Positions 1-63,764 of a DNA stretch of 63,764 bases are shown here, piece by piece. This stretch comes from Mustelus asterias. Lineage: Eukaryota. The notes under the pieces are model-generated. The model was not told where the DNA came from and did no database searches. It worked only from the letters and a program-made list of their open reading frames with translations. Location of the stretch: the NCBI RefSeq assembly GCF_964213995.1, contig NW_027590160.1, forward strand, positions 248,001 through 311,764, in the 5' to 3' direction. Both the position numbers and the translations under genes were made by a program. Position 1 is the stretch's first letter, and each line of letters opens with the position of its first letter.

Positions 1-414
1 GATAGTTTTTTTAAGGGGCAGTGTAAAGGAAACTATCTTCTGCCACACACTGTCCTGCATCGGCCTCTGATGAAACAGAGCCTTTGCTTTTTAGAATTAC
101 CTGAAACTCGGTCAGTGGCAGACCAGTTTATGAGTGAAATCACCGAGGTTCTTCTCATTCTTCACTCGCTCTGTCTCTGGATTTTATCATAAAAAGGCAG
201 AGATGAAGGTGTCTTTATACGGATTGGCCACTGGGTGGCGCAGTGACTCTTTCACTGAACGGCCTTGAGTTCAAACACATCCCGCACAGGACTGGGGGGA
301 CAGACATGTCTGGGAAAGAGGGGAAACCGTATAATATGGAATATGGGGCGGAGTTGATGGGCTTTGGAAAACGGAATTAAGCCAAGCCAGAGATGGTTAA
401 ATTTTCATTCAATA

Positions 415-420
415 TTTATT
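415..420 (-). terminator. Candidate AATAAA poly(A) signal for the membrane mu transcript
   Basis: First canonical AATAAA I see on - after the TM2 stop, about 450 nt downstream. Confidence 0.5.
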
Positions 421-872
421 TTAAAAATTCAGAGAATATTTTACAGCGACATTATTTTTTAAAGTTAGAAAAGTGAATTTAACGATCGAGCTTCACATTG
501 AGAACACAACACATGCACAGGGAATCCGTCAATATTTGTACATCTGTCACATACACCAGAAAGAGAAAACAGGACCTTAATAGAAAGAGGAATTAACAAA
601 TATGGATAAGGAATGAGAAAAGTTTCTTATTTATACATGATATTTAAACTATGGGGAAACTGTTAACCACAATTACATTATAACAAAAAATGCCTCGTGC
701 TTTTCACTCTGAAAACTGAAATACCGTCTATGATTGTCTCAGTTACAGATTCAGAATGATAAACTGAGAGAATTTTACTGATAGAGTCACCAAGAGTAGA
801 TATTGTATTTCTGTCATACGGAGATCATAATAATCAGCTGAGGGAAATCTGCAGCTTCCAAAATTCAACCCA

Positions 873-881
873 TCACTTGAT
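873..881 (-). CDS. IGHM: IgM TM2 exon coding part (Ile-Lys-stop)
   Basis: tctttcttttacAG|ATC AAG TGA gives cytoplasmic tail K-I-K, equivalent to mammalian KVK. Confidence 0.9.
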   Translation of the reverse strand: MK

Positions 882-1017
882 CTGTAAAAGAAAGATACAA
901 TAATGAAGCAGTTGTTTATGATGCGGGATATTAAAGTTAGAGTTTTTAATGGAACATTGAGAGATTTTTCAAATCCATTCTGTCAGTTTGATATGTGAGT
1001 GCATTCAATCATCTCAC

Positions 1018-1145
1018 CTTCACCAGAGTGACCGCAGTGCTGTAGAAAATGCTCAGGAAGAACAGGACAATGAATGTGGAAGCCGTTGTCCAGATGTTAC
1101 TGTTATCATCCTCATTGTCTTCAATCCAGATGCGGTCGGTGGAGT
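1018..1145 (-). CDS. IGHM: IgM transmembrane exon TM1
   Basis: 128-nt exon (acceptor ctAG 1146-1147, donor GTGAG). (D)STDRIWIEDNEDDNSNIWTTASTFIVLFFLSIFYSTAVTLVK shows the conserved antigen-receptor TM pattern. Not in the ORF track. Confidence 0.95.
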
Positions 1146-1719
1146 CTAGGGGACGGAGACCAGGATATGAAATTAGATTACTTTGTTTATCCAGGTAATC
1201 TTATTGTTATTTTTCTTTTCCCCGTTCTCCTTTTTAAACTGTTCATTTATTCTTGAACTTAATTTTCAATGTATACCTACTCTTACGCTCAGGACACTCA
1301 GTAACCGATCTCCGTAACTATTTTCACACCTGATCTTTATTGACATTCCTTGGACAGTCCATGTCAAAAAGCACTGAAGATGTTTTCTCGAAAATCAGTT
1401 GATTTTTTAACAATTCGGAACTATCCCTCATTGAAGAGTATTATCACTGATATCGAGGAACGTTCACTGATCAATGATTGTTTTCACAGATGGTTACTGA
1501 TCTGTAAACTGTGAATGTTGTTGTTTAAGAGTTGGGATGTAATTTCCGATCTGTGCTTCTTTATGGTGGAAATGTTTAGTCGATCGTGAGCTTAATTCAG
1601 TTTCTCAGCGTGTTTATCTGTTCATTGTACATTGGGATAATAAATCTGTGGATATCTCCATTAAAAAGTCACGTTTAAATTTTACTTTCATCATTTGCCT
1701 ACCGTTTGTATTGAAGATT

Positions 1720-2755
1720 TTGCATTTGTGTGCGTGTGCATGAGCATCTCGTGCTCTGCATTAATCTTTGGCTCTGAGTTAATATGTGATTATGAGTGTT
1801 AATGTGCGCGTACATTTGCCTGTGATTGTTGATTTGTGTAGTTGTGTGTCTGCATCTGTGCGCATATTTTATTCTTTTGTCATTGTGTGTATATGACTCT
1901 ATTATTGTGTGAAGTCTATGAATATATATTAATGCCATTCTTAATGCGTGCACATGTGTTTATGCCTATTGCTCTGTGTTAATTTCTGTCACTCTAATAA
2001 TGTTTCTTTCCCTTTCTGTGGAGTTGCCGGCGTTGGACTGGGGTCGGCACAGTAAGTAGTCTCACAGCACCAGGTTAAAGTCCAACAGGTTTATTTGGTT
2101 GCACGAGCTTTCGGAGCGTTGTCCCTTCATCAGGTGACTACTTACTGTTTCCCTTTCTGTGTGCGTCTGTTTCTCCATGTGTCTGTGTGCACGCCTGTTA
2201 ACATGTCAGTGTATGTATACACGTGTTGACATTCTTTATAACGGTGCGTTGATGTATATTTGTGTTTCGATGTGTAGTAATGTGTGCTATGGTGTTCTGT
2301 TCTATGAGCATGTTAATGTTTGCGTCTACATGTTTGTGTGTAAATGTTTTGCTGTCTGTTCTTCTGTATGCAGTCTGGTGATTTGTTTATATGTATTTCC
2401 ATATATGTTTGTGAATGTGTATAACGTTGTGTGTCTTTATATCTATATTCCTATCAGCGTGAACGTGTGCTAATATATGTATTTATTTGAGTCTAAGTAT
2501 GTGCTTGTGTATTTATGTGGGTCTGCATGCGTGTGTATCTGTCTGTATTGTGTCTATGCATGTATGTGTTTGTGTTTGGGTCTGTACCTACTCGCGTATG
2601 GGCATGTGTATGTACTTGTGTGTTTCATGTGTACATGTGTGCGTTTGTACATATTTGATTATGTGTGTGTATGTTGTTGTTTTAGTGTCTGTTTGTCCAA
2701 GAGCGCGTGTCTATGTGTTCGTATGTGTGTGTGTGTGTGTATGTGTCCGTCTGTA

Positions 2756-2788
<33 letters not shown>

Positions 2789-3280
2789 ATGGGTGTGTCC
2801 CTATGTATATTTGTGTACGGATGTGTTTGGGTATGGGTGTATTTTTGTGTGGGTGTATTTGTGTAAGTGTGTATTTCTGTTTGTGCATGTTTTGCCCATG
2901 AGTGCATTTGTGTGTGCATTCTTGTTTCTCTGCATGTGTGTTCGTCTGTGCAAGTATTGAGTGTACCTATGGTGTGTGAAAGTGTATCTGTTGTGTATTT
3001 GTGTGTTTCTGTGTCTGTATTTGAATGTGCCTGTCCCTATTTCTGTATATGTATGTGTGTGGGGGTATGTGTATGCGTTTGTGTGTGTATATTTACATGT
3101 GTCTTTCTGTATTTGTGTGCATATGTGTGAGTATGTGTATTTGTGTGTGTAGTTGTGCATTTGTGTCGATGTGTGTGTGTGTGTGTATGTGTGTGAGTGT
3201 GAGTGTGTGTGTGTGCGCGCTTATGTGTGTATTTATAATTGTGACAGTTTTGTGGAGTATTGTCAGTGTGTGTATTTTTT
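1720..3280. repeat. Long imperfect (TG)n low-complexity tract in the CH4-TM1 intron
   Basis: Continuous TG/TA-rich degenerate dinucleotide sequence; source of spurious Cys/Val and His/Thr ORFs. Confidence 0.9.
2017..2140 (-). mobile_element. Penelope-like element terminal fragment
   Basis: Matches the ggcgttggactgggg...aagtccaacaggtttatttgg terminus of the Penelope copy at 40939-43045. Confidence 0.7.
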
Positions 3281-4332
3281 AGCTGTTGCTCCAAGTTTCA
3301 CCGCAATCATTAACTGAAAATGATCCAAACAATACGTATAATGGAGCATATTTTCAATGTTTTGCTGTATGAATGTAGTTTATGTGAGTGGCACGGTGAT
3401 ATCAGGAGAACGAATGAAATCATTCATTGATGCATCTCGGAAACATCAGGGACAGAACAGTAAAAACCGGGGAGGATTCAATCATTTGTTTCAATTTGCA
3501 TTATGGGAAATCAATGCCAGGACATGATTAACAGGAACAAGAGTGCAGAAACATTTTTAAATTATGTTGCATAAGTATATATGCATCACATTGATTAGGA
3601 TAATGATACTTCAAACTCTGCAGCAAATAAACCAGAAGCTAATTTGTACTGTTGGCAACTGGGTTCTTCTAGTAGAGAGCTGGTCCCTTCCAAACACGTT
3701 ACTTGCGAAGAGGGAGGGAGTGAGCTCATAATTTCCCTCTCTCTACCCGGTGAAGCAATGTGCCTGATGGTTCTAACCGTTGACGAGGTGGTGGTGAGTG
3801 GATTAAATAATGACATTCCTCCTCTTTTCATTGAGGAAGTGATGGTACATGGGTTAGCTACGGCTCTCCCCTCTCTTTGTTGGGTGAGTAGGAATCCGGT
3901 ATGTTCACAATTTCACTCTCCCTCTCTCTGATGGGGGGATTGTTGCTCCATGTTTCTGTGTGACCCTCACTCCAGTTCCCAGTGGGTGTGGTGCAGCAGC
4001 TTAAAGCTGACATCAATGGTAAAGGCATGGACAACGAGAGAAGCAGGAACACCGAGATGTAAATTGTGTTTGTTTGTCAGAAATGTTGAAATTGTCAGAT
4101 TTCTCCTCAGTGGGAGGAAAGTCGGTGAAGATATTTTGCAGAATACTGCAATGAATGTGCTCTACTCTGTCTCTAACCCAGGGTGTATCTGAGCTGGGTG
4201 CATTGGTTCAACAAGGCTTGAGCCCGAGACGTGAAAATACCTGACTCAAACCAAAGATACATAGTGGAAGTAAAATTGAAAACCAATCAATTAAGCAATT
4301 GGGTATTTCATTTATCGTTGGAGGAAAACGAT

Positions 4333-4347
4333 TTTATTCTTTTTATT
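4333..4347 (-). terminator. Two AATAAA poly(A) signals for the secreted mu transcript
   Basis: TTTATT on + at 4333-4338 and 4342-4347, about 30-40 nt past the tailpiece stop. Confidence 0.75.
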
Positions 4348-4374
4348 GAAGTTTTTAATGTAACCGAGTGATTC

Positions 4375-4766
4375 TCATTGACATGAATTAACGGTGTCCA
4401 TCAGTGCAAGGGAAATGTTCACAAAACTGGGTTTACCGCTGGATTTGTCAACTGTTCTGTTGATGATCTTCAAGGGGATGGCTTCATGTCCCACCACACA
4501 GGAGTAAGAAGCACCGCTGGACCATTCCTCTGCTGCAATGGATAACAGGCTGTACATGAAGAAGGAGCTATTCCCGCTCTCCGCGACCACCTCGGTGTTC
4601 TTATAGTTCCCAGGATTCACCGGCTTGTCGTTGACGGTCCACTTGACGAAGATCTCTCGAGGGGAGAAACGTCTCACTAAGCAGCTGAGGGAGACGAATC
4701 TCTGGGCGGAGACTTCTTCTGCCGAGGGCAGGAGGACAGAGACGGACGGTTCCCGCGGATTTGGAT
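4375..4766 (-). CDS. IGHM: IgM heavy chain constant exon CH4 plus secretory tailpiece
   Basis: Acceptor ctgcAG at 4767-4768. [43 protein letters not shown]...[23 protein letters not shown]|[20 protein letters not shown]. The tailpiece has an N-I-S sequon and penultimate Cys. Internal donor G|GTAAA at 4437/4436 serves the membrane form. Confidence 0.95.
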
Positions 4767-5267
4767 CTGCAGAAAATGTACAATAAATGTCAATAAACTG
4801 GAGAATTCCGGAGAGACTGTAACCACTGGCTAGGTATCAGAAAAATGTGCTTCATTTCGATTTTAAATGTTTCCATTTTTGACTTCCAGTTTGGAGCAGA
4901 GGTGAACACAATTATTTTCTCAAATAACTCAGGGGGCTGGACTGGGAAGTTTCAGAAATTTTACAGCACAGAATCAGGCTATTCGGCCCAACTGATCGGC
5001 TTTATTTTTGTTTTTCTGGTTTTTATGCTCCACATCAGGCTCCTCCCTCGTTATTCGATCTCAACCCAATAACATCGCCTTCAGTTCACTTTTCATTCAT
5101 CAACACATCAAATTTCCCCGTAAAAATATCTACAACCCCCAGTTTTTAGTTAGTAGAGTTTCCACTCAGGGGACACCATTAATGCACTGAATACTGAATA
5201 TTGACCAGTCCACTGACACTGGAAATAGACACAGTGACGCATTTATTGCTTCAAACTCTCAGCTCAC

Positions 5268-5576
5268 CTGTTTCCTTGTGGATGGATTTTCTTAAAGGAG
5301 TCGGCAGATCCTGATGGCTCACCACGCAGTCAAACACAGCCGCACTCAGCCAGGCTTGTGTCGAGACGTTTAAGTTGCTGACCACGCTGTCAGGATCCGC
5401 TCCTGGCTTTTCGGCAATCTCTGATTTCAAATACTTCCTGTCTCGGATCCAGGACACATTGACTCCATAGGGAGCATGAGAAATGATGCAGGTTAAGGTC
5501 ACGGTCGCCTCCAATAAGACCTGTTCTATTGGCGGGGGCTGTATCGTCACTGTGGTATCAGGGCACTGGGGAGTAT
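5268..5576 (-). CDS. IGHM: IgM heavy chain constant exon CH3
   Basis: 309-nt exon, acceptor cacAG, donor [48 protein letters not shown]...[22 protein letters not shown]. Confidence 0.95.
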
Positions 5577-6024
5577 CTGTGAATGAAAAATGAAAATCAA
5601 CCCTAGTTCCCTCTTCAGAAGCAGGACAGCAGTCTTCAGCCTGAAGGAGACGAAGTTGCCTTCGATATATCAACCTCTAACTATCACCTTTCAGCCTCTA
5701 TGGAGGATGGAAAACCAGCCTGCTCTGTGAAATTATTCTCTTTTTGTTCAAGTATTTTAGCAGCGGTATCATTCTCATGAATCAACATTGCAGTATTCCC
5801 CAACAAATATAGCATTCCTGAACTCAGGAACCAAGTACTGGCAGTTAGTTTATAAGTAGGGTGGATACACTTCCCAATATTTTACCCCTATGCTGTGACC
5901 TGTGAAACAGTCCGACACCGACTGTCTCTCCAAATCTTACCGGCTGTCTCAGGAAAAAGCTGACATCAAGACCACCTCGCTTACTATGTTACTTTAAAAT
6001 GGAAGGGAACACTATTTCAAGGGG

Positions 6025-6330
6025 AGACAGTGGCATGGTGGTGTTGCCAATGGTCTTGTAACCCAGGGCACGACTCTGGGGACACAGATTCGAATCTCAC
6101 CACTGCAGATGGTGAAATTTGAATTTAGTAAAAATCTATCATTAAAAGTCAAATGATCATCATGAAGCCGTTGTTGTAAAAACCCACCTGGTTCACGAAT
6201 GCCGTTTAGAAAAGTAAATCTGTTGTCTTTATCTGGCCTGGCATGCATGTGACTCCAGATCCACAGTAACGTGGTTGACACTTAAGTGGCCTCCGGGATG
6301 GGCCACAAATGCACATCTCATGAAGGAATA
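6025..6330 (+). mobile_element. Shark tRNA-derived SINE (non-HE1 family)
   Basis: tRNA-like head (gattcgaatctcacca) plus a body (aaatctgttgtctttatctggcctggc...gtgactccaga) repeated at about 18400-18580 and 54300-54530. Confidence 0.55.
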
Positions 6331-6493
6331 ACAAAAATTGATGTTGTGATGAAGTTCTGAATGGGGCACTGTCCCAATGCAGCAAACTACATGACAATAA
6401 CTTAGAAGTTGTTCTATGCTTTGTATTAACTTTAATAGATCCCTAATTTCGATTAACAGCGGAATAATTTTTTTCTCGGTTTGAGTCTCTTAC

Positions 6494-6805
6494 CCAGAGA
6501 TCCGCTGATGTTCTGACTCTGAGTGAATCCTTGATGAGTGACCTGGCAGGTGTAGACCGCTTTGCTGAACCATTCCTGAGCGGAGACTGTCAACCGACTG
6601 CTGGCCGAGAATTTCCCGTTCACTTCACAGGCGGGAGAGGTGACAATTCCTGAATCCATGGGTTGTCCATTCTTCAGCCACTTTACCGTCATTGACTTTG
6701 GCTGGAAATCGATGATTGAACAGACGATGGTTGCAAATTTTCTGCTGGTGATTTCTTCACTGGAACTCACGGTGAGGATAACGGTTGGGGGGAGAACGCG
6801 TGGGC
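6494..6805 (-). CDS. IGHM: IgM heavy chain constant exon CH2
   Basis: 312-nt exon with AG/GT ends. (C)[46 protein letters not shown]...[16 protein letters not shown]; splices in frame with CH1 (T|GC = Cys). Confidence 0.95.
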
Positions 6806-6934
6806 CTTCAACAAACAAATGTTCAGACGTTACTTGAAGATTCAATTGACATCAATTAAATTTAGTTATTTTATTTTAGCACCATAGCTGCCGATTTGAG
6901 AATTATATCCATGGTTTGGTTGAATTGGCAGGGA

Positions 6935-7630
6935 AATGGCGAATGGAATTCAACCGTCAAAAGTGCCACACAATGCATTTGGGGAGGGAAAAAAAAGCAA
7001 GGCAATAAACTGGAATGTTAAAAGGGATTGAGGAAATGCAAGACCTTAGAGTGCATGTCCACAGGTCCTTGTAGATGGTAGGGCAGCTGGAAAAGTTGAC
7101 CAAGAAAGCATATCGGATTAGTTCCTCTATTATTGTGAGATATTGAATACAAAAACAGTGATGCAATGATGGAGCTGCATAAAACCTAGTTAGGCCACGT
7201 TTGGAGTTTGCTGTACAGTTCTGGTCACCACGTTGCAGGAATAACGTAATGACTCTGGAGAGAGATGAGGTTTACAAGAATGTTGCCAGGGACTGAAAAT
7301 TGCCGCCATGAGGCGAGATTGGATAGACAGGGTTTGTTCTCCTTAGGAAAAGAGGAGGCTGAGGCGTGACATAATTGTGGTTCACAGAATTATAAGGGAC
7401 ATAGGCTGAAATAATTCATTCCCCAAGTGGAGGGCTCAATTACCAGGGAGCATGGTCATTTAAAAGGTATCTGGGTCTGCATCTCAAGTGCTTTAACCTG
7501 CAATGCTACAGAGCAAGGGCTGGAAAATAGGCTTAACTTGTCTGGCTAGTTTATTTGTTCTCCCTTTTGGCCAGCACAGACATGATGGGTTAAATGGCCT
7601 CATTCTGCACAGTAACATTTCTATTGTTCT
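6935..7630 (+). mobile_element. Decayed CR1-type LINE 3' fragment in the CH1-CH2 intron
   Basis: Similar to the CR1 RT C-terminus copies elsewhere (aaatggcgaatggaattcaa, cagttctggtcacca). Confidence 0.75.
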
Positions 7631-7778
7631 TTGATTCTGAGCAACGTTTCAGTCAGTAGGCACTTACCTGGATTTTGCATCATTCATTTTTTTCAGAATG
7701 CTACAGATCAGTTATAACTAAGGCCTTATACAGTTCAATCGGCGAGTTCCTGTCTTGCCCAAGTTCCACAACACTTAC

Positions 7779-8078
7779 ATTGCATTCCAATGCTCTTGAC
7801 TGAGCCGCTGTGTCGAACCTCACAGTTGATTTTGCTGCACTCTCCCACTGACTGGGTGATGGTTAACTGGCTGCTCAGGGTATAGGTTCCCTTCGCGTTT
7901 CTCACTGACGGGTAAGTCTTAAATCCAGAGGTGATCAGCTGCCCATTTTTCTTCCAGGTCAGTTTGGAGACATCTGGAGAGTAGTCCATCGCCAAGCAGC
8001 CGTAGGTGATGGAGCCATCGGAGTTGTGTTGCTGACAGGAAGAACCGAGGATGTAGAGAGTGGGCGGAGACGGTGTCA
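7779..8078 (-). CDS. IGHM: IgM heavy chain constant exon CH1
   Basis: 300-nt phase 1-1 exon, acceptor ttcccAG (8079-8080), donor GTAAGT (from 7778). Translation [45 protein letters not shown]...[17 protein letters not shown] is a C1-set domain matching shark Cmu1. Confidence 0.95.
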
Positions 8079-8609
8079 CTGGGAAAGAATAGTCGATTAA
8101 ATAAGTTAGACTCTTACCTGCATTTATTAATTAATCAAACATATTTATACAAGTATGTTTCTATATTAGGTATAGCTCTTGGGGCTAAAGGGATCAGTGG
8201 ATATGGGTAGTAGGCGGGGTCAGGATATTGATGAGCCGTGATCAAAGTGAATGGTAGAGCAGGGTCAAAAGGCCGAATGGCCTCCTCCTGCTTCTATTTT
8301 TTATGTTTCAACGTCACAATTTGACTAGAATAATGAACTTAAGTTAATATTTCCCGATTAAGACCTACGCACACCTTTGAGCTTCTGTTACTCCTATCAT
8401 TTGGGAATCGCCATCTTTGTAGAAACTCACATCACTGTCTCCACCTCTATCAGATTGGAAAGACAAAAAACATTTTGATGTCATCGTAATGACATACCAT
8501 TCATTGGATTAACAGAGAAGAGTAAAGATTTTCTCCATTATTTCAAGCACTACCTATTTCTCAAACGACAGCACTTTGTGATGAATAAGTTGTCTCTTCA
8601 TTCATATCA

Positions 8610-8732
8610 TCCACTCACCTGATGAAAGAGCTCCAAAAGTTCGCAATTCCAAATAAGCCTGTTGTACTTTAACCTGGTGTTGTGAGACTCGTTACAGTGC
8701 CCACCCCAGCCTAACGCCGGCATCTCCACATT
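8610..8732 (+). mobile_element. Penelope-like terminal fragment
   Basis: ccactcacctgatgaa...aaataagcctgttg...ggcatctccacat terminus shared with 42910-43045. Confidence 0.7.
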
Positions 8733-9058
8733 GTAATTTTTGGATATTGCCTGTGTTCAAACTGACTGAATCCCCTTCCTCGCTCCAACTCACTGCCTCT
8801 CACTCCATAAAACGAAGATCAGTGACTTTCCTTCAGAAATACCTTCGGAATGAATACTTACTGAATGACCAGGAAACTCTGAATGTGATTACAAATTCAA
8901 ATAATTGCAACATTGACTAATTGAAGGGCCATACATTAATAGCAAGAGTTGGCCATTCGGACCCTGACGTCACCTCCGTTGTTCACTGAGATTACAGATG
9001 ATCTGGTTGTGGTGCTCGCTCTATTTTGCACCTCCTCACTCCGCCCGTCGATCACCCA

Positions 9059-9740
9059 CTCTCTGCACATTTTCCCCGCCTCTCTGCCCTTTCCTCTGGC
9101 TCTCTGCCATTCCCTGTGGCTCATTTCCCCTTACACCCGGCTCTCTGCGCTTCCACCTGGCTCTCTACACTTCCCTCCAGCTCTGTGCCCTCTCCCCCGG
9201 CTCTCTGCCCTTTCCCTCAGCTCCCTACCGTTTCCCCCAGCTCTCCGCCCTCTGTCCCTGCTCACTATTCTCTTTCCCCGTTCCCCCGGCTCTCTGCCCT
9301 TCCCCCCTGACTCTCTGTCTTTCCCCCTGACTCTCTGCCCTTTCCCCAGGGCTCTTTTGCACTTTTCGTCGGCTCTCGGTCCTTTCCCCGGCCTCCCTGC
9401 CCTTTATCCTGGCTCTCTCCTCTTTCCCTGATCTCTCTGCCATTTCCTCCATCTCGCTGCCTTTTCTCCTGTTTCTCTGCCCTTTCACCTGGCTCCCTGC
9501 CCTTTCCATTGGCGCTCTTTCCCATTTCTCCTGGCTCTCTGCCCTTTCTCCTGGCTCTCTGCCCTTTCCCCCGGCTCTCGGCCCTTTCCCCAGACTCTGT
9601 GCCCTCCCCCCCCCCCCCCCCCCCCCAGCTCTCTGCCCTTTACCACGCCTCCTGTTCTCCCCGGCTCTTTGCCATTGTCCTTGGCCCTGAGCCCCCAGGG
9701 ATTCCCTCCAGCTCTCCACATTCCCAGGGCAGCTCCCACA
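9059..9740. repeat. About 20-bp imperfect tandem repeat (CTCTCTGCCCTTTCCCCCGG)n, G-rich on the IgM sense strand
   Basis: Clear 20-nt periodicity over about 680 bp (about 30+ units), with a poly-C run at 9606-9626. Confidence 0.9.
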
Positions 9741-9894
9741 TTTGAACACCAAACTGCCGCTTGAGATCTTTCTTCTCTCTCGTTGCAGACCTCCACACAC
9801 AGGTTTAGCGAGTGTGAGTGAGAGAATGTGAGTGCGTGAGGGTGAGTGAGTGAATGCGAGTGAGTAAGTGGGGGGGGGGGGGGGGCGGGGGGAT

Positions 9895-10203
9895 GGTGGC
9901 ACGGTGGCACAGTGATTAGCGCTGCTGCCTCAGAGTTGGATTCCCGACTTGGGTCACTGTCTGTGTGGAGTTTGCAAGTTCCCCCCATGTCTATTTGGGT
10001 TTCATTCGGGTGCTCCTGTTTCCTCCCAAAGTCCAAATATGTGCGGGTTCGGTGGATTAGCCGTGCTAAATTGCCCCTTAGTGTCAGGGTGACTAGTTAG
10101 GGTAAATACATGTGGTTATGGGGATCGGGATTGCTGTTGGTGCAGACTCGATGGGCTGAATGGCCTCCTTCTGCACTGTAGGATCCTATGATTCTATTCT
10201 ATG
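9895..10203 (+). mobile_element. HE1/V-SINE
   Basis: ggtggcacggtggcacagtg head, V-domain ttgggtcactgtctgtgtggagtttgca, tail ctatgattcta. Confidence 0.85.
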
Positions 10204-10224
10204 ATGTCAAGGACAGACACTCTG

Positions 10225-12150
10225 ACGTATGTGAGATGGAAAGTGTGTGAGAGGGTGTTTGTGTGTGTGTGTGTGAGAGAGTGAATGTGTGGGAGGGTGC
10301 CTGTGTGTGATAGACTACGTTTGCACGTGTGTAAGACAGTGGGCTGTGCGTGCAAGAGGGGAGAGTGTGTGTGCGAGAAAGGGTGTGTGAGATAATGTGT
10401 GTGTGTGAGAGAGCATGTGTTTGAAGAGTTATTCTTTGTGTGTGATAGTGTGTCTCACCTTGAAAGTGTGTGTGTGGAGGGGCGGGGAGAATGTGTGTGG
10501 GGAGTCTGTATGAGAGAGTACTTCTGTGTGTGATTGAGTGTGTGTTTATGTGAAAAGAAGTGTGTCTATATGAGATACAGGGTGTCTGTGGAAGAGAGTG
10601 TGCGTGTGCTTGAGAAGGAGGGTCTGTGTGTGGGAGAGAGTGTTGTGTTCATGTGAAAGACAGTGTGTGCGAGAGGGAGTGCCTATTGGAAAGCAAAATA
10701 GTAGGTTCATGAGTGTGTGAAAGTGTGCATGGGATTGCGTGTGAGTGAGAAAGATGTGTACAATGTGTGTGGGAGATCGAAGCAATATGTTTGAGTGTGT
10801 GTGTGTGTGTGAGCGTGTGTGTCTGTGACAGAGAGAAAGAGTTTTTGTGTGTGAGAGAGAGACGTTGTGTGTGGTTTATGTGGGTGAGAGTGTGTCAGAC
10901 ACATGAGTGCTTTTGCACGTGTGTGAGACAGTGGTCTGTGTGTGCAAGAGGAGAGAGTGTGCGTGAGAGAAAGGATATGTGATATCGCGAATGTGTGTGT
11001 GTGAGAGAGAGAGTGTGTGTTTGAAGAGATATTCTTTATGTGTGTGAGTGTCTCTGTTCTTCAAAGTATGTGTGTGTGTGTGTGCGTGCGCGTGTGGAGG
11101 GGCGGGGAGAGTGTGTGAGCGAGAAAAAGTGTGAAAATTAGACAGAGTGGATGTGTGAGTGTGTGTGAGTGAAATAACTGTTGAGAGAAAACAGTGATAG
11201 GTGGAGTGTTTCAGAGAGATACATTGTGTATACATGTGTGTTCGTGTGTGAGAGACGGAGAGACTGTGGGCGTGTGAGAGAGAGAGTCTTTGTGAGAGAC
11301 AGTGTTTGAGAGCAAGATTGTGCGTATGTGAGATAATGTGTAAGGGAGTAAGCGTGTGAAAGAGAGAGAAATATGTGCGTGCGTGAGAGAATGCGTGTGG
11401 AAGTGTTCGTATGAGAGAGGGAGCATGTGAATGAGTGTGAGACGAAGTGAGAGTACGGGAATGTGGGAGGGATAGTGCATGTGTATTTGTGCGTGCGTGT
11501 GTGTGTGTGCGTGTGTGTGTGTGTGTTGTGTGTGTGTTGTGTGTGAGAGAGAGAGAATGTGTGCGCGAGACTGCTTATGTGAGAGACTGTGTCTGTGTGA
11601 AAGAGTGTGTGTTAGAAGGTGTGCATGTGTCTATCTTTGCGAGAGAGTGTTTGTGAGAAAGCAAGAATGTAGAGGTGTGAGATAGTGTGTGCAAGGGAGA
11701 TAGAAATATATGCATCTGTGTGTGTGTGTGTGAGAGAGAGAGATGTGTGTGCAAGAGGAATTGTGAGAGAGTGTGTGTGAATGAATGTGAGACAGCTTGA
11801 GCGTGTGTGACAGAGTGTGGGAGAGAGAGTGCATGTGCGAGAGTGTGACACTGTGCTTATGTGTGAGTGTGTGTCTGCGTGTAACAGAGAATGTGTGTGG
11901 CGGTGTGTGCGTGTGGGAGCTTTTGTGTATGGGGGTATGAGATACTGATTGAGAGAGCGAGAGGATGTATGTATTTGTTTTTGAGACAGTGTATGTAGAA
12001 CGTGAGAGAGAGAATTTGTATGGGTGTGAGAGAGAGATCGTATGAGAGAGAAAGTAAGTGTGAGTATGTATGTGTGTGTGTGAGAGAGAATATGAGAGTG
12101 TATATGTGCGTATTTATGTCTGTGAGAGCGTGTGATGTGTGTAAGTCTCT
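10225..12150. repeat. Long TG/GA low-complexity tract with internal duplications
   Basis: About 1.9 kb of degenerate (TG)n/(GA)n; blocks at about 10310-10500 and 10910-11110 are near-duplicates. Confidence 0.9.
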
Positions 12151-14756
12151 ATCTGGCTGATTCAGTCCGGAAAAGCACCCTCACTCCACACACACTCACC
12201 CAAACACATTGTAAATGGGAGTGACAAGTGAGCACAATACGGACCTCGGGCCAAGGGTTGGAAAAACATTTAAATCTTTCACAGGTCAGTCACAATTGAA
12301 TAATTTCCTCTTTCCGCAATGAGCGAAACTTGTAAAAACTCAAGAAATTTGACACAATCCAGAGCAAAGCCATCCACAAGATTACCCAACCCCTCATTCA
12401 CCCTATTCGCTCTCTCCATCACTAACAAGCAGTGACAGCAGTGTGTATTATATACAAGATGCACTGCAACAACTCACCAAGACTCCAGAGAAAACACTGT
12501 CCAAACCAGCTGCCTTTATATCCCAGCAGGACAAGGGCAGCAGCCACATATGAAGACTACCACCCGCAAGCTCCCCTCCAAGACAGACAACATCCTGACT
12601 TGAAACAATACCTCAGTTCCTTCACAGTCGCTGGGTGGGTCAAAATCCTGGAACATCCTGCCTAACAGCAACGGCGGATGCCTGCAGCATATGGACTGCA
12701 GTTTTTCAAGGATACTTCATATTAACACTTTCTCAGGTAGGATTAAAAATTCTGACCGAGCAAATGACTCTAAAATGTCTTCAGAAGATTAAAAATAGGA
12801 TGCAAATGAATTTGACCCTTCAACTGTCATACTAAACAGGTCAGGGACTGCTATAGTACGGAGCACAATATAGTAAATCTCACTTTGCATTTGCTCATCG
12901 AACATTCCCAAGACCGGTAAATCACTGGTTAAAAATCACTCAAATCTGCCTCTGCAGTCTGACGTTTCTGCTCTCTCTAACGGTCACAATATGCTTTGGG
13001 GATCTCATTTCTGAGACGCCGAGTCAAACGTCAAGTCAGACTGCCACATTTCTCACAGGTACAAGTTTATAAAGAAATAAATCAAATTTCACTCCCTGAA
13101 ATACAGCAGAAGGAACCAGAAGTTTTACAACCAGTCAGGCAGATTCCTGGTCCCAACACAGTGACCACGCGCACAGAAACAGAACAGACACAAACGGTGC
13201 AACAATCGAGTGCCCAGCAGATAGATCTGTTCAATCTGTCAATTTCATTCAAACTGTTGGATTCTAATTGATCAATGGCCAACTTACAACAACAGAAAAT
13301 TAATAACCTTTTTTAAATTAAACTGATATTCATTTCAAAACTCCTTTCGACTGTTAATTATTCCTGTTTCACTTCTCGAAAACTATGTAAAAATGTAACT
13401 TCGCCGAAAATGAGCAATCAAAAATAACAGATTCGGGACAGTTCAATGTCCCTAACAGAGATGCGGTGACACAGCAAGAAGTAACCAAATCAAGAAACAT
13501 TTAGATTGAAAATCATTACCTGATTAGATCTAATTTCTTAATTAAATGTAATCAACAAATTAATCAAAGCAAAACACTTTATCGAGTGAGCACAGCTGAG
13601 TAAAGTAATGTTTTGTTTCTGAATTCATTTCCGATACACGCCTGTACAATATTCAAGGTAGTTTGTTTTGAATTAATCAGCAGCAATATTATATTTTAAG
13701 TTATTGTTAGTTACTAGTTAGTTCTCCTGTCAGCTCATTTGTACTCTGTAATAAAATGAGTTTTCAATCATTCAAAATGTGCTTCTGCCTCCAACATTGT
13801 TAAATAATTAGGTTACAATTAAATCTTAGACAATGTTAAATATAATTTCAAATTACTGAACAGAAACATTCAGACATCTGCCATTCATTTACTTAAATCT
13901 AATCACATTGTAATATTTTACTTTTTCACTTTTACTACAAGTGTCTTATTATAACCTGCAAAAGTGTTAAAATTGCATACTGCTGAATATGTATAGACTG
14001 TAACGGCCTGGCAGTTTGAAATCAATAATACTGCTTCCTAGATTTAGTAATTTAGAACATCCATATAACTTAATTACTGAGCACATTGTTTAATTAAAGA
14101 AGATCTGAATTAAACCGTGCAAACACAAAGAGGACAATTGATTCAAATCCTCTGTAACACTAAAACATGATGCAGAATGTAAGTCCAGACTTTTTCTTCA
14201 TTATAATATTTAATAAGAATTAAACATAAGGTTCAGATAGAATCAATTCTTCTACTGTGTCATTTATTCTTCCCATAATTCTATCCTGTGTTCAGCAGTA
14301 ATGGGAGACATGATGTTATTATCAAGTGCAGAGATAAGAGTATTTTTATAGTATTTATAATAGTATAATATTTTTATTTAAATTAATCTTTTTGAATTTC
14401 AAGCATTAACTTGCCCATCTCTAGCCAGTTTCTGTTGACACTTTACTACAATTCAAACACAATTATGTGAACAATTGCTTGAGTGTCAGCGAATTCCACC
14501 TGTCAGAAAACTCTGTTCGCTCTGTCAAATTTATTCAAACTGTTTGATTCTAATTGATCTAAGGTCAAATTACAACTGCAAAAAAGTCAATAAAATATTT
14601 AAATTAACCTGATGTTAATTTCAAAATTCCCTTCGCCTTGTAACTATCTCTCCCTGTCTGTCTCAAATCATGAAAACTGGGCAAAAATGTATTTTTTCTG
14701 AAAATGAGCACCTCAAATATAACAGATTCAGGGTAGTGTAATGTCCCTAACAGAGA

Positions 14757-15097
14757 TAGAAAGATAGAAACCCTACAGTGCAGAAGAAGGCCATTCGGCC
14801 CATCGAGTCTGCACCGACCACAATCCCACCCAGGCCCTACCCCCACATATTTTACCCGCTAATCCCTCTAACCTACGCATCCCAGGACTCTAAGGGGCAA
14901 TTTTTTTAACCTGGCCAATCAACCTAACCCGCACATCTTTGGACTGTGGGAGGAAACCGGAGCACCCGGAGGAAACCCACGCAGACACGAGGAGAATGTG
15001 CAAACTCCACACAGACAGTGACCCGAGCCAGGAATCGAACCCGGGACCCTGGAGCTGTGAAGCAACAGTGCTAACCACTGTGCTACCGTGCCGCCCA
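14757..15097 (-). mobile_element. Near-consensus full-length HE1/V-SINE
   Basis: Reverse complement begins gggcggcacggtagcacagtggttagcactg, with B-box ggttcgattcc, V-domain and 3' tail. Confidence 0.9.
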
Positions 15098-15479
15098 TAC
15101 ATAAATAAATAGATACAGTGTCTCTGTAAGAATTGTAATTCACGATTTATTTTAATATGTAAGCATCAGTTAACATGAATAAAAGCCCAACATCTAATTA
15201 TTTTATTTTTCCGAAACCTTTTTCCTTTATCCCTGCAAGAATTTTCAAACGCAGCTTTATTTTCATTTAGCCAGGAAACGTGTAACCGTTCAGTATCACA
15301 GAGTTGAAACAATACAGAAACAATTGAGAAACACCAAACCATTTCACAAATTTTGAGATGAGATTAGTAATTAATTATCTCGGTATCCAATTACAAATTA
15401 CTTGGAAGGAATAATTTGATTGCGACTGCACAGAAACAATCCCAACCCCATCCACTGGGGGCAATCTGGACAATGGCTG

Positions 15480-15810
15480 CAGACAGACCTCACTGCGCAT
15501 GCGCAGTAATGACACCCACCGCTGCGGCCATTTTGCGTTGCCAAGGGAGACGGCCAGCGGCCATATTCCGTTGCCAAGGGAGACGGCAGCGACCATCTTG
15601 CGTTGCCAGGGGAGACGGCATCAATGCGGGCGGTGTCCCGCGCGCTGACCTGTGGGAGCATTCCCGTCCCGCACATGCGCACAGGCAGCCCCGCCCCCCT
15701 CGACAGACCCCCTGTTGTCCCGCCAACGAGCATGGGCCGGGCCGGAGTGGGCAAGAGGTGACACTGGGAGGAGCAGCCCCCGGGAGCGTTACAGCGACGC
15801 CTGGTGGCCA
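15480..15810 (-). promoter_or_regulatory. CpG-island promoter-like element (NRF1, GC box, 3x YY1+X-box repeat)
   Basis: Palindrome ACTGCGCATGCGCAGT (15492-15507). Three 32-33-bp units at 15524-15620, each with AANATGG(C/T)CGC on - and GTTGCC-N3-GGAGAC. GC box GCCCCGCCCC at 15688-15697. High CpG density. Confidence 0.65.
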
Positions 15811-16671
15811 GGAAGGGCAATAGCAGCAGCACAGTCTCTGCCCAAAGGCTTCCCCAGTTCAGCTGCTCAGAGACACTGGGAATGTCTTCAAGTGGAAACT
15901 TCAGCTTCTCACATTCACCCCCTGTGTTCAGTCATTGTTTCCTAGACAACCTCTGTAGTCACATCACAAACAACTTGTTCACATTGAAGGCCATGGCAAT
16001 CTGGACCATTCGGCTTCAAAGCCATTGAGCTTTAAAATTTCAATTGAAATGTTGGAGATGAGAGTTTATCGATGCAAGTCATGTTGCATGTGGAACGCTC
16101 ATGATGCCACAATTAGAGCAGTACAGACATCTCACAGGGTTGTGTGACTGGAGGAGATGTCAGAGACGGGCTGGTTAAATATAGAGGGACAGGGTCTGAA
16201 GCTAAGTTTTGGGTAAAAGATGGCAGTAATGTTGTGACATTAATTTAGCTTCAGATAGTTGCTGGGGAGGGGGATAGAGAGGTTGGGGAGCGATGTTTGT
16301 ATTGGGGCAATCTCTCTCTCTCTCTCATCATGTATATATATGAATCCATCTCTCACTCTCTATCTCTCTTTACCCATTGTGTCCAGAGTCTTGTGAAGGC
16401 GCAGACCGGTGGCAGGTCATTACTGCCGAGGAGGACAGCCTTCAGCGCACTGGAGCTGCGTTGCTGCACGGATAGCTCGAGGCACCTCTGCCTCCGACAG
16501 CATCATCTTCCACACGTGTGTCTCTTCTGGACTTTGTGTGTGTCGTGTGTAACTGGTGGGGACTGTACAATCCAACTGGAACATGGTATGGTGGGAAGGT
16601 CTTATGAGCAAAGGCTGAGGGACTTGAGGCTGTTTTCGTTAGAGAGAAGAAGGTTAAGAGGTGAGTTCTCA

Positions 16672-18287
16672 TCATAAACCAGCTGGTCGCCTCCATGCTG
16701 TGGTACCGGCTGGTCCCTTTGACCCCTCCCTCTGGCTTTGTCGCCGATATCCAGAGAACCCTCGTGCGGTTCTTCTGGGGCAATCGACTGCACTGGGTCC
16801 CTGCTGCGGTTCTGCATCTCCCGCTTGAGGAGGGCGGACAAGGTCTGGTGTGCCTCCGCACTCAGATAGCGACCTTCCGCCTCCAGGCCCTGCAGAGGTA
16901 CCTTTACGTTGAGCCCCCTCCACAGTGGTGTGCCATGGCGACGTATTTCTTCCGCCAGTGGCACGGCCTCAATTATGACGTGCAGCTCCTGCATATCGAA
17001 CTGGGGCGTGCTTCGACCGCCCTGCAGGAGTTGCCCGTCTTTTACCAGGACCTCCTCACTGTCTGGAACAAGGTCGCCTCGTGACGCAGCTCTCCCCCGT
17101 CAGGAGTAGCGGCTCTCGTGCGAGAGCCGCTGCTCAGGAATCCGCTCCTCCAGCCGTATAACTTCAGGTGGCTGGCGGAGAGGAGGGCTGTGGACGCCGG
17201 GGTGACCAGAATCGGGGACGTGCTCGATGGCGGAGGGGCGGGCTGGATGAGTCCCCGCATGCTGGCTGAGCGCGCGGGGACGACCGTCCGGCGCGTGACC
17301 AAAGCCATCCTAGACCTTAGGACGGTCGTGCTCGGCCCCGAAACTGCACGCAAACTTGAGACGGCGCAGGCGTGCGGTGGGATCCCGCCCGAGCGTTCCC
17401 CTGTTCGGGCGGAATTCCACATTGGCCCAAAGCCTCAGCCCCCTCCCCTGGGTGAGGTGCCCCACAGCCTGAGCCGCCTTGCGGAAATGTCCTCCGTGCC
17501 TTTTTCTACCGCGCGGAGGCGTTTCCTGTGCGGGCTGCTGCTGCACACCCTCCACTACCGCCTCCTCGCCTGTCGCCCGGATACACCTTGGCGGGCCTTG
17601 TTGCCGCCGGGCGGCGGAGGTCCCCGCTGGAGGTCCCTCTATGGAGGGATCTTCCCCAATTACGTCGGGGACCTGGGGTGGAGGGTGATGCATGCAGCAG
17701 TGCCGCACAACCGTAGGATTCACTGGTTCACGGGCTCCGAAGACTGCCCTTTCTGTGGCCTTGTGGAGTCCGTGGACCATGTCTATGTTGTGTGTCTTAG
17801 GCTGCACTCCCTTTATGTTTTCCTGAAGAACCTTTTATTGATGTTCTGTTTGCACTTCAGTCCCACACTCCTGATCTACGGACACCCGGTGCAGAGAGGG
17901 GAGGGTCGGGATGGCGACCTCCTCGTGAACCTGCTCCTGGGCCTGGCGAAACGCGCCATTTACCGGTCCAGGCAGCGGGCGATCGAGGGGGCCGTCCATC
18001 CTGACTGTCTTCCCCTCTACCGCGGCTACGTTCGCAGCCAGGTGTCCCTGGAGAGGGAGCATGCGGTGTCCACGGGCGAGGTTGACTCTTTCCGCGCCCG
18101 CTGGGCACCGCAGGGGTTGGGGTGCGTTCCCGACCCTAATAATTACATTATGATTTGATGTTTTTAAGTTTCCTTTGTACTTTGATTTCTGTTCGGGCTG
18201 TTCCCCCTCTTTTTGGGGAGCTGCCCCTTTTACTTTGTCCTGATTTAATCTGAGTTTGTTTACTTGGTTTGGTTTGACCTAAAAAGA
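16672..18287 (+). mobile_element. Tx1-clade non-LTR retrotransposon, 5'-truncated ORF2 C-terminus plus 3' UTR
   Basis: ORFs 16695-17084 and 17118-18158 (one stop between) contain LPLEEGGQGL and the zf-RVT motif CPFCGLVESVDHVYVVC; T-rich 3' UTR. Confidence 0.85.
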
Positions 18288-19257
18288 GGACAACAGGAGA
18301 GACGATGGCTTTATGGTATTCGCGTGAGGTTATTCAGAAACTCAGCTAATGTTGTGCGGACCAGATTCAATGAAAACAATATCTACAATTAACAATCTAC
18401 TGATGACCATGAAACCATTGTCGGAAAAAACAATCTTGTTCAATAATGTACTTAAGGGAAGGAAACCTGCCGTCCTTACCTGGTCCGGCCTACGTGTGAC
18501 TCCAGAGGCACAGCAATGTGGTTGGCTCTCAACTCGTGATGGGGAATAAATGCTGGCCAACCAGTGGCACCCATGTCCCACACACAGAAAAAGGAAATCA
18601 CTGGAATCACTGTTGAAACTGTCCTGATAATAAGGCTAATGGACATATTGAGGAAAAGCAATGATATAATTATTTAGCCTTCCTTAACTTCCGTGTCACA
18701 ATAAGAAAATAAGCATTTTTTTGTAGAATGTCAATTATTGAGCATGTTCAAAAAATTCAGTAGCTTCATGGAGCATCATCTCATCAAGGGCCATGCAGAT
18801 AGCGCGGGAAAGTGGCGTTCAGGCTGATCAGCCCTGATCTAACTGAATGGCGACACCAAATCGAAGGACCGAATGGCCGACTGCTGCTCCCATGTTCTTT
18901 TACCCGATTTTTCGATATTCCTCCCCAAGTAAATCGCTAAATCTGGAAGTTCTCGCAGTAGGATAGTGACTTTACTGTTCGTCTGTTTCCTGTCCGTTAT
19001 CTCACCACCTGGGCGTCACACAGCACCACTCGGGACAGTTGAAATACTGTGTCCAGTTCTGGTCGCTCTACTATTAAACTAGAAAGAGTGCAGAATGTAT
19101 GCTTTAGGATGAACGCTTTAAACATTTGAAGTTCAAGATAAGTTAATAAATTGAAAGTGACGGTTTTCTTCTTAAATTGACTGACATGGGCTTTCAGTCT
19201 AAACACAGTGCAGTTGAACAATACAGATAGCCGATTTGCTGGAGCGTGTAGTCTTCT

Positions 19258-19330
19258 GTTTCTGTGGTGCTGTGGTTATCACGTTTACCTCACACGCGAA
19301 AAGTCAACGGTTCGAAACCGGCCAGAAGTA
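19258..19330 (+). pseudogene. tRNA-Val(CAC)-like pseudogene
   Basis: gtttctgtggtgctgtggttatcacgtttacctcacacgcgaaaagtcaacggttcgaaaccgg; several stem-breaking changes versus vertebrate tRNA-Val. Confidence 0.7.
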
Positions 19331-20297
19331 CTGTTGGATTTATCTCGCTGAGCGTGAGCTAAATCTGCAGAATTTAAGTTCGTTGCTCCATATTATGTGA
19401 ATCTCCATGTTACGTCAGCTAAAATGCTTTTCGGAAAATCAGAATTGCTGTATTTTAGGATGCAAAAGCAGGAAATAAATGTATGTACTGCTTATACACA
19501 TATTCGCAACTCGTTCAGTCCACAATAGAATTTAATGGGTTCAGAGATGCAGACTAACATAGTTAATTAACATCTGAAACACGTCTCTTAGTATTATGTG
19601 CTCATAAAGACAGACACAAGTGAAACTGTAACTGGACTAGAGGAAATGGCGCACATTTCCCAGCAGCATCTTTTTAAAATTGTTCTTCATGATAAAGAAA
19701 TGGGAAAAACCACTCAGACAGATGAGGAAATCGAGAATCAGTGGGGACCTCCTAGAGATGAACGAGATTTCGGCGCCAGAATGTTTCACACGCGGAATAA
19801 AGAGGCATCAAGTATAACGAACAGATCATTCTTAATTCTCTTCCCTTGAAATGAATTTGATTTTGTTTGAAAGATGAGTGTGGTCATTCTCAGATAAGCA
19901 CCATGGGATGTGTATTACCCAGTGACTCGATTTCTTTTGTTTGTTAGTCATGTTTGCAATTGAATGTTGTATATTTCAGAGAGGTTCAATTCAGAATGAG
20001 GGCATCTGTGTTAAATAAAAGTATTGAAATTAAATGTTGAATAACTACAAATGCAGGATATAACTGGTTGAACGTATTCTACGAAGATGAGATGATTGAG
20101 CAGAAATCATTGCTCCCTTTGACATTTGACAGACGAACGCTTTTTAAGTTTTGAAGTTCAAGATAAATTGAGATATCAGGTTGAAAGTAACGGATTTGTT
20201 CTTGTATTGGTCCTTCAATCTTACCGTCTGAACCGGCAGCAACACAGTGGAGTGAAATATTGTAGTCAAGCCAATTAGCGAGTCGGTGCTGTCTCTT

Positions 20298-20370
20298 GTT
20301 CCTGTAACATAGTGGTTATCACGTTCGCCTAACACGCGAAAGGTCCCCGATCTGAAAACGGGCAGAAACA
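20298..20370 (+). pseudogene. tRNA-Val(AAC)-like pseudogene
   Basis: tagtggttatcacgttcgcctaacacgcgaaaggtcccc is intact, but the B-box/T-loop is mutated (gatctgaaaa). Confidence 0.7.
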
Positions 20371-21570
20371 TTCATTAGCTTTTCTCATGAAGGGTGAGTG
20401 AAATCTGAATGATTTCAGTTGGTTGCTGAACATTATCCGAATCTCGATGTTAAAGCCACGTTATCTTTGCTCTGACCTCTGCCTCAAATGCTTTCTGTAA
20501 AATAAGAAATGCTGATTTTTTTTGACGCATTGAGAGGAAAGAAACGTTTCGTTTTGACACTCTGCACATGTTAGCATTTCGTTCGGTCTCCAGTAGAATT
20601 TAATGGGTTTATAGGCGCAGACTAACATAGTTAATTACCATCTGAAACATGTCTAATAGTAGTGTGTGCTCAAAAAGACAGACACAAGTGATACTGTAAG
20701 TGAACTACAGGAAATAGCACACATTTCCCAGAAGAATCTTTTTTAAATCAAAATAAATAAATAACAAAGAATTAGGAATAACCACTCAGACAGATGAGGA
20801 AATCGAGACTCACTGCGGATTTACGGGACTTTCCTACAGATGGCCGGAATTTATGCACCTGAATGTTTCACACTCATAATAACAAGCCTCAAGTATAACT
20901 AACAGATAATTCTTCTATCTCTTCCATTTAAATATAGATGACTTTGTTTAAAAACTGACTGTGGTGAATCTCAAAGAAGCACGATGGGATTTGTATTACC
21001 CGGTGACTCGATTCCATCTGTTGGTCAGTCATGTTTGCAATTCAATGATGTTCAATTTCAGAGCTATTCAATTCATAATGAAGACGCATGTGTTAAATAA
21101 TGTATTGATATTAAATATTAGAAACATAGATAGAAACATAGAAAACTACAGCACAAAACAGGCCCTTCGGCCCCACAAGTTGTGCCGAACATATCCCTAC
21201 CTTTTAGGCCTACCTATAACCCTCCATCCCATTAAGTCCCATATACTCATCCAGGAGTCTCTTAAAAGACCCAAACAAAATACCCTATTTAATAACGAAA
21301 AAATACTGAGTACAATTGGTTGGAATTATTCGAAGGACGATGAGAATGATGCATTAATGATTGAGCAGAAATCATTGCTTCCTTAGCCATTTGCCGGGCG
21401 AACGTTTTTTAATTTTGAAGGACAAGATAAGTTGCGATATCAGGTAGAAAGTAACGGATGTCTTCTTGGATTAAGTGACATGGACTCTCAACCGAAACAT
21501 CAGAACCTGCAGCATCACAGTGGAGCTGAATATTGTAATCAGGCCATTTGACGACGCTGTGCTGTCCTTT

Positions 21571-21643
21571 GTTTCTGTAATGTCGTGGTTATCAATTTCG
21601 CTCAACACGCGAAATGGCGCCGCTTCGATGCCAGGTAGAAACA
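21571..21643 (+). pseudogene. Decayed tRNA-Val-like pseudogene
   Basis: Third copy in the same tandem unit context; heavily mutated. Confidence 0.6.
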
Positions 21644-23205
21644 TTCGTTAAGCTTTCTCCTGTAGGGCGAGGGAAGTCTGTCTGATTTCAGTTTGTTGCT
21701 GAACATTATCCGTAATCTCAGTGTTACAGCCATGTTATCTTTGCTCTGACATCGGCCTCAAATGCTTCCCCCAAAATCACAAATGCTGACGCTCCTATTT
21801 TGGCACCGTTCACAGGTTAGCATCTCGTTCAGTCTGCAACACAATTTAATGGGTTTATAGGTGCAGACTAACATAGTTAATCACCATCTGAAACATGTCT
21901 AACAGTATTGTGTGCTCAAAAGACGGACACAAGTGAAACTGTAACTGACGTAGAGGAAATGGCACACATTGCCCAGAAGCATCTTTTTATTTGCATATAT
22001 ATTTATTTTTGCAATCTTTTAAGTTAAGAGCTACAACGAAAGGTGAGGAATTTTCTTGTGCAATTCTTTTCTAATAACAAGTAACGAATGCGATAATTGG
22101 GTCGCAGCATTTTAACACGAGTGCTGAGTGTTCAGACATAGTTTCTCTGCTTCCTCCTGCACCATCTGACCGCGCCATTGCTCTGTGCCGGGCTTGGGTT
22201 TGGCAATTACCCCACCCCTTCCCTCTTCACACCATTTGTTCCAACAGGCAAATATTCGGGCAGCTTCATTGCACGTTGCTGAAGGTGCAAAAGAAGAACG
22301 AAAATTAAATTCAACGAGAGAAACTGAGAGAGGAAACAGGACTGAAATTGAGGAGCAAAGGGAGATGGTACAGACACAAATAATAAAAGGAAGAATGAAT
22401 ATTATAGAGGAAACAATCATGTGGTGATTCTCAAAAAATGTCAGCCGTTTTGTTTAAGTTTTAGTTTGTTTGTTTTGTGATGCATATTCCCTAATTATGG
22501 GCGATTATGGCCAGATTAGCATTACTCGTCCATCGCTATCTTGACCCACCATCGTGTAAATGGTGACGGTGCTGTTCTGGAGATATTTTCAGGATTTTGA
22601 GTGAGAGACAAGAGGAACGGCGCTTGTGCCGGAGTTAGAATTGAATGTGACTTATGGAATCGCTGGATAACATAGGCAGGAAGTAGGGCCTTTGGGAAAG
22701 TGTGTCTGTGCTTCCAGTTTGCAGCGCTGTACAATCAAGTCAACTACATCTCCATTGCCTATGGAGCTGCACTTTTTCATTTTCAAACATATATTGAATC
22801 ACATTTTATTTAATCTTCCTCTACCACGCTTCTGGGCAGTGTTTTCAAGATGATCACAACTCGATTTGAAAATTATGGCAAATCCAAGCCCCCCTCCAGA
22901 AATTTTTGATCAATTACCTATAATTCGTAAGCCCTCATCGGCATTCCTGATGACAGTGGAAATAATTTCCTAATATCTACATCCAGAGATAAACTCTCAT
23001 AAATCTGGTCACTTCCATGACAATTCCTCTTAACAGCCTTCTTTCCAAGGAAATCAATTCAGTTTATCTGCTCACTCTGCGACACCTTGGCACAATTGTG
23101 ACAGATAATAAGAATGGGTATCCTGAATGAGCAATTTTACTCTACAAGTGTCGCACGGTGGTCGATGCCATCAAATAACTCTCCTGTTATGTCGTGTTTT
23201 GTCAG

Positions 23206-23540
23206 GTTTCTTGTGTGGGCTCGTGTGGTTGTGAAGCATTGTGATCCTCAATCCGCAGATATAGAGGGCGCTGTCTTTCGTCTCCACTGCAGAAATTGCA
23301 AAGGGAAAATCTGATATTGACTGAAACGACGAGCATCGAATTTTCTTTTGAAAAACTCGGCATCACAGCGTCTGAAGTTATCCGATACAATATAAAATAG
23401 AGTGGCTGTTTCGGTTACAGCATGTACCAATAGCGACCCGGTTCAACAGAACTGGAGTTATGATTACAGTTCAATTCCAGATTAGCTCCCGCAGTAGCCT
23501 TCAATTCATGTTGCCCCTATGTGACCGAACTCTCTTAGAT
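23206..23540 (-). pseudogene. TCR alpha/delta-type V pseudogene with RSS
   Basis: Minus strand reads ESSVT*GQHELKATAGANLELNCNHNSSSVEPGRYWYML*PKQPLYFILY, then after frameshifts ...ISAVETKDSALYICGLR. Heptamer CACAATG (23237-23243), 22-nt spacer, ACAAGAAAC (23206-23214). Confidence 0.8.
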
Positions 23541-25939
23541 TTGACCAGTGAGATAATATATTAAACATCAGGTGACCTTATTGATTACTTGCATTCCCTC
23601 CAACATAAGGAACACCAATCAAAATCTAAATATGACACATCAGATAAAGAAAAACGTCCCGATATTTACATATTACAAGGGGCAGAATGACAGAATGTTC
23701 ACATGTTCCAGAATATAAATAAGAATGGACATCAGGAAGAGCTCAACAGGCATCATCTCTAAACTGCTGTCAAGGTATTACAGCAGCTCACGTGAATGTT
23801 TTCTTCACCACGTGCAGAAATTGAAGTTGTTTTTATTCCTTGGGACACGATCAACCAATTGATGCCCTGAAAGTTGCTCAGCTACAAACAGCAGATATGT
23901 TCACGTGAGAGTGAGCAAAAAACAAACACAGTTACCGTCAGTCCAGTTGAACAGCAAAGAACGCTTTAAGTGCGTGTTTACGTCACGGTCTAGTACAGGA
24001 CTCGTGACACACAACCCAGTGCTTTATAAATAGCTACATGACCCTGCTGCATTTCAACGAAATGCATGGTGCCTTGCGGCAATAACTAAGACAGGCCGTG
24101 TGTAATATGAACTGTAACAAGGGATAATATATTTTAAGCAGAGCCATATTCTTATTGAGACATTGCATTATGATATAAGCATGGATGTTGTACACTGCAG
24201 CAAAAACTGACACAGAGATTAGTGGAATGTAAACGAAGACATAGTTTAGCTTTGGTGTAATTGACACAGCCAAAGACGAAGTTTAAACACTGACAGGACA
24301 TTTTCGAATAGAAAAAGATATATTTATCAATGCGGCAATAGCTAATAGATAGACCAGTGCGACATAAAACTGGAACTGGTCTATCACCGTAATAACTGAG
24401 TCAGGGGTTCGCCTAATATGATGAAAAACACTTTCGGTTTGAACGTAAACAAAGGGATTGTCTTGTCTGCAATAAGTGAGTCAGATTCTATCACAACATG
24501 AGCAAGAACATGGTTTGAAACAGGACACAAAAAAACAGCATGGTCATGGTGCAGTATAACAGATAGGGAGACATGGTGCAATGATAACAAAGCCAGATCA
24601 TCCCAAGCAATACATCTCGAGGTAAGGCCTGGTATAATACAAATGAAAACATGCTCTACTGTCGCAGAAGCAGAGGCAAGGCCTAGCCTTTTATAAACTG
24701 AAGCATATTCGAATGCAGTCATATATAAGGTATGATAATTCAAACAGAGGCAACCCGGCTACAGCAATGAGTGAAACAGGGTGAGTGTAAATATAAAAAG
24801 TTGAATACTGTAATTTCATATACCGAACAGTACCTGGTGTAATGTAAACAGTTGGTGTATTATGAGCCTGGTGCAATTGTACCTGGGCAGGGTCACAAGT
24901 ATGATGAACAGTTGCTCGATGTGGACCACTAATAAACAATACATGGACAAGAGTAATACATGAAAAGTCACGTTCTAGAATAATATAAACAGGAACAGAG
25001 TCATGTCAACCTCGATGTCGCTGAGTGCTTGAATAAGCGAATCCGGCCCTTGTGTCATTATGCTGAAGCACAAATCAACGCATTGATATCTAAGATCGGG
25101 CTGACTGTAATGTCAACAGAGATATGCCCAACTGCAGCAATATCTGACGCCGACTCTTCCCTCACGCAAGCAAAAACGTTGTCGTGGAAAAAAATGAAAG
25201 AGGGAATATCGGACTTTACTTGGAGACATATTTTAGAGTAGAAATGAATTAGATCGACGCTGAGGCAAGCACGGCTTGAGACACAGTCCAGGTCAATAAA
25301 AAAAACTGATATGCAATCAAGTTCAGCAATTACTGATTCCAGATCGAGTGTAACACAAAGAACAGACTTGATCAAGTAAAAATGAAATGGGAAGTGATAT
25401 TTTGTAGTTTGCAACGAACAGATAGAGAATGAGATTTACAAAGAACTATAATCAATGACAGTAATAAATGAAGCCGGCCCTGCTGTGATATGAGCAGAAG
25501 CTGAAGCTCTTACTGTGACAAGAGAGAGTTCAGCGCAATATCAAGAGAAACATGGTCTAGTGTAAAGCAAATAGAGACATTGGCAAGTGCAGTAAAAACA
25601 GGGAGAGGATCTCCATTAAAATAATTACATGCTGCAGTGTATTTTTAACGAAAAGATCTCCTGTAATAGAAGATAATGTCTGGTTCCACTGACAGCTGGT
25701 GGACGCAAAATTCAATGACATCAGATTGCAGACGCCATAAAATTAGCTGGTGTCTTTGATTAGCCTGAGGAGGACGCTAAGAGTGTGGAAATGAGGAGAG
25801 ACAGGTTAAATGCATGAACAGGATATTTTGAATTGTGAGAGATGGGAACGTAGTTGCTAATGTACAGGCACAGCAAGCAATTGGGAGATCAAATTGTATG
25901 TTCGCCTTTAATAAAAGCAATAGATTGATTGACTTTTTT

Positions 25940-26222
25940 AATTTCTTAGTTTCATAAGTAGGCTTACATTAACACTGCAATGAAGTTTCTGTGAAATTCC
26001 CTGGTCGCCACATTCCGGCGCCTGTTCGGCTACACTGAGGGAGAATTTAGCAAGGCCAATGCACCTAACTAGCACATCTTTCACTGTGGAAGGAAACTGG
26101 AGCAAGCGTAGGAAACCCACGGAGACATGACGAGAACGTGCACACTCCACTCAGACAGTGACCCAAACCGGGAATCAAATCCCCGGCACTGTGAGGCAGC
26201 AATGTCTAGCACTGTGCCATAA
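25940..26222 (-). mobile_element. HE1/V-SINE
   Basis: Reverse-complement V-SINE head and V-domain. Confidence 0.8.
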
Positions 26223-26235
26223 CGTTGTCCGATAG

Positions 26236-26377
26236 AAAGATAGATAGACAGGTAGAGAGACAAACAGAGACACAGACAGACAGATAGATGGGTAGATAGA
26301 TAGACAGACGGACAGACAGATAGATAGACAGACAGACGGATGGACGGATGGATGGATGGATGGCTGGATGGATGGAA
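26236..26377. repeat. Compound tetranucleotide microsatellite (GATA/GACA/GGAT)
   Basis: Direct inspection. Confidence 0.9.
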
Positions 26378-27432
26378 TGGTAATGCCGGTGGTTCTCCTG
26401 ACCAGCTTCAAAGCAGCTTCTGTCGACTTTCAGAGATGGTAGACTTGGGCGAAGGTTGAAAGTATTTTTAGGTGGTGACAGCGAATCTATCGATCTTACT
26501 GTCGGACACTGTAGAAGATTACAGCACATTGAGAATCAATGAAGAAAGATACAATGAGCCTGTTCAATCCCTGACTCGACATGCAGACTGAGGAGACAAG
26601 TCCACGGGCTTGAAAAGTGACAGCAACACAGCCAATATTCCTTAAATATGTTATTGAAATGTGTAAAGTACACAGTCCGTGTAGTTTGATAGAACAATAT
26701 ATTATTTCGGTTTGTTAAGAAGTTGCGAACACATTTCTTCCAGAATGTCCAGCATAATCGGCCCTGCTCGAAGCAGAAGCAGTTTGTATTATTATCCTGT
26801 GCCATACTTGCGGTGGGATGTTTTGGCAGGTACCACATAGAGGAAGATTTACGCTATCGCTCTTTCTCTGCTTTTATGGGACAGTAAGAAGTTTAACAAC
26901 ACCAGGTTAAAGTCCAACAGGTTTATTTTGTAGCAAAAGCCACACAAGCTTTCGGAGCTGCAAGCCCCTTCTTCAGGTGAGTGGGAATTCTGTTCACAAA
27001 CAGAGCACTTTATGGGACAGTGCAGAGTGGACTTAATTTTGAATCTACACCGGATATTCATTGTTATTATTGGACGCAAATTGAAATTATTTGGAAACCA
27101 TTTGTATTCCTACGTTTCTTTATTTGGTTTCGTGTCCGGAGAACAAACTTTCTGATAAATAATGGCCATTCCAATCTCCATCTGCTTAAACAATTATTCC
27201 AGCATCACAACATCGACGACACAGGAAAAGCAGTTCCGTGGCTGGCAAACTCTCTCGGACATCCTGTGAAAGTTATATTTCTGTTGACGTTTCTATATTG
27301 AAAGCCATGCACTCAATTACATATGTGGAAAATAGATTGCAGCTGATACAAAACAAAAAACAATTCTTAATGTTAGCAAATATAGACCATTTGCTTCTTC
27401 ATCACTTCATATTATTGCATAGCCATGCCTTT

Positions 27433-27770
27433 NNNNNNNNNNNNNNNNNNNNNNNNNNNNNNNNNNNNNNNNNNNNNNNNNNNNNNNNNNNNNNNNNNNN
27501 NNNNNNNNNNNNNNNNNNNNNNNNNNNNNNNNNNNNNNNNNNNNNNNNNNNNNNNNNNNNNNNNNNNNNNNNNNNNNNNNNNNNNNNNNNNNNNNNNNNN
27601 NNNNNNNNNNNNNNNNNNNNNNNNNNNNNNNNNNNNNNNNNNNNNNNNNNNNNNNNNNNNNNNNNNNNNNNNNNNNNNNNNNNNNNNNNNNNNNNNNNNN
27701 NNNNNNNNNNNNNNNNNNNNNNNNNNNNNNNNNNNNNNNNNNNNNNNNNNNNNNNNNNNNNNNNNNNNNN
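27433..27770. other. Assembly gap (338 N)
   Basis: Run of N. Confidence 1.
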
Positions 27771-28307
27771 CGAAACCCCTGGATTGAGCGCACTCCATAC
27801 CTAAGGATGTGCTAAAGTGCACTGAAACAAATTGAAAACTCTTCTGCTGTAATGGAGGAATCGAGGCCGCAAATGTGTGAACAGCAAGATTCCACAGAAG
27901 TGGAGATACATAATAAATACAGTTTTTAGCGGTGTTATAAGAGGGAAAGCTATTGACTCAGGGCCCTGGAGAGAACGTCCCTTCTTCTTTTTGGAAACAA
28001 CGACAGTGGTATATTTTACATTCTATCTGAGATGGAGGACACATGGAGTTCTTCAGAATCTCAGCCAGAAAGACTGTCCCTCTGATAGCTCAGTATTGCA
28101 ACAGGAAACTGTCGACGCTCGATGACTGGTTTTAAATTTACCTAGCCTGGCAAATGGAAATCAGGAGTTTCTGATTCGAGAGGAAGACAGGGCGAGAGAG
28201 GAAGAAAGATAGATCGAGAAAAAGGGAAAGGCAGGCGGGTGGGAGACAAGCAAGAGAGAGCCGGAGAAAGGAAAGGGCGGAAGCGAGCCTCCCCTGTGCA
28301 AATGAAA

Positions 28308-29236
28308 TCAAGCGAGGTCGTTTTTCTGTTTATGTTGCTGCTTAAAGCAACCAGTGACCATGGTGACTGGCCACATCAGCACCTTCATCATCTCCGCTCG
28401 AAACTTGGTCTGGGCCACTGCATAGATGAAGACGTTGTTGCAGGAACTGAGCAGCTGGAGCATGTTGGTCGTCTCCTGAATGATATACTGTGAGTCATTG
28501 AAATCGAGGCTGTTGAAGTAGCCCTCACCTGTAATCTGCACGCAGAGAAAATGTCCGACATAAGGAGCCCACAAGAGGAGGAAGCTGAGCGAGATGGCAA
28601 AGAGCAGGACAATGGATCGCTTACGGTTGGCCATCTCCGGGTCGTCCTGACTGTCGGAGCCCCGGAGCCTCCTGCGGGCTCTGCTGGCCGCTAAGATGTG
28701 TTTTATTGTGAGGGCGTTGAGCAGCAGAATGAGTATGAATGGGAGGAAAGGGGTTAGGATGTGATCCAACCAGTCAAAGGCCTGCCAGAAGGGCGAGGTA
28801 CTGAAGCTGGCTTTGATATCACAGAACCAGGCCACCCCGTCCCGGATGAACAAGGGCTGGAAGGTGAAGTAGAAAGGAATATTATTGATGCAGCTCAGGG
28901 CACAGACTATTCCTATAACTAGCAATGTTGTTTTCTCCGTGCAGTATCTTGTCTTCAGGCTCTGACAGCTGATGGCCACAAAACGGTCGATGGTAAAGCC
29001 CACTGTCAGCCAGACTGATCCATCCAGTGTGACAAAAGCCAGAATCATGGTGAGAGCACATGCAGGGTGGGTGAAAAGCACACTTTCACCAAAATAGATG
29101 CGCCCAGTCCGATTCAGGATGATGCCGGTGATGATGACAAGGAAATCGGTCACCGCTATTGCCACCAGATAGTAGGTGATACACCGGGAGAGTCCACACC
29201 GTCCACGGCATAAGGTTATGATCGCCACAAAATTCG
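28308..29236 (-). CDS. GPR139-like class A GPCR, exon 2
   Basis: Acceptor ctcacAG (29237-29238). (A)NFVAIITLCRGRCGLSRCITYYLVAIAVTD...SVWLTVGFTIDRFVAISC...LLWAPY...SSCNNVFIYA; 7TM pattern with a DRF motif, no stops. Confidence 0.9.
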
Positions 29237-30698
29237 CTGTGAGAGATCATGAAACAGTGATATCACTGAGCGGCTACCCAAACATTAGCAATTTACTCAT
29301 GTAATATATTACTGTATTCTTTCTGATCCGTTTCTTTGTTACCTCCAGGCTCCTAAATTTTCCAAAACCTTTCATAATTGTTCAATATCAAACACGGGAT
29401 TAAAAATTACTAACACATGAGACACTGCTACGGGTCCCACTCCAAACTGTGCTTTCTGGTCACTGAGTCAGTCCCCAGAGCTCGCTATCGAATTTAAACT
29501 CATGCAGATCAAGAAGAAATCAGATATTGCTCTTGGGGCTAACGGGATCAAGGGGTATGGGGGTAGACGGGATTAGGATATTGAATTTGATGATCAGCCA
29601 TGACAATAATGAATGGCGGGGCAGGCTCACAGGGCCGAATGGTCTGCTGCTGCTTCTATTTTCTAAGTTTCTATGTTAGAACATTTGCTGCCAATGGTTT
29701 GAATCACAGTGAGATCCAACAATCCATCAATCCCATTCACGTGATTTCCATTGATTCTCCTTCTGGCACCGTCTCCCTTTCAATCGTCTCATTGTTTCAA
29801 TTTTCTAACACCTCCACTGCCTCGCCATCCCGATGCTGTGATATCCTGGGTAAGATGGGTATAGAGGGATATGGACCAAATGTGGGCAATTGGGATTAGC
29901 TTAGGGCTTTTAAAACAAAGAGCGGCATGGACAAGTTGGGCCGAAGGGCATGTTTTGATGCTGTAAACGTCTATGACTCTATGACTCGTGTCTGAGATCG
30001 CAGCATACCTCCATTTCTAGCATCATGTGTTTGCCCTGATTTAGTCCCTACATCAATGGTGGTTATGTATTAACCATGTATTATGTACCGTTAATTGAAA
30101 TACTATGTTGACAATGAGGACTGCTCAGTGGGGGGAACTCACTACACGACAATTATTACATACTTCCAGCGATCAGACTGTTAATTCGTGTATCACTGAA
30201 TGTATTTTATATCACAATTCATTAATCTGATTGTTCTGTGGTAACTCATTTTGCAATATTGCAATAAGATCAGTGCACGAACATATAAGTTACAACATTA
30301 TGATATACTAATAATCCGCATAACACTAGAAGCAGTAGATTGCATTTTAAAAAAAAGAAAACCCAAATTTCAACAATATGACAAATCAATGCTCATACAA
30401 CATTAATTGTGTTACAATCCATGTGTCAGCGATCTAATAAACGGTATTTATATGAATGTGCAGCATAATGAATAAAATACTATCTTATAATGCCCCGTAA
30501 AACAAGTTGAATTAATGCACCAAAATTCACCACACCAAGATATAATACCACACAAGGCAGCTATAGATATGGGGATTCGGTTGAAGCCCCTCACAAGTAG
30601 GCAGGACTAAATATTGGGAAGCTAATGCTGATTCTGAAAAGAAAACAATCCTGCAAATTCTCAAAAGAAAAATAACGCTATTGGGATTCATTACTTAC

Positions 30699-30768
30699 CA
30701 TGGACACCAATAACAGCAAGGATTGGATAGAACATAGCAAAGAAGGGTCCATTCGCTGGTGCATGCAT
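30699..30768 (-). CDS. GPR139-like GPCR, exon 1
   Basis: ATG at 30768, MHAPANGPFFAMFYPILAVIGVH-g|GTAAGT. Phase 1 joins exon 2 in frame, giving about 332 aa. Confidence 0.85.
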
Positions 30769-31009
30769 TGTCTACCAGGAGCTAATGGATTCTCAAGCCG
30801 TATTCCTTAGATCCGCGACACAATCAAACCCTCCCTCATTTATTCTAAATGAAAGGCCCCAGAGGAATAATAATGTTGCAACATACATCTGAGTTCCCTT
30901 CGCTAAACAAACAGATTAACTCACAGTTTCATGACTTTCATTTTGTAATATTCACAAGTTTGATGATCACATTATATTGGTGGGTGAATTGTTGGCTGAG
31001 AATTACGAT

Positions 31010-31342
31010 GGGCGGCATGGTGGCACAGTTGCACTACTATACAATGGCACGACTGCTCACAGTTCCCGGGATTCGGGCTCGATTCCAGCCTTGGGTCACT
31101 GTCTATGTGGAGTTTGCACATTCTCCCCGTGTCTTTGCGGATTTCCTCTGGGTGCTCTGGTTTCCTCCCATAATCCAGAGGTGTGCAGGTTAGTTCGATT
31201 GCCCATGTTAAATTATCCCTTAGTATCCCAAGGTTAGCTTTGGGGGATTGGCAGGATAAATACGTGGGGTTACGGGGTAAGTTTGATTATGTCGGTGCGG
31301 ACTCGATCGGCCGAATGTCCTCCTACTGCACTGTAGGGATTC
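31010..31342 (+). mobile_element. HE1/V-SINE
   Basis: gggcggcatggtggcacag head and V-domain. Confidence 0.8.
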
Positions 31343-34300
31343 AACGATCGAGCCACTCAGCTTAGCTATGTCCAGAAAACCTGCTTTTTTGTCTTTCAGA
31401 AGGAAATGCTGACAATAGATATTTCTATCTCTGCCAGCCTCCCAATCTTGCTTTTGAGTGTCAGACTATTTCATGTGTTTAGTTTATTGGTAAGCCTTTC
31501 AGTGATTAACGCTTCAATTTCATCTGCATATTTAAATAATTTAGATCTGAATTATTTCAACAAAAATAGCGAACCTGGAAGAATATTTAAGCTGGAGATT
31601 ATCACGCGCAATACTGAGTCATATAGAAACTGTATGTGTTCTGCTAAACTCCAAGTGCAGGAAGAACCTCCAGACACTCGGGTTCAGAGTTTCTGATGCA
31701 GTAACAGATCAGTTGACAAATGATCTGGTACAAGATAAGCAGAGACATCGTCAGGTGAAATAGGAACTGCGGCATTGCATGGAAATATAACATGTTCAGT
31801 GGCAACCATCAACAGCAGCAGGGGAAATATAATTAAAAAGACATATATTCTCGTACAATAACAATTAATGAGGCTGAGTTCAAATAAATTCAGACATGGG
31901 TCGAAAGTATTATTTAGCGTCTATTTTAATAGGAACATGGTCATGGACTGGTACAGTGAAACTGGACTAGGGCCTGGTGCAACTCAAAGAATGACAAGTT
32001 AACTAAAACTAAAATCCTGGACATGGCTTGGAACAGTGTAGTAGCAACAGAGGCAAGGTCAATCAAATGTGAAATTGAATGTCATCTAGTGAAGTAAAAA
32101 ATGAGACAGGACCTAGACAGCGTAATATAAACAGAGACCGTGTCTCGCTTAAGCAACATGAGACAGGATCAAGTGTAACATAAATAAAGACAGTATCCAA
32201 TGTAATATAAATAGTGGCAAAGTCAAGTCTGAATAATGAACGATGACATGATCAAGAGTACTCTGTGACAGCGTCTGGTACAATTGAAATAGATCGTGTA
32301 ATGGCAACACAGAAAGGGCCAACAAGGCTAAACAGAGAGAGGAGCAAGTTCGTTAACAGTTGGGAAACCGTCAATTGTCATCCAGGTATAGATTGAAACT
32401 TGTGTATAAATTACAACGCGTTCTTCAATGTATTATTTAACGAACCAAGAACTTGAATAATGATAAATAGGGCCTTCTGAAACAGTAAGGGAGACTGAGT
32501 CTCGTGTAATAATCAACAGGCCAGCGACCAGTAGAATAATACTCAAGGACCGGAACACTAAGACATGCAAAAATTAATGTGATGATCACTGAGAGAAGGA
32601 CGAATGAAATAACAATCAGAGTTTGGTCAAACACTAAGAGACAAAGCTTAGTGTCATAATCAAGGAGTGGCGTGCACATTAATAATCAAGGCGTTGGTGA
32701 AACACCAACAGAGTTTCAAACTCCGTTGTAAGATTCAGCATACGATTTGGTTTCTGAGAAAAGGGTGGCAAAAAAGAGTTAGGTTTTCTGGTAAGTTCTG
32801 TGCTGAGCTGTAAATTGTTCGACAGCAAAAGGAATTATTAAAAATGTGAGACTATCAGTTATTTTACCTCGTGTTGAAACAATGACCAACTTTGAATGGA
32901 TCAGGTTCACACTAGGATTATGTAAGGAAAATAAATCTATTGTAAGGAACGGACAAGATAATGAGAGTTATATATTTGGGTGGACAGTAGGACATTGCGG
33001 ATTTCCTGCTGTGCTGGGTGGTCTAAAAGAAGTAGGGTCGGCCAATCTTGTCTGACATACTGTTGGTCATATTTTTTATGCAGCAAAATTAGCCATAGTT
33101 TGTGCGAAGTACTGGGATTGCGAAGTCCACTTTTGGCCTTTATTGCAGTTTGTTTGGCAGCCTAAAATATTGAACAGAACTTTCCCATTCCCTTTGTCGT
33201 TACCTGGAGCCTCGAACCGCAGCCACAGAGTGTATCGATCAGAGAGAGTTTTTGAGTGAATGTCAACAAACAACGAACAGTTTTCAAAAGTTTATGAGTG
33301 ATTTTAAATCGATCCCCTTTCACAGAGCTCCCACCATATTCATTGTCCTTCCGAGAGACTGTCCATTGTCTGTCACTGTGCCCGGTAATTCTGAAAATGA
33401 CAGAACTGGAAACTAAGCATTACTGAATGAAAACATAGCTTTAAATGCAAAGAACAGAAGGTGATGACGGAGGAATGGCTTGCTTAAATCAAAAACGATC
33501 GCTCTTTGTGTATCGTGTATGTCTGCTTGGATATTGTCAGTGGGAGTTATCATATTGCAACCCGATCCTCGGTTACTGCACTGAAGAAAGCTGTCGATCT
33601 GAGTCGCCTCTTCAGATGAGACATTTCACCGACGGCCAGCCATCCTGACCAGGGTGTTGCTACAGAATTCCATGAACTTCTGAAATAAGAGCGGAAATTA
33701 GAAAACCAAAGAAATCACCCGCACTGAACTCCCCATTCCTTCGTTGAGGAGAGAGGGTTGTGGCTGCTCCACTGAACAGAACAATGTCGTCTCCCATTCC
33801 CTCCTCAACAGACTGAGGTGAGAGGGGATTTCAAATCCATGTCACACATCCAATGCAGAGACAGATAATTGACAGCTCCCTCTTTCTACTTGAGCGTTAT
33901 TCACACAGCACACCATCAGAAACCATAGATCCGGGCGGCTCATCAATGACCTCCTGGAGCAATAACAGAAAATGCTGGAACATCTCAGCAGGCCTCACAT
34001 CATCTGTGGAGAGAGAATAGAGTCAACGCTTCCTGTCTGTATTACCGTTCGTCAGAGCTCATGGTCACTGCTCTCTGCCAATCAGCGTTAGGTCACATAA
34101 AGAGGGACATACCCAAACTGTGCATCGCAACACCCAGCTGTGTCGCGGGAGTCCATTCTGGGGTTGGGAACTCCGGGGCCGCAATAGCTGACGAGCTTTG
34201 ATTGAATGTTCACAGCTTTCTGTCGCCTTTAAATCTTTCAGTCTGTTTTTTTTAACGTTGGGCATGATCTAATTTACCGCCGGTCGGGTCCGAAGAATTT

Positions 34301-34394
34301 CAGTGCAATTCTGAGATCCAGCTTCCCAGTGTAGTCCAGCTCTGCAGTCTCCATCTCCCCGTCATGTGAGCCATCAGCTCCAGGCAGCAGAGCG

Positions 34395-34867
34395 ATGGAA
34401 ATCTTCTTTGTTTTCACCCTGTGTGTCTGTGTACCCCGTGAGTACCGACCAAACTTACCCACATTGTGTGGATTGAATATAAAACTGCCCCAGTCCACCC
34501 CAATTACAGACACTGTCTGGGGTTTTAGTCCCGTTGTGTGGTTCGGCTCTGATGGTCCATTAAACTCTGTGTTTAATTTCCAGGGTCATTCAGTCAGTCA
34601 GTGACACAGAGCCCAGCAGCGGTGACCAGGAAGGAATATCAGTCTCTCACCGTCACCTGTGTTTTCTATGGCGGTTATTACTATTTGGAAAATGGTGATT
34701 TCTTCAGACAAACCCAGACTGGAACAGAGCGGGAGAAGATCACCAGCGGAGGGAGATTTGTTGTGTCGGTGAGTAAAGCAGAAGAGATATTTTCACTGGA
34801 AATTCGGGACTTGAGAGTTGAAGACACCGCCACCTATTACTGTGAAGCTCATTACAAATACGAAACA
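34395..34867 (+). CDS. IgNAR-like (NAR-TCR-type) V segment: leader exon 34395-34437 plus V exon 34584-34867
   Basis: Leader MEIFFVFTLCVCVP-c|GTGAGT, acceptor ttccAG. V reads QSVTQSPAAVTRKEYQSLTVTCVFYGGYYYLENGDFFRQTQTGTEREKITSGGRFVVSVSKAEEIFSLEIRDLRVEDTATYYCEAHYKYET. It is short, lacks the CDR2/C'-C'' region and has the NAR-like ISxGGR(F/Y) strand. Confidence 0.85.
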
Positions 34868-34905
34868 CACAGTGGTCGGCCTCGACTTCCCGCGGTACAA
34901 AAACT
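34868..34905 (+). other. Recombination signal sequence (two-turn, 22-nt spacer) of the NAR-like V
   Basis: CACAGTG + 22 nt + ACAAAAACT. Confidence 0.92.
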
Positions 34906-35179
34906 CTCACTGCAAAGTTTCACATAAACACATTAAAAATCGGACCTATTCTGTTCTGAAACACTCAGTTTCACCTCACATGCTCTGTTACATAGTCTCG
35001 TTTATAATGAGACGGGATTATTACAGTTTGCACTTTGAGTTTTATAAATACGGAGCGCGGGTGGTGATATCTTTTCCGGGATTGATGTTGTTGAATGGAG
35101 ATTGGGAATGACTGACCCCAGTTCCAACCCATCTCAAAATTTCGGGTCCTGTTCCCTCAGGTTCCCTCAGATGGTACCA

Positions 35180-35308
35180 TCTGACGAAGGAGCAGTGCTC
35201 CGAACGCTTGTGGTATTTGTTACCAAATAAACCTGTTGGACTTTAACCTGGTGTTGTGAGACTTCTTACCGTGTTCACCCCAGTCCAACGCCGGCATCTC
35301 CACATCAT
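35180..35308 (+). mobile_element. Penelope-like terminal fragment
   Basis: Same terminus as 42910-43045. Confidence 0.7.
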
Positions 35309-35309
35309 G

Positions 35310-36290
35310 ACTAGTGGTGTTCTGCAGGGCTCTGCTCTGGGACCTCTGCTGTTTCTGATATATATAAATGATTTGGAGGAAGGTGTAGCTGGTGTGATCA
35401 GTAAGTTTGTGGACGACACAAAGATTGCTGGAGTTGCGGATAGTGATGAACATTATCAGATAATGCAGCAGGATATAGATAGGCTGGAACATTGGGCGGA
35501 GAAATGGCAGATGGAATTTAATTCAGATAAATGCGAAGTGATGCATTTCGGTAGATCTAATGTAAGGGGGAGCTATGCAATAAATGGCAGAACCATCAGG
35601 AGTATAGACACACAGAGGGACCTGGGTGCACAAGTCCACAGATCCTTTAAGATGGCAGCACAGGTGGAGAGGGTAGTCAAGAAGGCATATGGCATGCTTG
35701 CCTTTATTGGACGGGGCATAGAATATAAAAGTTGGCAAATGATGTTCCGGCTGTGTAGAACGTTGCTTAGGCCAAATTTGGAATACTGCATCCAGTTCTG
35801 GTCGCCACACTACCAAAAGGACGTGGAGGCTTTGGAGAGAATACAGAGAAGGTTTACCAAGATGTTGCCTGGTATTATCTATGAGGAGAGATTGGGTAAA
35901 CTGGGGATGTTCTCCCTGGAAAGACGGAGGATGAGGGGCGACCGAATAGAGGTGTATAAAATTATGAAGGGCATAGATAGAGTGAACAGTGGGAATTTTT
36001 TCCCCAGGTCGGAGGTGACGAACACAAGGGGGTCACAGGTTCAAGGTGAGGGGGGCAAGGTTCAACACAGATGTCAGGGGGACGTATTTTACACAGAGGG
36101 TAGTGGGGGCCTCGAATGCACTCCCAAGCAAGGTGATTGAGGCCGACACGCTGGGATCGTTTAAGACTAGATAGCCACATGAACAGACTGGGAATAGAGG
36201 GATACAAACGAATGGTCTAGTTGGGCACATGAGTGGCGCAGGCTTGGAGGGCCGAAGGGCCTGTTCCTGTGCTGTATTGTTCTTTGTTCA
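35310..36290 (+). mobile_element. CR1-type LINE, RT C-terminal half plus 3' UTR
   Basis: SGVLQGSALGPLLFLIYINDL...KFVDDTK...WQMEFNSDKCEVMHFG...QFWSPHY...RRRMRGD. Confidence 0.9.
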
Positions 36291-36299
36291 ATGTGGTCA

Positions 36300-37027
36300 T
36301 GGCTGATCCAGGACTTCAGTGCCATATTCCTCCTTTTCCAAAAACCCATGGTGTCATTAAAATCTAAAAAAAACAATCGATTTCCTTCTAGAATATATTC
36401 AATGACTTCGCCTCCACAGCCTTCTGTGGCAGCTGATTTCCAAAGGTACATTACCCTTGCAGTGAAGAAAATTTCTCTCATCTCAGTCCTAAATATCCCA
36501 TTTCCTGACACTGCACCCCCTGGATCTAGACGTCCCAACCGTGGAAAACATCCTTCCCGCATCTAAACTGTCCAGCTCTCATAGAATGTTATACGGTTCA
36601 ATCAGATCTTCTCTCATCCTTCTAGATTCTAGTGATTACAAGCCCAGTCCAACCAATCTCTCATAGCTCAGTCCCACCAACCCCGGTATCAGCCTAGTGA
36701 AGGTTCACTGTACTCCCTCGATGGCAAGTATGTCCGTGCTTACCCAATGAGACCAAAACTGCATTCAATAATCCAGGTGTGAACTCAACAAGGTCCTGTA
36801 GTAAGACATCCCTACTTCTGAATTTAAATCCTTTTGCAATGAAGGCCAACACCTCATTTGCCTTTCCAATTGCTTGCTGCACCAGCTTTTCTACCTTCAC
36901 TGATTGGTGTTGAAGATCCCTTTGTACATCCACTCCTCCCAATATATCATCGTTTAAATGATACTTTTCCTTTACTTTTTCATCCTGACCTTTATAACTT
37001 CACATTTAGCTACATTGTTCTATATCC
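36300..37027 (-). mobile_element. Older CR1-type LINE fragment
   Basis: Minus-strand DVQRDL...QQAIGKANEVLAFIAKGFKFRS similarity to CR1 RT. Confidence 0.7.
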
Positions 37028-37825
37028 GCCATATGGAATTGGCAGATGGAATTTAATCCAGATAAATGCGAAGTGATCCATTTTGGAAGAACTAATGTAG
37101 GGGGGAATTATACAATAAATGGCAGAGCCATCAAGGGTATAAAAACACAGAGGGACCTAGGTGTGCAAGTCCACAAATCCTTGAAGGTGGCAGCACAGGT
37201 GGAGAAGGTGGTGAAGAAGGTATATGGTATGCTTGCCTTTATAGGTCGGGGTATAGAGTATAAAAGCTGGAGTCTGATGTTGCAGCTGTATAGAACACTG
37301 GTTAGGCCACATTTGGAGCACTGCATCCAGTTCTGGTCGCCCCACTACCAGAAGGACGTGGGGGCTTTAGAGAGAGTGCAGAGAAGGTTTATCAGGGTGT
37401 TGCCTGGTATGGAGGGTCTTAACTCTGATGAGAGATTGGGTAAACTGGGCTTGTTCTCCCTGGAAAGACGGAGAATGAGGGGAGACCTAATAGAGGTGTA
37501 CAAAATTATGAAGGGTATAGATAGGGTGAACAGTGGGAAGCTTTTTCCCAGGTCGGAGGTAACGATCATGAGGGTTCACGGGCTCAAGGTGAGAGGGGCG
37601 AGGTATAACTCAGATATCAGAGGGATGTTTTTTACACAGAGAATGGTGGGGGCCTGGATTGCGCTGTCAAGTAGACATGCTGGCATCGTTTAAGACTTAT
37701 CTGGTTAGTCACATGAGCAGTCTGGGAATGGAGGGATACAAACGAATGGTCCCGTTGGACCAATGAGCGGCACAGGCTTGGAGGGCCGAAGGGCCTGTTT
37801 CCAGTGCTGTACTGTTCTTTGTTCT
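37028..37825 (+). mobile_element. CR1-type LINE 3' end
   Basis: ORF 37046-37693 MEFNPDKCEVIHFG...LYRTLVRPHLEHCIQFWSP; tail tgttctttgttct. Confidence 0.9.
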
Positions 37826-38120
37826 AAAGTTTATTTATTAGTCACAAGTAAGGCTGACATTACCCTACAATGAAGGTACTGTGAAAATCCCCTGGTCGCT
37901 ACACTCCACTGCCTGTTCGGGTACACAGGGAAAATTTAGCATGGTCAATGCATCGAACCAGCACGTCTTTCAGACTGTGGGAAGAAACTGGAGCACCCGG
38001 AGGAAACCCATGCAGATACGGGGAGAACGTGCAAACTCCACACAGACAGTGACCCAAGCTGGGAATCGAACCTGGGTCCCTGACACTGTGAGGCAGCAGT
38101 GCTAACCACTGTGCCACTGA
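37826..38120 (-). mobile_element. HE1/V-SINE
   Basis: Reverse-complement V-SINE. Confidence 0.8.
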
Positions 38121-38429
38121 GCTGTGACAGAGGATTGTTGTCGGTGCAAGCTCCTGAGTCTAGTTACTATGTTTCTATATCGATGTTTCTATGCACTATG
38201 GAGGATCCATGATGTGGAGATGCCGGCGTTATAAAGGGGGAGGCAAAGTTAGAAGTCTCACAGCACTAGGTCAGTCAAACGGGTGACATATCTGATGAAG
38301 GAACAGCGTTCCGAAAGCTCTTGATTCCAAATATATCTGCTGGTTTTTAAACCGGTGTTGTGAGACTTCTTACTGTGGAAGATGCCAGTGGTGTTGACCC
38401 TAACAGAACACATAATCTCAGTCTTAAAT

Positions 38430-39420
38430 TAGCGCTTGTTTATTCTGAGAGTATGCCCTCTCTCCCTACACTCTCCCACGAGGGGAAACATCCTCTCAGC
38501 ATTTACGCTCTCAAGCCCCTCAATAATCCCATATGTTTCACTAACATCACATCCCATTTTTCTAAATTCCAGTGAGTAGAGACACAACCTGTTTAATATT
38601 TCCTCATAAGACAATCCCTCCGTACCGGGGATCAGCCTTGTGAACCTTCTCTGAACTACCTCCAATGAAATAATATATGCCCTCAAATAAAGAGACGAAA
38701 GCTGCTTACGGAACTCCAGATGTGGTCTCACCAGTACCTTGTACAGTTGCAGCAAGACTTCCCTATTCTTACAATCCAACATCTCATTAGCCTTCCAGAT
38801 TACCTGCTGCATATGTCTGCTCATTTTCTGTATTTCATGTACAAGTACCCCTAAGTCCCTTTGTGCGGCACCTTTACACAGCTTCCCTATTTGCATAATA
38901 CTCTGTTCTTTTGTTCCCCCTTCCAAAATGAACATTTTCATTTTTCCCCACATTAAACTCCCTTTCCGAATTTACCGCCGAATTAAAAAACTTATCAATA
39001 TCTCTCTCAACTATTTATTTCCCTGTTGTAACTTGCCTTTCCACCTATGTTTGTGTCTGCAACTTTTGCTACAGTATATATGCTTCCTCCCTCCAAGTCA
39101 CTAACATTTATTGTATGCAGTTGTCCTCCCAGCACTAATTCCTCTGGAACCCCACCAGTACACGTCGCAAAACTGAAAACCCTTTATCCCAAATTGCTGT
39201 TTCTTGCCCATCAGCCAATTCCCTTCTATTCCAATATACTACCATGAACACCATGGGCTCTTATGTGATGAGTTAACATTTTGTGAGGTACCTTGTCGAA
39301 TGTCTTCTGGAAGTCGAAACTGAACACATATACTGATTCCCCTCTATCCACTCTGGATGAGACTTCCTCGAAGAACTCTAATACATTAGTTAGACATGAT
39401 TTCTCTTTTCTTTCCAATAA
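38430..39420 (-). mobile_element. Decayed CR1-type LINE
   Basis: KSCLTNVLEFFEEV...DFQKTFDKVPH and LYKVLVRPHLE motifs on -. Confidence 0.85.
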
Positions 39421-40223
39421 ATCATGCCATTTCAATTTCTACCTTGTTATTACAATGAAACGAATCTTCTTAAAAGGACATCGGTGATTGTGTTGTTTCC
39501 GATCACTGACAGCCCCATTGTGACATCTTTCAGGAGCTCATCCCTATTGGCTTTGGCGATGTTCACAAGTGACTTTCTAATTGGCATGCTTGGATTGGCG
39601 CAGTCTGTTCAATCAGATTTAGAATGGGTGTGTGTGTGTGGGGGGGGGAGGGGGGGAGGGGGGGGAGGAAGGAGGGAGGTGGGGAGGGGGGAGTGGGTGG
39701 TCACTCCTGTTTGATAATTGACATTCCAAAACAAGGAAAATAAATGTTAGAAATAAATCCTGTCTCTGTGGATTATCTGGATTATCTGGAGATGGAAGAT
39801 GTTTCGGAGAACTTTTCCAAGGAAGCATTGGTAGGCCGAATGGCCTCAGCCGGTGCTCCAGGATTCTATGATTCTCGTTGCTTCATGCCCCAACCGCTCG
39901 ATTTGTCGGTAGAAACCTGAATAGTGAGCAGGTGCAGAATGGTCAGAGACTTTTGTGGATTCAACCGTCGCTATTTCCGCTCCATTCACTCCGAGTGCAG
40001 CTGAGAGTCACCGCAAACGTCACTCAATATTGAGTCTGCCGTATCCCCGCCCATTGCTTCCGTTTGCTGCTCTCACTCTGACCTGATTGTGTGATTGGAC
40101 AGATTGCTGCCGCTGCTCCATTCCACTCATTGGTTGGATCAGCAGTACAGTGAGCGGAGATCTGTATGGTTGTCTCTCACAGAGGATTTCCATCACGGCA
40201 GAGTTACAGACCCAGGAAGGATC

Positions 40224-40852
40224 ATGGGGAACCGTCCTGCTTCGATTCTCATCATTATTTCAGTTCTTAGTAAGTAACTCCTGGGGCAAAGGGTGTCAAA
40301 GGATATGGGGGGAAGGTGAGAACAGGTTATGGAATTGGATAATCAGCCGTAATCATAATGAATGGCCGAACAGGCTCTAAGTGCCGAATGGCAAACCCTG
40401 CTCCTATTCCCCAAGTTCTATATATTTCCTTCCCTGTAATGCCGGATATCATTGCTGGTAAAATATGAGTGATGGTTAAATGACAATTTGGTTTATAAAT
40501 ATTAGGCTGCAGCTGATTGTTTTTACCTTTACTATAATTTTACATTAGACTGGAGTCACCAAGACACAGTGGAGCAGCCGGTTGGCGAAAAAACAGTTCA
40601 AGAGGAAAGTAATGTCACAATAACCTGCAAATTTAAGACAAGTGATTCCAACCCTTATGTGTACTGGTACAGCCAGAGTCCCGGGCAGTCTCCACAGTAT
40701 ATGCTTCACATTCTGGGTGTGAAAATGTATAGACACGCCGACATTAGCGACCGCTTTTCAGCTACACTAAATAAAACTGCCAAGATCACCGAGCTGACGA
40801 TCGGCAACACATTCATGGCTGACAGTGCGGTATATTTCTGTTCCTTGGAGTC
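40224..40852 (+). CDS. TCR alpha/delta-type V segment, intact: leader 40224-40269 plus V exon 40549-40852
   Basis: Leader MGNRPASILIIISVL-a|GTAAGT. V reads DTVEQPVGEKTVQEESNVTITCKFKTSDSNPYVYWYSQSPGQSPQYML...DRFSATLNKTAKITELTIGNTFMADSAVYFCSLE. Confidence 0.9.
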
Positions 40853-40890
40853 CACACTGCTACAGATATAGCGAGACCCATACAAGAACA
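40853..40890 (+). other. RSS (22-nt spacer)
   Basis: CACACTG + 22 nt + ACAAGAACA. Confidence 0.8.
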
Positions 40891-40938
40891 CCACAATACA
40901 TGTACCGAACTTAACATCGTCTCCCTCTGGCGGCCATA

Positions 40939-43045
40939 ATGTGGAGATGCCAGCGTTGGACTGGGGTAAGCACCCGAAGAAGTCTCACAACAACGCGTTA
41001 AAGTCCAACAGGTTTATTTGTTAGCACAAGCTTTTGCAGTGTCTCTCCTTCCTCAGGTGAGCGAGGAGTTGTGTTCACAAACAGGGCATACAGGGATACA
41101 GACCCAATTTACAAGATAATGTTTGGAATGCGAGTCTTTACAGGTAATCAAGTCTTAAAGGTGCAGACATTGTGAGTGGAGAGAGGGTTAAGCACAGGTT
41201 AAACAGGTGTGTATTGTCTCCAGCCAGGACAGTTATTGAGATTTTGCAAAACTAGGCAAGTCGTGGGGGGTTACAGAAAGTGTGACATAAACCCACGATC
41301 CCGCTTGAGGCCGTCCGCATGTGTGCGGAACTTGGCTATCAGTTTCTGCTGGGCGATTCGGCGTTGCCGTGTGTCGTGAAGGCTGCCTTGGAAAACGATT
41401 ACCCGAAGATCAGAGGCTGATCCCCATGGTAACAGAATGGTCATTGAAAGTGGCAATGCAGTTAAAGGTACAGACAATGTGAGTGGAGGGAGCATTAAGC
41501 ACAGGTTAAAGAGATGTGTATTGTCTCCAGACAGGACAGCTCGTGAGATTTTGCACAGGTTCGAACAAGACTTTTTCACCGCACAGGACCTTCAACCGAT
41601 GCTATACACTAGATACATCGATGACATTTTCTTCCTTTGGACTCATGGTGAACAATCACTGAAACAACTATATGATGACATCAACAAGTTCCATCCCACC
41701 ATCAGACTCACCATGGACTACTCTCCGGAATCGGTTGCATTCTTGAACACACGCATCTCCATTAAGGACGGCCACCTCAGCAACTCACTGTACTGCAAGC
41801 CCACGGATAACCTCATGATGCTCCACTTCTCCAGCTTCCACCCTAAACACGTTAAAGAAGCCATCCCCTTCGGAAAAGCCCTCCGTAAACACAGGATCTG
41901 CTCGGATGAGGAGGATCGCAAAACAGACACCTCCAGACGCTGAAAGATACCCTCATAAGAACAGGATATGGCGCTCGACTCATCAATCGACAGTTCCGGC
42001 GCGCCACAGCGAAAAACTGTACCGACCTCCTCAGAAGACAAACACGGGACATGGTGGACAGAGTACCCTTCGTCGTCCAGTACTTCCCCGGAGCCGAGAA
42101 GCTACAACATCTCCTCCGGAGCCTTCAACATGTCATTGATGACGATGAACATCTCACCAAGGCCATCCCCACACCCCCACTTCTTGCCTTCAAACAACCA
42201 CACAACCTCAAACAGACCATTGTCCGCAGCAAACTACCCAGCCTTCAGGAGATCAGTGACCACGGCACCACACAACCCTGCCACAGCAACCTCTGCAAGA
42301 CGTGCCGGATCATCGACATGGATGCCATCATCTCACGCGAGAACACCATCCACCAGGTACGCGGTACCTACTCTTGCAACTCGGCCAACGCTGTCCACCT
42401 GTTATGCTGCAGGAAAGGATGTCCCGAGGCGTGGTACATTGGGTAAACCATGCAGACACTATGACAACGGATGAATCAACACCACTCGATAATCACCAGG
42501 CAAGAGTGTTCTCTTCCTGTTGGGGAGCATTTCAGCAGTCACGGGCATTCAACCTCTGGTCTCCCGGTAAGCGTTCTCCAAGGCGGCCTTCACGACACAC
42601 GACAGCACAGAGTCGCTGAGCAGAGACTGATCGCCAGGTTCCGCACACATGAGGACGGCCTAAATCGGGATATTGGGTTCATGTCGCACTATCTGTAACC
42701 CCCCCCCCCCCCCCACAACTTGCCTGGATGTGCAAAATCTCACTAAATGTCCTGTCTGGAGACAATACACATCTCTTTAACCTGTGCTTAATGCTTCCTC
42801 CGCTCACATTGTCTGTCCCTTTAAGACTTGATTAGCTGTAAAGACTCCCATTCCAATCATTATTCATGTAAATTGAGTTTGTCTCTTTGTGCCCTGTTAG
42901 TGATCAGAACTCCCACTCACCTGATGAAGGAGCAGCGCTCCGAAAGCCTGTGGCTTTTGCTACCAAATAAACCTGTTGGACTTTAACCTGGTGTTGTTAA
43001 ACTTCTTACTGTGTTTACCCCAGTCCAACGCCGGCATCTACACAT
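40939..43045 (+). mobile_element. Penelope-like element (RT C-terminus plus GIY-YIG) with an inverted terminal copy at its 5' side
   Basis: RYIDDIFFLW RT motif and CCRKGCPEAWYIG GIY-YIG motif; stops and frameshifts present. Region 40939-41430 is the reverse complement of the 3' end. Confidence 0.88.
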
Positions 43046-44608
43046 CTTGTCTAGGTCACAAGAGGAACAGATTGCAAAATCATGAGACATATCTTTATGG
43101 CGCAATGCATGTAGTTAACCTCCAAATCTACTTCAGAGCAGCGGTAATGAAAGCTCTTAGATGTAGAGATCATGCAGCCAAATATTACTGTTATATCATC
43201 TTCCAGGGCCGTTAACTGAGAATGCCCCAGCAATTCCTAGAACCAAACATTTGATGTGTCAAAGTCTGCTGTAGTTATGAATACTTGGAATGCTCCATCA
43301 TAATTTCAACACAGACTCACCTCGTTAAAAAGGCTGTATTATCCGACAGTACCACGCACCACTTCCTGAATCAGTCGCTAATCAGCCATGCTAAACTCTC
43401 CCTCAGTGTACCCGAACAGGCGCCGGAATATGGCGACGAGGGGATTTCCACAGTAACTTCACTGCAGTGTTAATATAAGCTTACTTGCTACACTGATGAA
43501 TAGACTGAAGCACTGAACTTCTGATCTAACCAATGACAGAAATCGACCAGCGGCAGCAATGTCTCGAAAAGCACAATGGTGTTAGAGTGAACGCAGCAAC
43601 CGGAAGCTGTGACCGGAGTCACCGCAGACTCAAAGCTGATGGAAGTGCGGAGTTCTCAGCTGCAGTCGCAGGTGATGGAGAGGAAACAGCGACAGCTGAA
43701 CCTGCAGCAGTCTGTGACTACCCTGCATCTGCTGACTGCTCAAGTGACTGAGAAAAAATAGTGTCGGACGGGCGCGAATGGATCATAAACAATTGACTCT
43801 CCCTGTGGCTCAATGAAAGACATTTCCCAATTGTTCTTCTCACCCCTCATTCCACGTGTTATTTTCCGTTCTCATGGTCTGACAATGCCTTTTTGAAATT
43901 TACTATTGAATGCTCTTCCCTTATAGTTTGCGGCGCTCTACTCCAGATGGTAACAAATAGCAATGCAATGAATAACATTTTTCGATCCCTGTCCACTTTT
44001 CTGTGAAAATGGGATGACTTGGTCGTTTATTTATCGACCAGGTGCATTGCTGTCTTTGTTCGTTCAAATGAACAGCGAACCGGTCTGAGAGATTTTGGGA
44101 CCTATCTCAATGTCTGGCCCTCTACCACTTCATTAAATATCCCATAACTTACCCGGAATACTGCGCTGTCTAGATAGGTACAGAAAGCTTTCAGATATGG
44201 AGTGACTGTCCCTTAGCACTCCTGACTGGTCTTTCAGAGCGTTCAACTCCGATGGAGTCTGGGAAACTCAATGTCTGTCACTCGTCCCTGCAGCCGAACT
44301 TAGAATGTGTCACAGACTGGAATGGGATTTATCACAGGAAATAGACAAGGATCCTTTTAATATTGATTCACCGAATACCACGATTATTCCAATTTGGAAG
44401 CACCATGGAACATGCGCTGCCCGGATGACATTCCCACAGAAAATAACCCAATTTAAATGTATTTTATCCGTTCTTTTTTGATTTTAAAGAGTAAACCCAA
44501 ATCGGCAACAGATCCCACTGATCGGGTGACTGTGGCGCGTATCCAAGGGAGAGAGTGATTAAAAGCCCAGCTCTCTGCACAGGCTCCACTTTCTGGATGA
44601 TCGCGGCA

Positions 44609-44647
44609 GGTTTTTGTACGGCCCTGTATGGTATTTGCTACATTGTG
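44609..44647 (-). other. RSS (23-nt spacer)
   Basis: CACAATG + 23 nt + ACAAAAACC (consensus nonamer). Confidence 0.9.
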
Positions 44648-45150
44648 CCTCCATTGCACAGAAATAGGTGGCGGTGTCTGTCAGCCGAGCTTCACTAACA
44701 TTCATAACGCTGTGGTTCTCTGAGAAAGTATGCCGAGCCGTGATCCTGCCCTGATCGCTGGTGCCGCTCACCAGGTGCTGCACGGTTCTGTCTAGATTTT
44801 GTCTGTACCATTGAAGGACCTTTCCAGCTCCTGTGGTTGAACAGTTCAACGATGCAGTGGCTCCCTCGGTAACAACCACTGACTCCGGAGACTGTGATAG
44901 CTCTTTACTGCCAGCGGCATCTGGGAAGAATATGTACATTTGCAGTAATAGCATATCGTACTATAATGTAGCACAATAAAGTACAATTGTATTCACAATT
45001 CGAGATGATACAATAAAGCTGAGTTCAATTTAACAGAGCCTAACATTGCTGAGGTGTGAAATATTCCTGTCAGAAATAGTGACCACACTTACACTGAGGG
45101 AACAGTAAGAAATCCAGGAAAATAATCAACCAAGTGAAGGTCAGAAACAC
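44648..45150 (-). CDS. TCR alpha/delta-type V segment, inverted, open frame with a GTG initiator (leader 45150-45093, V exon 44920-44648)
   Basis: Leader (V)FLTFTWLIIFLDFLLFPQ-t|GTAAGT. V reads KELSQSPESVVVTEGATASLNCSTTGAGKVLQWYRQNLDRTVQHLVSG...SVMNVSEARLTDTATYFCAME. No ATG in the 90 nt upstream. Confidence 0.8.
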
Positions 45151-45350
45151 GTTGGATCCTATAGACTTGTGAGAAACAGCTGTCAGCGGATCCCAGGCTG
45201 AGAGAAGCTCCTGGGAAAGCAACCCTATTGGATATCAAGCCGAACCCCAAACCAGTTACACAGTGGCGGTGAGAGCCGGGTCGCGGGGACTTGTGATCAC
45301 AAAGTGAATCAGTGAAGGAGCTTCAGCATTGATAGTGCGGGGGAGGAGAG

Positions 45351-45852
45351 TGCGCATGCGACAGAACATCCGGTATTGTGACGTCAGAACATCCGGCATT
45401 CTGACGTCAGAGCATCCGTGGCATTGGAACCTCATAGAATCATAGAATGCCTACAGTGCAGAAGGAGACCATTCGGCCCATTGAACCCGCACCGACCACA
45501 GCCCCACCCAGGCCCTCTCCCTGTAACCTCACATCTTTACCCCGCGAATCCCCCTGACACGAGGAGGCTTTTCAGCATGGCCAGTCAACCTAACCCGCAC
45601 ATCTTTGGACTGTGGGAAGAAACCGGATCACCCAGAGGAACGCAGACACGGGGAGAACACCCAAATTCCAGACAGACAGTGACCCGAGACTGGAATCGAA
45701 CCCGTGTCCCTGGCGCTGTGAGGCAGTTGTGCTAACCATTGTGGCACCATGCCGCCCAACGTCAGACGTCAGAATGCGGAATGTGTGGCGTCAGAATGTG
45801 TGACGTCACCCTATAGCCCATGTGACGTCACTATGTAGTGCGAGTGACGTCA
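45351..45852. promoter_or_regulatory. Cluster of five perfect CRE palindromes plus an NRF1-like site upstream of the inverted V
   Basis: TGACGTCA at 45379, 45402, 45801, 45823 and 45845; TGCGCATGCG at 45351. Confidence 0.65.
45433..45757 (-). mobile_element. HE1/V-SINE inserted into the CRE cluster
   Basis: Reverse-complement V-SINE with a (catagaat)n tail. Confidence 0.85.
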
Positions 45853-46030
45853 GTGGGTCTGGTCTGAGGGTCAGAAACATTTCTCCTGGAGCCGATCTGA
45901 ATATTCAGCCCTGAGTTGATGGGAATTAACAGCTGATCAGAAACATCTCTCCCGAAACTGATGTGAATATCCAGCTCTGAGGTTGCAGAATAAAGATCTA
46001 ATCAGAAGCAGGGAGGTCCTGCGTTCATGT

Positions 46031-46103
46031 CGGTTAGTCGCTCAATGCATAACGCGTCTGATTATGGATCAGAAGATTTCAAGTTCGATTTCTGCCTGGC
46101 TCG
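46031..46103 (+). pseudogene. tRNA-Arg(ACG)-derived pseudogene
   Basis: ataacgcgtctgattatggatcagaagatt...gttcga...ctggctcg; anticodon and stems mutated. Confidence 0.65.
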
Positions 46104-46143
46104 ATGTAAACTTGACGGTAGTTCAAGCTCTCTGTTGATCACA

Positions 46144-46211
46144 GTTTCTGTAATTGTCATCACATTCGCTTCACACGCGAAAGGTCCCCTGTTCGAAACC
46201 GGGCAGATGCA
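46144..46211 (+). pseudogene. tRNA-Val-derived pseudogene
   Basis: cacacgcgaaaggtcccctgttcgaaaccgggcag; D-arm decayed. Confidence 0.6.
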
Positions 46212-46274
46212 TTATTAAACTTTCTCAGTTAGGTTGCGGAAAGTCTGCATGATTTCAATTTTTTATGGGCCAAA

Positions 46275-46595
46275 TGGTGGCACAATGATTATCACTGATG
46301 CCTCACAGCGCCAGGGACCCGGGTCAATTCCGACATTGGCTCACTGTCTGTGTGGAGTGTGCATGTTCTCCCCGTGTCTGCGTGGGTTTACTCTGAGTGC
46401 TCCGGTTTCCTCCCACAGTCCAAAGATGTGCGGATTGGGTGGATTTGCCATGATAAATTGCCTCTTAGTGTCAGGAGGACTAGCTAGGGTAAATGCATGG
46501 AGTTCAGGGGATAGGGCCTGGGTGGGATTGTTGCCGGTGCAGAATCGATGGGCCGACTGGTCTCCTTCTGCACGATAGGGATTCTATGTTTTCTA
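46275..46595 (+). mobile_element. HE1/V-SINE
   Basis: V-SINE head, V-domain and tail. Confidence 0.8.
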
Positions 46596-47318
46596 TCTGT
46601 AGGCTGATTTGATGATGGAACTGTCGGTCTGATCATATTCTGCTGTCTGTTTTCTCAGTCACTGCTGGAAACAGATGCGTGACAGTTTGATGCAATGCTT
46701 ATTTCGTTTCCGCTCGGTGTAGGAGAGTGTGTCTGTGGATAATTGGCACTGTGCACATTGCTGTAATCAGTATCTGGGAGAATCGGGCAGGTGGGATACT
46801 GGTCATCGAGTGGTGAGGGGTCGGCGCTTTCAGGGTCGCAGACTGGCTTCGATGTACTAAGATTTAATGTTTTTGATTTTAAGAAAAATTGAAATACTTC
46901 CTGATCGAAAACAGCTCTGTCAGAATCAGTGGAGTGAGATTTGTAGTTTTGCTTGCGAGCTGGAAATGTCACATGTGCAACTGGTCAAGAACAAACACAG
47001 AGTGAAGGACAGTGATAGGTTGTAAGGTTCTTCCGATAGAGATCGTGATACAAGGTAACGTCTGGGTGCTAATGGGCCAGATTTAACCGTTTACACTGAC
47101 AAAAATATCACGCATTTCTGGATAAAAATTCCCAGGCTAAGAAGAAAACTTCTCACCGAATGAACATTAAACTCTTTCACCTTTATTGATTGCAGTTTTC
47201 ATTCAGACACTGAGGTCAACAAAGCGGGATGGAAAAAGATTCAGTTTGATTGGTGACGCTGCCGGAGGGATGGAGAGCTGGAGTCACCCAGGAAAGCAGC
47301 AAAGTTTAAACATGATGG

Positions 47319-47389
47319 AGCCTAACGTGGGGCTGCAACCAACGATTCTGAAATTACATCTGATATGCTACGACTAAGCTAACCGTCCT
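47319..47389 (-). pseudogene. tRNA-Lys(CTT)-derived pseudogene
   Basis: gcctaacgtggggctgcaacc...cgactaagctaaccg resembles the reverse complement of tRNA-Lys. Confidence 0.55.
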
Positions 47390-47946
47390 CCTGCTGTAGC
47401 GATGCTTGCACCCTTTCTTAACATACTTGAAGCCAAACGCTGTTTCCATCTGGTGCCTCAGCTTGTTCTGAATTCAAAGTTTACAGTTAACCGATCAATA
47501 AAATCCCCCACCGTTACAATGCATTCCTCTCAGTCAGCAGTAACATCATTCCCGTCTTCTATTTATTTGCTGCACCTCCTTCCAAACATTACAAACTCCT
47601 CTTACATCTTTCACTCTGATCTTTTCTCTGAAACATTTCATGATTAAACTTTTGAACTATTGTGGATAATTTGTGACGCTAAAAAGCTGTTCATTTCCAA
47701 GGGGGAGCTAAAGCACATTGACGCACACAGAGAAACCCAGACACATACACGCACCCAGCGTGACAGAGGCCGAAGGAGAGACAACACACTGAAAACACAA
47801 CCTGGCTCCGTCTCTGTTCCATTTCTGACTACAGGTTCCGTGATGCTTTTGTGAATGAACGGAAATGTGAAACCGCCCGATTGTTTGGGTGGATTTGATT
47901 CAATTCGCTCTGTGGACACAGAGTTAAAACCAGGAATAATCAGAAA

Positions 47947-48001
47947 CGGGAAATCCCAATGGATTCAAACTCCATCACGTTAACCAGCCAGCCACGATGA
48001 C
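47947..48001 (-). pseudogene. tRNA-Ser 5' fragment
   Basis: gggaaatcccaatggattcaaactccatcacgttaaccagccagccacga resembles the reverse complement of the tRNA-Ser 5' half. Confidence 0.5.
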
Positions 48002-48917
48002 TGGCGCTCTGAGCTATGAAGCCAACCGCATGCCCATTTTAACAGTTACTCTTCTATAATCAGTGGAACGAGCATCAGAGCGAAGATTTTGTGGGTAATA
48101 TTTGATTCATAGGAAATGTCTGAGATGGACAATACGAAGTTCAAAGATGTTAATGGAAAGCGGCAGAATTTGAAATGTGTCAGTTACTTTCAGTGATCAC
48201 TGTCTGCCGTGTGTTTGCCGTGTGATTCTTCGTCAGAGCTTATTTCTGATGTTATATGTCTGACTTTTCCAACTCTAGTGCAAGTTCATGCAGCTGGAAG
48301 ATTAATCTTGCTTCGCCCTTCACAGATGCTGTGAGGTGTGTTTGCATTCAATGAAGAATTATAGAAAGTTATTCAGTTCTTGGGTGGAAATCAAACTCGA
48401 ACCACCGTACTGAATCCTGACCACGAAACTTCCAGTGAAGCTGATTTAAGAGATTTGCAATTAGTTGATCATCATCGCTTTAGTCATTGCTTCATTTCAG
48501 ACCACTTTCGCCTGAGACACATTCACTCAATCATGATATCAATTTATGATTCCAGTAAAACGCACCTCTTTCCTTGTGTTCAGATCCAATTATCCCCATA
48601 AACGGAGCAAATTCAAAATGTTCTACTTAGTTATCGATTGTTATAAACCCCGGGCCCTGGCGGTGAAAATACTGATTCGGCACCAATAGATCACCCGGAC
48701 TCCACCATCACCAGCTCAATGTTGCACTTGTCCATCATCCCTTGTGTCAGTGAGTCCATCCTCTCTTGCTCTCTAACACATAGCTTCCGTTTTGTTCCCA
48801 TTACAGAGCAATTCCCGACTTAAATGCTGCAATAACTCAACAGTTCAATTAAAGTTTCGTGAGAAACGAGAATAATTCTGAAATATGAATCAGTGAGCAA
48901 TAACAAGCATTTGGAAA

Positions 48918-48990
48918 TGTTTCTACGCGGTCTTGAACCAGGAACGTTTCGCGTGTGAAATGAACGTGATAACCACTACACTGCAGAAAC
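48918..48990 (-). pseudogene. tRNA-Val(CAC)-derived pseudogene
   Basis: tttcgcgtgtgaaatgaacgtgataaccactacactgcagaaac. Confidence 0.65.
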
Positions 48991-61698: not shown

Positions 61699-63631
61699 AG
61701 TTATTGTACAGGCTCCTCATCTCTCTGTTTCACCGTGCCTCACTGCACTGTAATACGCCACAATGACTGACAGCTCAACCGTCTGAACAGTGAGAGTCTG
61801 AAGCCGTTCACACGGTCCACAGATATTTTAAACCTTCCCTCAACATTAAGAAAGAGGATGTGTTGGAAATTTTGAATAACATCAAGATGGATAAGTCGCC
61901 GGGACCGGATGGGATGTACCCCAGGGTACTGTGGGAGGCGAGGGAAGAGATTGCAGAGCCTCTGGCGATGATCTTTGCGTCATCGATAGAGACGGGAGAG
62001 GTTCCGGAGGATTGGAGTATTGCGGATGTGGTTCCTATATTCAAGAAAGGGAATAGGGATAGCCCAGGAAATTACTGACCGATGAGTCTAACCTCAGTGG
62101 TTGGTAAGTTGATGGAGAAGATCCTGCGGGATAGGATTTATGAACATTTAGAGAAGTTTAGTATGCTCAAAAGTAGTCAGCAAGGCTTTGTCAAAGGCAA
62201 ATCGTGCCTTACGAGCCTGGTGGAGTTCTTTGAAAATGTGACTGAACACATTGACGAAGGAAAAGCGGTAGATGTGGTTTAAATGGACTTCAGCAAGGCG
62301 TTCGATAAAGTCCCTCATGCAACTCTTCTCGAGAAAGTGAGGGGGCATGGGATTCAAGGGGCTGTTGCCTTGTGGATCCAGAACTGGCTTGCCTGCAGAA
62401 GGCAGAGAGTGGTTGTAGATGGGTCTTTTTCTGAATGGAGGTAGGTCACCACTGAAGTGCCCCAGGGATCTGTTCTGGGACCCTTGATATTTGTCATTTT
62501 CATAAATGACATGGATGAGGAAGTGGAGGGATGGGTTGGTAAGTTTGCCGATGACACGAAGGTTGGTGGTGTTGTGGATGGTTTGGAGGGATGTCAGAAG
62601 CTGCAGCGTGACATAGATAGGATGCAAGACTGGGCGGAGAAGTGGCAGATGGACTTCAACCCGGATAAATGTGTAGTGGTCCATTTTGGCACGTCAAATG
62701 GGATGAAGGAGTATAATATCAAGGGTAAGACTCTTAGCAGTGTAGAGAATCAGAAGGACCTTCGGGTCCAGGTCCATAGGACTCTTAAATCGGCCTCGCA
62801 GGTAGAGGAGGTGGTTAAGAAGGCGTATGGTGTGCTGACCTTCATCAATCGAGGGATTGAGTTTAGGAGTTGGGAGATAATGATGCAGCTTTATAAGACC
62901 CTCGTCATACCATTTGGAGTACTGTGCTCAGTTCTGGTCGCCTCTTTACAGGAGGGATGTGGAAATTATTGAAAGGGTGCAGAGAAGACTTACAAGGATG
63001 TTGCCTGGATTGGTTGGCATGTCTTATGAGGATAGGTTGAGGGAGCTCGGTCTTTTCTCCTTGGAGAGACGAAGGATGAGAGGTGACCTGATAGAGGTGT
63101 ACAAGATGCTGAGAGCTATAGATCGGGTGGATTCTCGGAGACTTTATCCCAGGGTTGAAATGGCTGCTACGAGAGGACACAGGTTTATGGTGCTGGGGAG
63201 TAGGTACAGATGAGATGTCAGGGGTAAGTTTTTCACTCAGAGGGCGGTGGGTGAGTGGAATCGGCTGCCGTCAGTGATGGTGGAGGCAAACTCGATAGGG
63301 TCTTTTAAGAGACTTCTGGATGAGTACATGGAACTTAATAGAATTGAGGGTTATAGGTAAGCCTATATATAGCCTCGGTAGGTAGGGACATGACCGGCGC
63401 AACTTGTGGGCCGAAGGGCCTGTTTGTGCTGTATGCTTTCTATGTTCTATGTTCTAACTGTTTCATCTCTGATTGTGGATATGAGAATACTCGGGAGCTT
63501 GTTCAGAGTATTGCCGGTACCAGAATACAATTCTGTTTTAGTGTCAGGAACATTGTAATGAAGAGAAATGGTCTGTCCTTGATTTACCCGATAGATCAAT
63601 AGCTGAATTTTTTCCGAGAGACAAGGAGCAG
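61699..63631 (-). pseudogene. TCR V pseudogene split by a CR1 insertion (5' half 63631-63456, 3' half 61844-61738, RSS 61737-61699)
   Basis: 5' half: acceptor tttgacAG, ...VNQGQTISLHYNV / IVFWYRQYSEQAPEY. 3' half: GRFKISVDRVN / TLTVQTVELSVIVAYYSAVR. RSS is CACGGTG + 23 nt + ACAATAACT. Both canonical Cys are lost. Confidence 0.85.
61845..63455 (+). mobile_element. CR1-type LINE, 5'-truncated RT region with an (ttctatg)n tail
   Basis: KSPGPDGMYPRVL, GKSCLTSLVEFFE, PQGSVLGPLIFVIFINDM and KFADDTK motifs; stops present. Confidence 0.92.
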
Positions 63632-63764
63632 CTGTCAAAGCAAAAACAAAACTAACATGAAGATACATACAGGGAAAAATAAATAAAGTGTTTGCGCAAA
63701 TAGATGGCATTACCTAATCTATGCATCTATCTATACATCTCCCCGCCTATCTGTGTCTCTCTAT

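Follow-up and report, generated by a model that had tools for sequence, protein, structure and literature searches.

The window, the whole stretch of DNA analysed here, comprises 63,764 nucleotides (63.8 kb) of Mustelus asterias and carries an IgM constant gene (Cmu) on its minus strand, a G-rich tandem array about 1 kb 5′ of the first constant exon, and V genes of T-cell receptor (TCR) type further upstream. The features on which the argument draws, given with strand and support, are as follows.

873-881, minus strand: IgM TM2, of the same gene.
1018-1145, minus strand: IgM TM1 exon (tblastn to P0002 and P0016; splice context).
4375-4766, minus strand: IgM CH4 and secretory tail (95% amino acid identity to Triakis scyllium IgM; splice context).
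5268-5576, minus strand: IgM CH3 exon (tblastn with IgM proteins; splice context).
6494-6805, minus strand: IgM CH2 exon (88% amino acid identity to P0003; splice context).
7779-8078, minus strand: IgM CH1 exon, an open frame flanked by AG/GT splice sites (87% amino acid identity to Triakis scyllium IgM P0003; C1-set; splice context).
8079-9058, minus strand: spacer between array and CH1, with two short high-copy repeat fragments at about 8140-8370 and 8604-8731 (depth and loose ends; repeat families D15 and D20).
9059-9605, minus strand: core of a degenerate 20-bp minisatellite, G- and purine-rich on the IgM sense strand (Tandem Repeats Finder; 47% G; 35 runs of GGG or longer in 547 bp; G4Hunter mean 0.89).
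9606-9627, minus strand: poly-G run within the array (sequence; its sole short-loop canonical G4 match).
9628-9740, minus strand: looser 5′ array units (alignment to the unit consensus).
10200-12150, no strand assigned: extended, degenerate tract rich in TG/GA, immediately upstream of the array and with the opposite strand bias (GC skew +0.47 to +0.71 on the plus strand).
13157-13196, minus strand: J-type RSS-like site whose spacer is 24 nt long and, after it, a reading that weakly resembles a J (RSS scan; no JH match by tblastn, primer or profile).
23246-23534, minus strand: decayed V, judged by eye to be of TCR alpha/delta type; its weak profile hit (iE 1.7) coincides with an RSS at 23243, and its translation contains a frameshift and two stops.

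All IgM constant exons, CH1 to CH4, TM1 and TM2, are open and carry AG/GT splice sites. The closeness of CH4 to Triakis scyllium IgM points to a houndshark-like species. Comparison with related contigs gave 12 exon differences among the 40 entries listed of 631, seven non-synonymous and five synonymous, which is too selected a sample for calling the Cmu gene live or dead. Metagenome contigs scanned with CH1 gave no match. A "hypothetical protein" attributed to Aeromonas veronii (P0008, on a 742-bp contig) is 94% identical to shark IgM CH4 and is probably host contamination.

Tandem Repeats Finder identified a period-20 tandem array at 9059-9605 (26.5 copies, 69% matches, 6% indels), which alignment to the unit consensus extends with looser units from 9605 to about 9740, giving a total length of ∼0.7 kb (682 bp, 0.68 kb). 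The distance from the CH1 acceptor (8078, minus strand) to the array is 981 bp, and the 20-bp repeat about 1 kb 5′ of Cmu1 described in the sequence-only reading is thus real. A 20-mer searched with at most three mismatches matched 13 times, every time inside the array (0 in 100 shuffles), and a weight-matrix scan of the 63.8-kb window found four isolated unit matches outside the array and no second array. The units are 80% identical to the consensus on average and 0.66 to 0.68 identical to one another at any distance (0.67 for neighbours and for distant units), and no two of 29 units are identical. As neighbouring units are no more alike than distant ones and none is identical to another, the array appears to stem from one old expansion followed by decay. 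Its head-to-tail units are of the size found in minisatellites (VNTRs), a class marked by 10-60-bp tandem units, strand skew, CpG decay, and copy-number variants.

The strand bias claimed for the array, with G on the non-template strand, was confirmed: the sense strand holds 328 G in 682 nt (48% G) and is 80% purine, and the G4Hunter mean of 0.97 for the whole array is the maximum of the window (0.89 for the core, which excludes the poly-G run). Within the array the short-loop canonical G4 pattern is confined to the poly-G run, and three of the window's 21 long-loop matches fall in it. R-loop prediction, by a rule of our own, returned six stretches in the window, the longest of which (9706-8631, minus strand) begins in the array; the adjacent TG/GA tract gave a stretch nearly as long (11099-12088, plus strand). 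The array is therefore predicted to have a G-rich non-template strand capable of R-loop or G4 formation, as in S regions of the mammalian type, and it could form such structures if transcribed, perhaps only incidentally. A hairpin model of the Xenopus type was unsupported, the array strand folding no better than shuffles (z = -0.44, 20 shuffles). Two long degenerate TG/GA-rich tracts, at 10200-12150 and 1700-3250, lie in the IgM gene region, and both are G/T-rich on the antisense strand.

The six AGCT sites listed earlier (9179, 9219, 9239, 9627, 9710 and 9731) were exactly reproduced in the 682 bp. The accompanying statement that most units carry WRCY on both strands did not hold, as TGCC on the plus strand is present in 16 of 29 ungapped units, AGCC on the minus strand in 14, and both in seven; any WRCY on both strands is found in 12. 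AGCT density is 8.8/kb in the array versus 3.6/kb in the window, other windows reach nine AGCTs, and six or more were reached by 14 of 1000 dinucleotide shuffles. The sense-strand WRCY count of 21 exceeds all 1000 shuffles, yet lies at the 68th percentile of the window; the both-strand count of 47 (versus 35.9 ± 7.6) lies at the 95th percentile of 621 windows, others of which reach 53. WRC falls at the 19th and 15th percentiles of same-length windows on the two strands and WGCW (nine in 682 bp) at the 14th, both below the window median, and GGGGT has a count of zero on the sense strand. The high density of RGYW/AGCT hotspots that characterises S regions is not seen in the array.

The CpG at the unit junction reads CA in 10, CG in seven, TG in five and otherwise in seven of the 29 units. 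G>A changes are found at 11 of 29 CpG guanines versus 27 of 290 other guanines, and C>T changes in six of 29 CpG cytosines versus five of 58 elsewhere. Aligned unit junctions account for four of the AGCTs; of the other two, one falls in a shifted unit and one on the edge of the array. An AG-CCG junction that loses its CpG would become either AG-CTG, which creates AGCT, or AG-CCA, which does not, and the AGCTs of the array look like a by-product of CpG decay at this junction. Since decay that makes no AGCT is at least as common as decay that makes one, AGCT shows no sign of having been selected for; the bias of CA over TG (10 versus five) is not significant (p = 0.30) and indicates only a lack of AGCT excess.

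Contigs from four runs out of the 22 listed, two from organism A and one each from B and E, in four studies, were aligned to 6400-9860 at a likeness of at least 80%, a threshold below which arrays are invisible to the comparison. None of the listed runs was catalogued as RNA, which carries no information on expression. Run X8 was taken as genomic because it covered introns; owing to its shallow coverage six bins are empty, including three within the array, which we do not read as absence. The summed depth over five array bins relative to five exon bins was 0.53, 0.28, 0.34 and 0.71 in the four runs, and three repeat-element bins reached 106 to 12,384 times the exon depth; summed depth is no copy number and serves here for the gross contrast of array and repeats only. 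Array bin 9532-9647, which contains the poly-C run, was left out of the ratio, its depth being about five times that of exons in runs X1 and X10 and about twenty times in X8, a shallow run. Contigs join the CH1-side flank to the array in X1, X8 and X10 (organisms A, B and E); the edge away from CH1 is spanned in X1, X5 and X10. Within the array, joints skip 74-276 bases or go back 52 and 294 bases, with paralogues and alleles inseparable; array length thus varies among copies, as in minisatellites, the extra length in some related copies apparently amounting to as much as about 0.3 kb. Divergence, from 21/32 listed pieces that form a small part of about 43,900 and capped at 20% by the 80% filter, was 0.9-16% for pieces containing the array and 3.3-14% for intron pieces outside it in the same runs. 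In these listed pieces the array diverges like the neighbouring intron and is no better conserved.

At a likeness of at least 80% the array therefore lacks the large excess of copies over the host gene that a high-copy dispersed repeat would have, and it is linked to IgM clusters. The prospect raised at the outset, that the repeat is a common dispersed minisatellite with no enrichment at IgH, is not borne out, given this linkage in related sharks, with depth that is exon-like and not SINE-like and the same CH1-proximal flank beside the array. The three organisms compared are close relatives, and X1 could be of the source species. Duplication of whole clusters would give identical linkage for a passenger repeat.

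No VH or JH was found upstream in the window by tblastn with nine IgM proteins or with a profile of eight VH-JH regions, nor was a JH found when the window was scanned with a published JH primer. The 19 kb between the Cmu region and an assembly gap (27433-27770) holds no recognisable VH and no intact JH, and consequently the placement of this array copy in a working J-C intron cannot be shown. The RSS-like site at 13157-13196 is a possible JH remnant, not an established one. An octamer motif lies at 12800, ∼350 bp downstream of that site, where an intronic enhancer might presumably be expected. Just upstream of the RSS-like site, a 260-bp block is present in two copies (about 13220-13490 and 14500-14770), which agree at 208 of 258 aligned bases. 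At 15480-15800 lies a CpG-rich block (67% GC, CpG observed/expected 0.83, three 32-bp repeats); it contains motifs that we take to resemble Sp1, NRF1, YY1 and RFX sites, and could be a promoter firing towards Cmu.

The decayed V at 23246-23534 is the nearest V-like sequence upstream, not separated from Cmu by the assembly gap and sharing its orientation, and V-set genes lie further upstream at 34.6, 40.6, 44.7 and 59.4 kb. The V gene at 34577-34927 (plus strand) has an RSS, and its relatives in several sharks are gene models with two V, several of them named TCR alpha-like; it is probably a NAR-TCR V. The other TCR-type V genes are at 40.6 (plus), 44.7 (minus), 57.1 (plus, a fragment) and 59.4 kb (plus). 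IgH clusters linked to TCR alpha/delta, with TCR-type V exons in between, are described in the available part of a published account (PMC12227049). In a normal shark cluster, as given in the accessible text of PMC5192425, VH, two D and JH lie within about 2 kb; as no VDJ was found upstream, the Cmu copy of the window is probably an orphan, or misassembled.

Given its short length and its scarcity of the mutation signals that mark switch regions, the array is most likely a passenger repeat, and we hold with reasonable confidence that it is an old minisatellite carried along by IgM clusters. In an IgM cluster ancestral to those of the shark group, one 20-bp purine-rich unit of the intron that directly precedes Cmu1 would have been amplified in tandem, and the array then copied along with whole clusters. 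Later decay would have proceeded by point mutation, CpG deamination, and unequal length changes, with no sign of homogenisation; we infer this order of events, as well as the neutrality and lack of function of the array. The other strand-skewed, low-complexity tracts of the IgM gene, in the opposite orientation, also favour a passenger. Against it stand the window-top G4Hunter mean, a predicted R-loop stretch longer than any other on the sense strand, the sense-strand WRCY count above all shuffles with the both-strand count at the 95th percentile, and the retention of the array at a matching position in the three related organisms. An ordinary intronic GC-rich minisatellite resembles it in tandem units of 10-60 bp, strand skew, CpG decay, and copy-number variants; the array differs from one in being unusually degenerate (69% matches) and in having been multiplied through duplication of its host IgM clusters, not by its own spread.

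The sequence-only reading had instead proposed a candidate proto-S region, a proposal that survives in position, strand chemistry, and IgM-cluster linkage and fails on hotspot density and length. By position and strand chemistry only, the array is a proto-S candidate. In such a scheme, transcription from a VH promoter would lead to R-loops or G4, AID would deaminate the hotspots thus exposed, and the alike arrays in separate IgM clusters would provide the sites of breakage and joining for the inter-cluster switching that sharks perform, a scheme that we consider unlikely. It would fit a tract of tandem repeats 5′ of a CH gene that is common to paralogous IgM clusters, has a G-rich non-template strand, and attains the highest G4 and R-loop scores of the window. 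However, the six AGCT and nine WGCW sites in 682 bp would be explained by CpG decay, stable hairpins are absent, the units show no homogenisation, and neither a VH promoter nor an intact JH was found upstream of this copy. In nurse shark, switch junctions were reportedly mapped by Zhu et al. (2012) in the intron flanking JH, whereas the array lies at the Cmu end of the intron. Nurse shark inter-cluster switching does concern the same gene type, the IgM minicluster, and could be a process that makes use of such an array; in the parts available, reviews describe the exchange of VDJ between clusters as concurrent with hypermutation, yet state that shark Ig loci have no switch regions (PMC4279169, PMC4588147, PMC8201067).

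Known switch regions bear on the same proposal. Mouse S regions are given as 2-6.5 kb of RGYW-rich repeat in the accessible text of PMC4042586, and the array falls short of their length of several kb. Mammalian Smu and the array share a tandem repeat 5′ of Cmu1, a G-rich non-template strand, predicted R-loops or G4, and GAGCT (six in the array, sense strand). The array is about a fifth as long (0.7 kb versus 3.5 kb for mouse Smu, from the same part of PMC4042586), is without GGGGT, has a hotspot density near background, and lacks an upstream VDJ in the window's copy. With Xenopus Smu it shares a repeat upstream of Cmu that holds some AGCT. The sigma-delta region of mouse and human is likewise a repeat-like intronic tract 5′ of a constant region and not a classical S region, and indicates that a non-canonical switch-like tract can work in mammals; as far as the available portion of the report goes, it has mapped junctions and mutations and AGCT-type repeats in common with Smu (bioRxiv 10.1101/2021.06.28.450246), features that set it apart from the array as observed.

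A cis role independent of AID, through pausing of the polymerase, a splicing element (G-triplet or purine-rich) acting on the CH1 acceptor, or a series of transcription-factor sites, is in our estimate distinctly unlikely: the position of the array ∼1 kb from the CH1 acceptor is fixed in related genomes and it holds 35 runs of GGG or longer in 547 bp, but in the listed pieces its conservation is not above that of the nearby intron, and copy number varies among its copies.

We also considered that the array is one member of an old dispersed family whose other members fall below 80% likeness, its link to IgM reflecting cluster duplication of a single insertion. Units are ∼67% alike, so an independent array of similar age would drop below the 80% filter, and the bin at 9532-9647 is raised about five-fold in two runs. 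This reading is nevertheless improbable, as the 63.8-kb window holds no second array and the listed bridging contigs all continue into the flanks of the array locus; metagenome contigs, in which sharks are hardly represented, gave no exact two-unit match, a weak point on the same side. It is very improbable that the G-rich, R-loop-competent array 5′ of Cmu1 is a primitive switch site shared by shark IgM clusters, with the intact but VDJ-less Cmu among TCR alpha/delta V genes acting as a pure switch acceptor and as forerunner of the VDJ-less, S-region-preceded constant genes of tetrapods.

The first appearance of S regions is placed in amphibians, though VDJ switching between clusters already takes place in sharks. 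The G-rich array shared 5′ of shark Cmu1 offers a defined site for testing for a dedicated switching sequence, and if shark switching uses it, the origin of S regions would move back to the base of the jawed vertebrates; likelier on present evidence is a decaying, CpG-containing minisatellite that resembles a switch region by chance. In the literature on shark switching and IgM organisation, where subscription papers mostly fall outside the coverage, no title or abstract opening pointed to the array. The text or supplements of Zhu et al. (2012) may describe this intron already; the portions available of PMC2435157 and PMC5931798 contain nothing further on the array-bearing intron.

Elsewhere in the window, three tandem diverged blocks at 19270-21920, about 1.0-1.3 kb apart, each contain a tRNA-like 73-mer, and a fourth 73-mer lies at 46151-46223. 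ARAGORN reported tRNA-Glu, -Asn and -Tyr at 51.7-54.2 kb and did not call the tRNA-like 73-mers. GC-rich broken frames at 16665-18158 (plus strand) resemble, by eye, the 3′ part of a LINE ORF2, of which a 356-amino acid part has no Pfam hit. Among the V genes lies a rhodopsin-family GPCR reading frame of 312 amino acids (28308-29246, minus strand; Pfam 7tm_1).
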